64,000 nt of DNA. It comes from Dimorphilus gyrociliatus (taxonomy: Eukaryota; Animalia; Annelida). Both the position numbers and the translations under genes were made by a program. The number at the start of each line of letters is the position of its first letter. The first letter of the stretch is position 1. Location of the stretch: assembly GCA_904063045.1 (NCBI GenBank), contig CAJFCJ010000006.1, positions 1,850,946 through 1,914,945 on the forward strand, written 5' to 3'. Positions 1 to 64,000 of the stretch are shown one piece after another. Under the pieces are notes generated by a model. The model worked only from the letters and a program-made list of their open reading frames with translations. It had not been told where the DNA came from and made no database searches.

Positions 1-3000
1 GAAAGCCTAACAACATCAACTCCTGGTTTACAGATCATTCCCGGAAAGTTTTTACTCCAATTCTGATTAAGAGAGCATTTACTCTTTGGCATTAAATGAG
101 AAAAGGACATTGCTCTTGATCCAGCACCAAGACCAGTTAAAGTTCCGTCAATATCTTCAAATTCAGCTTGATGCTCCCATTCAAAATCAGCTCTACTAAT
201 ACATGAATGCCATTCAACACGCTTGAATTTGTAATTGAAACCAGCACATAATTCCGAACAGACGCAAATAATTTTTACAGTTCCAAGAGCGGAGCATGTT
301 TTAAGACCATTCTTCTCTCCATCAAAGTTAATAAATTTAACCCCATCGATCAACAGGCCATTGTCAAAAGGTAGAACGATACCACGTTTTGTGCAAGGAG
401 GGCGCTCGTCAGAATTCAAATGTCCTATCACAGTAAGATCTTTCAGCAAAGCACCCTTTTCTGAGTAGTAAGGAAATTCGGTTTTTCTTATTATAAAGTA
501 CATTTCAACACCAGCCATATAGTTATTCGCCACTACAAAGTCTTGAAATTGCATGGCTCCGCAATGTACCCATTCTGCGCCTCTGAAATTATTGTAGGCA
601 GTCAGCTTCTTGAAAATAGCTGGCGATGCTTCTTTATCTTTGCATTTACCACTGAGTGTTGGATGATAATCCTCAAAAATCCAAAGGCCATACCATCCAC
701 ACGAATGAACAGTATTGTTGGAGAAGACACCCATAGGAGCATTTCTAGGGCAAATATTGAGATCGAAGCTTGGACCTTGAGGGTGTTCTAACATTCTGTA
801 CCAAAAACCAAAATGAGTTCCTCCAGCAACATGGTTATGTTGAACAATATTATTTGGATGGGTAATCCAGAATGCAGCTGCTGATACATCATCGTTTAAG
901 AGGGAAGAGGAAGATCGAACAAATAAAGCTAAATTATATTGAAGTATATTGCCGGTTTCGATAGAATCTTCCAAGAAGAAAGCTCCACCCATAATATTGT
1001 AGATGATATTGTGTTCGATGAGAACATTGTGAGTATTGTGAATATTAACAGCTCTATTGAACGTCTTGTGGATAGCGCAGCCCCTTACGTATGAACCTTC
1101 CATATCGCCGTTCAAATGAAAGTGAATGGGATATCTACCCAATCTAAATGCTTGACCCATATATGTTAATTCAACATGAGAGATTCTGGTCAGAATAGCT
1201 TTGTCATTCAAAGATGGTTGATGCAACATGATTTGTCCACCAAATTGATCACTTCCTATTTCCTCTCCATGTCTTCCTTGAAAGCAGGTTTGAACTGCGA
1301 ATTCTCCTACATCAAAGCCGTCAGGACAGGCTTCGATTCGCTGATTCCATTGGGGATCATTACTACCTCTAACAATAACATTTCTGGACAATAGGCCAAC
1401 CTCTGCTCTCGTCTCTAGTTTGACTCCACCTTGAAAGGTTTGAGTTATTCCCAAATGTCTATACTTAATAGATTCTTCTAAAGTAATAGTTTTTCCATTG
1501 GAGGAGATTGATTTGATTTGATGCTCCTCATTTTCGTTTTGAGATAAGTGACCGCCAGTCGATGCAATTACAATTTTATCACCATTCTTCCAGTTAACAG
1601 GATGAGTTAACGTAATAATCTTATCACCAGCTTCTACAGTACCATCTAACTGAGTCCACGACTTCACTGGTTGACCATGTAAATCTAAGGTACCATTTCT
1701 AACAGCTAGAGTCTTAGCTCCATAGACGGGTAATTCAAGAGCTCGTAGGTGGCCATAAAGTTCAATGACACCCACATGTTTAAATGGTTCGTCCTCAGTT
1801 CCGATTTGTAGGAGACCTCCATCAAGAATTAGAATATTTTCAGCTCGTAGTGCCATGTCATTACTATCTTCAAATATTAATTTTCCACCTTTTATCAAAA
1901 GCATTTTAAGGACTGGAGTATCTGTATCCAGATACATAGTTTGTCCTTTTTCAATTATGACAAAATCTCCAGCTTTAGGTACTTTATCCAAATCTCCACC
2001 CCACGTGTTCAAAGAGGACCAAACATCCTTATATGCAAAGTTGAATGTTCCTTTGGCAGTTCCTTTACTTTTTATATGTACATTTAAAGGGAATTGATCA
2101 TTTGTTGATTTAGCCACTGTTCGACAGGTTATCAATTTATCTTGAACAGTTTTAACCAGACAGTTAGTTACATGGATATTTGATTTATCATTACCAAAAC
2201 CAGATCCTTTGATAGCAACCATAGTTCCTCCAGCAGATCCTCCTTGAAGAGGGCTGACTGATGTTATAGTTGGAGTATTTGCATTTGAGTAGGTAAAAGC
2301 TGCAGATTTAGTTGCAGTTACACTATTTGTTGTTACAACTACATCGCAAACTTTTTCTGTAGAACCACTAACTGCAGGAGTTGTACATTCAACAGAAGTG
2401 GATGTGGCTTTGGTCACTTTACATTCACCGCAAATATTGACACTTGACTTTTTACTAAAACCATTTCCTGTTATTGTCACGGCTTGGCCTCCCTCCAAAC
2501 TACCTGTTGAACTAGTGATACTCGCCACAGTCAACTGGTAGTCGAATTTAAAAGAGCCGGAAGCGTCACCAATTCGCTCAACTTTTACTACAACATCGTA
2601 TTGTCCAGCTTCGGATTCATCGATAGTACAAACTATGCTTGTTGATGAAGCAGTTTCAATGTCACAAGGTTGTCCAACAAACACCTTATTTTTGTCAGCA
2701 GTATTGCCGAAATTTGTTCCAGTAATGGTCAATTTGTCCCCAGCTAGACCTGTTGTCAAATCAACACCCGTGATTTGTGGTGTAACAGATGGTTTATAGA
2801 CAAAGGATTTTGATTCATCTGTTTTACCACCATAAGTAATTTTAACTTGTGCAGTTCCAGATCCTGAAGGAGTTTTACAAATTATTTGTCCTGGACTGAT
2901 ACTAGTAATCTTGCATTCCTTATTTGCAATAAAAACTTTATCGGTAGAAGTAAAACCATTTCCTGAAACTGTAACTAACAAGCCACCAGCAGAACTACCT

Positions 3001-6000
3001 TCAGCTGGATTTATACCTGTAACACCACCAACTCCTGTAAGTGAAATCGATGATGGTACGGTTGCTCTACCAGTTCCCTTAATAAAAACTTTCAGTGAAT
3101 TTTTACCAATATTTGCATAAGGTAGAGAGCATTTAATATTGGGTCCAGAGTAGGTTGGATCTGAGCACTTTACATCTCCAACTAATATTTCAAGTAAATC
3201 AGCATCAGAACCTAAATTATTTCCAACTATTTCAATCTCTGTTTCACTAGAGATAGTCAAAGGAGTAACGGATGTTACTGCCGGTGTTGATGAGTCTTTG
3301 TATTGATAGTCACAATCAGTACAGGAGAGAGATTTTCCGTTCAATTTAATATCAACAGTTACAGTTTTCTCTGACAGACTTGGTTCTGTCACACAGACAA
3401 TTGTGGAGAAGGTATGCTTCAGCGGTGAACAGTTGTCAGTTCCAATTTTAACTTTCAAGTTATCTTTAACAAAGCCTCCTCCATTTATAGTTACTTCAGT
3501 ACCTCCTATTAATGACCCCATGGTGGGACTAATGGAATCAATATTGGGAATTAGCTTGAAATACCGAGAAGAGTCTTTGACAACCCGATTTGTAGCGAAA
3601 CCGTTTCCTTTCACAACTACTTGAACTTCATGTAGTATTTCAGTTTTTATTGGTACGGCAGGATCGATTTTAAAAACAATTTGGGTTGAGGATGAACTGA
3701 CAATTATTGCTTTTTGACCACCAATTAAAACTTCCACGCATTCTTTATTTGCAGAAAAGCCAGTACCTGTTATTGTAATTTCGCTGCTCAGACTTCCTTC
3801 ATTTGGAGAGACTTCTGTGACAGTCGATGATAAGCAGGACCAAAAACCTACTTGAAGACCTGCTGTTGCTGGTTTAGCAGCAGTACAGCCAGGAACTTGA
3901 ACTGGTGAACATGTTGTAGATCTCTTTTTCCTTAGAGATCCACTAGCTATTTGGGGCTTCACGCCGTTAACTGAAACTTCCAAATCTCTCAACAAAGATT
4001 CTTGTTCCTTTTTTACAATTAATTTTCCTTGTAGTTTTATAGATTTTGATTCATCTATGTAGCCAGATGAATAGGTAAATTCTCCAACAGTACTTGTTGC
4101 GAGTTTGAACGATCCTTTTTCAGATCTCGGACCACTATAGGCAAATCCATCAGTTTTTGGTGTCAAAGACTTGATGGAATCTGTCTCGTAAACGGTAAAT
4201 TTTAGTTTTTCACTTGGAGATTCCCAGTTCCATATAACGTTATCTCCCAATTCAACTTCGGTTGTCTTCTTTTCCCAAGCATAGCCCTTTCCTAAACTTT
4301 CAATTGAACCTTTATTCGAAATATAGGTGGTTTTTCCAGCCCAACCCATCTCACACAATATTTCTGTGTCAGTAACAGATATAGGTTTACAAATAACATT
4401 TCCTGCTCTAATCTTAATAGCATTAACTTCAGTTCCAAAGCCATTTCCTGTTAAGGTTAGCGTAGCTCCTCCAAAAAGAGACATTTCCTTCGGGGATAAC
4501 CCACTTATTTCCAGTACAGCTTTCACTTTCATCACATTTCCCGATGAATCAGTTGCAACACCATAACTTGGAATATGTACATTAACATCGTGTTCGCCAG
4601 CTGCTAATTTAGGAGTTGTAATTATAATTTTATCATTTTCCCAACTTTCTACAAGGGCAGGTCGGTCCCCAATTGTCACTTTAGTCTTAGGATAATCTAA
4701 CTCTCCAAAACCAGTACCAGTGATTACAATTTCTTCGCCGCCAAATACGGTTACTTCTGTTTTATCAATTGCAGCAATTGATACAGATCCAACAGCAGAA
4801 TAAGTAAAATCGGATGGAGCTGTGTAGTCATTACTATCTTTTGTTGCTTTTACAACTGCTGTTGTACTTCCACCCTGTATATTTATATGTTTTAACATCA
4901 AAACAATAACAGAACTCGATTGTACTATAAAAAGTATCATCAATACTTACACTTGGAGGCACAATACATACAATCTTGTTAATTTCCAAGTTAATGATTC
5001 GGCATTTATTACTTCCAATTGTAATTGTGATTCCCTTAGAAAATCCAGCACCATTAATTGTCAATTTACTGTTACCTCCCGCGTTAGATGATGTTGGGTC
5101 AAAGCTAGTTATAACTGGTGTGTAAGTGAAAGTTCCCAAATCAAATTTTGCTCGACCCTTTCCTTCAACGTAGAAACTCATTTCTAAATCTCCACTGACC
5201 TCGGCGCCTAATGTACATTTTATTTCGGTTGCAGTAGCAGATGAGACAGTACAGTCACTATCTCCAACAGAAAATTTGTTCTTAGCTATAGTAGTTGAGT
5301 CAAAACCTGTTCCGGTCAATGTTATTTGTGTTCCAACAGATCCAGTCTTGGGTTGAATATCAGTTATCGTAGGAACAAGGTCAGATTTGTATTGAAAACT
5401 GCAATCTCCTAAACATCTTACAGGTATATTATTTATCTCGACAGCAATTTGAGGTTTTACATGAAAAGTTGAAACCATATCACCAGGGACAGGTGCATAT
5501 AGCATGGCACCATTTTCTAACGATACAATGGAGACATCAGCCCCGTTTCCTGATATTCCTGATTTATCTGCTATTGTAATATCAGGAACGTCACCTGGTT
5601 TAGTTAAAAAGCGAATTTTCCATTTTCTATCATAACAGCCACCATATCTTTTAACTGATACAGAGCCAAATTCATCGAATTCTTCGAATGCATCCTTAAC
5701 TTCGTCATCTTCCATGTTTATATTAAGATTAATGGTTTTGCCTTCTAAACTTACATCGTAGGCTCCTCGGACTCCTCTAGAAATAGCTTGATCTTGAGTT
5801 ACGCTAAAATCCGATGACTGATAAACAAGATAAATAATATTCAATAGTTTGTTAAAAATCTCTCAGAGAAAGTTTCTTAATACTTACTTGAACGTTGTAA
5901 ACTTCTAATTTGTCCAAACCGGAAACGCAGTCCCAAGTAAGAAAAGATATTTTGTAAATTCCATTTGAAGTTTTTTCAACTTTTAGATCTTTTGCTCTTA

Positions 6001-9000
6001 AATCTGGAACTTTTCTGACATCGGCCACATTTGGTAAACGATTAATGATATTATCTGAGCCAATATATAAAGCATCAACAAAATTGTCTTTAGTTCCAGT
6101 GATAGATCTCCATAAATACACATCATAAAGCATTATTCTTACAATTTCGGTTGATTTTCTATCAATTTCAATTTGTTTTTGCATATCAAAACATTCATAA
6201 TGCCACCTAACGATGAAAAATGTAATATAATAATAAATTAGCTTTTATTATAGACGCCTTACTTTCTGTTATTATGATTAGGGGTTTTCAAAACTAGATA
6301 TGAGGCTGTCATATTGGACAGAGTTTTCATTCCAAATGAGTAATACTTGTATCTGATTCTGATAGAGTCGTGAAATTGGCCTCTATAAGCTAAGCATAGC
6401 TTTAAAATTGGAAGAAAAATGTATGTAATGGCTATTATTCTCAATGATTTTCCAACTTACATATCTGTTGTCCTTTAAATTAATTGGTTTCGTCGTTTGA
6501 AATAGTGCTCCAGGATTTTTCAAAGAGGTTTTTCCACAGAAAGGTTCTTCATCCGAGTCCAATGTACCTTTGTATTTTCCACCATCCTCGTAGTCAAGCG
6601 CAACAGCGTGTTGATAAATTGGGTTTACCATGGAACCATGACATCGGATACCGAATAATTCCGAAAGACTTTTATGTATCTCGACGGGATTATTGGTGGT
6701 TGGTCCCGAAAGAGATTGCGAATATTTTAAAGCAAATTTGGAATATGATGGAGTTCCAGTTTGACTTCTAGTTACAGTACCAGATGAACCAGAGAATTCA
6801 GGTGGAATTTCAATCTTAATTAACTCTCGTTCCCCGATATTATCTAAGAATTTTACTTCGAATTCAATTTGAGAACCCTTTTCTTTTCTTTTTACAGAAA
6901 CTTTTCCCGGTCGGATTGTAGGTAGACCGTTAAGAACTTCGGTCATTTGCTGATAATCGATAGAAATGGGAAGTATCGGTGTTTTTATTTCATTGAAGGT
7001 CAAAGTGAATTTAGTATCAGGATTGGTAGATGTAATTTTAATTTTTTGAACTTCGTTCTTTCCATTTTTCGCTTTTGGTAAATTTGTGATATCTAAAGTC
7101 TAAGAAAATTGTATATTTGTTTGAAAAGTTCTTTAATAAATTGGATTAAAATGTATATATTACTTGAATTTCAGGTAGAGTATCTGTTTTACTTTCAATT
7201 TGCTGTACATCATCAACTGCAACTCCAGTTTGAGCAGAGTTTAAGTCAGACTTAAATTGGAAAACTCCCAGAAGAGATCCTTTACCTGAATGAATCCATT
7301 CAAGTAAATAAGTGTTTCCAGCTATTAAAGTTTTAATTTCGGAAATTTGTGTTGCTTCCGATTTGAAATTTTCTGAATGTTTCGTAGCCTCAGCAATTTT
7401 TGTTAAAGAAGAAACTTCTCCATTTTCACTATAGGAATAATTAACAACAGTGAACGTAAAGTTACTTAAATTCTCTACTATCATACCTAAAGTATAACTT
7501 GGCAACGCCCTTGCTTTTGATAGCAAATTGATAAGTTGAATTTTTTGGTGCTACATAATACATTCTTGATCTGAAGCTTTTAGGTTGATCATCTTCCGAA
7601 ACCCAATTAGTTTCGTCTAACCACTCACTTTTGTAACCAGGATCACTTGAGGTCATCGACCTGATATCGTCAATATTAGCAAAAGTCTTTGTTGTAGTCC
7701 AACTTTCGATATTAATACCACGATTTCCTATTAAGAATTATTTAATACTAACATATTAATCAATGAATTTATAATACTGACCCGAATATCCGCTTGCACT
7801 TGCAGGAGCGGCAGGTGTTAGAAGGGTAATTTCATTATCTTCCACTTTTAAAACTTTAGCCTTTTCACCTATTGAAAATATGGTTGTATTCTCTTCATTT
7901 ATAAATCATTTATTAAGAATGAAACCTCCAACAGTAACTGTTGCTTTAGAATCAGTTTCGTCAAAGAATCTTCCTTTAACTTTAACAAGACTTCCGCCTT
8001 CAGTTCCTCCTTGTGTAGGACTTACAGATTCAATTTCTATAATTAAAAATTAGACAATTAAAATTTGACCTAATTTTTTATTGTATATGAAAACTAACCA
8101 GCATACGTTTGAAATAAATATATTTTTCCTTTACGGCTCACTCTGAATAGGCTAACGTCGGTTGCCGATTTTCCAAGATCTCCATCAATTAATAGACTAC
8201 CGTTTAAATTACCAACATATGAACCTTGTAGTTTACATGCGATAGTTCCCGTTTCTTTCTCACCATCTTTACCGTCAAGTATCATTTTATAAGGTTCATT
8301 TCTGCTTGGATTCTTTAAAAGTTCGCAGTTTTGAGAACCAAAGTAATATCTGAGAATGATGTTTAGTCGATTGTTTGTAGCGTTGGCCGATAGGATGTTA
8401 CTACCGTAACGGACAGTAAAGATTTTACCCCAAATCTCAACTATTGATTTAGGTGGACCAGATTGCTTGACAATTTTTTTAATTTTTGGAGTGTTATTGT
8501 CTCTCACCTAAAGATTTAGCAATTTTAACCAAGTTCATTGACACTAGAATTTATATTATATCTCTTACGTGATGACTGCATGCATAGCTCTTAGGTTGGT
8601 TTCGGCAATAGTTTGTCAAAGGAATTTTCTTTCCGTTCATCGTTACTCGTACATGATAAGTACCTTGTAACATAGGTCTAAATAAGAGAGTAGTTGTTTA
8701 AGAAAATTTAACCCTGAGGGACAAAAGTAGTGTTTACTTAGTATAACAAACGATCTGCTCAGGGCTGCAGTCATTCTGATGTATGTCGCAATCAGCTATC
8801 GACGTTTCAGAAATAAGTTTTACTTGCAGTTTTTTACTCTCGGAACCAGGTTCCAAGCTAAAGAGATCAGCAGCAAACTCTATTTGAAAAATAAACTATA
8901 AGTATGTAATCTATTTAAAACAATGACTGATGAACAAACTTTTTCCATGAATCGTCAACTTAACGCCTCCATTAGTACCACCGTATTTAGGTTGAACAGA

Positions 9001-9714
9001 TTGGACGTAAACATCTGTTGATTAAGTGTAATATCATAGAAAAAAAAAGAAATTCACTTAAAAGTGTGTTGAGTGCCAAAATAAATAGATATTGAAGATT
9101 TCAATGATCATGTCAGTAAACAAAATTATGAAAATATTAGAGGTTATTGTAACATTAAATGTGAAAAAAATTGCTCAATTTGTATAAGAATATCTAGTTT
9201 ATTTGAGCAACTAATGGTATTTGATCAGTCGTAATACGATAGATATTTTGACCATTTAATAATTTCTTTTTGATTAACTAGTAAAAAAAAAACACCTTAG
9301 AAGAGGTCGTTGTCTTAATCTATACAAAAGTAAGTGAAAACTTTGTAAAATATTTGCATAAGAGACATAAGCAATCAGTTAACAAAACTCATTCTGTTTA
9401 ATATAAGGCAAATTTAACGATAGATAGAAAAAGAATCAGAAAGAAAGAGAAAGATATTAAGTAAAGTTTGTATTGTCTCTAGTTTGAAATTTAAGTAAAT
9501 ATATAAAATTATTAAGTTCTTCTTATAGGTTACTTTCTCTTCTCTTTTGCATATTTGATAATTAGTTATTAAATTTTGAAATTTAATATTATTCATCGGA
9601 AATGGTTATGTAGAAAGTGATGCTAATGGGTAGTAACATACCTGATGCGTATTCATCAGCTTGAGATGCTAGGAAGAAATTGCAGAAAACGAGTACTGCT
9701 ATTGTGAGCTTCAT
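1..9714 (-). CDS. PKHD1L1: Fibrocystin-L / PKHD1L1, 5' part; truncated at the window's left edge
   Basis: ATG at 9714 gives a signal peptide (MKLTIAVLVFCNFFLASQA). Spliced exons read QPKYGGTNGGVKLTIHGK ... CSPEQIVCYTK ... KIFTVRYGSN, matching the PKHD1L1 N-terminus as I recall it. Many IPT/TIG repeats follow (ITLTGTGF, ITITGTGFS), then a G8 domain (WSSLNTWGG...GDFVIIEKGQTMYLDTDTPVLKMLLIKGGKLIF), then PbH1 repeats (GQAFRLGRYPIHFHLNG, AFWITHPNNIVQHNHVAGGTHFGFWY). About 12 short introns lie in 4877-9641, then one open exon covers 4876 to <1. The ORF track misses that exon because it has no stop in the window. Confidence 0.95.
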
Positions 9715-11265
9715 TTTCGAAGCCACTTTAGAAACTGTTGGCAAGTTCAACGCATACTCAAGTTATAGGTTAGCTCTGACGTCATTAATAAATTTGCATA
9801 AGACACGGCTAAGATAAAAAAGCATATATTGAATAACTGGTAATTGTTAAAAGGAGTATATTAATGCTTTCAGGATTAGTTTATATAACTTCATTCTATT
9901 GACGGAGAGTAAAGGTTTTTGAGACAAGGTTCAGTTATTTTTACACTCTCTCAATGGTCCAAGGCAGGCAGCTATACCTGATTGACGTAATATATAAAAA
10001 AAGAAAAGAAATTATCAAAAGAGAAATCCTTCACACAATTGAAATTACCTGGGGCTTTTTTTTTTATTTTACATGATCTTCTTACAGTAGTCTTGCAAAC
10101 GAACACTGATATTATTAAAGTTACACTCATTTCGCAATAAAGCTATGAGATATATTTTAAAAATATTTTAAAATCAACGAATATTAAAACTACATTCTTT
10201 ACAAATCTCTATGTGTATTATCATTCAAATTAGATCATAAAAGTTGGATAAAAAGTCTTTATTTATTTGATTTGGTCAGTCTTGTGGTAAAAGTTTAACT
10301 CTTTTTTTTTGCAAATAAGTTTAATTTATAAATGAATATGTATTTATTGATATTTTCATGAGTTTTGCATCAGAGGATAATGAATAGATCTTTATTTTTA
10401 TTTTTAAAGTTCAATTTTCATTATAATTCTGTTCTTGAATCAAATATTACTAAATTATTTCCTATGTTCACTTTCAAGTGCCACCTTTAGATGAAAGGAT
10501 GGTATGCTATCATAAAAATGTATATACATTTCAATGATACTCTCTCCCACACACAATTTATAGTATTATTATGATCCAAATGTGAAAATTTGTGTTTAAG
10601 CGTGTTAAAGGTAAAGAACTTGAAAGCTAGAAATTGTCGTAAAGACTTTATTACAGCTTGAAGATTAGTTTATTTATACTTTTATTCATTTTGTTGTTGT
10701 AGATTAAATACTCTTAAAAAAACTACAAATTGTTATTTTTAATAATAATAATAACAATATTTCTTATGTCAAAAGAAAACTTGTACATTTCCACCTTTAA
10801 TTTCAAAAGAATTCTATACCGGAAATGTAAAATTATCTAGTTTTTCAAAATGAAAAGTGATTCTTCAAATTGCCATAAAAAGTTATAAATTTAAAGATAT
10901 TCATTTGGATTGAATGCGTTTTAATGATATTTTAAGTGTAGATTTCTTATAAAAATATTATAATTTAATGGAAAAATACATTTATTTATACTGGATATAT
11001 ATTATATATTAATTTCTTAATTATAACTAGCTAATTTGGGTAAATATCAAAGTAATTAGTCCTAATTTTATTTGATTTTATAAAAGATCCTATTAACTAC
11101 TTCATAGATAAGCATAGAAATATCTAATCTTTCCTTATATCTATTTATTTATCTATCTATCTATCTCTATATATATATGGAGAGAGAACAGTTTCTTCAG
11201 ATGCAAATGTAACAAGTACCGGAATTTTTTTCGTCATTTTAGGAGTGCAATAAAGACAAGAGAAA

Positions 11266-11964
11266 ATGTTTAAGGGTATCATAATAATCATTGTATTCTT
11301 TGCAAATATTCTGGCGGGTTTGTCATTAGTATTACCTTACTGGCTTAAAATGGCAGGAAATAACTCCTATCTTGGTCTATGGGAAAATTGTGAGAAATAT
11401 AGTGATCAGACACTGTGCGGTACGAATCAAGCTAACGAACGTTAGTATGAAGAATATATTAATTAATCATTATCTCATAATTGTTTAAACTACAAAAATA
11501 GTAAGGAAAACCATAGGTAGAAACATGCTGTTACTCGCTCAAGGTAGTCTGGCATTTAGTTTGTTCGTCCTTGTTATATCACCTCTTAATGGTTTGAATC
11601 AGAAAACCAATAAATTGTTTATTTTTATCACGCAATTCATATCAGGTAGGGGAAATAATTCTAAATCAAATGATTAACTATGAAAAAATTGAATATTGCT
11701 TTAGGCAATACTTAAAAGAATTAATTAGACGATTAGTCTATTTTTAATTGTCTTGACTAAGATTTTCTCTTCTCAGGTGCGTTCCTGACAGCTGGATGGA
11801 GTTTATTTCTTATTTCGTACTTAGACGAGCCACAGAAGTATAGAGATGATAACAAATTACATGCTGGATTCGGTTTATGCATTTTATCGTCTTTATTGTG
11901 TTTCCTCTCAAGTTTTGGCACTTTCCTACTAAGAATTTCTAATTCAATTGATACAAAATTATAA
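11266..11964 (+). CDS. Claudin/PMP22/EMP-superfamily four-TM protein, copy 1
   Basis: Three exons (about 11266-11440, 11502-11645, 11777-11964) joined by phase-1 GT-AG introns. Translation MFKGIIIIVFFANILAGLSLVLPYWLKMAGNNSYLGLWENCEKYSDQTLC carries the W...GLW..C...C claudin signature. It has four hydrophobic segments and ends -DTKL. The ORF track misses it. Confidence 0.85.
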
Positions 11965-13581
11965 AAAGAGAGCAATAAAAAATTTATCAACAATCAATTA
12001 TATGATAAAATCTATAAATAGATGAGAATGGCATCTGCCTATTAAACAACATCCACCTTGAGACAATGTAATATAGAAAATTGGTAAATCTGTAACAACG
12101 ATTTTGAACTACACTACACTTTCATTTCAAATTATATATGTAATTATAAAGGTATAATCAATACTATGATTAAATCTTAATACAATTGTAATCCAAAGAA
12201 AGTACTTTATTTTCATGAGACTATAATACATTCAAAGAAATATTAAATAGGTTTTTAGTTCAACATTCAATAGTTTAATAGCGTTAAAGCGAATAATAAT
12301 GATGAATTTCTCGCAATCTGCGCTATTTCTTTCACTTAGCCATTGAGTTTTTTTTTATTTAAATACAGTATATTTCTTATTCAGTTGTTATATCTCTGTG
12401 CCATTATCTTGTTTTTTATTGTATATATTTCACTTTGACAACTTGTTAGTCCTATGAAAGAAAGTTTTATATATTCAAACACTGTAACAAAAGGAAGATA
12501 TTCTTTAAAAGTTTTATGTAATTACTCTTTTTTATTATTATTTCAATGTTAAAAAGAAATGTTTATTATAATTTTAGTTTGCTCAAAGTTTATTCAACTG
12601 ACTAGATTAACCTATATACGATATCAATACATGTTGCTAACATTAGCTAAAAATTAACATACTCTTTGAATATTTATGAGAAGTTAATTAACATCTCAGT
12701 TCTAGTGCTGTTTGAAAAGAGTAAAATAGCATTCATATTCAAAATTATATCCAAATGCGTCAAATGGAGGATTTTGACGTGTTTAATGCAAATAACTAAT
12801 AGTAAAAAAGATCTTTTTCTATTTGCTTTTGTCTTTATCTACCTAAGAAACTATTTACAATGTCAAACACTAGTTCTACTTTTGCAGGACGATAGTTTTT
12901 AAAAAAAATTAAATGAAACAACCGATAGATGGCGATAGATTAATAAAACAAGTTGGCAAAAAAGAAATTATTAGAATTATTAAAAGAATACAGATCTTCA
13001 TAGAATATTAACTACATAATTAAAAATTTCCTCTGCTCTTATATGTATTTTTGACCTTGAACGGCTTATAAGACAAGTATTTAAGAAAGACTATATATGA
13101 TATTAGTAACATTCACTATAACTTTAAATTATTAGAATATTTTCCTTAGTGATATATCTTTTGTTTAAATAAAGTAATATACAATTTATACGAAACTGTC
13201 AAACAATAAAAACTTCTTAAAAATCGAATATTATACTACTTTCTCCATTATCTATATTTCCTTTATATATAATAATTTACAACTTTTCTTTTAGCAATTT
13301 AAGGCTTTTTCTAACCTGATTAATTTACTACTGTTGATTATTTGAATTATTATATATAGGTCTATTTAAGATTTTTAGCAATTATTTCCTTATAATAGAA
13401 TAAACTATGACTAAGGAGTTAAATTTTCAAACAGTTATTTTTATTATCGCTTTTGTTTTGTAACTATTAGTTGTAGTTAGTCATTCGGCTGTATTTTCAA
13501 GTATCTCGATAGTGGGTTCCTATATAAGATGGATAAAAAAAATATGCTGAATAGTACAGCTTTGTTCAAAGATAAAGTAAC

Positions 13582-14440
13582 ATGGCATTATTTAAGGAAG
13601 TTATTATTTTAACTTCATTCCTAACGAGCTTTGTTAATGCTTTGGCTCTTTCTTTGCCATATTGGACCAAGGATGAAAGTGATAGATATGTAGGATTATG
13701 GCATACTTGTATTGATGATATTTGTAGCCCAGTGGCTGAAGCTTCAGGTGTTTTTTAAATGACTAATAAGAACTAATATTTTGTTTTACTTACTTTTTGC
13801 TTTTAAAATAACAGAAATTAAGACAACAGTCTCAAAGATATTTCTGTGCTTTGCACAATTTACCCTCTTTTCGACATTTCTTACTTCATTACTAATCCCA
13901 TTGAAAGGAACAAGTGAAATTTTCAATAAAATATGCTTAAGTGTCTTATTTATATTTTCTGGTAAGAACTTTGTCAATAATCGTTTTATCTTTTATTGTG
14001 TAAGCTAAATAGTCTTTACTTTGTTGCGATTAAATATATATACATATACTGTATATACAGTATTAATTAGCATATTGTCAAAGTAGCTCAAGTATATAAA
14101 TATTATAGATAAGAGTAAAGCTTATAAAAGTTCATCTTTAGTGATGACAAATGGAAAAGTAAATACAAGTTTTATGTAATAAACAGTAGATAACAATAAA
14201 GTATATATACTTTAGTATGCTAATTAACTCTTATGTTATCTTTACTTTTTAGGTTCTTTTGCATTAATCAGCTGGGCTCTCTATGCAAAGTACTTCATGG
14301 ATATACCAATATCCAGTGTAAAGCTACACGCGTCCTTTGCTCTTGCTGTCCTATCAACTGCTTTCAGCTACGTAGGAGTAATGGTCGTTTTTCTAAATAA
14401 GCCGCAAAAGATATCATCCCAAGAGGAGATAGCAATGTAG
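13582..14440 (+). CDS. Claudin/PMP22/EMP-superfamily four-TM protein, copy 2 (tandem paralog)
   Basis: Three exons with the same phase-1/phase-1 layout as copy 1. MALFKEVIILTSFLTSFVNALALSLPYWTKDESDRYVGLWHTCIDDIC carries LPYW and GLW..C...C. The middle exon matches ORF 13781-14008. The last exon reads ...KLHASFALAVLSTAFSYVGVMVVFLNKPQKISSQEEIAM*. Confidence 0.85.
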
Positions 14441-14717
14441 AAGATTATAATTGCACATATAGAATACATGATTTCTTTAATTTTAATATAAATTTTATTA
14501 ATACAACTATAATAAATCTATACAAAAATATTTTATTATTGATATTTCAAATTTTTTTCTAAGTATTTAAAAAAATTTCATTTTCTTTTCAACTGTTTTT
14601 TTTACAAAAAAGAACTGTCTGGCAGATATACAACATCTACATATAATGTCATGTAAATATGTCATTAACTTTTAAGTTTAATTAATTGAAAAATAACTTC
14701 TGTTAACTAAAATAAAT

Positions 14718-15986
14718 TTAACGTCTGCCCAAAAGACGAGTTCTTTCGTTAACGTTATATTCACAATGTCCTCCTCTAACGTCTCTTTTCTTCCAATTTT
14801 TCACCTCTCCTAATCTCTTTCTAACTCTTGGTGTACAGAGACAGTATAGAATAAAATTAACTAAGCCTTGAGAACATATTCCTATAGCCTTTTAAGAAAA
14901 TTATTCAAAGAACAGGGTTAACACATATTATTGATCGTTTATGTCTAAATACCTGAAAGTAAGATAAAAACCAATTTTGCGAAGCATTGAACTTGAATAT
15001 GTAAAGTAAACATTTAACTGTCGAGCATATTCTTATCAGAAAGAAGGCTACTGGAACAAATATAAGCTTCTTTTGTGATTTACACAATTGTTGGAGCGAG
15101 TTATAATCATGGATGGAAAGTCTTGTCAAATCCTTTAGCTAGAATTTATACAACAGTTAATCAATTTTCATTGGTATAAAGTAATTACAAACAGATTCGT
15201 CCAATTTCCAATATGCTAACAAATAAAATAGCGGAACGAATATATAAGCGAAGCATTCCAAACCTGTTGATGTGACTATTCTCCATATATTGGCGTGTAT
15301 AGTATATTTGTTTATCCAGCACCATCCAAATTTAATTAATGACCCATCATAACCGAGTACATCTCTTACTGCTCCAATAGAAACTATGAAGAAAACAGGT
15401 AAAAACATTTATTAAAATATTAGTATTCTTTTTGATTTATCTCTCTCTCTCTCTCTCTCTCTGACTCTCTTATTCTCAGTCAATCTCCTATTTTATCCCA
15501 TTCCCTTTCCCCTATTACTTTTTCTTATAAATTATTATTATTATTTAATTGATTAGTAAACTTTTGTTAGGCCTAAGCAAAATATATTTATATACCAACG
15601 ACAATTGACACAACCCAACAAATGTAAGCAGCATATTTTCTAATTAACTCGTTATGCTTTTCTCTGGAGCAAACAGCTGTAAAAACGTAGACAGATATGA
15701 TAATGTAGATAGTTAGCTGACTGATATTAGCTATAGTAGAAAGGTAACTTTGCACTTTGCAGTTCATTGAATTTCCTTGAAAGAATTCCGTAATACCGTA
15801 TAAGAGAGATCCAGCACTTAAAATATCAGCGGCAGCCAAATGAAGTAATAACTTTCTACTTTTTGTTCTTATATCTAACCATAGAGCATACGTAATTATC
15901 GTAATTATCCCTCCAAATATACTCAAAATGCAAACTAGCTGAAGTAAACTCTGCTGGAAAATATGCTTTTCAGGTGACCAGTGCAT
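14718..15986 (-). CDS. GPR157: GPR157-like G protein-coupled receptor
   Basis: Four exons. Motifs YALWLDIRTKSRKLLLHLAAADILSA, CKVQSYLSTIAN, GYDGSLIKFGWCWI, KKLIFVPVAFFLIRICSTVK and GICSQGLVNFILYCLCTPRVRKRL parallel human GPR157 as I recall it (HALWPDLRSRARRLLLFLSLADLLSA; GYDASDVSVGWCWI; KKLVLIPLIFIGLRVWSTVR; QGGANCIMFVLCTRAVRTRL). Confidence 0.9.
15440..15462. repeat. (CT)n microsatellite in a GPR157 intron
   Basis: Perfect CT dinucleotide run visible in the sequence. Confidence 0.9.
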
Positions 15987-17070
15987 ATTTGAATATTTGT
16001 TTATTCTCTTCAGTTAAATTACGCATATAATAGTCGTTATTTAGATACACATTCAACCAGCTTATAGCTAGCTATATACGTATTGGGAAAATGTAGTATA
16101 GACACACATATACACACAATATAAATATATAGATATGAACAGATGAATTTATTCATAAATCATGTATTCATACACATATATTCATATTTTTCTGTGTATA
16201 ATATGGCGATGTTATAAGAGTGTTAACACTTTTTTAACATGAGTAGTAATTAAAGACACTACTCAATTGGAATTAAAGTGAATATTTATTCAGATACTCC
16301 TTCCTTAGCTTATTGAAAACAGAAGTTGTAAATAAGCTACTCAATTTATTACTCCTTCTCTACCTTCCCCACTCTGAAACAACCTCTAAACAACACACCT
16401 TTTCCTCTCCTTATCCTTCCACCCCTTGTCAAACAATATTTCAACCACTACACATACTCCTCCCACTTTCTTAATTCCACCGTGACTTGTTCCATACGTG
16501 AAGCATTATCTCCAAGTAATAAAATCTTATCTCAAACAGAACTGAGAAAACACATTAAAATAATTTACAATCAGAGAAAACGTGATTTTTTCAGTATCAA
16601 TGGATGAAAGGTGAAAAAAATTCTTTGATTTCTTTTTTTAGAATCCTTTTTTTTATTATTATTATTATTATAATAAAATAGAAGAAGAAAGAAATAAGAA
16701 CAAGTCTATATCATTAACTTATTTTTATCCCTATAAACTTAAAAATAAACTATTTAAACTAGTTTAAAGGTCTATAGACAATTTAACTCATTTTATCTTC
16801 TTTTAAGTAATGCTACATTTAGAAATTATTAAATATACACTACAAACTAGGTCTATTATTAATTGTATATCTATTAATATATAGGTCATAATTAATCCTT
16901 CTCGCTTTGCAATGATTTTTAACGTTAAATAAATAGTAAATAATAAAAGGGAGCAAAGAAAAGAAAATGAAGAAAATATTATTTTGTATTTTTTTCGAAT
17001 TAAGTAAATAAAAGTTTAATTTTAAAAACAAATAGCAAAAAACTAGGTGAAAAGAAAAGTAAGTTGGTTA

Positions 17071-17106
17071 GGGGGCGGGTTAAAGGGTAGGGAAGGGGAG
17101 GGGGCA

Positions 17107-17150
<44 letters not shown>
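17071..17150 (+). repeat. G-run-rich tract with G-quadruplex potential, followed by an (AG)n microsatellite
   Basis: GGGGGcGGGttaaaGGGtaGGGaaGGGGaGGGGGcaGGG has seven runs of 3 or more G. The (AG)n run follows at 17112-17150. Confidence 0.8.
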
Positions 17151-17491
17151 AAAGATGAGAGATTGTATACGTGTACTCATGTGTACGTGTGTGTAGGAGT
17201 ACTGAAAAATTTGTATGGAAGAAGAGAAGGTATTTTTATCCGTAATTTTCTTCGTATAAACTTTAATAAGTTAAAAAAGGGGAAGCCATTAGAATTAAGC
17301 TTGACAAAAAAAATTACTAGGTCTAGTTAAATTGTGAAAAGCACATAAGAGAAATGAAAAACAAACAAAAAAAAACTGTTTATCCAATAAATAGATATAG
17401 GCCTACTGGAAAAAACCAAATATCTTGACTTTCAGTTGGACTTTTACTTTGTGGAAAAGCGCTGTTGGAAGAGAAAAACAACATATTATCA

Positions 17492-18163
17492 ATGATGGTT
17501 AGTAATAATTAACAAGATAATCTTTACAATTGATTAAAACTGTTCATAATTAAAAAAAAAAGACTTTCTATGTGAATTGATGATTTTCTTTCTCAAATGA
17601 TTATTCTATAAATTCTTATATAGTCGAAGGACACTCCTGATTTAACTGCTGAACAAATAGCTGAATTTAAGGAAGCTTTTTCCCTTTTCGATAAAGATGG
17701 GGACGGTACTATTACAACGAAAGAACTTGGAACTGTAATGAGATCACTAGGTCAAAATCCAACGGAAAGCGAGCTGAAAGATATGATAAATGAAGTGGAT
17801 ACAGATGGGAATGGTACACTAGATTTTCCAGAATTCTTAGAAATGATGGCTAGAAAAATGGGTGATAGAGATTCTGAGGAAGAGATCAGAGAAGCCTTTA
17901 AAGTATTTGATAAAGATAATAATGGGGTTATATCTGCAGCAGAATTGCGTCACGTAATGACCAATCTAGGTGAAACTTTAACCGACGAAGAGGTTGATGA
18001 AATGATAAGGGAAGCAGACGTTAACGGTGATGGTCAAATCAACTATGAAGGTTATTTTAAATTTCTCTCCCTGTATTGCCATCTATTGGCTATAGAATAA
18101 ATAATAAACTATTATTCATTTTTCATATTTACAGAATTCGTTATGATGATGATGAATAAGTAG
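17492..18163 (+). CDS. Calmodulin-like protein with four EF-hands (divergent paralog)
   Basis: An ATG-only first exon (ATGATG|gttagt) is typical of calmodulin genes. Exon 17624-18050 reads [47 protein letters not shown]...[11 protein letters not shown]. The last exon, 18135-18163, reads EFVMMMMNK*. By hand I count about 18 differences from canonical CaM over 145 aligned residues. Confidence 0.93.
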
Positions 18164-20442
18164 ACGAAAAGAAGAAGGAACAAAAAATCATTCATTCCAA
18201 AGAGAATCTTTATTTCCTGCTTAAAAGTTAACGATTTTACAATTTTTACATTTTTTCTATTTTATTAATAAAAAATGTAATAAGAAAACAATGAAGAATA
18301 AGATTATTATGTGTTAACGAAGCGACCTCTTCTTCTTCTTATAAATACAGTATATACTCTCTAAATCTTACTATCTTTCTTCTCCCATTCCCCTTTCTTC
18401 ATTTTCTTTAGATGTTTTGAATATAGAATTATTGCAATAGTCATGCTAGTCTCTTATTTAAAATAACTGCAAGATATTTAACCTAGAAGTGTGAGATTTG
18501 TTAAGGTCTTTTTGGTCTCAAACTATATCTTTCATGGAAATACAAATAAGTGATTACAATTTCCATCCGTTAGTCATAATTGCTCTTATCTTGATTAACA
18601 ACCGAAATGTTTGACACAGTACGGAAAATACTTGTTCGGTTAACAAAGTTTATTATCAAAAGATCAACTTGCAAACACGGGAGATTAGTAAAAATCTCCT
18701 AAAAAAATAAAGGCATTAAAAGAAAAATTATCAAGATTAGGAATAAAGGAGTGAGACGATAATATTAGTTATTAATTCTTGGGTGATAGATATCAACAGG
18801 AGGACAGTTTATAGCAACACTTTAATGCAAGGTGTAGAGGTAACCGTAGTTTCTAATGGTACCAAAAAGAATTTTCAAACGTCCTGTGCTACTAATTGCA
18901 GAGAAAATGTCAATAATATGCAGATTCAAGTAGTACAAGGACCTAGATATCCTTCTGTGGAATGAGTATTGATTCTCTACTTTGCGTAGGTTTTCGTCAA
19001 GTGCAGATACTATTTACCCATACAGAGATTCTTTTTTATATTTATAATCACAAAAGATATAACACTGTGCCTTATAAGAGAAAAAATAACTTTATATATT
19101 AAAACTAGCTGCATGGACTTTATATTTAATTCTTGAAAGCATCCTTTAAACAAAGTATAAGAGCTTTTAACACCCATTACAGATTATTTATCAATTCGAA
19201 CTAAGCTTGATCAAGGACTTTTATGTTCTTTTCACAATAAATGATCATTTAAAAATAAGTATGAACTTGTTTCAAAAGCAATTTTGGGTGGAGCATAAAA
19301 AAATTGCTGTTAATCACATCTCGTGATTTTTAGCATGGATTTTGTTTAAGATTATTTTAATAACTTTATTGTAACAAATTCTAGTTAATTAATTATAATT
19401 AATAATTAATAATTAAATATATATGCAATATTTTCACATACAGACTTTGTTAACTTTATAAAAATTTTAGTTTTACTAGAAAATAAGGAAGGAATATAAA
19501 TGAAATTAAATATTACACAATATAATGAAGTCAGAAAACAATAAAAAATGCTGATGTAACATGCAGTTATATTCTATGATATAAAATGATAAGCATCTTT
19601 TATTAAACAATTAATCAACTTTAACCCAAAAGAATGACTTTCCATATTATATTTTCAAACTGCGATTTAATTTAGAAAAAGGCTATTAAATAATACAATA
19701 ATACTTTGTGTCGATTATATTCTCCTTATAGATTTTAATTATATATATATATATATATAATGCTAGAGTACTTCTTTCGAATTATAAGGGATTCAAGAAC
19801 TTTTGAAATTTATTCGCCTTTTGTTTATTTGTAAGGTGAAAAATTAGGTACAATGATAAATATGATTCCTTTATTATGATAAAAGTCATATTTACCTATG
19901 TCTACTTTATTATTTTTTTTATGCGAGTCATGGCAATACTTAATAAAAACTTGTATTTTAAACTAAAAGTAAACTAATACGAAGAGAAATAATTACTAAT
20001 TAATTGAAATAAAGAGAATATTAAAGAATTTCCTTAACTATTTGTTAATAACTCTAAATTATTACTAATTTTCGAGTATCTATCACACTGTTCCAAAATG
20101 TATAATAACATTATTAATATGAACTTAAAAAAGTTTGGCCTAAGTCATTAGAAAAGTCGTTGAACTACTGAAAAGTATGAATATTAATATATATTCTTTC
20201 AGTTTCAAAATCTGATTTCAGTCTAGCGGATTCTTCGTGAATATATATTACTTTATCTAATATATTAGGTCAAAAGTCAGAAAAAAGGTTCACGCAGCAT
20301 TTATATCATATTATAAAGATATCAATTTCTATAAAAACCGTTGCCGGCCAACGCTTTAGCTCATTCTCTTTTCTATATTCATGATAAGAACTTCTCTATT
20401 TCAATTTAGAAGTAGATAGTCAAGTCTTTTTTTTGAGAAAAG

Positions 20443-23400
20443 ATGATTTTAATTGCAAAGATTATAGCTATTTTTGCATTTCTCATAGGTTTGCTCGTCT
20501 AATGTGCATTACTTTTCACTTTAATTAAAGTTTATTTTCATAAATCTTAGCTTCAATCGAATGTGACGTTTATTTGTATGAAAGACCTATTAACACTGCT
20601 GTGTATACTGGTGAAAGAACACAATTAAATTGCACTATACGCAACGACACGAACTTCGATTACACGGCATGGGATTCTGTAGGATCGCATACTGGACTGA
20701 AAACAATAGCACATCAAGACTTTATTTCTCCTGAACATTTGGATCATTATGAAATTGTGGACACTTATAATCTTGTTATTAAAAGTGTCAATTCAAACAC
20801 GACAGGAAGTTATCACTGTACAGCATACGCGCATTTTGGACAATTTAATGAATATTTAGATGTTTACCTTATGTCAATGGGTAAGTTTTTCTAATTAGTT
20901 ACGATGATAAGTTTATACTTTGAAAAACAATTTAGATGAAACTAGCACCTGCGCCGATTCACAACACGAAAGTCTTGTCTTACCTGAAGGCTATAAAATG
21001 GCTTTCTGCTTTACAAATTTCGCTGGAACTTACCCTCCAATTGCTGAATTTGATGTATCCGGCGACATTATGCTACATTCAACTGTTCACAACAATGAGA
21101 TGGTTGGTGGTTGTGCAGTTGTTGCGAATGATACTGATTTCAACTGTTCGCTTATTTATCGATCACCACCAAAAGACGCCGTGTTTTATGAATTTGCTGA
21201 TAAAACTTCACCAAATCTAACGACAACTTGTCAAAGACCATCCGATAATCAACCCACAGGTGAGTCACATTAAATAACCTTAGTTTGGCAAAATGTTTTA
21301 TGTTATTTTATGCCTTTTTTTTCACTTCTAAACATTTTAGTTCCCGATTGGCTATTGAATTCTTGCAAAAACCTCTTCGAACCACCTAAACCAACAATCG
21401 TTTATAGACCAACAAATGTTGCCGTCTTAAGGGGAGAGCGAGCCACAATGAATTGCACTGGACGACATCTTGGAACCTTTCACACAATTCGATGGGATTA
21501 TAAAGCTAGTAATTCGGATTCAGCTGTTATGATTACTATTAACGATTATCAAGAGCCAAGTACAACAGCATTATTCACCATATTTGATACCTATAACCTT
21601 GACGTATCCTTTGTAAACCGTACAACATCAGGTCAATTTCAATGCGATGCCTATGATCAAGCAGTTTTAGGCACTTATAACGCCTTTTTGTTAGAAATGG
21701 GTAATTATTTACCATATCAAGACAACTTATTATTATTCAAAAATTTATGATTTAATTATACCTTGTTGAATATAAAATAAGTTGATAAATAGATAAAAAT
21801 ATAATCATATTTTATCAAAACAGAAAGCACACCCAGATGCTTTAAAAAGAATTATACAGAATTAGAATCATTGGATAGATTTTTAAGAGTTGGATTTTGT
21901 TTAAATGGGTATTCTGGAACCTACCCTCCAACAGCTACTATCACTGGTGACGATAAAGTAAAAGAAACGTTTACTTTTGGACAGGATTTCTTAGCTGGTG
22001 CTTGCGCACCTGTCTTTGTTGGTGAGAAACTCAATTGCAGTATGAAATTTGGAGCCCCACCAAGTCATTTGTGGATTTTTGATAATGTTGATAAGAGTGA
22101 ACCAGAATTAACAACTCATTGCGATGAGGAAATTACTGATGATTCGGAGATGAACGTTCCTCAATGGCTAGTTGATAAATGCGCAGAGGCATTCTTTCCT
22201 CAACCACAAGAAGTGGTTCAAAGACCTAATAATACAGCAGTTGCAACAGGAACCCAAAACGTGGTCATGAAATGCGAAACCAAAAACTTTAGAAATATGG
22301 ATTCACACGCTTGGGGTTTCGCAAAAACAGCTGTTGACTTGTTTAAGGTTGTATCGGCTTATCATGTGATTTTCCCTGAATATTATGATGTCTATGGAAT
22401 TAACGGTACTTGGGATCTTATTACTTTAACTGCTGATGAGAAGACTTCGGGAATCTATCAGTGTTATGTACACTCGCAGGAGGCATCACTGGATGAAGAG
22501 TATTACGCATTCCTTTTAACATTAGGTAAAGATTACGCGTTAAATTTATTATAAGATAGCATTAATCATGTTTAAATTTCAATTTATAGATCCAGAACCC
22601 TTCTGTACTGAAAAAATATACCCAGAGTTAGATAATGATAAGAAGATTGCTTTTTGCATGACAAATTTTACAGGAGTCTATGGACCGGTTGCTAAAATAT
22701 CTGCACCCAATGGAGAAGATTTATATTCGACAATAGTTAATGGAAGTCTAGCAGGATCGTGTGCTCTTATTGGGAAGGGTGATCACTTTACCTGTGAAGT
22801 TTCCTATAATGCTCCACCAAAGATATTAACAGACGCCGGAAATTATGATACTACAGCACCAGACTTTACAACAACTTGTTCTAGTGCCAATGGTATTGGA
22901 GATTCATCTGTAATTCCTTCGTGGTTAGAACAACAATGTGTTGAAAATTATGGTGAACCTGGCATTTCAAAAAGTCCCAAAAATACCGCTGTTTTTAGTG
23001 GAGAACCAACTACTCTGGACTGCCAGACAAAAGGATTTGGTGCGGGAGGGACGTCTACGTGGGTATATGCACCAAGAGGAAACTTAGATGACATAGCAGT
23101 AATATCTGTATTGAACTATGTAACAGATTCTTTGGAACATTTATTCGGCATCGAAGGAAAATGGAATTTGAAAGTTTCAGCTGTAAATTTCGAAACCGTT
23201 GGTTTATATGAATGTTATGCAGCAGACATTGGTTTCGAAGAATTTATGGCTGTTTATCTTATGGAAATGGGTTAGTATTACATATTTGAACCTAATCATA
23301 TAGTATAAGGATTTAAACTCTGTAGAGAGGGAGCCATCCTGTGTAGCGACTACTGATGCTGAATTTCCCAATATGAAATTGGCTTTCTGTATGACAAACT

Positions 23401-26399
23401 ACTCAGGAGCCTATCCACCGAATTTTGAAATTAGTTCGAACAATGAAAATATGTCTGGTCCCTCGTTTTCAAGGGATAAAAAAAAGGCAGGAAGTTGCGC
23501 AATGATAGAGCAATCCCAAAATTTTAATTGCAAAGTTAAATTTGGTGCTCCCCCTCCAGAACTTCTCTATGCAACGAATCACGATCTGTCAGCTCCTGAT
23601 TTGACCACTAATTGTAACGAAGGATCGTCATCTGATCAAAGTAATATTTATTCCTTATTAGGAAAATAAGATCGTCATCTGATCAAGTTTACGATTCTAA
23701 TTTATTAATTATTAATTTGACAGTTCCTCAATGGTTGTTAGATGATTGCAAAAGGAGCCTACAAGCCACTACAACACAAAAACCTGGTATACCAGTAGTT
23801 CTAGAAACACCTAAGAACACTGCAGTCAAACGAGGCGAAGACGCAAAATTAAACTGTACAGTAAGAAATTTCCCACAATTTGGTTACGTTATGTGGTCAG
23901 GATTATCTACAAACCTAAATGGACCAAAAATAATTTCGATTGGAGATCTCTTACAAGGGGATAAAGAGATATATGAACTTGAAGATACATGGAATTTGAT
24001 AATAAAAGGAACAAATGTAAATAGTACAGGGCTTTATGAATGTTATATTCTTGATACAATCAATCCTGATGAGTTTCATTATGTACATCTTGTCGAAATG
24101 GGTACGTCTAATTTTACAGACATAGTTTGTATTAGTCTCCTCGTTAATGAAATAATGTTACACTTTCAGAGGAAGAACCGCAATGTTTTGTAAAGAGTCA
24201 CTCTGCTTTGCCAAATGGCCAAAAATTTGCCATGTGTGTATCGGAATATTCTGGCCATTATGCTCCTACAGTAAACATTTCTGTTGATAATTCACTTATC
24301 TCAGGAAATACTAAGTCTTATAATGGACAAGCAGGAAGTTGTGCTGTTGTTAATACAGGAGAGTCTTTCCTTTGCGAAGCCAAGTTTGGAACTCCTCCTA
24401 TAATTATTGATGATTTGGAAATTGATACTTCTGCTCCAGAGCTAACTACTGAAAAAAGTTGCAATGCAGCTTCTGATTCGACTTCAGGTGGGTACAATTT
24501 AAGTTAATTGCTTGTCTATGTAGCAATTGTTTTTTTTTTTAGTACCATCTTGGTTATTCGACGAGTGTATCAACCAAAATATAGTGACTACACTCCCTCC
24601 TCCAGAAATGGTTGAAAGACCTACAAACCTTGCTGTTATAGAAGGAGAAAACGCCACATTAAGATGTCAAGTTCGATATTTTAGCGAATTTGGTGCTTTA
24701 CAATGGACTTATCAACGTAGCTTAGATGGCGATGTCTTCCTGTTATCAAATAATGCAGATTTCCTGCCAGGATATGAGGATTTGTTTTCTATATCTGGAA
24801 CTTATAATCTTGTTATCAAAAAGACAAATAACCAGACGGCCGGTCTGTACCTTTGCACAGCTTTTGATAGAGATATTGATGGATATTTCATGGCATTCCT
24901 TAGCTCTATAGGTTGAGACTTCAATAAAAATTATACTTTCTGATAAATATCTGTTTAATAGAGAAAGACCCAACATGTACAGTCGCCATACCGCCAGGAG
25001 TGCCACTTTCAAAGAGATTGGCAATTTGTTTCACCAGATATAATGGTGGATATGCTCCAGATGTTAATATTACGGGTGTTGGAAACAGCATCATGACAAA
25101 AACATTATCAAAAGATTTTGTCGCTGGAAGCTGTGCCTTAATAGATGATACCGCATCCTTCAGCTGCCAAGCAGGATTTGGGACTCCTCCGACCGAAGTT
25201 CTAGTTGACCCACAAATTGATACTTCAGCACCATCTTTAAGAACCAGCTGCTCTCTTTCTAGTAATCCTGCCAATGGTAAAAACTTCCTAATTATCTAAT
25301 TGTAAAATGAAATAATAATCATAATAATCATTTTACCCTCAGCACCTCAGTGGCTGATAGACGATTGTAAGGAAGAATTGACTCCAAAAGCTGAAGTAGT
25401 TGAGAGGCCATTAAATAAGGCTGTAATTAAAGGACAACCTTCAGATATGAAATGCACAGTTAAAAACTTTGGGATTGGTGACTACGTTTCTTGGAATCAC
25501 AGACTCCTTAATCTGAATACTAGAGTTGTATCAATTGACAGAAATGTTATGGATGAAGTTAAAGATTCTTACACTCTGAACATGAACAATTTATACGATT
25601 TAAATATAAAAAATGCTGATGAAACTACTGCAGGCTATTATGAGTGTTTTGCGTCTGCTGCTTCTGGTATAAGTGCAACGTTTACTGCTTTTTTCAATAC
25701 TTTAGGTAACAAAAAAATACTTCAAATTTAGCCCAAAATAATTAAGTTCTAAAATCTTTCTAGACGCATCTCCTATTTGCGCTCATGTTACTGCTACTGC
25801 ATTGCCTGCAAATAAGAGAATTGCCTTTTGCTACTCCGAATATTCGGCATTGTGGTCACCTGGTGTTAGTATGTCCATTGGCGGAGTTGGCCAGACAACG
25901 GAAGTATTCACTCAAAGTACTACAGTTGGAGGATGTATCATAATTTCTGAAGGTGATAGTTTTTCATGCGGTGTTAAATATGGAAAGCCTCCATCTGAGC
26001 TTCTACTTGAATCTTATTACGATGATTCTGCTCCTCAGTTAACCACTTCTTGCTTAGGAGGATCACCTAACCAAGGTAATCTGTTTATAGACAAAAGTGG
26101 AGATAAAAGGTTAATAGTTTATATTCTAAATTTTAGTACCTACATGGCTAAGAGATAAGTGTGTTGATAAACTTATTGATTCTTTGACGACAACTACTTC
26201 AAAACCTCCAACGGAGCCTACAACTACACCAACAAATCCTCCTACAAATCCAACAAACCCTCCAACTACACCAACGAATCCTCCAACAACTCCAACGCAA
26301 CCTTCTACAGATCAAACAACAGCGGGTAGCGCAAAAATAAATCATTCAAGCATCGTTTGGCTAGCTGGACTACTTGTTATAATCAATCTTATAAAATGA
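20443..26399 (+). CDS. Ig-superfamily surface protein A: signal peptide, 7 x (V-type Ig + six-Cys C2-like domain), Pro/Thr stalk, GPI signal
   Basis: 14 exons, all introns phase-1 GT-AG. Signal peptide MILIAKIIAIFAFLIA. Each V domain has P-x-N-x-A-V..G...L-x-C...W...Y/W-N/D-L-x-I..V....T-G-x-Y-x-C. Each partner domain has P-x-C...FC.T.Y.G.Y.P...G-x-C...F-x-C...FG.PP...D.S.P.L...C...P-x-WL-x3-C. It ends with PTNPPT repeats and AGSAKINHSSIVWLAGLLVIINLIK*, with no cytoplasmic tail. Confidence 0.88.
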
Positions 26400-27155
26400 A
26401 ATACCAGCCTTTAATACATCGTTACTCATATCTTTTTTTTATATGCAAATTAACCCAAATTTCTATATTAAAATTCCTTAAAAAAACATAACTATACATA
26501 TGCATAGAAAGTTAGAATATAAAAATTGTTCATAATTAAGAAATAGACCTTTTTCGTTCGTTATACTATATAACTAAAAGTACCGAGTAATTAAAAATGA
26601 AGTACATATTTTTGATACTTTTTTATGATAAGCAATAAAAACCAAAATTCATTACTAAATACTTGACTACTTGATTCTTTTTATCATGAATATAAATAAT
26701 TACGAATTATTTAAATAAGCTATGATTATTCATAAGATTTATGAATAATAATTAATAAAAGAATTACCTTTAAATACAGTATATCTAATACAATAGTCTC
26801 AACTATACTATAAAAATATATGAAGTGTTTTATAAACCAATCCTTATTCACTGTGATTTGCGATTTTCGTAAAAATATCCTCTTCTCTCCTCCCCTCTCT
26901 TCTACTCCCTCCCACCTCGAATCCAAGTTGATTACAGTTATAAAAACTTTAAACTTTTGAAGATATGTCATTTTCAAAATGATTTATTAATAAAAATTTA
27001 TCATCAGATTATCTTATCACTTCCATCCTATATTCCAGTATAATAATTAGGTTATAAAAAAAATTTAGTTATAAAACACATCAGTCTACGAAAGAACGAA
27101 GCAGACCAAATGATATGCTATTTGGTCAACTGGTGCAAAAAATAGTTAGTTTAAA

Positions 27156-30100
27156 ATGAAGATAATTTTAATATTTATACTTGTTTGTAAGTTTTAAGAG
27201 AAAACTCTTTCAAATTCAACATTTTTATATTTTCTATGTATTTCTTGTTCCATTTTTTGATAATTTAGCCACCTGTTCCTGTAGGGATTATTCAAAATTT
27301 CCAAAGAATACTGCAGTTTTCAATGGACAACCTGCAAGACTTAATTGCACTGCCATTGACGAAGTTAGAATCTATGATGAAACTTCGTGGATATATACAC
27401 AGAGTCAATGGCTTATTACATATAGAATAGCGTTAAATTTAACAATAAACCCATTTCAAAGTAGCAAATATGAATTTGCTGATAATTCAACATACTCCTT
27501 AAATATTCAGAGTGTTAATCAGGATACTGCAGGTGTATACGAATGTTCTGGTTCTTACGGTGGAAACAAAGTTGATAACTTTCATGCTTTTGTTCTATCT
27601 ATGGGTAAGTACACAACTATAAAAATATTACATCAAAGATCACGTGATATTAAAAGATTCTTAACCTTAGAGAGTGAACCTAGTTGCGAAGAACAAATAG
27701 AATCTTTACCAGATAATTTACCAAGCAATTTAAAGATTGTATACTGTTTTATTGAATACGCAAGCTTTTATCCTCCTAGTATTAATATTACATCTTCTGG
27801 AAAAATCTATAATGTTTTAAGTGAAACACGAGTAATTTTTGACGGAAGTTACCATACTGGAGGAGCATGCGCTTTAATAGATAGATCAGAATCTTTTAGT
27901 TGTTCTGTTAAGTTTGGTTCCCCTCCACCCGAACTTTTGCTAGATATATCATACGACGACAGTGCCCCCGATATCCAGGCTAGTTGCTCTAATTCATCTG
28001 GAAGAAATCTAACTAGTAAGTTCAATTAAATTATCAGTCACACTTGAATTTATCTGAATGCTATGAGATTTTTTACTATTAGTTAGCACGCATGATTGTC
28101 TCATTTTCACTCCTTTTTAATCGTTATCATTTTTTTTTATTAAATTTATTAAGTACCTCCATGGATACTGGATGGATGTCAAAATATCTATGAACCTCTA
28201 AAACCTCAGGTAATAAATATTCCAAAGAATACTGCAGTTACGAGAGGATCTTCGGCAAATATGACATGTACGTCAAGAAATTTCGGTTCATTCGGTTTAG
28301 TTCAATGGTTTTACAGACAAAGCGAGTCCGATCAGGCTGTTACAATTTCGGTGAACAATATAATCTATCCAAGTGCACAGGGATTAATTGAATTGTACGA
28401 TACTTATAACTTGAACGTTTTGAGCGTTGATCAAGTGACAACAGGTCTCTTCCAATGTACTGCCAGTGATGAAAATTTTTATGCTGTTCACGAGGCGTTT
28501 CTCTTAGAGATGGGTATATTGTTGTTGTTATTACTTTTTCATTTGTCTGATAACTATAGATTATTATCACATAGAAAAAAGTTCAATATGTATCACGAAG
28601 AGATATGCGGAACTGGATGACTTAGTTACTCCAAGAAAAGCAGCATTTTGCCTAACAAATTACACTGGATCTTATCACCCTACCGCTAGTATTATGGCAA
28701 ATGGTAATCTTAAAGAAACGTTTACGTTTGAAGTAAACAACACTGTAGGAGCTTGTGCTGCTATCCTAATTAGTGAAAGAATTAATTGCAGTATGAAATT
28801 CGGAACACCTCCTGATAATCTTATCCTTTTTGAAATTACTGATAACTCGGCTCCAGATCTTGTTACTTATTGTGATGAAGAAATTGTAGATACTGAAGAG
28901 GACAATCTCTTTCCAAAATGGCTTGAGGAGAAGTGTGCGGAAGCTCTATTTCCGAAACCACAAGAACTTTTAAGAAAACCTGAAAATGTAGCTGTTGCGA
29001 GGGGATCTACAAACGTTACCATGCATTGTTCAACTGCAAACTTTCGCAACTATGATTATAACAGTTGGAGATTTTCTGCTGAGCCTGGAGGAACACAAGA
29101 TATTATCACAGGAGTCGATTTTGTTCTTATTGGTTTTGAACATTTATACGGAATTGAGGGAACGTGGGATTTAGTGGTGAAGGAGGTCAATGATAAAACA
29201 ACAGGAATTTACGAGTGTGAAGTTAGAGCTGATGCCGAAAGTGGAAATATTGAGGGTAATTTTATGGCATTTTTACTTGAAATGGGTGAGCTTTAATTGA
29301 AATAATTTAGTAAAAATTTAATATTTTTAAACTATCTTAAATTAGAATCTGAACCGCTGTGCGCCGAAGATCCGTATGATGGAGTTGTTCCTGATTATTT
29401 AAAAGTTGTCTTCTGCCTGACTAATTACACAGGAGCATATGCTCCTCAAGTTTCAATAACAGCGGAAAATGGTATTGAGATTTCGGCAAAGGTATTAAAT
29501 GGTAGTCAAGTTGGTTCTTGTGCCGTAATCAAGAAAGAAGATGAATATAACTGCACTGTAAAGTTTGGTACTCCTCCGACAGATTTAACTTTATTTGGAG
29601 ATTTTGACACTTCCGCTCCTAATTATACAACAAGCTGTTCTAGTAAAAATTCTATAAACATAGCAAATAAAATACCAAGGTGGTTAGAAGAGCAGTGTAT
29701 AAATAATTATGGAGAACCAAGGGTTATTAAACGCCCCGTTAATACTGCTGCGTTTACTGGAGAAAAAGCCCAACTTGATTGCACTACAAAATCATTTAAT
29801 CAATACGGTGGTGTTTTTTGGTCAATAAAACCTGAAAATGGCAATATCATTCCGTTATCCTTTCAAGATATTATATCCCCTAACTATCCAGATCAGTACA
29901 GCATTCAAGATAAATGGAATCTTATTATTAACAGTGTTAATAAGGAAACGACCGGCTTATATGAATGCTACGCCAGCGATTTAGGCGTTGATGTTTTCTA
30001 TGATGTTCATTTGCTGGAAATGGGTAATTTTTATTTTAATACGTGCAAAACAGTCATTGATATTGTTAACTCTTTACAGCTAAAACACCATCTTGCCTAG

Positions 30101-32250
30101 AGATCCCTTACAATGATGCTCCTGGAATGAAATTAGCATTCTGTATGACTAATTACTCGGGTGCCTATTTTCCTAACTTCAATCTAACATTTTCGGGAGA
30201 TGTACAATCCGGAAAAGTTTTTGTAAAAGATGGTCAAGCAGGAACGTGTGCGGTTATTAAAGAAACGATGGCTTTTGATTGTACTGTCAAATTTGGAAGT
30301 CCACCTTTCACTCCTGGCAATGAGAATTTAGATTATTCAGCTCCTAATTTAACGGCACACTGCTCTGGAGGGTCTTCGCCTCAACAAAGTAAGAAAATAT
30401 CAATCTTTTCTTTATGTCTATTATAAAAATTATAACGTTATTAAAATGCAGTACCGCCCTGGCTTATGGACGATTGTTTATCAAATCAACAAATGACCAC
30501 TCCCGAACCAAAGCCTCCACAAATTATAAGACTAGCAACAAATACAGCAGTATTAAGGAACCAGTTTGTAACTTTACCCTGTACAACTAGAAATTTTCCA
30601 AGTAATGGATTTGTCATATGGAGCTTTATATCGCCGGTTTTTGACGGTTTAGGTATTATTTCGATCAAAGATGAAATTATGACTAACGTACCAAAGGATA
30701 GATATGCAATAAATGATACATGGAGTTTAGATATATCAAAGGTAAACGTGAACACTACGGGATTGTATGACTACTATATTATGGACGGAGTTGATAAAAA
30801 CATCTATAAATATATCTTCCTTAGCGAACTTGGTTTGTAAATATAATCATAAATATACATTATCATTTATTTCTTACAATTTCATATAGAAGAAAAGCCT
30901 AAATGCATTACTTCGTCTCACGATAATCTTCCAACTACAAAACAATTTGTTTATTGCACTTCCGACTACTCAGGCTTCTATCCTCCAGGCGCAAACATAA
31001 CTGTAGATGGCGATATTGTTTCATTTGTCTCGTCTCAAAAGAATGGAAAAGTAGGAAGTTGTGGAATAATTGATAAAGGAAAACCTTTTCTTTGTCAAGT
31101 TAAATTTGACTCACCTCCAGTAATACATCCGAACTTTCCAATTGACATGACAGCCCCTAGTTTAACTACCGAATGTTCTGAGAATTCTGGATCAATAGGC
31201 GACGGTAAAGAGGATTACTTACCATTCGTTAAATCGTCAAAAAACAATTTAGAAGATATTAAATAACTGCTTCCCTTTTTAGTGCCCCAATGGCTTCAAG
31301 ATTTGTGTATTAAAGGTATAGAGGAAACTACACCTATCCCGACTACTCTTAGTCCCGACTTTCAAATTCTAACGAAACCTAAAAATATCGCTACTTTGAC
31401 TAATGACTCAGTTCAATTATCTTGTGGCGTCAAAGGTTATGGCGCAAATTGGGAATTTAGAGATATGAGTTCGTCTACAAAAACTATCTCTGTTAATAGT
31501 GACGTTGTCCAAAATATGAAAGACAGATACCAGATTGTGGAAACTTACAATTTAAGGATTCTACAAGGCAATTCCAATACTGCTGGTCTCTATAAATGTT
31601 TGATAACAAAGGACGGAAGTATCTTAGAAACTAATGGAGCTTTTGTCAGTACACTTGGTAATTTCAGCAATAATTATCTAAATGAGTGGAATCTATATTT
31701 ACGATTTCCCAACAGATAGACCTAAATGTGTAACTTCGACATCTGCCAATTTAGCTCTACCATCGGGACAAAAAATGGCATTTTGTTTCACAACATTCTC
31801 TGCAAAATGGACTCCAACTCTATCTATGATGATATTAGATTCGCAATCAACTTCCACATATTTTAACATTGTAGGAAATATGGCAGGTAAATGTGCACTA
31901 ATATCGAAATTAGGAAGCTTTACATGTGAAGGAGAGTTTGATGCACCTCCCGCTAATATTATTGAACAAGGTGTAGACAACTCGAAGCCAACCTTTTCGT
32001 TGTCATGCTATACTGCAACAGTTAATGGTAAGCTATTTATTATAGGAAAGCGTCAATGTTTTAATATGCACTATTTATTTACTAAAATGTTACAGTACCA
32101 GAATGGCTAATGAACGAATGCAAAGAGAAATATGGCGGGCAAACAACAACCTCTATATCCTCCACCCCGGGTAATGACTGCGGAAGTATCAACCATTCAG
32201 GCATTATTTGGTTAATTGGGTTACTTTTCACAATCAATATGATAAAATGA
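27156..32250 (+). CDS. Ig-superfamily surface protein B: signal peptide, 6 x (V + six-Cys C2-like), GPI signal
   Basis: 12 exons, all phase 1. It starts MKIILIFILV|STCSCRDYSKFPKNTAVF and its units are collinear with gene A. It ends ...NDCGSINHSGIIWLIGLLFTINMIK*, nearly the same tail as gene A. Exons at about 29345-30023 and 30890-31204 are open but absent from the ORF track because they lack an in-frame start codon. Confidence 0.88.
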
Positions 32251-32599
32251 CGCATCAAGCTTTAACATACTTTTAGTCATTTTTTTTTGTACAACTATAA
32301 AATTTTATTAGGATTAATAAACTTCCAATGATGAAAGCTCAAAGATCACTGGCAGTTTATTCTGTCTATTGTATCTAGGAGCTTCAGATTTATCTGTCGA
32401 CAATAAACAAGTGTATTTTTTATGTTTAAGTATTATATTATCAAAAAACTTTATCATTTTCGTAATGAATTTACCATATATGATTTGCATAATAAAAATT
32501 ATAAATATAAGTTTCTTTTTGGCCGAGTGTCATTTATTTTACTCTATTCCATACTTAAAGTTGTTTATGAACTTCTTATTGCTTAGAAATTTTTTAGAA

Positions 32600-34594
32600 A
32601 TGACTCTGTCAAGGATTGCTGTAGTGTTAATTATTATTGGTATTCTTATTATTTTGTCGACTAATGATGACAGTTTAGTAATTTTATTACTTTTCACCTC
32701 TCCATAGCTACAGTTGACTGTAGAGATTATATGAAATTTCCAAAGAATACTGCAGTTTTTTTTGGAGAACCCGCAAAACTTAACTGCTCTGCTGTAGACG
32801 AAGTGAGAGTATATGATCTAACTTCGTGGATTTACACAAAGAGTCAAACATTGTATACTTATGCAATAGCGAAAAATTTAACAGTGGACCCATTTCATAA
32901 AGGCAATTTTGAATTTGCTGATAATACAACATATTCATTGGCTATTAAAAGTGTTAACAAAGATACGTCAGGTGTATATGAATGCTCTGGGTCTTATGAG
33001 GGAAACAAAGTTGATAATTTTCATGCTTTTGTCTCTTCTATGGGTAAGACAAATTTTAATAAGGGAAATAAATAGGAGAATAGAAATATAAGACTGTTTT
33101 ATAATTGATGTATGATTTTTGTGTTATCGATGTTTTATTGATTTCAGACAGTAAACCTGGCTGTAACGAGCAAAGAGACTCTCTGCCAGATTCAATTGGA
33201 AATGATAGAAAAATTGTCTATTGCTATACTGATTATGCAGGTTTTTATCCGCCCACTCTAACATTTACATCGTCCAGTCCAATTATAAATAAATATGATA
33301 CTGAATATGGAATACCTGATGGAAATTATTTCTCGACTGGATCTTGCGCAATTGTTAACAGCTCCAGCACTTTCTCTTGTACAGCTAAGTTTGGTGCTCC
33401 CCCAGTTGATTTGATTAATGACTTATCGTTTGATATAAGTTCTCCTGATCTTGAATCATCTTGCTCCAGCTCGAATCCCAGTCAGGAACCGAGTAAGTAC
33501 ATAAGAAATAGATTCTAGTCTTACTTTACTTTCCCTAATTTTAGTTCCAGCATGGCTAAAGTCGAAATGTGCGAGATCTTTAGGAAGAGATTATAATCAT
33601 AGACCAAGGAATCAGGTGGTTGCCCCTGAGTCATCAGCTGTGCTCAATTGTTCAGACGTTAATTCAGGAAAGCATGACAAAGGAACCTGGAAGGCAATAC
33701 AGAGTGATGGAGGATCGGGCTTTGACTTGGCAGTTAACTTTGAGATAAAAGAAAGTTTAAAAAAATTTTTCGAATTTCCTATTGAGGACGTTTTCAACCT
33801 AAAAATTAAAGCTATAGATAAATATTTAACTGGTTATTATCTCTTTGAATATTCCCTTTTATATTGTAAACCGCTTTTCCTAATTCTCCTTAGGCTATTA
33901 TGAATGCACTGGTCTTAAGGACGATACCATTATGGAACAATACAGCGCCTTTGTTCTTTCAATTGGTAATCATTTAATCTTCCATTCTTTTGTCATTTAT
34001 TGATCTATTAATACCATATTTTGGTACAGATAAGCCTACTTGTCAGCTTAATTCTCATGATGCTTTGCCTGAAGGCCAAAAATTGGGCTTTTGTCATACC
34101 ACGTTTGCAGGTGATTGGTTACCATATGCTCATATGGTGATCAATGACGTAATAGCTCCATCTCCACTATTCGATAGACCTAGCCCACCATTGAATCCAG
34201 ATTGGGCGATGGTAGGCAGTTGCTTGATAATAAGCAACTCTGATAGTTTCAATTGTAAGGTTGGTTTTGATAGACCACCCGATCACGTCTTAGAAGACTC
34301 TAAGAACGTAGATCTTACTGCTCCAGATTTCGAAGAAACATGCACTCTTGAAAATTCACAAGGTATAATAATTTGGAACAACAGAAAGAATAATGTTTAC
34401 TATTTATTTTGTTTTATATCACAGCTCCTGCATGGCTAGTAAATGACTGCGAAAATTTTCTAAACTTTCCACAGCAAACGCAAGCGCAAACGCAGACTCA
34501 AACTCAAACGCAAAAAACGACACAAAGCAACAATTCCAATAGAAACTACCCTAAGTTTATCATTCTTGTTTTTCTTCTAATACTGATTGATTAA
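32600..34594 (+). CDS. Ig-superfamily surface protein C: signal peptide, 2 x (V + six-Cys C2-like), Gln/Thr stalk, GPI signal
   Basis: Seven exons, all phase 1. It starts MTLSRIAVVLIII|ATVDCRDYMKFPKNTAVF. The second V domain is split by an extra 61-nt intron (33833-33893). It ends QTQAQTQTQTQTQKTTQSNNSNRNYPKFIILVFLLILID*. Confidence 0.85.
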
Positions 34595-35322
34595 CTTGAG
34601 AAATTAACTTTTAAACCAAGTTTGAGTAATAAAAAAACTATTAAAATAAATACTTCTGCCACTCTCAATACGTTTGAATGATTTTTATATAAAAACAAAG
34701 ATGTCACTACCGTAACTGATGAAATGAGTTTAGTATGAACAAATTGAAATTTAGATATAAATATTTGTTTAATTCCATTGTAAATTTGTAATGGGAAGTG
34801 AGAAAGATTTAAAAGTAAATATAAGGTAGAATACTCTCAATCGAACAATAGAAATTTGAAATTTTATGTCATGTAAAATTCATCAACTTTCCATAACAAA
34901 GATTCTACATTAATAATTCATTTGCACAAGTGACGTCACTATTGAACATGCATTTTGAATTAATTTAGAAAGAGGTTGTTTATGAATATTTCTATGGTAA
35001 GAATTGATTTGAAGACAATAATTCTGATCTGTTGCATAAATATACTTGATTAATTGTTTAACGTCTGCACCATAGACTTGCGGTGTTTGCTCTTTGCTCT
35101 TTTTCGTTTTTATTTCTCTTTTTGTTATTATTTTTTTCTTAAAAAGAAACCGAAGAAATATATTATTGATTTTTTTTAAATATATAGAAGTATTAAGATA
35201 GAAAGAATAAAAGGAAAAGAGCAAAGAAGAGGTAATTTAACTGTTTATTTAATTGTTTTTACGTCTTCAACCTTTTTCCTGAATATTTCATTAAACTGTG
35301 TCTTTTAATTTAGTCACATAAA

Positions 35323-36387
35323 ATGGAGGATACTAATGGAACTCAATCAAAAGATGTTCTGGATATATTCCACAATGTTAAATTACTTGCAGTATTCAGT
35401 ATACTAAATTCAGTTTCTGTTGCATGTTTAATATTCTCAGCATTTACAATATATTTTGTTGGCTCTCACAAAAGTTTACCTGGAAAATGCCTTATAAATT
35501 TAACCCTTTCTTTGGCTTTGGCAAAATTAGCTTTTCAAGTGAATCCTAACTTCTCCCATAAGCCAAATGTTTGTTCTTCAGCCGCTGCCGCTCAGCATTA
35601 CGTTTGTCTTGTTGCATTTCTTTGGAAAAGGTAAACAAGAACTGATATATGTACTTAATGAAACCTAATTAGCATAACGAATTTTTATAGTATTCTTTCG
35701 CACGATCTCTCTACAAGAGTTAAACTTCACGCAGATCATCATTTGTCCAATGATGTTAAAGAATATACTATAGATCAAAAGAAGATCCTACGCTTCAGTC
35801 TATGCATAGCTTTTGCTTGGGGATTGCCAATTGCCATAGTTCTGTCATGCGTTGTTATAGAAGTATTTATAAAATCCTCTTTTCATTATGGAAATCCTGC
35901 ATATTGCGGTGTTTTTGGCGATAACATGCTTGTTTGGTCTTTGGCATTGCCTTTGGTCTGCATATCTATTTATACTTTGATCGGATTTCTGAGATCATCT
36001 TTCATCATTGCGAATAAATTTCAAAGAAAGAATAACTTTCAAATGTTGAGTGCAAAGTATCATTTAAGTAATAAGCTAATTACAAACGGAAATGATACTG
36101 TCGCTAGATGGCAATTAGGATTTTATTCAAAAATTACCATGGTTATGCTATTATCGTGGTTATCTGGATTTATTGCTGCATTTACTAATAACTTACCAGC
36201 ATGGATTTTCTTTGTTGTGCTGAATAGCAGTCAAGGTTTATTCTTTGGCTATTCCCTTATTATATCCACCCATTATTGGAAAGATCTAATATCTCGTATT
36301 CCGGTATTTAATAAATGTTGTTATAGAAATTCGGCCGATCAAACAGAAGTAGCCATTATCATGAAGTCAATGGACCCTCAACCATAG
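35323..36387 (+). CDS. Secretin/adhesion/Methuselah-type (family B) 7TM receptor with a very short N-terminus
   Basis: Two exons (35323-35630 and 35691-36387, phase-2 intron). Family-B-like motifs: SLPGKCLINLTLSLALA (TM2), CSSAAAAQHYVCLVAFLW (TM3), AWGLP (TM4), YGNPAYC (ECL2), VMLLSWLSGF (TM6), FFVVLNSSQGLFF (TM7). Confidence 0.85.
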
Positions 36388-36676
36388 TCTGGGCTGAAGC
36401 CTTACCATTCATTTTTTCTCCAATTTCACTGCAAGCTGTTCACTCTTAACCTTGAATAGCCATACATCTCTTGCATAGCAATGAATAATTGAAAGATAAA
36501 CAAGGACTATAGTTCATTATTATATTTACTAATACATTAATTCTGATTGCATTTCTATTATTACTGTAAATTTTTCACATTTAAAGACTATAGAAATACA
36601 TTAAAGATATTTTAAATAGCTACTTTATCGTCTTTTATAACGACATCTCAAATATGCTTTATATTCTAATACAGTT

Positions 36677-36717
36677 ACACACAGACACACACACACACAC
36701 ACGCACTCTCTCTCTCT
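36677..36717. repeat. Compound (CA)n/(CT)n microsatellite
   Basis: Visible dinucleotide runs between two convergent genes. Confidence 0.85.
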
Positions 36718-36942
36718 ATCCTCGGAAAAAGAGACTCAAATAATTCAATGAAGTTTATACTTCTATCATTTATTTTAGGCTAAGCAAAGCAAGTATTTTA
36801 GCTTATAGAAATTACACTTGTAGTTTTCTAAATAATTAAATCTCTATAATTTCTCTCAGGAAAACAATAATGTCATCTTTTAAAAAGCATAATTTAATGT
36901 TGTTTTCTTAAAAAGAGTGAACACGTAAAATAAGTATCTTAT

Positions 36943-37622
36943 TTATTTCTTGCTTGAAGATGATGATGATGATGTTGATGTTGATGATGACGATTTTTTA
37001 TCATGTTTAGTTCGCTCATAATCCCTTTTTCTGGAATGTTTATTTTTGTCCTCTGATTTATATCTATTCCAACTTTAGAAGTATAAAAATATGGTATTTA
37101 GAGTATTCATTTATTTCAAGAGAAAAGTAATAAATTTTACCGTTTATCCGATTTTTCTTTATCGTTATAATCTCTTGAGAGTTCTTGACTCTTTGCCTTT
37201 GCATTTTGTAGGCGTTTTGTCACGTCTCTTGCAGAGCTTTGTGTTGCTTTAATAACATTTGCTAAAAATCGACGATTCGGTTTGACCTTTGGTTTTCTCC
37301 TTTAGAATAGAAAATTTTTGTCTTAACAATTTCAAATAAATAAACACTTTATTATATATAAACTTACCATCCATAAACTCCTAAACTCTTTTCCCTCTCT
37401 GTACCTCTTCTTGCTTCTTCTAAGAGCGCTTCTGTAGCTTTTCTATTTATTTTACATAAGTTAAATTTAGAATAATTAGGTAAATAATATCAGCTGAATA
37501 AAATATCTAGAATATAGAGATTCCCCTATTATCGCCCATCATTTATTAAAATTACTGAAAAATCTCTTTGAAAATCATCTAGAATAAATTTAAATTAACC
37601 TGGTTAGTTCATCATCATTCAT
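36943..37622 (-). CDS. POLR1D-isoform-2-like small basic protein (not the RPAC2 polymerase subunit)
   Basis: Four exons with consistent phase-2 GT-AG introns give MNDDELTR|KATEALLEEARRGTEREKSLGVYGW|RKPKVKPNRRFLANVIKATQ...KR|WNRYKSEDKNKHSRKRDYERTKHDKKSSSSTSTSSSSSSSKK*. This aligns with human POLR1D isoform 2 as I recall it (MEEDQELERKAIEELLKEAKRGKTRAETMGPMGWMKCPLASTNKRFLINTIKNT). The ORF track misses it. Confidence 0.75.
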
Positions 37623-37900
37623 ACTGAACACACAGATTGTAAATTGAAATTTATTAAAGCATTTAAAAACAGTTTTTTATATTCGGTCGACCATCTTTAG
37701 AATTTTCCGAAAGCAAAGTCTATTGGATAATAAAAGAAATCAAAAAATTTTCAGCATTGAGAGGATTAAAAGTGTTATTTTTAATGAAAAAGTTAATAAA
37801 AAATAAACTTTAATTTTATTCTTAAAATTTAAAAGATAAATAAAAAATTTTTCAATGACTTTATTCGATCAAGAGAATTTCAACGTCATAGCAACGAAAA

Positions 37901-39376
37901 ATGGCGGAAACTGCAGAGGTTCGTTTAAACAATTTTACTAAATTACATCAATGTACTTATAGATAAATACTAATTATAATTAAGATAAGTAGATTAAGAT
38001 GATTAATTCAATTTTCTACAAATAAAAATGTTTAATTCTCTAAAGTATTGCCGAAATAAACTTTTTTTCAAAATGTGTTCTTTATATAAAACTTCACTAC
38101 AAGTAACATTTAAATCTATTTTCTTAATATAATTTAAAAGAAATAATAATTTAAATAAACAGGTAATCAGAAGATATAAAAGACGTTTTAATATCAAAAG
38201 AGACAACGATGTAAATCTAATTTATATGAGCAATAAGTATAAAAGATCAATAATATAATTATTAACTCTATAGTAATTGTATGTTTATGATTTCATTCCA
38301 AAATAGAAACATACAAGAGCTAAAAGAAGAAGATTTTATGCCATATAGATATTTAACTATTTTGTACTTGAATAACAATAAGGTATATTCCTATTATTTT
38401 TTAAATTATTAATAATTTATTGATAAGGAGTTATATATAAATGTCATTAATCCATAGCTATTTACAATAAACTTCTTTTCGGCTTGTATCAATTTAAGGG
38501 AGATATATTTACATCACAATAGAATAAGGTCGATTGCAAATTGTTTATATATGTTGACTTCCTTGAAGAGGCTACATTTGCATAATAATCAAATAAGCGA
38601 TTTAGAATCGACTATAAACGAATTTCGTAAAATGGTTGATTTAGAAGATTTAAGTATGTATTAACATACATTTTAATTCAATATAATATATCTAAAATAT
38701 TATTGTATTATCCATTAGATTTATTTAATAACCCTATTGCTCAGGAACGAGGCTATAAGCAATATGTTATAAGGCGTGTACCGCATTTAAAACTATTGGA
38801 TAGAGAAGGTGACAAAATAAAGAGAACTGTGCTATTCAATACTAATATTGTTTTTTTTTTGTCTATTTACTATTCAATTGATTATAGAAGTTACAAGAAA
38901 AGATAAGAGAATAGTTCCAGAAATTATAACTGTAGCATTTAATAGATGCAGTAGAGGACCGCCTGAAGTATTTTATCCACATTCTCCACCAATAACTGAA
39001 CTACCTCGTAAGGCTGTCTATTAATTGTGTGCTCTTAATACTATTAACGTCAATATCTGTTGACTTTGAACGATATAGCAAAGCATGAAGTCGCCAACAG
39101 CTTTTATAGAGATAAGTGAGTAAACTGTTAAATTTACTTAAAGATTCAAAAAAAATATTGCCCCAACCCTCCAATCTTTTTTTTAATGTTTTACTTTAAA
39201 AAAAATCAATCAGCCCTGCGATCGATATAGAGCAAGCTACCCAAATTCGCCAATCGAAAAGAAGTTGTAACCACTTTGCTCATATGGATTGGTCAATTGT
39301 GCCTAGAAGAGAAGAAAGAAGACAAACAAAAGTTAAATTCTCTACACCGTGCCTTATTAGTAAGATATGGCAATAA
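37901..39376 (+). CDS. LRRC72: Leucine-rich repeat protein LRRC72-like (SDS22-type LRRs with LRRcap)
   Basis: About 8 short exons: MAETAE|VIRRYKRRFNIKRDNDVNLIYMSNK|NIQEL...YLTILYLNNNK|...LKRLHLHNNQISDLESTINEFRKMVDLEDL|NLFNNPIAQERGYKQYVIRRVPHLKLLDRE|...IRQSKRSCNHFAHMDWSIVPRREERR. The last part parallels human LRRC72 [24 protein letters not shown] as I recall it. The 3' exons are less certain. Confidence 0.8.
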
Positions 39377-40932
39377 TCTTTTTCTCTTTTTTGAAAGTTT
39401 TTTACTTTTTTTTTCAAAAACGTGAACAAAAATTCTGTGCCACATTTTTTCGACAGTTTTATATTTATTTGTTAGTTTGTTTGCACGTGCCAAATTTTTT
39501 TTTGGAAGTTATAACCAAAGAAAGAACAGAAACAATGAAAACTGCATAATTTAGAGAAAAATCTATATTACTTTTATAATAAGACATAAAACCTATTTTA
39601 GTATTACAATTGTTTAGGATATTGAACAGAGTGATAGTTTCTTAGTGAACTGACAAATTCATAATTCTATATGTGCTGTGTGGCTTATTGTTAAAGGGCT
39701 AATATAGTTTTATTAAAGAATTAGAAAACATCATTTTTCTTTCTTTAAATTGTTATCAAGCGCCCAATAAATAATAAGTAGTGAATATTTCCTATATTTT
39801 TCTGCATTTAAGCAATGACATTGTGTTAGAATAGTTAATAGAGAGTAAGTCATATTGATTTTTCTTGTGTTTTGGTTCAACGATTATTCTTACGGAGACA
39901 TGACAAATAGAAAAAGCTATTCGCGTGAAAATAGAACAGTCTCTTTTTAACAAAAAATGTTGAATAATAATTCTAAAACATCTTTTTAAAGCGTTAGATC
40001 AATCTATTCTTGGCTTTTTGTCAAAATTTCACGTTTGCCTACGCAGTTTAAAGGATCGCTATTATGGTGACCGCTGCCGTTCAATATGCCAAAGAGGCAG
40101 TTCTCTTGACACGAGGTAAAACTGAGGGAAATGTATTAATTTTAGAGTTCTGCTTCAACACAACAATGTTGGACATCCGTATCCAATCTTGTAAAAACAT
40201 TAATTTGTATTGTACTTCACCCCTCGTGTAAATTCATACTCATTACTATTCTAGATTACAATTATTAATAGTTATATATGAAAAATGTATTGTAATGATT
40301 ATTTATTTAAAAATCCATCTTATTCTCTCCTTTTCCTATTGAATATGACACATTACCTTTGGAGAAATACTTTTGTTTGCTCAGGGTTATTTTCAGTTTA
40401 AATCCGAATGTTACAGGTGCTTTAGAATGGATTTTTTTTTTAATTAAATTCTATAGTTTTTCTTTTGACGCAATTCAATGAAAGAACTATTTGGCTTTAA
40501 CTATTACATATAAATGAATAATCGAAGTATCTTTCATATATGTAAATTTTATAAAGAATGGCAATTGATTTGAAGTATTAAAAACTTCACATATCAATAA
40601 CTTTTACATAAATGATGTTTTTTAGTCTAATTATTTGTATTTCTTTAATTTTAACAAAAATTTATCAGTGATATGTAATTAATTATCTCATTTACTAGCT
40701 TGTGCTGTTTTTGTAAAAGCTATCTTTATTGAAATTTAACACAACATTTTAAAAATTATTTATGAACAATTTAAAGAGTTAAAAAGCAGGTTAATTTATG
40801 AATTAAAATAGGAATTAATTTCTTTTTTCTTTTAATGTGGTTATTTTATCATGTTTGCTTTATAACAACTGATAATCTTCAACAATAATATGGTTAAGAT
40901 GTGTAAATAAAAGGCTGAATGGCTTGTGATTA

Positions 40933-42042
40933 CTACCATTTGACTTCGTCTGATTTGAACACGACATCGAACGGCCACTTTCTCCATTGAGTCAAAGCGA
41001 GAGGTATTCGTCCTGGTGAGTAGGGTTTTAATCCTCTGGCTTTCATCTCCTCCAAAAAGCCAGGCACGAGAGGATGTGCTTTAGAATTTCTATAGAACTC
41101 CCATTCAATAAATATGGCGAATATCTTCACTTTGTCTAAAAAGCGTTTTGAATGTGAAAATGCTTTCATTTCATATCCTTGAATATCTACTTTCATAACA
41201 GCTTCAGTAAAATTGGCTACATCACTTAGATCATCCATAAGTATTGAGTGACTCGAGTTTGGTCCAAGTCCGCGATCGTTGGTCTTTGATTGAGAGATTC
41301 TGGTGTCACCCTGATTGTTTGAACTTCGTCTAAAATAAACCGTTTCTCGAGTATCTGTTATTGGATTTACAACTAGTGTCACAAATTTTTCTAATTTTCC
41401 TAATTTAATTGATTTATGCAATCTTCTAATGGTTGGATAATAGGGTTCAACAGAAAGAACAGGACGTTGAAGCGTTTTACTAATAAACAATGTATAAACG
41501 CCCAAGTTTGTTCCCAAATCTATTAAACCGGCCTTTGGTCTTTGCATAAGAAAGGATTTCACTTGATTTAGGTATCCAGCCTCCCAAGAACCAGTCCTCG
41601 CTAAAGAACCAGATACATGTAAATCCACTTTCGTATCATACAAACAAATTGGTGTATTCTTTCCTTGTCTTAAACTAACGCATTTAAACCTGTCGTTGTT
41701 AGGCAGAGATAGATTATAAACTTGAACATTTCCTTTTGAATATGTTAAATTCCCTAAAAAGCTAAGTTTCTTGTTGAAATCTGTGGCAAGATTAGTCATC
41801 GTCGTAACAGATCTTGGTTTATTGTCAAGAGTTTGAGGTTTTATTTGTTTAGAAGCAGGTATATCAAGGAATTTAACACGATAAACAGTTCCATTTTTCA
41901 TTTGAAGATATATGTTAAATCTATTTGAGAATAAGGTATAATCCATGTTTTTAAATAAAAACATAAAAAGTAAAAGCATAATTATAGCACAGAGGATAAT
42001 CCGTGCCTTTCTATTGAAGATACTTGCTGTTGACATTGACAT
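40933..42042 (-). CDS. FkbM-family (Methyltransf_21) SAM-dependent methyltransferase with an N-terminal signal-anchor; single exon
   Basis: 369-aa ORF. Short basic tail plus TM (RKARIILCAIIMLLLFMFLF), stem region, then GSWEAG, SAM-binding motif IDLGTNLGVYTL, VLSVEP, NQGDT and VMKVDIQGYE (FkbM K-x-D-x-E/Q-G-x-E motif), ending W...DVVF. Confidence 0.88.
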   Translation of the reverse strand: MSMSTASIFNRKARIILCAIIMLLLFMFLFKNMDYTLFSNRFNIYLQMKNGTVYRVKFLDIPASKQIKPQTLDNKPRSVTTMTNLATDFNKKLSFLGNLTYSKGNVQVYNLSLPNNDRFKCVSLRQGKNTPICLYDTKVDLHVSGSLARTGSWEAGYLNQVKSFLMQRPKAGLIDLGTNLGVYTLFISKTLQRPVLSVEPYYPTIRRLHKSIKLGKLEKFVTLVVNPITDTRETVYFRRSSNNQGDTRISQSKTNDRGLGPNSSHSILMDDLSDVANFTEAVMKVDIQGYEMKAFSHSKRFLDKVKIFAIFIEWEFYRNSKAHPLVPGFLEEMKARGLKPYSPGRIPLALTQWRKWPFDVVFKSDEVKW

Positions 42043-43286
42043 ATTTCTATTTAGAATTCACAGAAACAAAATATTCAATGTAATTCAAAAGAAAAGCTGT
42101 TAAACTAGTTGATCAAAGCGCAGAAAACTTCGTTTAAAGCGGAAAAGTTTCCAACTGAACATTGTCATTTGAGCAAAGTCTTCATATATAGCAACAGCAA
42201 ATGTTTTCAGCCAGTTAATCGATAGATAGGTTAATGATTCATGTTGCGCGTGGAATTTGTATAGCTCTATTTAACAGCAAAATTTATTTTAAATAGGAAG
42301 AGCTACTACCTAGGATCTGTAAAGACCAATACCTTAAATACTTAAATACTATTGAAAATTAGTTTGCACGAGTTTTTTTCTCTATCATTAAGCAGATTAT
42401 ATATATTAGATTGTATATATACTGAAAATATTAATGATACGATATACAACATATAATTAAGAACGTGAACTTCTATCACTTTTTTCAAGTCACTAGTCGT
42501 TACTGTCCAGAGTTTTAATACAACGTTTTAAGAAGCGTGAAAGAATTGTCATAAAAGAAGTTTTACACTGCTATATGATAAAAACTTTTTACATTATACA
42601 GTAAAAGAAAGAGGTAAGTTAGGTATAAATTCTTACTTAACTTATTGCTGTAATAGTTTAATTGATTTTTTGAATCATTTATCATCATTTTCGTAGAAAT
42701 CAAGTTTTGTTTATAATTTCTAATAATCAAAATAAAGGGAAAGCGAATTCTCATTAGAGAAAAGAGAAAATTAAAAGTTCTTTCATAAAATAGTCATAGT
42801 AAATCGAAAGAATACTAATTTTACAATAATTGATAAGAATTAAAAAAAAAATCAATGAAAGTATTCCTGAAGGAAGATAATTAGAAATCTTAAAGTTTAA
42901 TTAATTTTAGTAGTTTTATCTTCTACTTCTCATCCTTTTATGCATTAGAAATGAAAGTTTTATAGCCCTATTTTATTTAAATACAAGTTAAATAATCTTC
43001 AAATAGGTTAAATAGTACATTTTTGTTCAGTCTCTGTAGAATTTAAACAATTATTTCACTTAGACATAATACATTTGATAAGTAAGTTATTAAAATGTAA
43101 CAATTAATTGTATTAGTTTTTGTGAGATTTTGCTGAAAGATGGTTGTCCTTTTTTAGTTAAAAAGAAAACTAAAGCAATATATCAATAATTTAAATTTCA
43201 GTGAAATATTGCTACAGCCCGCCAATTATGCTTATGTAATATTGTGGAGAGGTGACAAAAAGGTATTTTCATTTGTTTAATTGCAA

Positions 43287-45626
43287 TTATTTGTTTATAA
43301 AAACCGCTAATTCTCTAAATATTATCCAGTTTTGTTGTGTTCCCGTTATTCTAACTCTTAAGCAGTAAACTGATTCCTTTAAAGATTTGTCGAGTTCTTT
43401 AACGTCTACTTCCCCATTTTGAAATTTACCAATTTCTCTCCATGATTTGCAAGTAACAGATTCATCTCTTTCATCGGCAGGAAGATTAGTCTTCTCAAAG
43501 GCTGCTTCTAATACACCTTCTCTTAAAATATCACCAGCATGCTCAGGGGTTCCTGTTAACACAGCTGCTCTTTTTAAACGTAAACTATCTAAGAAAACTA
43601 CAGTAATAGTATCATTAATTTTAGGAGTTTTCGCCCAAAAGAAGTCAGTGGACATTGCATACATATGGTTAAGTTCATGATGTATATACGTTTCTAATGA
43701 AGTGTGAAGACTTGCAGATGGGTTATCACCTTTAAGCTGAACAGGGGCTGGTGCTTCTTTAACGTTCGAGCCGACCGAACCCGGAAAAAATCTGTCTTTC
43801 AAGCGATTTGGTTTCTTATTATCAAGAGATGAAACTAAACCCATGTGCTGAAAGAGTGTGGGTTTACGTAAAATAACTTTATGTTGTGCCATAGAATCTT
43901 TAAAGTAGCGTATAAGCCAATCTATTGGCTGTTCATCGTAGAAAGTCATCATATATCTGGCCAATTTCTCTAAATCAATGGATCTAACTAGTTTCCCAAT
44001 GAAACCAAGTTCAGAAAACTCTAGCATTGCCCATTGTCTATTGGAATTTTTTTTAACAAAATCGCGTATATGAGAAACATATCCGTCAGCGGGTAATACG
44101 TCGTCTTCCAATTGAACATAATACTCACTAATGTTTCTAGAATAAAGAAACATAAAAGAAAAGTCAATGACTTGTTTCGATCGCCATTGAACTCTCTTTG
44201 CCGGATCACGAAAATTTCTTTTGAGATTAACTAATTCTGGATAAAAAGATCGTGGAGCTTGTACAATTCTTAACAAACCATTACTCAGATCATTTTTAAA
44301 TAAATTACTTAGAATGACAATAGCTTTCTCATTATACTGCTTGTCAAAATCACCTAGTAAAACCACAATAACAACTTCTTCTTTTTCATTGTTTGTCATC
44401 TTTTCTATTAACGTTGCTATAGTGTCCTTGAGATATTTTAATCCATTGGCCCGTTGAATAGACGGAATAGCTATAGTCAGAAAACCTGTTTTTAAAAAAG
44501 AAATTAAAATTAATGTACATATCCAAATAAATATCAATAGTAAAAATTGGTTTGAAAAAATAGGTGTTTAAACAGCTACTCTTCCTATATACTGTAATAT
44601 ATTATCTTTATATAGTTAATTTTATTTCAAAAACACTTTATGGCTCTTTACATAGATTACAATACAACAAGTGACAATAGTGAATTTTTTAAATTACATT
44701 TAATAATTTTAACTAAAATAGTAATATTTAACTATTAGGCTTCATGTATTGTTAGCTTTAATTTACAATGCAGCTGTTATATAATATTGAATTATTCATT
44801 ATTGTATCATACTTGACGAGTAAAATTTACGTACTTTCAATACTTTTAAATAAACGTTGTTATCTACAAATTTTACAATAATCTTGTTAAAATTAAATAT
44901 ATTCAAGTTTGTAAAATATTTAATAAACAGGAAGTGTAAATAAAAATATAATAATGTTCTTTCAAAAACGTGCAGTTAATAATTCTGTAATCTACTGTTT
45001 ATTGTTAAATGTTTTTAAATTGCTATGGACTGGCTTAGATATGTGATTCTTTCTATATCCCATAATAATATAATATTATCAAGCTTTTAGTTTGAATTTT
45101 AACTGTTCTCTCTTTGAGTTATTTAGTCAATCTTCAATTTTTAATCAGTTTTTTCTTTTCTTTCTACTTTTAATTGAGCAGAGGAAGAGCGAGCGAAAGA
45201 GAAGGGGGTTCCCTACCCTCTATTGTATTAATCAGAGAATACACCTTTCAGACAATTTATTTAACTTGCTAATATAAATTTGATTAGAATTTTCTTTATT
45301 AAAATTAATTTCTATATTCATAATTACTTACCCTTTTTGTTTCTAATCTTTCCTATGGTTTTTACTTTGTCGTCGTCTAATTTTTTCCATTGTGGTAAAA
45401 CATCTGAAACTGATTGAGTGAAAGCAGAGACTGGAACTGCTGGCTGTTTCATATTTTGAATATAATGTTGCCCGCATGAAAATATCTCATTTTCTAATTG
45501 CTTAATTCGATCATTTGCTTGCTGTTTATCATTTGATTGCTGAAGGATTATTTTTATGTTGAGACAAACATAAAATGCCACTAGAACAGCGATAAACAAT
45601 TTTCCTGACAGAGTCTTTAAAGTCAT
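43287..45626 (-). CDS. MGAT4C: MGAT4-family beta-1,4-N-acetylglucosaminyltransferase (GT54, MGAT4C-like) with a C-terminal lectin-like domain
   Basis: Exon 1 (45332-45626) encodes the type II TM and stem. A phase-1 intron joins exon 2 (43287-44485): GFLTIAIPSIQR..YLKDT, RVQWRSKQVIDFSF, YYVQLEDDV, LEFSELGFIGKL, PIDWL, PTLFQHMGLVSS. The assignment to the C paralog is by resemblance only. Confidence 0.92.
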
Positions 45627-47097
45627 TATGAAATGTCTTGGATAATCATTTTAAGGCACACTATTCACGTGGAACTTGATTTTAGACTGTAAATTAATAA
45701 TAAAACACAAATAATCACAGCATCGAATGAATTGTTAGGACAGGTAGTTTCCTTACCAAAGGTACTAGTTTTCAGATAGTTGGGTCTCAGGTGAATATAG
45801 AAGCAATAATATATTGAATATTGATTCCCACCGTCCTATTGATGACACGCCATCTACTTGCTGTTTTTAAAAAAAACAAACATATCTCTTAAAATATATA
45901 TAAATATATAGTCAATAGAGGGTTTACTTATTTAACAATCTAAATTATTAATTAAATAATTACTAAATTATATTTACCTCAACAGTAAGAATAATTATTC
46001 AAGTTCTGTGATTTTAATTTAAAGACCTGCCGACTGAGATTATATTTTTCAGTCTTACTAAATACCAGACGTGGTATGCCTATGTAAAAACTTTTCTTGA
46101 TTAATTAAAAAAAATACAGTTTACCAACTTCTAATCACTGATTTATTATATCTTTATGTTCTTTATATTTAAAATTAATAATTACAATATTTATTGGGCA
46201 TATAGCTGTAAAATATACAGAATATATATATATATATATATATACAGTATATACATTTCAGCTGTTGTATCTTTAATACAAATGTTATAATAACATATAC
46301 ATAAAAGGCTATTAAATACTTAGAGAGATGGATAAAAAATATTTTTTTTTTAAAAAAAAAAAAAAACAATGTTTATAATAATAAAAGTATAGTAGATGTA
46401 TTTAATAGAGAAAGAAAAAAGCAAATAAATAAATCTGCTAATATACTTTCAACAGGTGCTATGAATAAAGTATAATTAACAATATTTCATATATTATAAG
46501 TTTTCAATTACAATGATCTTCCTTCGTTCTATAAAGTTTCGATAAAATATAAATAAATAAAATACTATATGTCATCGTAACAAAAGAATATCAATTGGTG
46601 TACTTTGAAATTATCTATACATTTCTTTTTCTAATATTGCAATAACAGTTCTTATATATTTTCTTCTAAAGAAATAATTATCCTAGAATAGTATAGCTAT
46701 GTATTATAGCTGCAGTAAAAATGCTGCGATTATATCATTTTTTACAGTATATTAATGTTTTTACCAATTGGGGAGAATTATGTAACTACTAACCGATTTG
46801 TTAAGTAAATTTATCATTTATACAGTACAAGTAGAACTCTTTCTATTCTATTGACCTAAATTCTGTTCAAAAGTCAAGTGCACATAGATTTTAAAAATAG
46901 AATAATTTCCCTTTAAAAATTGTTCTAATTGATTAAAATCAAACGAACGTCTAATTTCTAAAAGTAGTTGAGGTTTTTTTTTTATTTATTCCTTTAGGTT
47001 ATTAATTAAAACGAATTGCTAGAAAAGTAGGATGAAATTTGTGAGGAAACTAATACAAATGTAAACAAAAGAGGAAAAGAAAAGAATATTATTCTAA

Positions 47098-47157
47098 GGG
47101 GCGGAAGGGGGAGCTAAAGGAGGGGAGGAGCTGGGAGAGGAGGAGGGGGGGGGGCGG
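47098..47157 (+). repeat. G-rich polypurine tract with G-quadruplex potential
   Basis: GGGGcggaaGGGGGagctaaaggaGGGGaggagctGGGagaggaggaGGGGGGGGGGcgg sits inside very AT-rich intergenic DNA. Confidence 0.75.
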
Positions 47158-47425
47158 AAATATGTGAAACGCATAAATGTTAAAATTAAATAAAATCAAA
47201 ATTCACGATAAACAACTCTATTAAAATATTTTATAATTAACTTGATATTTTTACATATAAACTAGCCAAAGTAGCAATAGAAAAATTGAATAAAGTCAAT
47301 TATTATAAATTATTGAAGGTTAATTCCTATAAAAATTACTTTATATTACTCTTTTCCTTTCATTCTTGCTTTTCTTGCATTGTTTTTCATCAAAAGATTT
47401 AATTATTTTCAAGAAAATTGTTACT

Positions 47426-47451
47426 TCTCTCTCTCTCTCTCTCTCTCTCTC
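47426..47451. repeat. (CT)n microsatellite
   Basis: Perfect dinucleotide run. Confidence 0.9.
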
Positions 47452-50396
47452 ATAACGTTTGATGAAGATTATCACACAAATTTTTGTTTTTTCATTTCAT
47501 ATTATATTTTCAATTGTAATATTTTCTTTTTGTTTTACTAATACCAACAATAGGTAAATGTTTTTTAATATTTACCATATTGTATTACACTGCTTATTAT
47601 ATTATAGAAGGAAAACGGAAATAATTCTTTTGATTTTCCTTTTATAATAGATTTGCTAGTAAGTTTTATATGTTCAATACCTTTTAAAATACATTAAAAG
47701 AGGTATATATTTAACCTTTTCTATGTAAATATTTTAAAAGGCTAAATCGTAAGTAATCTTTTAAGAATTTATTGAAAAAAAAAGGCGAAGGTAGAAAGTA
47801 TCGTCACGCTCGTAAGCGATTAGACGCTCTTTTATTATATTTAGTATACAAAAAAAAAAATACTCCTGCTTTTGCTTAAAATAACTTTTTGCTTAGAGTT
47901 TCTCTCTTCTGATGATTTCTTTCATGTTTGTTTTACTAGAAGAAGGGAAAAAAAACTACATATATTTCGTAATAATTTAATTAGCAAACTATTCAAGAAT
48001 AATCGATTTATCGCTATTAAAAATACGGTTGACTTATTCTATTAAAAAACAAAAAAGAAGAATAAGTTATGTAAAAATTTGATGCTAATATGACTTTAAT
48101 GACCATATAATTTATTAATAAGCTAGATAATTTAGAAGATAGAATATTTCTTTTTTATCTTAAGTATAGTCTTAAGAACTGTATTAAGCTTTTAATTGCA
48201 ATAAAATTAAGATTCTTATTTAATAAAATAGTGAAAATTTAAAAGGATAAATTATATATCAATTCATTCTATTGCAGCCATATATTCACTATTAATCGTC
48301 ATTACGCATTTTTTCCTTCGAAATATACTGCAAAAGCAAATTATTAATTTGCTAATACTGCAGAATATATTTGAGTATGCTATATATACTGCAAAGATAT
48401 ATATACATTTATACATTAATTGAATATCTTCTTCTCTTTTTATTAGTGGTAACTCATCAGATTTTCCTTCTCTTGCTAAAGTAGTGTAACAGTCTAAGCA
48501 AACAAAATAACGGTTAAAAAAAAGAATTAAATTGGGGTCAATATGCCTTAAATTTGCATGCTGACTATGTATATTCTTTCTAAGAAAAATTATTTACACT
48601 CAACATGATTGAACAATAATACTCTAAATGTACTGGAAAATTAACTGACAGCTTTCGAAATTACATTATAACGACAGAGGGCACTGAAATATAATTTCTA
48701 TACTTTAGTTTTGCCCAAGAGTTTAGCGTTACTGATGACTTGCATTAAACAAAACCTATTTATATATTTTCTATATACAGCATATATAGTAATGTATATG
48801 CTTGTATATAGAATATTCTAAAACTTGATTGAGTAGAAGAGTAAAAAACTTATAAAGGAATTGATTTGAAATTAAGGACTTTTAATAAATAGATAAGAAG
48901 GTAAAAAGTTGTAAAGCTTAATGTCATTTAAAAGAAACCAAATAGGAAAACTGTCGATATTCTTTGTTTCCTTTAATCTCATAGGGGGAAAAATTCCCAT
49001 CTGAATTTTACGACTTCTTAGACGGGTTTATACTTTAATTTTTTTTTTTTAATATATTTCTTCTAGTAGATCTTGTTTATTATCTTGTTCGTGAATTAAC
49101 CTGGGAGAAATAGAACCTGTATTTTGGTCCGCATGATCGATAATTATATGCAGGATCACGAATTCCTTCTAGACTTGTAAAAAAAAAAAACCTGGCTTAA
49201 TTGGATGCCTACAAAAGAGGCTTGTGACCTAATATGGGTTACTAGGTTTACTTTGATAAAATTATTTATACAGTACGAAATGAAATTTAGCAATGGAAGA
49301 AACACACCTATGACGCATATAGATGAGAAAAAAACATAATGTCATATTAATTTATGAATCCCTAGTGAGAAAAATATAAATAACATGCAATTATCGGGAA
49401 AAGAGATCCGACATTAGTAAAACATTCTAAGACTTTTCAAAAGAAATAATAGTCGTATCCACAACAATTATCAGCTAAACGTATCTCTGATTAGAGAAAG
49501 AAAAATGGTAGTAGATATTACGCGTTTATCAGAATATATAAGGAATGGAGGAAACATATCGTGTTCATAACGAATGTAGTAGATATAAACTAATAAGAAC
49601 TATATAATAGATGATTAAGCAAATAGATGCTATAACATAATATATAAGTATAAACTGTCTATATATTTATATAAAGTTGTTTGTCTATTCGTGCTAGTCA
49701 CATCCTTCATTATGATGGAGAATATAAAGAGAAGGGGAGTTGGAAGAGAGGACACCTGGCTATAGTGTACTAAAGTATTGTAAATAAGATGAAAATTAAA
49801 TAATTCACGAAATTATCCCTTCACCTAAAATGACTTAATATCATTAATAAATTTCCTCAGAGATTACTTCATTTTATATAATATAGAAAAAGAAACATAT
49901 AAAAATATCATAAAATATATATACAGATTGTTATTTACAAAATAACAAGGCAAAAATGGAGACAATCTTTCCATATGTACAATAAAATTCATTTAAAGCC
50001 CGTTTATACTGTATAAATGCATATATATTAGTATAATTTATATATATATATATGTTATATTCAGTTAAACGGAAATTATCTGAATCTAAACATAAGTGAC
50101 TTGATGTAATTTAAAAAACAAGTGAACGCTTTGAACAGAAAACTAAAAAAAATAGAAATAAAATTGGAAATTGGTAATAAAAAAAAACAAATGAAAAATA
50201 TTAAAACAGCTATTCAACATATCAGATTAGAATAAATGCAATAGAATGTAAATGTCATTTAAAAATAGGACGATAGTTTCTTCTACTATGACTTTGCAAG
50301 ATTGCTTATATAATAGAATTTTTTAAGATAATTTTGTAAAATACCAGAGGATGAAAATCAAACGAACAGTTTAATCTTCTCGATTCTCGAATGCTG

Positions 50397-50792
50397 TTAT
50401 ACTTGAGCTATGGGGCCAGGTTCTGTAATTCCCTCAGTTGAACTCCTCGCTGCCATTTTTATGCTAATTTGAGAACCATTGAGAGTTAAATGCCCATTAT
50501 CCCTTTTCTTCTTTCTTGTATAAGCTACGCAATACCTGATAAAACCGCCTATTATACAAAGTAGACCGGAGACTAGGAAGACCGGACCAATAATAATAAG
50601 GGCGTTTGTGGATGAACTCGAGGATTTCCGAAGGCCGAGAAAAGTTGTTAAGGTTCCGGCTATTAGCAGAAAGAAACCCAAGCAAATTACCATGACCCCC
50701 TGAGTCATGTGATTGAGGAACGGATCTCTGGGTTTACTCCCTGCTGCTGCCCGTTGTCGTTGACGAATAGGGATTCGAACTATGGCCGGCAT
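50397..50792 (-). CDS. Small two-TM hairpin membrane protein (PIRT/TMEM100/TMEM200-like architecture)
   Basis: GC-richer 131-aa single-exon ORF with two hydrophobic helices (GVMVICLGFFLLIAGTLTTFLGL and ALIIIGPVFLVSGLLCIIGGFI). The second contains the I-G-P motif and is followed by a basic stop-transfer RKKKR. Family placement is by architecture only. Confidence 0.7.
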   Translation of the reverse strand: MPAIVRIPIRQRQRAAAGSKPRDPFLNHMTQGVMVICLGFFLLIAGTLTTFLGLRKSSSSSTNALIIIGPVFLVSGLLCIIGGFIRYCVAYTRKKKRDNGHLTLNGSQISIKMAARSSTEGITEPGPIAQV

Positions 50793-53700
50793 AATTCTAA
50801 TACTTTTTTTCTCTAGATTACTTCACGTTTTCCTTGAAAATTTCTTTTTATGACCTATTAACAAACAATATCTAATATAGTCATAAAACAGTCAATTCTA
50901 ATGTTTGTTATGATTGCACATAGGTCTATCTTTCCATTGATTTACATATCGTGTATGAATGCACTAGTAAATAGATGTAGTACGTAAAGAATTATCGGAA
51001 AAAAAATCCTATTGAATAATATATTATCTAGGAAATATATATATAAAAATAATGCTGTATATACTGTATATATATATATATATATATATATTCGCATATA
51101 TTCACCCATATAGGATTAATAAAGTTATAGTTACATATAATTAAAATCCTCGTTCAAGAGCGATCAAAGACACTTTTATGCAGATTATAAGAATTAAAAT
51201 AATTTTTTAAACCCCTTTTATATCTTGTTCAAAATTAAAATGTTCAATAAAATTTACAACGAAAAAATAAAACAAAAGAACTCTATTTTTTAATGATAAT
51301 AATCAAATGATCAACGGAAGTGAGACTATGATATCTATTAAATAATCGATAAGAGAAGCAAAATTGCCTTTTAATTATACTAAACGATTGCTTCACGGAA
51401 GTAAAAATGGATTGTAGAAGAAGCCTATTGAAAATTTATCAAGGTGATCCTTTGATCTAAATAGACACTACTGCCTTTTGTTTTTTTTTTCTTGAATAGA
51501 TGGTTAATTAAATATTTATATACATAAGAATTTGTCAAATGTATATCTTATATATTTTTGTAAACGACAACATGTACTTTATATATTTCATACTTAAAAA
51601 TTTATTTAGCTTTTATCTTAATAAAAGTTAAAAGAAAAATTTTTCTTCACCCTCTTGACTCTTTCACCTCTCTCTTAAACAGCTAACCTTTTAATAGTAC
51701 TTTATTTTTGTTTATCTTCAATAAATACTAGACAATACTAATTACTTTTTCATCGCTTCAACATCTAAATCGAAATGTATTTGTGCTGGCTAATTGACAA
51801 GAAAAAAACGCCGACTGTTGAGACAACCTATTAAGAAATATCGATCGTTGAAACAGAAAAAGGTGAAAGAGGTAATAATGAGTAGTACAAGAAAATAGAC
51901 TGGTACAAGGGTCAGAATAAAGGACAAAAGGAAATAAAATTGGACAGTTTTATACTATGTTCACAAGTACAAACACACCGACACACGCACATATATATAT
52001 ACATATATATATTGTTATTTTTTATCGGATAAAGTATATTATTATCATGTGGTTTGGCAAGAGCGGAAAAAACTATTCGCATACAGAAAGGATGAAAATA
52101 TATAAAGTTCGTAAATATTTGCGGTCGATCTAGAGTAACTTGACTAGACGTCACATTCTCTCCCGTAAGTTATGTTTTATCCCAGCGAAAATAGAAGATA
52201 TATACAACTTCCACTAATATTATCAAATACGCTATTTATATAATTAATCTACAATTTATTTATGTTATTTTTTACGCTGTCCAAGTTAGTGACTATATCG
52301 ATTTTCCTATTCTCTTTATAAGCCTATCACTCTATTATTATTATTGATGAACTTTAATTTTTCTGTAGTTGGCGCCTATTATACGCTTTTTGACGCTTTT
52401 TTTCTCAAAGTGCCTAATTAGCGCTTAACTTTGTAGTTTCTAACAAAATAACTAGTTCAAAGAATTTAATTAAAAACGTTCAAAGTTCCTTAGATTTAAT
52501 AAAAGTAATAATAATAGAAAATTTCTCTCATGCGATAAGAGAAAAAAAATATTACACACGAATACTAATCCGCTAATCCATTAAACGAGTATGGACGTCT
52601 TAAAACAACCCGTTAAATGATATTATATGTAACTAAGGATGAGCAATGAAAAAATGGAAAAGGCTCCTACGTGACGCTTTTACTTCGAAAGACACTTTTT
52701 CAGATACTTCAACATATTCCCAATAAAAAATCTTTTCTGTCATAGAAATCTTTCACAGAAAATGATAAAAGACATTAAATACTTCTATACTTTCATTCGT
52801 CCACAAATTTATTTCCCTATCCCTTTCAATTTCTATTCAGCTATTGAACAGCTCTTTTCTCTATAATTCATTAACGAAGTTTCATTTTCCCCTTGTCTTC
52901 CTTTTCTCTTTCTTAATAAAAAGAGGATTTTTTTGTACTGTACATTAAGAACTTTTTTATTCCAACTTCTCTGCAGTTTTTCGAAAAGAAATTCAGCTCA
53001 ACTCAGCTTAACATATATTACTAAAATCGTTTGGATTAGGCCTAAATCATCTTTTTTTTTGACGTCTAAACTGTCTGAAAAGTATTGATCAGTATAAGAG
53101 CTATAAAAATAAATGATCAACGGCTTATATAAAAAAAAAAACACATGTTCATTTCCCCTCCCCAAACTGTCCCTTTCAAAATATACTCATTTTCCTTTCC
53201 CTTTCAAATTTCCTCCTTTCTCCTACAAGGCCTACTTGTAAATGAATTTTTATGTTTTACCATTTGATACGTATATATAAAATTTATCCTATGTTCCTAC
53301 TAGCAACGCCTATTTAATTATTGAACAACTGAGGGAAAAAATTAAACGCTTATTGTTTTAAAATAGAATAAAAACTACGAAAAGAACATTTAAAAAGATT
53401 CAACTTACCTCAAAAAAAAATAGACTATCAAGATGTTTAGCCTTCAATTAAAGACGTTTCCTTCTTTCTTTGTTATATAAAAAGAATTAAATTTTAAAAA
53501 AGAGAATAATTTCCCTTTCTTTCTTTATTTTGTAAATCAAAATCTTGCAGACAATTCGCAGTTTTGAGGACGAAAAAGTCAAGATGAATGAGTAAGAGTT
53601 TAATAATAAAATGTAGTAGATTATTATCAAACTTATGCAGATGAAAATTCTAACAAATAAACAAAAGAGATTCTTTCCTCTATTTTAATTGATTTAGGTA

Positions 53701-54267
53701 GAATCAGTATAATTCAAACATACTTCTAGCCGTCTTTCTTCGCTCTGTATACAAATGAAGAGGGTTTTTACGCTCTGATTGACTCTGATGCCCCCTACCG
53801 GTTAGTACACATTGATCGAATTTATTCATACGTTTTTATTAATTGATATTGAGAGTTGCGTGAACATGATTAACATAAAACATGTAGACCGATTTACTAT
53901 AAATATACATGCAGTATGTAATATGTATTTAACTATACATATATTATATGGTACATTCAACAAAAAGCCTATACACTTAAAGAACTAAGAGTAAAGAAAG
54001 AAGGTTTACATTTTATTAGAACTTTTTCTATCGAATTTTAGCTTATTACCTCATTTTATCACCTTTTTATTGTAAAAAAAAAATAAATTCTTAATGAAAT
54101 TTTATTAGTTTGTTTATATATTTCAATTTGTTTTATAAGTAATCATTTTGCAGTAAAAAAATCGTTATAGAATAAAGATTACTATCAAAAGATTCAGGGA
54201 TAATGACCGCATATATGTATTAGAGGAAAGAAACTGTCATTTTTTTTTATCATTATAAAAAGTCTTG

Positions 54268-54405
54268 TCTATCTGTCTGTCTCCGTCTCTCTTTGTCTCT
54301 CTCTCTCTCTCTCTCTCTCATTCTCGCTCTCTGTTTCTTTCTTTTTATACCTTTCCTTATTACTTTGTCATTTAACATAACGTAGAGTAAGAGAGCGCGA
54401 GAGCG

Positions 54406-54436
<31 letters not shown>

Positions 54437-54440
54437 TAGA
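54268..54440. repeat. Compound (TC)n/(TCTG)n and (CAGA)n microsatellites forming an imperfect inverted repeat
   Basis: TCTATCTGTCTG (54268-54279) is complementary to CAGACAGATAGA (54429-54440). CTCGCTCTC (54323-54331) is complementary to GAGAGCGAG (54399-54407). Confidence 0.6.
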
Positions 54441-54822
54441 TAGAATAGAGAAAGAGAATCAGTTGTGTGCAATAAATCTTTCCTGAGCTCACATAGGTGA
54501 GAAGAAAAGCAAATTTAGATCTTTCTTTATTTTTGAGTATTTCAGTGAACATTAAGAAGTTCCTATGAAGTTGATTTAATAGAAGAATAATACAAAAAAA
54601 ATTAGACACGCCTGGTAAAAATGTTGTTAAAAGAATATAGCAGCGTTGGGTCATATATGACCTTTTAACTATAAGCTTTATGAAATGTCACCTACTAATT
54701 GGACGCTTGGACAATAATTTTTGGACGTTTTTTCACGTGGATCCTATGAGAAATTTAGCAGATGGGGCTATCCTATATAAAAAGATCCTCTTTTGCCTTT
54801 CAATACACTTTTTATCATCGAA

Positions 54823-57800
54823 ATGGAAGAGAGTTCTATGGAGCAACCGGAAACCATTCGTTTTAGGAGGACAAACGCTTGGAGTGATAATTCGATCAGC
54901 GCTTGCGCCCATATGTTCGGTTGGTGGTTAAAACTATATTATTTTCTTGAAGAGGTTGTAGCCAGGTTTTATAAATATCAATAATCGAAATTGTGAATGT
55001 GTTTTAGAACATTCCAACATAAAAAAAAAATTGTATAAGATAGATGAGCGCATGTGTATTATTATGATTTTTTTTTTGTTGGTCTATAATTATAATCTAC
55101 TAAACATTAGTAGCGAAAAGGTGAATGTATTCATCTAAAAACATTGATTGAACTCACTTTCATTCAGGTATTGCTGGATTATTAACTACCATTATTGCTC
55201 TAATTAGTGATAAGTGGTTATATGTTTCGGAACCTGTAAATATTAAATACAAAGATAGTATTACGAATGCAACTCTTGAACAAGAAGTCTCTGTAAAAGT
55301 ATATTCCGGTTTATGGCGTTTATGTCTAGAACCAATCCCAGGCGGTTAGTATAATATAAATATATATATATTATAGAGTATATAAAACTAGAAATATAGA
55401 TATTGATATTTATAGTTATATAATTGAATATATTGTTCCACTAATAGAAAAAGAGATATCTCATATACAAATAATTTGTATTACGTAATCTAAAATAGAG
55501 AAATTCTTAGCATAAGTAAAATATCATACCAACTTATTAATAAAATACTCAAATAAACAAGAATTAATCTTGTTTAATTGCACTTTTAACCTTTTCGTTT
55601 AACCGCTAGGAATGCTTTTATTTTTATTTGTTTTGTTTGTACTTTTGCCTTGTGAAAATAAAGCAAGTCTTATAGTTTATATGTAAATTTTGGTTTATGA
55701 ATATGTAAATAAGTCATATATATATATATATATATATGTTATATAATAGACAGCATTTGAAATATTTACTTAAATCATTGTGTCTGTATTAGTCTATCAC
55801 TAGTCCGTTTTATTTGTAAAGTTGGTTGCTCGTATTTTACTGACAGAGGTCAATTGCACTACTATTGATTATAGTGGATCATGGACGGAACGCTTGGAAA
55901 ATGCGCTTACAACTGAACTGATATTAAGTAAGTAAAAATATACTTTATAATATTCAAAACCTCTATTCATAGAGTATTGTTTAGTTGTTACAATAAATAC
56001 TTTTCTTTCCTCTGTAATTTTTCATCTTTATCATTTCGTATAAAATAAAGAAAATCTACTTATTTCATTTATGTCACTATTTGAGTACAATAATAACATA
56101 TTTAGATATAGAAAAGAAGTGAAAGTAATATAAATTAGGGAAGAAATATTATGTTTAAAATGTTAATTGTTTAATACCCAAGGCAAAATCGACAGGCGAG
56201 AATAGGTTAAGGTTAGTAGGAAGCGTAAATTCATGTGTATTGTTAGTAAATTAGAAAAAGAATTACCAGCAGCCATAGGATAAGAGGAAGAGTAGGAGGA
56301 CGGCGAATGAGGGAAGAGAGAATTAAGATATATATAGCTACTGAAATAATACAATTAATTGGAAAATAATATGTCTTTTTTGAGTTACAGATAAAAAAGT
56401 AATTATAGGGTGGAGCTTATGAACTTTATAAAGTTTTCATTCACGTGACTTCTCACCATTAATTTCATCATACAAACAATTGTTTGCCTTCATCGATCAT
56501 CTTTTGTATGCTTCGCTTAAACATATACATATTAACCTTATTTGAATAATTCGTTTATTTTTTTTAAATATATATCTTAATCATCTTAAATATAAAACTT
56601 ATATATGAGAATACACAGATTACTTCAAAGTATATTTAAATGTAAACTGGTCCAAGTTACATTTTTCCTTATTTTTTTATACATAATTGATAATCGTTTA
56701 TTATTTAATTAAAGATATTAGTAAAAAGCTTACTTATTTTGTAATTAAATATTATTATTTTTACGCACCAATTCGTTTGGAAAAATAGACCGATAAGAGA
56801 AATATTTTGAAAACAAACCCTCGGAAAAGCTTTTCAAAAAAAACTTGTAAAAACTTATCGATTTCACATTCTAGTTTATTATTTATATAACGTTTGTTTG
56901 CAAAGGAATATTGTATAAACTTTATTCAAGTTGAAAAATTTACTAATTATTCTAATATCTATGATAAAGGAATAAAGAGAGGATTGATTTATATTATCAT
57001 CATACTAATACCTGTAATCGTACATCTTCGTATATTTTTTCTTTTCTCAGTAGTTTATCCCTTAAATGTTCGTTGATTACGTATTTTGCTATTATCTCTT
57101 ATGACTCATTAACGCTTTTTTATCAAAAGTTTTTCTTTAATAAAAAGTGAATTAAGCTTTCATTTTCTTTTTCCTTTCATTCACTTAATATTTTTTAAAT
57201 CTTCTTAAAATAAATCATATCACGTGATACATGCTACAAACATTAAGATGAAATAAGTCCATATACCTTATTCGATATAATAAGGCATATATCTATTATT
57301 TTTTGATTTTCTACTTTTTTAAGCCATAATCCCTTCCTGCCGCCCCCCACCCCTCTCTCTCTCTCTCTCTCTGTTTCTTTAAAGCACTGATCAGATTTTA
57401 TGCTATCCTGTACTTCCAATCAACTATATATGTTTGCCGTACTTCACATATAATAGGCCTATCTATTATTAATCAATGCTTTGTGCTAGGCCGTTTTAAA
57501 ACAGTATACATTATATTCCATTTAGAGAAATTCTCTTTCCTATTTTTCGTTAGCTTTAGCAATAGTCATGTATTTTTATTGTATTTTATTACAATTATAT
57601 ACTAAAATATAAGTTGCTTTTTTTTTAATGTCTTTATTTTGTTTAAATAGCTATTTTCCATCTGTATATAGTTTTTTTTAATGCCAATAGGAGGAATAAG
57701 AAAATCTTCAATTGCCTTCGCTTTAAGTACAATTTTGCAGTTTGCCGCGGCAATTGTTGCCGGCATGGGAAATCTTCGAAAGAATAGTCTATGCTTAATA

Positions 57801-58148
57801 GGAGCCATCATGTTTATAATTTCTGCTTTAATTCTATCTGCAGCAGTTATATTGTATGTCTGCGCTGTAAATGATGAAGTAACTCATCGAAAAAAGCCAA
57901 TTTTTATGGGCGAATCAGTATTTTCGCACCGATACGGTAGAGGTTTTTTCCTAATTGCAGCTTCAATAATCTGTTCTCAAGCGGCTGCCGCAACGAATAT
58001 CTACTTATCGGAAAGATGGTATCAGCATGATTATAGGAGGTTTTTTAAGGCTATACCGGGTTTGCGGAGGAAATTACCCATCAAATTATCTCGAAGCCTC
58101 AGTTACCGTCTAAGGGAATCAAGACTTTCTATACTGGTTACTTCTTAA
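54823..58148 (+). CDS. TARP/stargazin (CACNG)-like four-TM protein, claudin superfamily
   Basis: Four exons (54823-54919, about 55169-55345, about 55849-55927, about 57691-58148), phase-1 introns. TM1 AHMFGIAGLLTTIIALISDKWLY, ECL1 VYSGLWRLC...C, then RGIRKSSIAFALS, GAIMFIISALILSAAVILYVCAVNDEV and FSHRYGRGFFL. These match CACNG-family patterns (TDYWLY, HSGLWR.C, I++YIS...E, Y.YG.SF). Confidence 0.85.
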
Positions 58149-58984
58149 ATGACCGAAAACTGTGTCGACTTTTTTCCCTTCTCTTTATTAATACCCTTGG
58201 AACAAATGAACGATTGTAGTATGAATTACAATTAATGAGATCATTCATCTATCTCATTAATATAACCTAGCAATGTAATATACAAAGCCAACATTTCCTG
58301 TCCTCTTTTTCGCTCTTCAGCCACTTTTCTCTTATCTATTTTAAATATGTAAAGTTCATAAAAAGCATAAAGAAAAGAATAAAATAAGCGCCTAAGATAT
58401 CTATAAAATGTTTTATTCATACATTTTAGTATTTACATTCAAAGTAAACTCTAAAGGTTAATAATAAGTGAATACAATAAATGAAAAGAGAAGGAAAATT
58501 TAATCAGTTGTCTTGATGAACTAGCTAATAAGGCTCTGAATAGTCAGGCTTGAACAGCTTTATTAGCTCATTATGCGAAAATCTATTCTTTTAAACGCTT
58601 TTCAAACTTATCTTATACAATTTATTTGGACAAGATATACAAAAAAGACCTTGCATATTTTAGAAGATAACGTAATTCTTTCAATCCAGAAAATTTTCTT
58701 TTCTTCTCTTCTTCGTTTAAAACCTTCCAATGAAGCTATAATTAGCTGTAAGAGCAGTGAACTTTGGCTGGATTTAAAAAGTTGTCACTTCCGTCTACTA
58801 TCATATACAATTACGTATTATTGCAAAATATGCAAACGCATGCTTGTAATACAGCATAGTCTCTTCCTTAATATGGAAATTGAAGGAAATATTGAGCTTG
58901 TTTATCGTGATTTAGCATACATAGTAATCTATTCATATAAGGTTTGAAATTCTGAAAATAAAGATCTTTTTGAATAAAAGAGTA

Positions 58985-61900
58985 ATGGAGGATAATTGGA
59001 GGCCACTACCAGTAGTACTTTTTAATTATATTTTTAACTTGTATACTAATAAATCAATTTGTTTTTAATAAATAAAAAGAATAATAAGCTATTCCTTTTC
59101 TAACAAAGGAAAAAGTATACTTTTATCATTTATTATTTCTTTTTGTGATAAAAAAAATAGGCCAAAAGGCCGTGGTCTGATGAGGATAAGGACAGTAAAG
59201 GTATAAAAGACGGTGCAACTAAATACGAATCTTGGAAGAGGTAACACTTTTCTTCCCTTTTCGCTAATGATGATTACATACTTTAAGTATTAAATGAATT
59301 TTCAGCTTATTACTCAATTATACAAGTTCAACCACTTTGCACGGAGTTCGCTATATTACGATCGATACTTTATTTAAAATTAGAAGGTCTCCAATTCTTT
59401 TCTAATTAGTTTAATTAAGCAATTAAATAATAAGACTATTCAATATTTATTTAATATAAATAATATAGTATTTTTAATTATTTTTAAGTATGACTTAATT
59501 TCTGTTAATGCATATAATATTTATTAATAATAATAAAAACACAGAATCCTTTGGGCATTGTTAGTAGCTTCGGCCTTTGGAGTATTCGTTTACTATACAT
59601 ATAGTAAAATCGATTACTTTTTACAATATCCGAAAAATATAGACGTCGAAGTAACTTATCTACCAAGGGTCAAGTTTCCTGCCGTAACGATTTGCAATCA
59701 GAATCAATTGAAGTACCATTTTTAATTGGCCTCGTTTATCAACTCTTATTCTTCATTAATTTAGATTAACGGAACTCGCCGAAAAGAAATACTACAATCT
59801 CGTTCCACTTTTATTTCCAGTTGAAAAGAATTCAGGTATAGAAAAATCTTTTTCTTAATTGAATAAATTTAAAAGAATGAGGAAGAGAGAGAAAAGGTGA
59901 GAGAGAATGACGGAGGAAACGGGTAAAGAGATATTTTTTATTAATTTAAATCAAAAGAGATATTTACGTACATAGCTTTATTAGTTGATACTATTACGTT
60001 GACTCGTCTTATCCTAATACATACGATATAAAGGTAATATACTGTTAGATCCCATACAAACTGGTATTAACACACTTTAATAACGCATTAACTATATCCT
60101 TTTAAAAACAAATTAGGAACGATAAGGCTTCCGTTTAGTCATCCGGTTTAGACTCTTCCGTCATAATTTTTTATAAATTTTTTTAATGTCAGCATCGATT
60201 AATAAATCAAAGAGAATTTTTGCAACTTCCGCTAACTTTCTTTCTTTCCGATTTCTCTGTTTTGTTATATGAATGTAGACATATTTATGACATTTTTGTT
60301 CTTTTGTTTCAAGTATTCAACCCTCTATTTATCCAACAGCTAGGAGCCAATGCCGAATAGATCAGTGGATGTGTCTTGGTCAAGATAAATGCATCGATAA
60401 AAATTCAATATGTGACGCTTTTCCTGATTGTTTGAACGCAACCGACGAGACAAACTGCAGTAAAACATAATACAACTTAAAAATCATTTTTTATATAAAA
60501 AATCAATTTTTGTCCTTTTCTATTCACTTTCGCAATAGCAATCTGCCCAGCTTTGCTCCTACAAAATCAATTCAACGTCACTACTAATTTGACGTCGTTA
60601 CTGTTTAAACGACAATCGAATACTTTTAACCAAAGCCGACTGGTCTATATGACCGATCGGAATGAAATACTTTACATATTCAAAATAAAGAATAAGTGGC
60701 TAATTTCTGATATCTACATGCAGGAAACAAATTACGTAGCAATTTTAGATCAAGATAGCGAACTACCATACGGCGAAAACTTGGTTTGGAAAACGGAAAA
60801 TGGTTCGAAAATTGGTTCCATGATGTGCTTTTGTTAGTAATAAATAGGCCTATAAAATCTAATATTTTTTCCCGCCTTCAAGAAAACTATATATATATAT
60901 ATAAGTAAATAAATAAATATACGTATATAAATATGAGTTTATGTTACAGACAATCCTGATAAGACGAAAAAACATAGTAGTATAGGGAATATTACTGGCG
61001 TGTCGCTTAATGATTTGTACGACACATCGTCCCATAAGAAAAGAGATTTTGTTGAAAAATGCATTTGGAAAGGGAAAGACTGTAATAACGAAGATATTTT
61101 TGAACAATACACGGATATGGGAGTTTGTTTTACGTTCAATTCAAAAAATGATATGTTTATTGAACAGTCTGGTCCTGGTTACGGACTAACTTTGGCGCTG
61201 AATATTGAACAATACGAATATACTAAAAATTCCGAGACTGGAGTTGGTGTTAAATTGTTAGTTCATGACGTAGACGACAGGCCTCTTGTAAAGGAGAAGG
61301 GCATATCGGTATCTCCTGGATTATATTCTTTCATCTCAGTGGAAACGACTCAAGTTTGTTATCTTTTCTCTAAGTTAATTTAGCTCTTTATCCCTACGGA
61401 TTAGGTAGAAAATTTGAAGCCACCGTGGGGAAATTGCGGAGACAAGGATTTAAAATATTTCAGCGGTTATAGTTCAGCCAAGTGTAAATTACAATGCGAA
61501 ACCGATTTCCTACAAGATAGATGCAACTGTAGAGATGTATCAATGCCAAATCGAGATGGTAAATAGCATAAATCAATAAATTATTATACGTAATAAAAAC
61601 AGTCATAAAAGTACATTGAATAAAAATTGTCGAATAAGATTAAAGGATTATCGTTAAAATATGAGTAATTTTAAATTATAGCTATATATTTTTTATATTT
61701 TGAACGAATATTATATCAACTAAAGTAAAGAGGACGTTGTTCTTTAACTTGAAAAAAAAGGAGAAAATACTTTATACATACAAACATATTATCCAAGCAG
61801 CTCATTAAACGCATTATTTTCTTACAGGTTTTCCTCAAGTATGCAAGATCGATCAATATATCAAATGTGCAAAGCCATTCTTAGGTTGGTAGATCTATAT

Positions 61901-64000
61901 ACGACTGATGATAATTTTATCTTTTCATTGTATATTTAAGTAACTTTGTCCCTTTTTATTCTTCTCTTTTTTTTTCTTTTGCTCTTATTCATAAATTATT
62001 TTATTCATAAATCTGTTAAAAGATTGATTATATTCTAAAAACAAACTCTAAACCTACCAGTATATCATAGTGTAAGAATATATAGATTGTTACTACGACT
62101 ACATGTGTATGAGGTTGGGCAATCCGTACTGACAGGTAGATGAGTGAATCTCTTTTGTAATGTTTACATAAACCCCAGAATGTCTATATTCATTCTATCA
62201 TTACTGTACCTTACGGATTCCCATAGTTATGTAAATAACTCATTAATTAATAGAAAATAGAAATGCTCTTTATGGTCCTATATTTTAGATTTTTCTTATT
62301 ACAATTATTCATTCAACGAACAGATGAGATGAGAGCGGCGGGAAATTATTGTTCCTGTGAAAAACCATGTACTTCGCCAGAACACGTTCCAACAACTTCT
62401 TTTTCCGTTCTTCTAAACAAGGCTGTCGATTTAGAAACGAATAATGAACCTAGAAGTATTAACCTTCACAAAAAACTATCAAAAGCAAGAGAGATATCAT
62501 ATAGGTCTTTCAATAAATTAAATATCTTTATTAGACCTTTCTACCTAACCCTTGTTCCCTTCTCGTAACATAGCAAGATGTATATACCCTTTTCCATGTC
62601 TGTTTACATTTGTACTTAAACAGTATTACGGACAATTGTAGCTAACTATCTATCATTTGAGAACAGATTATTCGACGATAAATACGAAAGAACCCTAAAA
62701 AAGTTCCATCGCCTGAAAAATTCGATTTCATCGACATTTAGATTCTTAACTGTGACCTATACAACCCTAGAACAAGTAAATTCTGACCTATCAACTACAC
62801 TTGAGGCTATTAAAAAAGATGGCATGTGGTTGAGAGATTTAATCATTGCTGGCGAGAATGTTTTAGAGGAGGGCGCCTTAAAGATTATCGACGATTTAGA
62901 AGATATTATCTCTTCCGCCTTAAATGAGCCATTTATAGAATTTAGAAAATTAATGAAAGAAACATTAGATCATTATAGTATTATTTACAATCGGTTCTGG
63001 GATCTTACTTGTTTCATAAACGGTACTTGTAAATCAATTGATTGGAGAGGAAATGTTACTTGTCCCACATTAGATTTTGGAAATGTCAGCTGCAATTGTC
63101 AAAATGATTACTATTGCTCCAGGAGAGAGAATGCCGCTTGGGTTAGAATTTCGTCCTTAATAGACTCGTCTAATAAATTATTTTATGAAAGAATCTTGGA
63201 ATTTAATGACAAATTCCAAAAATTACCGAATATTGATCGTCTATCCTGCATACAAATTAACTTGAACCTGTTAAAAGATACACTGGGTAGCGGTAGCGTA
63301 AACAATTGCAATAAGAATATAATGAAGAATTTAAAAGCCTATGTTAAAACTAAATTTAATTTAATTAGACCAAGGTTTAATAGTATCGAACATACTTTAA
63401 GGCATATGTTGATTCGATATGTTAAAGATATGAGAGTTTTGGATGACATCGTTCAAGATAAAAGACAATATTTTTCATTGGAAAAGTCAATTTCTAATAA
63501 TTTAAAATCAATTTTTGATCATTTAAACGATATTAGACAAGAAATATTAAGTAAAAGTTCTTTTATAAAAGCGGTCAGATATCATCTCTGGTTTACTCAA
63601 CTCAATGTCAATTTGAATCCACTTTATAAATCAATCAAAGAGCTTTTTGACAACACCCTAATAAGAATAGACAGCTGTAAGGTTGAAAAATTCAACCTAT
63701 TGAATCTAATTAGGAACGTTGAGAGGAATTACGTGAACGGAAGTACAAAATTAAAAGAGGTAAAGAATTTATTGCATTTTCAAAGACATCTTCAGCTGTT
63801 GACAATTTTTCAACAAATATTCGATTCTTTAATAATTAATACAAATCAAAGGATAAAAAACTTGGAAACCATGATTAATGAATTCTATTTTACATTTATG
63901 ACCGTTATTCCTATTGAAGATTTAAAGATTGCATCTGAATATTTTAAGCAAAAAAACCTTTTGCTACCGAAATATATTATAAAAGAATCCCCTCAGATGG
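58985..64000 (+). CDS. DEG/ENaC (ASIC-like) amiloride-sensitive channel subunit with an LDLa insert and a very large knuckle insert; truncated at the right edge
   Basis: Spliced exons give the HG motif (STTLHGVRYI), TM1 (ILWALLVASAFGVFVYY), KFPAVTICNQN, CIWKGKDC..YTDMGVCFTFNS, GPGYGLTLALNIEQYEY, GVKLLVHD, thumb cysteines (PPWGNC...YSSAKCKLQCETDFLQDRCNC...C...C...CSCEKPC). TM2 and the GAS filter are not reached in the window. The first exon (58985-59011) is tentative. Confidence 0.93.
60340..60459 (+). other. LDL-receptor class A domain exon (120 nt, phase 1-1) inside the DEG/ENaC gene
   Basis: ARSQCRIDQWMCLGQDKCIDKNSICDAFPDCLNATDETNC has six Cys with LDLa spacing and the CD...DC....DE acidic motif. 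It is flanked by cag| and |gtaaaa. The ORF track misses it. Confidence 0.9.

Follow-up and report, generated by a model that had tools for sequence, protein, structure and literature searches.

A stretch of 64,000 nucleotides of the Dimorphilus gyrociliatus genome (hereafter, the window) carries three co-oriented plus-strand genes, A, B and C, which encode a lineage-restricted and apparently undescribed family of GPI-type proteins of the immunoglobulin superfamily (IgSF). Their products, of 1691, 1435 and 527 aa, contain 7, 6 and 2 repeats, respectively, of a V-type Ig domain followed by a constant-type Ig domain (V-C unit), and the gene models bear out this arrangement as it was proposed in the initial annotation. 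We give about an even chance to the reading that these are extracellular, multi-site IgSF adhesion or surface-coat molecules, GPI-tethered, N-glycosylated, disulfide-braced and restricted to dinophilid annelids. The main features of the locus are the following (window positions).

Gene A, 20443-26399, plus strand: 14 exons, 1691 aa, with signal peptide, seven V-C units, Thr/Pro stalk and GPI-type tail; ortholog on L041.
Exons of gene A, plus strand: 20443-20488, 20551-20880, 20936-21259, 21341-21700, 21824-22525, 22590-23270, 23326-23640, 23724-24101, 24170-24487, 24543-24911, 24962-25276, 25343-25705, 25764-26075, 26137-26399.
Signal-peptide exon of gene A, 20443-20488, plus strand: 15 hydrophobic codons and a phase-1 donor; the joint is present in the X2 transcript.
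Fused exon pair of gene A, 21824-23270, plus strand: constant module 2, helix and V domain 3, then constant module 3, helix and V domain 4; the constant module runs into the next V domain without an intron.
Last exon of gene A, 26137-26399, plus strand: helix with the sixth cysteine of unit 7, Thr/Pro stalk of about 49 aa, small-residue omega region and hydrophobic tail (putative GPI addition).
Gene B, 27156-32250, plus strand: 12 exons, 1435 aa, six units; model from genomic sequence; ortholog on L039.
Exons of gene B, plus strand: 27156-27186, 27269-27604, 27671-28015, 28154-28513, 28575-29285, 29346-30023, 30080-30388, 30452-30832, 30890-31204, 31283-31657, 31716-32027, 32096-32250.
Gene B exon taken for structure prediction, 29346-30023, plus strand: constant-type Ig module (about residues 1-100), helix (111-121) and V domain.
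V domain of unit B5, 30452-30832, plus strand: F-strand cysteine absent in both species.
Gene C, 32600-34594, plus strand: 7 exons, 527 aa, two units; model from genomic sequence; ortholog on L039 directly after B.
Exons of gene C, plus strand: 32600-32639, 32708-33043, 33148-33492, 33545-33832, 33894-33965, 34030-34362, 34425-34594.
Extra intron of gene C, 33833-33893, plus strand: 61 nt, within the V domain of the second unit, just before the F strand; identical site in the second species.

All introns of the three genes are GT-AG introns of phase 1, 50-138 nt long, and the models are free of internal stops. A 4953-nt contig of the public run X2 skips 13 of the 13 predicted introns of gene A, which shows that the gene is one spliced transcript, and one of the splice joints was also seen in an RNA run of an unrelated coral sample. 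Expression of the cluster, on which the initial annotation had made its proposal depend, is thus documented for gene A. The end of exon 7 (23622-23641) is repeated in the following intron (23670-23688), and the transcript takes the first donor. The second species is a Dimorphilus-like worm represented by genomic DNA in Logan assemblies SRR23372216-232 (L039, L041, L043-L045), with conserved synteny, useful for comparisons with the present genome. The fused-exon state of gene A is found in gene B and in this species as well. An assembly artefact or a recent repeat was rejected, since the units are 24-59% identical and the transcript spans the array; a single long gene was rejected, since stops, tails and signal exons separate the genes in both species; and a pseudogene was rejected, since the genes are intact in both species and dN/dS is low.

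Units were delimited at a recurring Pro-x-Trp-Leu helix motif, which gave 7, 6 and 2 units of about 220-234 aa. The high divergence among units that had been described at first sight was confirmed, with a median unit-to-unit identity of 30%. The accompanying statement that every cysteine and motif position is kept was too strong: only 14 columns are invariant in the alignment of the 30 units of the two species, and in B5 the F-strand Cys of the V domain is replaced by Tyr in both of them. The B-strand Cys and C-strand Trp columns of the V domain are conserved in 30 of the 30 units and the F-strand Cys in 28. In every gene the first exon is short and hydrophobic, and the encoded protein ends in a hydrophobic stretch with no cytoplasmic tail. 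Inspection and hydropathy revealed in all six genes of the two species a signal peptide and a C-terminal hydrophobic signal placed after small residues, with no transmembrane helix or cytoplasmic tail. The tails have 12-17 hydrophobic residues and a mean hydropathy of 1.95-2.3 over the last 15 residues, and from them we infer that the products of A, B and C are GPI anchored. The separate signal exon and GPI-type tail attributed to each gene were therefore recovered, while the Thr-rich stalk said to occur in all three is long in A only (about 49 aa, vs about 13 aa in B and about 18 aa, rich in Gln/Thr, in C). The A and B products carry 23 N-glycosylation sequons each.

The first domain of the unit matched the Pfam families V-set, I-set and ig with E values of 3e-8 to 1e-5, some above the curated cut-off, and has the B-strand Cys, C-strand Trp and F-strand Cys of V/I-type Ig domains. 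The constant module matched no Pfam Ig family, C1-set and C2-set included, in any of its 15 copies. Its profile had no match among PDB sequences (best E = 1), the ESM Atlas feature search and the phage collection returned nothing, and the ESM Atlas shape search returned generic Ig proteins only. AlphaFold2 models (pLDDT of 91 and 88, the latter for the constant module) have seven strands followed by a helix. The best fold match of the constant module was PD-L2 (Z of 8.1, rmsd of 2.1, 79 residues aligned), other top matches were the TCR constant domain, PD-L1, IgE and B7-H3, and all the top rows were C1/C2-type domains; a Z of 8 is middling, and the added helix lies outside the fold matches. 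For this partner domain, the models thus predict a constant Ig fold of the B7-like type that carries an extra helix. The C-strand Trp is missing from the domain, and the last of its six cysteines is encoded by the next exon where the intron remains. In the first unit of the paralog on contig C23, the A- and G-strand cysteines were lost together (genomic DNA of both species), which supports an A-G bond and leaves the E strand with the helix. The three probable disulfides of the module would then be the canonical B-F bond, A-G and E strand-helix.

We searched the D. gyrociliatus genome (77.9 Mb, 349 contigs), whose assembly has been described as having roughly 350 scaffolds (PMC7854359), and found paralogs on four other contigs: C1 (2 units), C12 (3 units), C23 (2 units) and C30 (about four young copies). 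These paralogs carry public DgyrCDS annotations. The C30 copies (G000:C30:387000-398300; L031, L032) are two-unit members, 90-98% alike in DNA, and the second-species contig L044 has one copy of this type. Neighboring C30 copies seem to have been merged into one gene in the public model DgyrCDS14159 (P0151, 1510 aa). The models DgyrCDS9127, DgyrCDS13079 and DgyrCDS846 (L034, L035, L036) begin within the first V domain without a signal peptide and therefore look 5' truncated. Two V-only genome matches, on C18 and C7 (L037, L038), were not retained as members, since the constant module is absent.

Database queries were single exons, exon alignments or protein identifiers rather than joined gene models. 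The profile search covered 1.84 billion representatives and listed matches of at least 56 bits, so that weaker relatives may be missed. Among the best 150 matches, the constant module was confined to D. gyrociliatus and the second species (Logan assemblies). No characterized bilaterian ortholog was found in the profile and word-index homolog searches, in line with the initial proposal of a lineage-specific and probably undescribed family, which one-to-one orthology to a characterized bilaterian family would have contradicted; literature searches likewise found no description of this Ig family. The mollusc V-C2-GPI protein P0150 and Capitella P0104 were rejected as relatives, their constant-module alignments being unconvincing (probability of 28% and 0.6%, respectively), and the word-index searches brought nothing new for the family or for P0150. 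The locus adds an apparently undescribed IgSF family and a variant of the constant-type Ig domain that Pfam misses, kept and expanded in a genome that is among the most compact of animals. Lineage-specific Ig expansions are common among invertebrates, so the surprise is moderate.

In the second species, the ortholog of A is on L041 and those of B and then C on L039, with 7, 6 and 2 units kept. Introns lie at identical positions, and both fused exons and the additional intron in the second unit of C are shared. The identity between species is 54% for A, 60% for B and 56% for C. The dN is 0.30-0.38 and dN/dS about 0.14-0.17, rough values since dS (about 2-2.6) is saturated. The conservation of the array unit for unit at low dN/dS shows that it is old, fixed and under purifying selection, neither homogenized nor hypervariable. 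V and constant domains diverged equally between species (57% vs 56%, Wilcoxon test; P = 0.52). At the C12 locus, an extracellular neighbor has exons mostly 60-74% identical and a conserved gene 80-96%, so the family, at 54-60%, evolves fast without being extreme. The thin allelic data point to little variation within species: over about 780 bases, an independent sample departed from gene A at seven positions, four of them synonymous and three replacing, and samples of the second species differed at 0-2 positions, corresponding to an allelic variation of about 1% or less in very few samples. The likeness to rapidly diversifying recognition arrays drawn in the initial annotation is not sustained by these results, given the one-to-one fixed units, the purifying selection, V domains that are not more divergent and the low variation.

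The history of the units was analyzed with a quick maximum-likelihood tree without a firm root. Units were paired by position: A2/B2, A3/B3, A4/B4 and A5/B5 (support of 99-100) and A7/B6 (94), while A6 stood alone and B1 grouped with C1. Gene B accordingly has a C1-like first unit, and its remaining units match A2-A5 and A7. A two-unit ancestor may have spread to several contigs; at this locus, growth by unit duplication would have been followed by a whole-gene duplication giving A and B, B would have acquired its C1-type first unit, and unit order and number would then have frozen, an order of duplications that is tentative, as the tree has no firm root. Concerted evolution was rejected, since the tree groups units by position. 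The V exons of B1 and C1 (27269-27604 and 32708-33043; 74% protein identity, dS of about 0.64) are closer to each other than to their orthologs, while their constant exons are not closer to each other than to the second-species orthologs. The pattern points to gene conversion confined to the N-terminal V exon. The array is a clear example of a repeat protein in which divergence of the units was followed by a freeze, not by homogenization.

The V-C pair has precedents in vertebrates. In the B7 family (PD-L1, PD-L2, CD80 and 4Ig B7-H3) and the butyrophilins, a V domain is also followed by a constant-type domain, the membrane-proximal domains of these proteins were the best fold matches, and in B7-H3 the pair has been doubled by exon duplication (PMC3172298). 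However, these vertebrate proteins are transmembrane, have one or two pairs, share 8-19% identity over the fold and do not show the extra helix or disulfides; no orthology is implied. In the SLAM/CD2 family, CD48 is a GPI-linked V-C2 protein and Ly9/CD229 has two tandem pairs (PMC11012012). This family resembles ours in the V-C2 pair and in the two disulfides of its C2 domain, whereas it is a vertebrate family, its V domain lacks the disulfide kept here, it has at most two pairs and no sequence match to it was seen. The architecture is thus shared with B7 and SLAM proteins, whereas no sequence kinship to their vertebrate members emerged from the PDB and Pfam searches. The initial annotation had set the repeating V-C2 pair apart from the Dpr/DIP, IgLON, CEACAM and Hydractinia Alr families; the pair is nevertheless no new design, being present twice in Ly9 and in 4Ig B7-H3 and, in GPI-linked form, in CD48. 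The copy number and the modified constant domain are what is unusual. The novelty lies in the six to seven copies, the narrow range and the three-disulfide constant module with its helix; a V-C pair, single or doubled, was already known.

In the adhesion or coat reading, each unit would consist of a V-type Ig domain and then a constant-type Ig domain that has no Trp and is braced by three probable disulfides; the helix, whose coding sequence opens the next exon, would make the junction with the following unit stiffer. The products could then engage units of their own kind or of paralogs on opposing membranes or matrix, or build a coat that resists proteases, and with 2, 6 and 7 units they would do so at graded heights. 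Lacking a cytoplasmic tail, the A, B and C proteins cannot signal alone. We infer the adhesive or coat function from the missing signaling tail, the many sequons and disulfides and the fixed units under purifying selection; the faster evolution of the three genes relative to neighboring genes is a point against it. By analogy, the proteins would work most like GPI-linked IgSF adhesion molecules, but they do not belong to the Wirins, the Alr proteins or the FREPs. Wirins (IgLON, Dpr, DIP) are GPI-anchored IgSF adhesion proteins that occur in paralog sets, and the IgLONs among them have homophilic and heterophilic adhesion (PMC10084454). A neural or developmental cell-identity code of the Dpr/DIP or IgLON kind would agree with GPI-type IgSF paralogs on five contigs and with their stable orthology. 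Yet a Wirin has two or three Ig domains, and its orthologs occur throughout the bilaterians (PMC10084454), vs 4-14 domains in alternating pairs here, with the constant module, which has no sequence kinship to theirs, in two related worms only among the best 150 matches; as there were also only about seven ancestral genes, we regard such a code as improbable. Secreted or shed structural components of mucus, cuticle or egg cocoon, in which the tail would be a non-working GPI signal, would fit the shortness of the tails, and many disulfides and sequons would suit a harsh exterior. The small-residue region, spacer and hydrophobic end are nevertheless kept in the six genes of the two species and in the paralogs, and we attach little probability to this explanation. 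A polymorphic allorecognition or mate-recognition locus like Alr of Hydractinia is very unlikely. Alr genes are also clustered, divergent invertebrate IgSF genes whose products have six extra invariant cysteines, and conservation is among the lowest in the first unit of A (44%). Alr proteins, however, have 1-3 Ig domains without the B-F disulfide, an Fn3-like domain, a transmembrane helix, a cytoplasmic tail and high polymorphism (PMC9546547). The V domains here retain the B-F cysteines, the proteins have no Fn3-like spacer, transmembrane helix or tail, and the few differences between samples argue against a polymorphic locus.

The main rival to adhesion or coat, which we consider rather unlikely, is that of innate-immune or symbiont-sorting surface receptors, whose V-C pairs would bind microbes or glycans on the epidermis or gut with a fixed specificity per unit. 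It draws on four unnamed secreted proteins of FREP-like design from environmental transcript-like contigs: related V-C pairs, two or three per protein, are joined to fibrinogen in P0064, P0100 and P0158 and to SRCR in P0159 (P0064, P0100 and P0159 correspond to L047, L048 and L050). Alignments of their constant domains with this module cover 81-96 columns (probability of 87-92%, pairwise E of about 1e-6), and the single match of their profile in the D. gyrociliatus genome is a V exon of this family. They share with our units the tandem V-C pairs, a junction with a leading Pro-x-Cys, a long proline-containing F-G loop and a Cys-x-x-x-Tyr-x-Gly-x-x-Pro motif after strand B. They differ from our units in retaining the C-strand Trp, in having no cysteines in the E strand, G strand or helix, and in being secreted proteins that carry an effector domain. 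In annelids, FREPs and SRCR proteins have been linked to immunity (PMC5117596). The presence of fibrinogen or SRCR in the nearest of the distant relatives found points to immune binding and against adhesion or coat, and the young, nearly identical copies on C30 would also fit. On the other hand, the HMM scores of the fibrinogen/SRCR V-C family on these units overlap those of generic controls, so the kinship is only suggestive, a lead; no effector or lectin domain is present here, the models ending in stalk and hydrophobic tail instead of the C-terminal fibrinogen domain of FREPs; one-to-one conservation is strong, and the V domains show no excess divergence. A more speculative and unlikely reading is that the V-C pair is an older, hitherto unrecognized annelid recognition module, coupled to fibrinogen or SRCR effectors in some animals, which in Dimorphilus would have gained two cysteine pairs and a helix acting as a clamp to become a GPI-tethered rod, each fixed unit having its own specificity, i.e., a germline "multi-specific" one-chain receptor.

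By inspection, the neighbors of the cluster in the window are an IPT/TIG-repeat, fibrocystin-like large gene (4834-8507, minus strand), a calmodulin gene (17738-18100, plus strand) and a seven-transmembrane receptor-like gene (35323-36387, plus strand).

Follow-up and report, generated by a model that had tools for sequence, protein, structure and literature searches.

The locus studied here raised the question of whether an exon encoding a module of the LDL-receptor class A (LDLa) type is part of a DEG/ENaC channel gene in Dimorphilus gyrociliatus and, if so, where it sits in the channel, how it came there and what it might do. The window, namely the whole 64,000-nt stretch that was analysed, was identical to the corresponding part of contig CAJFCJ010000006.1 of assembly GCA_904063045.1. 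Eleven exons could be traced in it between positions 58985 and 62455 of the + strand, on which all features described below are located; the reading frame stayed open through all of them, their phases agreed, and each splice site was a canonical AG or GT. The tentative first coding exon (exon 1, 58985-59011), absent from the public annotation, comprised nine codons starting with ATG, was followed by a GT donor at 59012, and was in phase with exon 2 (59161-59240; AG/GT, open frame, phase 0 to 2), corresponding to the cytoplasmic N-terminus. Exon 3 (59306-59386) carried the 'HG' motif preceding TM1 (TTLHGVRYI), and in BLASTP it matched the corresponding part of homologues from spiralians at 48-52% identity. 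Exon 4 (59545-59712) encoded TM1 and beta1 (FPAVTICNQN), matched positions 22-78 of Pfam ASC (E 1.7e-13), and aligned to the solved chains of ASIC1 and ASIC5 and to FaNaC chains. Exon 5 (59765-59835; 23 codons, ending in phase 1) probably encodes the finger helix alpha1, as judged by position only.

On the other side of the two exons of interest, exon 8 (60950-61353) contained the return into the finger (the LNDLYDTSSH helix, C-x-W-x-G-x-x-C and GVCFTFN), the beta-ball and the palm, and matched Pfam ASC positions 136-259 (E 2e-22). Exon 9 (61405-61558) supplied the Cys-rich part of the palm and thumb (Pfam ASC positions 273-322), and exons 10 and 11 (61828-61884 and 62324-62455) were assigned as the continuation of the channel by frame and splice sites only. 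The gene continues beyond the window end at 64000, which leaves TM2 and the selectivity filter out of the window. The HG motif, the TM1-beta1 segment FPAVTxCN and the core motifs (C-x-W-x-G-x-x-C, GxCYTFN, LNIEQxEY and the Cys-rich thumb) were all present, and by these sequence features the gene is a DEG/ENaC (Pfam PF00858 ASC) channel subunit of D. gyrociliatus. A representative library clustered at 50% identity contained 1317 homologues, and the protein of this gene itself was absent from it, although a 974-aa public model exists. The best full-length matches of exon 8, with 39-44% identity, were DEG/ENaC proteins of Patella, Haliotis, Tubulanus, Lineus and Owenia recorded as 'uncharacterized protein', and the gene belongs with these long (about 940-1000 aa) spiralian proteins. 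In contrast to the Dimorphilus gene, they lack a finger insert, and the Patella protein is without LDLa.

Exon 6 (60340-60459) was a 120-nt, AG/GT-bounded exon of phase 1-1, and its 39 full codons were translated into RSQCRIDQWMCLGQDKCIDKNSICDAFPDCLNATDETNC. The product scored 26.4 bits against Pfam PF00057 Ldl_recept_a over the full profile (positions 1-37), where the gathering cut-off is 24.1 bits. All six cysteines were present in the canonical spacing C-6-C-5-C-6-C-5-C-8-C, together with the four acidic residues whose side chains serve as Ca2+ ligands, namely the Asp that follows Cys4, the Asp that precedes Cys5 and the D-E pair: CDAFPDCLNATDE. These features suggest that the module probably binds Ca2+. 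When the six frames of the 64-kb window were searched with a loose LDLa pattern, exon 6 was the sole match, and no match appeared in 200 shuffles of the window. The first-pass annotation, which had described a complete LDLa module on a symmetric phase-1 exon with all four acidic positions (CD, DC and DE) retained, was thus borne out, as was its placement of the exon between the FPAVTICNQN segment and the C-x-W-x-G-x-x-C/GVCFTFN segment, where Pfam ASC matched on both sides. In the upstream junction, which it had given as about 59836/60340, the donor side needs correction, as exon 5 ends at 59835 and the GT occupies 59836-37.

The module shares with classical LDLa modules (LDL receptor LA5, TMPRSS, enteropeptidase and MALRD1) the six-Cys pattern, the CI motif, the acidic ligands and the phase 1-1 exon, but differs from them in lying within the extracellular domain of an ion channel and in two residues. 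In LDL-receptor modules, an aromatic residue two positions before Cys4 docks a lysine of the ligand together with acidic residues. Exon 6 carried Ser at this position instead of Trp (NSICD), as did the relative L003 described below; the signature of classical ligand binding is thus only partly present, although the predicted Ca2+ cage is intact. Many LDLa modules outside the LDL receptor likewise have no aromatic residue there. The second difference is that the Asp of the C-x-D-x-S-D-E stretch is replaced by Asn, which forms part of an N-A-T glycosylation sequon.

Exon 7 (60539-60832; 294 nt, 98 codons, phase 1-1, open frame, AG/GT) encodes another inserted module rather than a standard part of the channel. 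The first-pass annotation had given a junction at about 60459/60539, in agreement with the boundaries traced for exons 6 and 7, while overlooking exon 7 as an insert. The product had a cysteine near each end and was predicted to be all-beta. It found nothing credible in Pfam, the one sub-threshold hit being SH3b_T (E 0.019, 15.7 vs 27 bits); a feature search of the ESM atlas returned chance-level unnamed matches only, BLASTP against 157 homologues gave no match, and comparison of its profile with eight MAM segments yielded a probability of 0.2%. The AlphaFold2 model made from the single sequence had a pLDDT of 39 and was thus too poor for a fold search.

The insertion was mapped on chicken ASIC1 between approximately residue 98, after beta1, and residue 155, from which point exon 8 aligned onward (E 1.4e-15, with the 2QTS construct taken as starting at residue 26). 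This interval is the finger, in agreement with the earlier assignment to the variable finger domain, and the mapping places about 120 extra residues within it. The Patella homologue had 34 residues between the two flanking matches, compared with approximately 173 in the Dimorphilus gene.

Evidence that both modules are translated came from relatives. The RNA-library contigs covering the stretch came from four coral metatranscriptomes only; they were unspliced, derived from relatives, and contained no splice joints. The unspliced contig L003 was 81% identical to the locus at the nucleotide level and could originate from a related species or from a paralogue. No indels separated the two sequences in exons 6-9, whereas introns 5-7 contained indels, and the AG/GT sites were kept. 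In the 39 full codons of exon 6, 16 of the 26 differences were at third codon positions; by the NG86 method, 15.5 synonymous differences fell on 19.2 synonymous sites, so that pS was saturated, while dN was 0.116. The dN/dS ratios for exons 7, 8 and 9 were 0.19, 0.06 and 0.03, respectively. In a second data set, run X1, six substitutions were all synonymous third-position changes. The L003 copy of exon 6 also passed the Pfam PF00057 cut-off (26.2 bits). These patterns indicate purifying selection at the protein level on exons 6 and 7, implying that both are translated in some isoform, and on comparative sequence grounds both modules are translated parts of the channel under such selection. The selection pattern in L003 and the continuous frame also upheld the earlier view of the LDLa exon as a real coding part in the strand and frame of the channel.

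Within exon 6, all six cysteines and the four acidic ligands were invariant in L003 while neighbouring loop residues differed, indicating that the Ca2+ site is constrained. The first loop of the module changed fast, reading RID in D. gyrociliatus, QKS in L003 and QEN in run X1, and this loop might tune partner specificity.

Larger arrays of related modules were found in other channels. The paralogue DgyrCDS8565 (CAD5119980.1) consisted of the HG and TM1/beta1 exons, an LDLa-MAM-LDLa-MAM array whose LDLa and MAM exons were of phase 1-1, and the ASC core. The order in the Intoshia linei protein OAF70867.1 was HG, TM1, beta1, array, LDLa (25.4 bits) and ASC, and Capitella CAPTEDRAFT_191217 had two MAM domains and an LDLa-like piece. 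All three are uncharacterised database entries. DgyrCDS8565 and the Intoshia protein resemble the present gene in having the ASC core and LDLa, accompanied by MAM and kringle, between beta1 and the finger helix, and the LDLa of Intoshia and the LDLa-like piece of Capitella both lie directly before that helix. The larger arrays of the Dimorphilus paralogue and Intoshia thus share the insertion site, as probably does that of Capitella, which was compared on the finger-helix side only. The inserts of the array proteins add between several hundred and about 1,000 residues and include several MAM domains, whereas the present gene has one LDLa, one unclassified 98-residue module and no MAM. A word-indexed protein search with the Dimorphilus paralogue retrieved the query itself only, and one with the Intoshia protein retrieved only the Capitella protein. 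An unresolved tree of exon 8 (100 rows, 135 columns) paired the gene with the array-bearing paralogue P0081 with an SH-aLRT of 75, both on long branches, and long-branch attraction may lie behind this pairing.

The two modules, each on its own phase 1-1 exon and following the short exon that probably encodes alpha1, were most likely gained when exons were shuffled or duplicated among paralogous channels with longer LDLa/MAM arrays at the same site, and the insert may be a cut-down version of such an array or, alternatively, a starting form. The exon shuffling proposed earlier fits the symmetric phase of exon 6 and also that of the LDLa exons in the paralogous array. That two modules are really present in the finger of this DEG/ENaC protein is held here with high confidence. 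As a whole, the account comprising a DEG/ENaC gene, two selected finger modules, a shuffled origin and an inferred role is considered likely to be the best explanation.

As to the role, the stimuli that open DEG/ENaC channels (protons, peptides, force or proteolysis) work by way of the finger and thumb. In the C. elegans degenerins MEC-4 and DEG-1, the extracellular domain has likewise gained Cys-rich parts peculiar to a lineage, but these extra Cys-rich and neurotoxin-like domains are family-specific and not recognisable mobile modules. The Dimorphilus insert appears, from the sequence mapping, to lie at or near the site of the ENaC GRIP domain, which is placed between alpha1 and alpha2 of the finger and controls gating (PMC6197857). 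In human alpha, beta and gamma ENaC, GRIP is a disulfide-stapled, beta-rich element located peripherally in the extracellular domain (Noreng et al. 2018; PMC6197857). The likeness consists of an extra finger piece that is beta-rich, here by prediction, and exon 8 aligned to ENaC just past the GRIP region. In contrast, GRIP is neither LDLa nor Ca2+-binding and acts by protease cleavage, the Dimorphilus insert is made up of two modules of the mobile type, each with a phase 1-1 exon to itself, and no sequence similarity was found between the insert and GRIP.

Since DEG/ENaC gating involves movement of the finger against the thumb, the proposed mechanism is that the module pair, stabilised by Ca2+, would probably serve for docking or tethering; it would bind an extracellular partner or sense Ca2+ and thereby bias the opening of the channel. 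Such a docking or Ca2+ role is put forward only tentatively. The stronger form, a receptor-channel gated or tethered by a protein, a matrix partner or extracellular Ca2+ at the finger insert, seems unlikely on present evidence.

A competing reading, which we regard as possible though doubtful, takes the insert as the remnant of a shrunken array and as a folded spacer that needs Ca2+ for folding and has no ligand-binding or gating role. In its favour, far longer arrays occupy this site in paralogues and in other species of the annelid lineage, the missing Trp before Cys4 agrees with it, and the pairing with P0081 in the exon 8 tree points weakly in the same direction (SH-aLRT 75, long branches). 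The constraint on the Ca2+ site in L003 speaks against a mere remnant, but is compatible with both a structural and a sensing role.

Somewhat less probable is that exons 6 and 7 are regulated cassettes, one or both of which are skipped in the main isoform, the LDLa form being minor or stage-specific. Both exons are multiples of three with phase 1-1, so that skipping keeps the frame and a major isoform without either would be possible. Intron 6 (60460-60538, 79 nt) was unusually conserved, being 96% identical to L003 with indels of 1 and 2 nt, and the block 60496-60632, spanning part of this intron and running 94 nt into exon 7, had a single mismatch in 137 nt. Elsewhere in the comparison with L003, synonymous sites were saturated and introns 5 and 7 were unalignable. 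Such conserved exon surroundings are a typical mark of regulated splicing. An RNA-editing-type duplex or structured RNA was considered for the block and rejected, with fold z-scores of -1.0 and -0.9, and neither long inverted repeats nor an Rfam match were found in it. The cassette reading is thus left with a conserved block that has no stable RNA structure or Rfam family to explain its conservation. It is further opposed by the purifying selection on the protein of both exons, which implies translation in some isoform, and by the public model, which includes exon 6 from an internal ATG.

A further reading takes this public model as correct. The 974-aa product in the NCBI record has its start within exon 6, at 60369, and runs downstream on the + strand, with no gene between window positions 50792 and 60369 and with exons 1-5 not joined to the rest. 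Were this correct, the product would begin at that Met without TM1, and exons 1-5 would be nothing or a piece of a dead gene. We consider this very improbable, as the product would have a decapitated LDLa without Cys1, no signal peptide and one TM, and exons 3-5, which lie on its strand and match it in phase, provide exactly the missing ASC positions. In addition, exons 4-5 were kept at about 97% identity in relatives (runs X2-X4). Trans-splicing, which could create an internal start, does not occur in D. gyrociliatus (PMC7854359). The same truncation was seen in the models of DgyrCDS8565 and Intoshia, whose TM1 exons lie unannotated upstream, and the Capitella model also begins without TM1.

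The chance that the LDLa-like frame is a fortuitous ORF or a dead intronic pseudo-exon is negligible; its 40 codons are few and its Pfam score exceeds the cut-off by about 2 bits, but saturated synonymous sites with low replacement change, absent indels and kept splice sites in L003, a L003 copy that passes Pfam, and zero pattern matches in 200 shuffles all oppose it.

We are aware of no account in which a mobile module recognisable as ligand-binding has been spliced into the gating part of a DEG/ENaC channel. Literature searches for a degenerin or ENaC with LDLa or MAM found no such paper, returning unrelated TMPRSS papers only, and the Dimorphilus genome paper mentions ENaCs solely as canonical repertoire. 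The novelty is nevertheless lower than the first-pass annotation assumed, as ASC and LDLa already occur together on uncharacterised database proteins of Dimorphilus and Intoshia. As the public model starts at an ATG in the LDLa exon without TM1, the architecture is hidden in the annotation, and the loss of TM1 from this model and from those of the Dimorphilus paralogue and the Intoshia protein hides the design from domain surveys. The gene is the smallest natural example of this design, with one LDLa and one unclassified module on two skippable exons, and is thus a practical construct for asking whether such inserts control gating, act as a tether or are no more than decoration. If the receptor-channel reading is true, the gene would represent the simplest member, and one open to experiment, of an annelid group of 'receptor-armed' sodium channels that has not been described before.

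In this AT-rich eukaryotic window (GC 30.7%), eleven exons of a DEG/ENaC channel gene were traced on the forward strand from 58985 to 62455, all bounded by AG/GT sites, consistent in phase and free of stop codons. Homology searches were run exon by exon, and TM2 lay outside the window. Exon 3 encoded the pre-TM1 HG motif, and exon 4 (59545-59712) TM1 and the FPAVTICNQN segment (Pfam ASC positions 22-78, E 1.7e-13). The C-x-W-x-G-x-x-C, GVCFTFN and LNIEQYEY segments were found in exon 8 (60950-61353; ASC positions 136-259, E 2e-22), followed by ASC positions 273-322 in exon 9. The short exon 5, probably corresponding to alpha1, was separated from exon 8 by two symmetric phase 1-1 exons, exon 6 (60340-60459, 120 nt) and exon 7 (60539-60832, 294 nt, 98 residues), the latter passed over without remark in the first-pass annotation. 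The exon presumed to end at about 59836 in the first-pass annotation was indeed present, its end lying one base earlier at 59835. In 62324-64000, the same gene ran on into a very long insertion after a C-x-C-x-x-P-C motif, and one frame tried from an acceptor at 62642 met a stop.

Exon 6 encoded RSQCRIDQWMCLGQDKCIDKNSICDAFPDCLNATDETNC, which covered the whole Pfam LDLa (LDL-receptor class A) profile with 26.4 bits, exceeding the curated cut-off of 24.1. Its six Cys were spaced 6-5-6-5-8, and it retained CD, DC and DE at the acidic positions. In a six-frame translation, a loose LDLa pattern had a single match across the window, and 200 shuffled versions gave none. The previous reading of this exon as a symmetric phase-1 unit encoding a complete LDLa module with four Ca2+-ligand positions retained, placed between the FPAVTICNQN and C-x-W-x-G-x-x-C/GVCFTFN segments, was confirmed. 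LDL-receptor modules dock a ligand lysine via the Trp two residues before Cys4; the corresponding residue in exon 6 was Ser.

The proposed location in the finger domain also agreed with alignments to chicken ASIC1 (numbered with the 2QTS construct offset taken as 25), which broke between approximately residue 98, where the match of exon 4 ended, and residue 155, from which exon 8 aligned starting at its own residue 19. The gene had about 179 residues where ASIC1 has 56. Likewise, a Patella homologue had 34 residues between the two flanking matches, compared to about 173 in the Dimorphilus gene. These alignments and residue counts indicated that the insert is within the finger, after the short exon probably forming alpha1. 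The GRIP domain of ENaC, which governs gating, is located between finger alpha1 and alpha2 (PMC6197857).

No spliced RNA was found for the locus, and the four coral-metatranscriptome runs containing part of the stretch (X1-X4) held unspliced contigs of relatives. In run X1, all six substitutions within 60380-60459 were third-position and synonymous, and the adjoining intron carried 1-nt and 2-nt deletions. The exon-7 search further led, through a 62-aa Logan ORF, to a 1,493-nt contig of a relative (L003, run SRR23372229) covering 60337-61624 with 81% identity. Exons 6-9 were indel-free and the AG and GT sites were preserved, while indel runs of 1 and 10 nt in intron 5, 1 and 2 nt in intron 6, and 33 and 16 nt in intron 7 were detected. 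By the Nei-Gojobori method, exon 6 showed 15.5 synonymous differences in 19.2 sites (saturated) with dN of 0.116, and dN/dS was 0.19, 0.06 and 0.03 for exons 7, 8 and 9, respectively. The six Cys, Trp, CI motif, four acidic ligands and N-A-T sequon of the LDLa exon were invariant, replacements being confined to the C1-Trp loop, the C2-C3 loop and the KN pair, and the L003 module also passed the Pfam cut-off (26.2 bits). The low replacement relative to synonymous change, together with the indel-free exons and retained splice sites, demonstrated translation of exons 6 and 7 in this frame; that they are spliced to the channel exons is argued from strand, phase and position and from the logic of the family. 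The architecture with LDLa in the finger is very probably real, and we count it, with the selection upon it, among the established results.

In the loop from Cys1 to Trp, the same three residues (60354-60362) differed between sources: the window has RID, L003 has QKS and the X1 contig has QEN. This loop could be under relaxed or diversifying selection. The intron-bearing contigs of these coral-associated runs, from at least one Dimorphilus-like worm, resembled the window in mosaic fashion (81% to 97%), a pattern that carry-over of DNA, the presence of several related lineages, or paralogy could explain.

The public contig record was identical to the window over 40397-60792, and the single-exon gene at 40936-42042 on the reverse strand exactly matched an annotated product of CAJFCJ010000006.1. 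The record contained no gene between 50792 and 60369, that is, over exons 1-5, and a 974-aa product with ASC as its sole Pfam family started within the LDLa exon at 60369, on the Met of QWMCLG. This model was thus decapitated, lacking TM1 and Cys1 of LDLa. A real internal start is unlikely, as the genome paper reported the absence of trans-splicing and gene models from an Augustus/PASA/EVM pipeline (PMC7854359). At 57681-58148 on the forward strand, where the public annotation has neither a gene nor a recorded product, a 155-codon ORF weakly resembled claudin/PMP22 proteins, with a Pfam E of about 0.01 that misses the cut-off.

A phmmer search of 1.84 billion representatives with exon 8 as the query returned 1317 matches. 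The best full-length ones were "uncharacterized" proteins of about 940-1000 aa from molluscs, nemerteans and annelids, in none of which LDLa was detected. Modules upstream of the finger helix were found in three proteins. The paralogue DgyrCDS8565, on another contig of D. gyrociliatus, had LDLa-MAM-LDLa-MAM followed by ASC, with LDLa and MAM exons in phase 1-1; unannotated HG and TM1/beta1 exons upstream of the model start (4410-4699 of its locus, L001) placed this array within the finger. Intoshia linei OAF70867.1 had PAN-like, MAM, kringle and LDLa modules, and its locus (L002) was ordered HG, TM1, beta1, array and ASC. An extra LDLa, scoring 25.4 bits in a scan of its own, preceded its finger helix by 36 residues. 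ASC and LDLa accordingly co-occurred on one protein in both Dimorphilus and Intoshia. Capitella CAPTEDRAFT_191217, whose model begins without TM1, had two MAM domains and, immediately ahead of the helix, an LDLa-like piece scoring below threshold (19.9 bits). The tree of the exon-8 region lacked resolution, grouping this gene with DgyrCDS8565 (SH-aLRT 75) on two long branches. The public models of DgyrCDS8565 and Intoshia were also N-terminally truncated or broken; the latter (L002 4040-4117, 5430-5537 and 5924-5959) omitted the TM1 and beta1 exons, and its start resembled a transposase fragment by eye.

Exon 7 had one Cys near either end; the searches run assigned it to no family, and a single-sequence model was all-beta with low confidence (pLDDT 39). 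The block 60496-60632, spanning the 3' half of intron 6 together with 31 codons (94 nt) at the start of exon 7, showed 1 mismatch in 137 nt against L003. In contrast, dS exceeded 1 in exons 8-9 (synonymous sites saturated), and introns 5 and 7 were unalignable. Searches for RNA structure and in Rfam did not account for this conservation, which is possibly due to splicing control, gene conversion or introgression. Regulated skipping of exons 6 and 7 is a serious rival explanation, as both exons can be skipped and the sequence around them is unusually conserved.

The insert most likely originated when phase 1-1 exons were shuffled between paralogues. Given its position on the finger, which is the gating lever, it would probably function in docking or tethering as a piece stabilised by Ca2+, or else sense Ca2+. 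The Ser replacing the lysine-docking Trp, read from the sequence, is a caveat to docking, and a purely structural insert is likewise a serious rival to these roles. The gene represents, in minimal form, an undescribed DEG/ENaC group with finger modules, observed in Dimorphilus, Intoshia and probably Capitella.

Follow-up and report, generated by a model that had tools for sequence, protein, structure and literature searches.

A large insertion at the knuckle of a predicted DEG/ENaC channel subunit in Dimorphilus gyrociliatus and in its paralogues

Exon organization of the host channel gene

The stretch of DNA analyzed here (the window; 64,000 nucleotides) comes from the AT-rich genome of Dimorphilus gyrociliatus and ends within a gene that is, as judged from its sequence, a DEG/ENaC (ASIC-like) channel subunit. 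Features beyond the window are given on the interval L002 (G000:C6:1912000-1921999), where the window position equals the L002 position plus 61054. Every search, fold and tree query was one single exon or open frame, and no exon-joined protein was used.

The 5′ part of the gene was identified by an upstream frame at 59298-59402, in which the TTLHG motif preceding TM1 can be read, and by three frames on the forward strand that matched the Pfam ASC profile (PF00858) above the cut-off. The first of these (59537..59722) holds the TM1 exon, with a match to profile positions 28-80 (E 1.6e-10) and a best hydrophobic 19-mer of 1.73. The second (60937..61356) holds the finger/beta-ball exon, with profile positions 144-263 (E 4.9e-23), and ASIC1 chains were its closest solved relatives in the PDB comparison (E 8e-16). 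An LDLa module is also present in the finger region of this gene. The third frame (61405..61560) holds the palm/thumb-base exon (PPWGNCG...CNCRD), with profile positions 273-322 (E 3.9e-10). The thumb/knuckle exon follows on the same strand at 62324..62504 and contains CSCEKPC, the strand HVPTTSFSVL and the knuckle helix KLSKAREISY before ending in phase 2 (AG|GT). Searched by itself (60 aa), this exon gave neither a Pfam ASC match nor a PDB phmmer match, though it bears the CxCxxPC motif. Its amino-acid identity with a sister species is 97% (dN 0.015), and the core exons have a dN of ~0.014 in the same comparison.

The 3′ part of the gene was found by extension past the window, as the earlier note had proposed in looking for beta11, TM2 and the selectivity filter. 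A canonical beta11-beta12 exon lies at L002 3168-3259 (window 64222 onward), with a weak match to profile positions 403-431 (E 0.2), and the TM2 exon (GDLGGLMGLLLGAS) lies at L002 3318-3466, with profile positions 430-454 matched above the cut-off. Both are less than 350 bases past the end of the long exon described below. The TM2 exon carries the GAS filter (G-x-S) in GLLLGASVLTLFE, and the hydropathy of TM2 is 1.98. The sequence hallmarks of the DEG/ENaC family are present, namely the HG motif before TM1, two membrane segments and the G-x-S filter in TM2; the core motifs TTLHG, CxCxxPC and GAS are whole, and the frame is open as far as the stop. The earlier note had also considered that TM2 might never follow, in which case the gene would have been a non-channel or a pseudogene; the TM2 exon sits just outside the window.

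Boundaries and conservation of the insert exon

Between the thumb/knuckle exon and the beta11-beta12 exon lies a single exon of 1503 nt (forward strand, 62667..64169; L002 3115 at its end), which is in phase 2 at both ends and is made up of 1 nt, 500 full codons and 2 nt. The window holds its first 1334 bases (62667..64000), including 444 stop-free codons, and the last 169 bases lie outside. The features that the earlier note had described at 62324-64000 are all present, including a stop-free exon running from 62667 beyond 64000 with its CTAAC branch point and CAG acceptor; the real end of the exon is now placed at 64169. The 5′ intron (forward strand, 62505..62666; 162 nt) carries CTAAC (62642-62646) and ends in the CAG acceptor (62664-62666), and the 3′ intron has 52 nt. 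At the first junction the thumb exon ends in TAT AG|GT (62504/62505), AG joins the A at 62667 to give Arg, and full codons begin at 62668. At the second, the donor TTC AA|GT (64169/64170) is conserved and the open frame runs on to 64188. The frame is also stop-free for 48 nt 5′ of the acceptor, and an open frame of 523 codons has a chance probability of ~4e-19 given the base composition of the locus.

The inserted residues (~495) follow the knuckle helix (KLSKAREISY-R) and precede the segment leading into beta11 (..TATFF-N-ENFLQLELFY), where in ASIC2 numbering they replace ~20 knuckle residues (378-397). The earlier claim of a giant insertion in the knuckle, within the reading unit of the channel, is thus borne out by the beta11-beta12 and TM2 exons downstream.

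Comparison with the sister-species contig (L005) delimited the exon. The introns of the two species are unalignable, and conservation runs exactly from AG|ATTATTC to TTCAA|GT. In a forced global alignment, 55% of positions in the 62505-62666 intron were identical. Neither flanking intron (162 and 52 nt) showed a conserved element in this comparison, and neither an ATG nor an exon is conserved within the 162-nt intron. The codons split by the introns are preserved in both species, as AG|A for Arg and as AA|C versus AA|T for Asn. Across 500 codons the insert gave a dN of 0.141, a dS of 0.79 and a dN/dS of 0.18 (bootstrap 95% range 0.13-0.24), indicating purifying selection. The sequence from 62667 onward is on these grounds judged to be a true coding exon of the DEG/ENaC channel-subunit gene. 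The earlier note had allowed that the exon might belong to a separate transcript, which does not agree with conservation limits that coincide with the splice sites or with the paralogues that carry an insert fused in frame.

A Cys-rich segment, C-x5-C-x10-C-x9-C-x-C-x5-C, is found on the forward strand at 63010..63117 (insert residues 115-150) with three NxS/T sites inside it, and the sister species has the identical six cysteines and three sequons. This segment is missing from the distant homologue L006 (see below) and appears as low-confidence coil in the AF2 model of the insert. The disulfide knob envisaged earlier is thus reduced to six cysteines kept in two close species. The only N-glycosylation sequon common to all three orthologues (alignment A1, column 376) is the NGS at 63736-63744, which is part of a YVNGS motif (forward strand, 63730-63744; insert residues 355-359). 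A search for a TM-like segment in the insert found none, with a top 19-mer hydropathy of 0.84 compared to 1.98 for TM2. On account of the purifying selection, the lack of a membrane segment and the conserved sequons and cysteines, the insert is most likely an extracellular domain atop the channel. We give a probability of about 0.75 to this gene-level reading, that the insert is translated as part of the channel and forms an extracellular domain.

A subfamily with knuckle inserts and their predicted fold

In order to identify relatives of the insert, protein, structure and metagenome databases were searched. A Pfam scan of the insert and its homologues gave no significant family, neither PDB nor Pfam relatives of the inserts were detected, and no second genomic copy of the insert was found. 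A word-index protein search with the insert returned the sister-species ORF alone, the same search with the L006 insert returned L006 alone, and alignment A2 returned only P0002, with a query dominated by the low-complexity CVCV stretch at the N-terminus of that protein. As targets in these searches were limited to 0.55-1.75x the query length, full-length annotated channels (~1000 aa or more) are invisible to them. A phmmer search over 1.84 billion representative proteins gave two matches only. ESM Atlas returned no usable match for L006, and JGI metagenome contigs returned nothing for A1 or L006.

The distant homologue (P0002/L006) was recovered by phmmer against the 1.84 billion proteins with an E of 5.3e-4 (pairwise E 2e-10; 20-24% identity). 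In L006 the thumb and insert share one exon, which reads DELRAAGNYCDCPTPC...AREITYR through the thumb and knuckle, continues directly into the insert (AREITYR-VVKHK...) and ends in FY AG|GTGAGT at the same phase-2 intron; the contig stops short of TM2. Within the D. gyrociliatus genome, an ASC census identified ~25 paralogues with a gap of 1.3-1.6 kb at profile positions 391-398, corresponding to an insert of ~460-500 aa at the same profile position. Measured lengths are 457-491 aa in group I and 471-475 aa in paralogues L025 and L026. In each of these last two, one open exon (776 and 754 aa, respectively) spans the core, the insert, beta11-beta12 and TM2, and the L025 exon can be aligned with ASIC2 residues 214-377 and then 398-456. 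The insert is therefore not the one-off that the earlier note had taken it for, but is matched by inserts of similar size throughout an expanded subfamily, which is large, partly in tandem copies and mosaic, with MAM, LDLa and Kringle modules occurring in these channels. Two longer open frames among the paralogues (1505 aa and 3790 aa) proved to be artefacts made of runs of N.

A tree was suggested earlier as a means to locate the clade carrying the insert. It was built from a single exon (finger/beta-ball; 126 columns) with the 18 insert-bearing rows that could be placed and four sampled canonical paralogues, and all 18 insert-bearing rows fell apart from the canonical four. A branch with 95/97 support sets off three of the canonical paralogues, and L035, the fourth, is placed at the midpoint root on a very long branch; resolution within the insert group is poor. 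Among paralogues, no part of the protein diverges faster than the insert, whose rate is about twice that of the core, and in all 78 group-I pairs (78/78) the insert was more diverged than the core (23% versus 51% identity) within a length of 457-491 aa. The best phmmer match in a 25-sequence set had an E of 0.0045, and hhalign of A1 against the group I and group II inserts gave a probability below 1%, aligning just the last 12 residues, which belong to the core. Because the insert sequences are without detectable homology across groups, the common origin of the paralogue inserts is one that we infer.

The insert was predicted to be almost wholly helical. Its heptad score, by a crude home-made measure, was 0.418 compared to 0.28 ± 0.021 for shuffled sequences (6 SD above), in agreement with the heptad-like helices noted before. 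AF2 run on three sequences gave helices only, up to 60 residues long, at a pLDDT of 41, and this model was kept out of the fold search. From the group-I inserts (13 sequences), AF2 modeled a paralogue insert at a pLDDT of 85.8 and a pTM of 0.76 as an all-alpha bundle within one chain, elongated and linking both insert ends. Four long helices are predicted in the insert itself (N-terminus, central pair and C-terminus), and their order matches the paralogue model. The helical tower proposed in the earlier note has thus found a confidently modeled counterpart in a paralogue, and the fold of the insert itself is a low-confidence prediction at a pLDDT of 41. As the insert has no significant sequence or profile similarity to those of the paralogues, the grounds for carrying the fold over are limited to the shared position, similar size and helicity of the inserts and to the tree. 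By this transfer, the insert may be an elongated antiparallel helical bundle with its first and last long helices paired, and three such bundles would crown the channel trimer.

VIA-align placed the paralogue model closest to long four-helix bundles spanning residues ~4-475, with a Z of ~10 that falls within the tool's stated background for unrelated helical bundles. Foldseek with the same model gave no match at E < 0.02, with TM scores of ~0.1, and a PDB profile search with the insert returned coiled-coil stalks alone, none of them significant. The N-terminal region of dynein heavy chain (DHC_N1, PF08385) was considered for the group-I insert and rejected; its look-alike in ESM Atlas scored 0.95, but with a recognition of 1431, below the useful level of the tool, and the Pfam scan gave no DHC_N1 match.

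Possible roles of the insert and comparison with known channels

The insert may act as a specificity-determining sensor module that would bind a ligand or a matrix or tether partner and relay the event to the gate by way of the palm strands. We consider it as a sensor because of the direct connection of the knuckle to beta11-beta12 and TM2 and because the insert diverges fastest among the paralogues. Such a mechanism is far less certain than the gene-level reading. Among functions, we infer that ligand or chemical recognition deserves somewhat less than half of the weight, a mechanical tether about three tenths and an assembly or structural role about a quarter. The widest reading, which we put forward tentatively, is a new class of DEG/ENaC receptor in which a helical-bundle crown of ~75 angstroms, with three bundles per channel, would be the stimulus-recognition module, diversified among ~25 paralogues, often beside MAM, Kringle or LDLa modules, and gating via beta11-beta12 and TM2.

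The exon could instead be an alternatively spliced cassette, so that the gene yields both a canonical-length and a long channel with a switchable module. With phase 2 at both ends, skipping would be frame-neutral, joining 62504 to 64222 (AG+C, Ser) into a product KLSKAREISY-S-ENFLQLELFY near the ASIC layout, and in this species the insert exon has a weak 3′ donor (CAA|GTTAAT). We therefore do not claim constitutive inclusion in this gene. However, skipping would remove a core element, as the exon end (..ATFF) aligns with the core KYIS segment of ASIC2 via the paralogue alignment. The strong purifying selection shows that the long form is in use, and the insert is constitutive in L006, which has no 5′ intron, and in L025 and L026, which have no intron on either side. 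A switchable cassette is on this balance rather unlikely.

About equally doubtful is an essentially structural part for the insert, as a crown for trimerization or heteromer sorting, or as a spacer keeping MAM, LDLa and Kringle modules off the membrane. The heptad periodicity, the tightly kept length amid drifting sequence and the adhesive modules in the same proteins would suit this role, as would weak profile matches to coronavirus HR1 and the DC-SIGNR neck (E 0.004-0.1), which are trimeric or tetrameric coiled-coil stalks. Nevertheless, canonical DEG/ENaC trimers form without such a domain, as in ASIC and ENaC structures, the AF2 monomer is a self-contained bundle and not an open single coil, and the PDB matches are non-significant. 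A decaying or non-conducting DEG/ENaC relative, with an insert that has no role in gating, might be expected from a large and partly tandem family, but it is very improbable given intact core motifs, a frame open to the stop, a core dN of ~0.014 and a dN/dS of 0.18 for the insert. Least credible of all is a separate nested gene or transposon-derived ORF within a channel intron, for which the 48 stop-free nt 5′ of the acceptor and the lack of a known domain tying the insert to channels might speak, since no ATG is conserved (the sister species has Ile at residue 53, the position of the first Met), conservation is bounded exactly by acceptor and donor, neither of the short introns (162 and 52 nt) contains a conserved element, the insert is single-copy in the genome, and in homologues and paralogues it is an in-frame fusion with the channel core.

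A knuckle insert of ~500 aa, present in ~25 paralogues, is a design that we did not find in the published literature, where nothing was found either on DEG/ENaCs bearing MAM or Kringle modules. Protons, peptides, bile acids, proteases and force can open DEG/ENaC channels, and which of them a channel answers to has mostly been attributed to its finger, thumb and acidic pocket. The present domain, which equals the entire canonical ectodomain in size, is grafted on the knuckle, the part wired most directly to the gate (beta11-beta12 to TM2) and tied to matrix tethering in ENaC. If the domain is a sensor, the paralogues offer ~25 natural variants with which to ask how input at the knuckle opens the pore, and they could bear on the tethers or ligands of invertebrate "orphan" DEG/ENaCs. 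Should the receptor-class reading be true, these would be lineage-expanded chemo- or mechanoreceptors with a sensor fold unseen in solved structures. The "canonical" ENaC repertoire of the genome paper hides a large mosaic subfamily.

Among known systems, the solved structures closest to the core exons are those of ASIC1 and ASIC2 (2qts, 6ave, 6l6p; E 8e-16), and ASIC2 shares the thumb CxCxxPC, beta11-beta12 and the TM2 GAS filter with the paralogue exon. ASICs have ~20 residues, forming two short knuckle helices, where the Dimorphilus protein has ~495, and unlike ASICs the host gene has an LDLa module in its finger. In their geometry, the best structural matches of the paralogue model are 6z0c (a designed maquette), 1yo7 (single-chain ROP), 6grj and 7nmq (ClyA/Hbl/AhlB-type), with Z values of 9-10.8 and 105-231 residues aligned along the whole model, a resemblance of geometry only at 6-11% identity. 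Lineage-specific extracellular additions also occur in the nematode DEG/ENaC subunits known as degenerins (MEC-4/MEC-10 type), for which a role as tethered mechanosensors is discussed; these additions, Cys-rich and not helical, precede the thumb, and we know of none at the knuckle. ENaC is likewise a DEG/ENaC channel with an added regulatory module on a peripheral extracellular part, although the similarity of the core is weaker (E 1e-8) than to ASIC (E 8e-16), and to our knowledge the ENaC knuckle carries no added domain. In PMC6197857 its GRIP insertion is described as a much smaller, protease-regulated part of the finger. N-glycans on the ENaC knuckle and palm are reported (PMC6955349) to connect the channel with the matrix in shear sensing, and these tethers provide a precedent for the knuckle as a site of force input.

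Position of the insert exon in the channel gene

The window is AT-rich (31% GC) and carries a DEG/ENaC gene on the plus strand at 59.3-64.0 kb, with ASIC1 chains as the best solved relatives of the channel core (E 8e-16). Its 5' part comprises an open frame with a TTLHG motif followed by a TM1 exon (positions 28-80 of the Pfam ASC profile). An LDLa module lies between the TM1 and finger exons, the finger/beta-ball and palm exons cover ASC 144-263 and 273-322, and a thumb/knuckle exon at 62324-62504 encodes CSCEKPC and KLSKAREISY, all on the plus strand. The interval from the LDLa module to the finger exon also contains a 112-aa open frame without a Pfam match (60499-60834, plus strand). Directly upstream of the gene, an ORF of 155 aa with two hydrophobic stretches (57681-58148, plus strand) resembles the end of a small multi-pass membrane protein.

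The earlier note, made from the sequence alone, had described a giant insert at the channel knuckle, and the elements on which it relied were recovered in place: the thumb exon donor (TAT AG|GT) at 62504/62505, the CTAAC branch point at 62642-62646, the CAG acceptor ending at 62666, the insert frame LFDDKYERTLKK... running from 62668, and the six-Cys stretch at 63010-63117. In the DNA fetched beyond the window (L002), the frame remains open to 64188, with a probability of ~4e-19 for such an open frame by chance. The only in-phase GT near its end is TTC AA|GTTAAT at window 64169/64170 (L002 3115/3116), and the insert exon is therefore 1503 nt long with phase 2 at both ends. Downstream, a beta11-beta12 exon reads ENFLQLELFYKELTERKVSQKRAYESMTLL (L002 3168-3259, plus strand; weak Pfam ASC match at 403-431) and a TM2 exon reads (S)DLGGLMGLLLGASVLTLFEVIDLF... 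up to the stop (L002 3318-3466, plus strand; ASC 430-454, E 1.9e-6), which removes the concern that no TM2 follows. The next gene, with F-box-like ORFs (..WENIPSEILAYIFLKLDQKSRVQCSLVCKNW..) and then leucine-rich-looking exons at L002 4219-5696 (plus strand; given as ~270 bases to 1.7 kb beyond the end of the window), does not belong to the channel gene.

Orthologue, distant homologue and paralogues of the insert

A word search with the insert gave a single relative, P0001 (74% identity), an ORF of a sister species on a 2.8-kb genomic contig (L005) sequenced from a different, likewise very AT-rich animal. Its exon order is the same as in the window gene. The introns cannot be aligned at the DNA level, conserved sequence starts at AG|ATTATTC and stops at TTCAA|GT, and both split codons are preserved (AG|A, Arg; AA|C versus AA|T, Asn). 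Over 500 codons the insert showed a dN of 0.141, a dS of 0.79 and an omega of 0.18 (bootstrap range 0.13-0.24), with nine of nine cysteines and four of four sequons kept. The flanking core exons share 97% identity (dN ~0.014), so the protein sequence of the insert changes about 10 times faster than that of the core; although fast-evolving, the insert is clearly under constraint.

A phmmer scan of all 1.84 billion representatives matched only P0001 and P0002 (E 5.3e-4). The latter lies on L006 (ENA ERZ23491132 scaffold_36095), a eukaryotic scaffold of 49% GC within a metagenome assembly and the sole distant relative of the insert among these 1.84 billion proteins. GT microsatellites and poly-Asp and poly-Leu runs were also seen on this animal scaffold. 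Its upstream exons (PPWGTCG...CQCRD and DELRAAGNYCDCPTPC..YVPTTSFS..AREITYR) clearly belong to the same channel type, no intron separates thumb from insert, and the insert ends at FY AG|GTGAGT with a phase-2 intron as in the window gene. Pairwise, the two inserts align over their whole length with 20% identity (E 2e-10) and share the motifs WLRDL, RETL, RxYVNG(S/T), YxxFMT, MxPxDxAxxFW and GN(D/E)L.

Paralogues were sought in the window's own genome, a 77.9-Mb eukaryotic assembly, using the thumb exon and the PF00858 profile as queries. In many genes the ASC match breaks off near position 391 and picks up again near 398, 1.3-1.6 kb downstream. At most of the 22 loci inspected, finger, thumb, knuckle and a helical stretch of ~460-490 aa form one ~770-aa exon, and a small exon with TM2 comes next. 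In L025 (C3) and L026 (C19), a single open exon (776 and 754 aa) encodes core, insert, beta11-12, TM2 and C-terminus. Aligned with ASIC2 (6l6p), the L025 exon covers residues 214-377 and, after a break, 398-456, with ~505 residues at the knuckle where ASIC2 has ~20. The common motif at the end of the inserts (..AFIR, ..DFFR and the window gene's ..ATFF) was rejected as a sign of insert relatedness because in this alignment it corresponds to the core KYIS element. In total ~25 genes bear an insert, including the window gene, and four are arranged head-to-tail on C20 (L016-L018, G000:C20:20200-39200), a sign of local duplication within the subfamily; other paralogues are canonical, with contiguous ASC matches over 1-455. 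In several insert-bearing members the stretch from TM1 to the ASC core includes MAM, Kringle and LDLa modules; L052 (G000:C26:151000-159000), L024 (G000:C12:788500-796400) and L053 (G000:C11:1034000-1042000) are such mosaic channels of >1500 aa, and L024 also carries a 12-fold PGGGGGPAQTTAA mucin-like repeat. The 1505-aa and 3790-aa open frames of L012 (G000:C116) and L027 (G000:C146) were discarded as giant inserts, being runs of N read as X.

A DEG/ENaC tree, suggested earlier as a way to see which clade carries the insert, was built on one unjoined exon (126 columns, 22 rows; paralogues with <90 aa coverage omitted), and 18 of the 22 rows were insert-bearing and lay apart from four canonical ones. 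Two of the 18 had initially been labelled 'other' until inspection found their inserts. Searches and fold models likewise used single exons or single open frames as they stand in the genome. A branch with support 95/97 sets off three of the canonical paralogues, the fourth has a very long branch at the midpoint root, and resolution inside the insert-bearing group is poor. The inserts form at least three sequence groups (the window gene with L006, the L025/L026 type and a large group I), between which neither phmmer nor hhalign found similarity. Within group I, mean identity is 51% for the core and 23% for the insert, the insert being more diverged in 78 of 78 pairs while its length stays at 457-491 aa. 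The simplest reading, from the tree and the identical insertion point, size and helicity, is that the inserts arose once and then diverged rapidly, although they may instead have been captured repeatedly at a hot spot.

Sister species, distant homologue and paralogues are thus three independent lines placing the insert exon in the channel message. Skipping of the exon, which may occur, would keep the frame (AG+C = Ser) but delete the KYIS-equivalent residues. A nested gene or transposon ORF in a channel intron is excluded for practical purposes by these three lines, and the insert moreover has no conserved ATG and no second copy in the genome, with nothing conserved in the flanking introns of 162 and 52 nt.

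Predicted fold of the insert

No Pfam family or membrane-like segment was found for the insert, its PDB sequence matches were weak and not significant (coiled-coil stalks, E 0.004 or worse), and no lead from the ESM Atlas survived a check. On a crude score, its heptad-type periodicity is 6 SD above shuffles. AlphaFold modelling of the window gene's insert from three sequences gave a nearly all-helical model of low confidence (pLDDT 41), with long helices at residues 2-61, 70-118, 266-315, 361-413 and 450-490. The Cys-rich stretch, the putative disulfide knob of the earlier note, was modelled as coil, and the six-Cys segment is absent from L006. Modelling of the insert of a C46 paralogue with 13 group-I paralogues reached a pLDDT of 85.8 (pTM 0.76). 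Its long helices span residues 6-68, 259-310, 325-373 and 449-479, and a smaller sub-domain, also helical, occupies ~63-262. A tower-like helical bundle is predicted with confidence for this paralogue, but not for the window gene's own insert. The order of long helices is the same in both, and the window gene's insert probably shares this architecture (moderate confidence).

Foldseek with the C46 model returned nothing meaningful (best E 0.02, TM ~0.1). VIA-align matched residues ~4-475 to long four-helix bundles (designed maquette, single-chain ROP, AhlB/Hbl type) at Z 9-10.8, which lies within the tool's stated background for helical bundles. The N- and C-terminal helices would pair with the central hairpin in a long stalk, as required of a loop-inserted domain, with a helical head at its far end.

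Possible role and comparison with known channels

In ASIC structures the knuckle occupies the uppermost part of the ectodomain and continues directly into beta11-beta12 and TM2. Since a 50-residue helix is ~75 angstroms long, three helical bundles would form a crown above the trimer as tall as the canonical ectodomain. Purifying selection between orthologues, very fast divergence between paralogues and a conserved length are what one would expect of a specificity module. Ligand recognition is the likeliest role, though at less than even odds (roughly 45%), a mechanical tether is less likely, and a contribution to assembly or structure is slightly less likely again. In the literature searched, neither a knuckle insert nor DEG/ENaCs with MAM or Kringle modules were described, and the genome paper terms the ENaC repertoire canonical (PMC7854359). 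In ENaC, N-glycans of the knuckle and palm are reported as matrix tethers for shear sensing (PMC6955349), which provides a precedent for input at the site of the insert.
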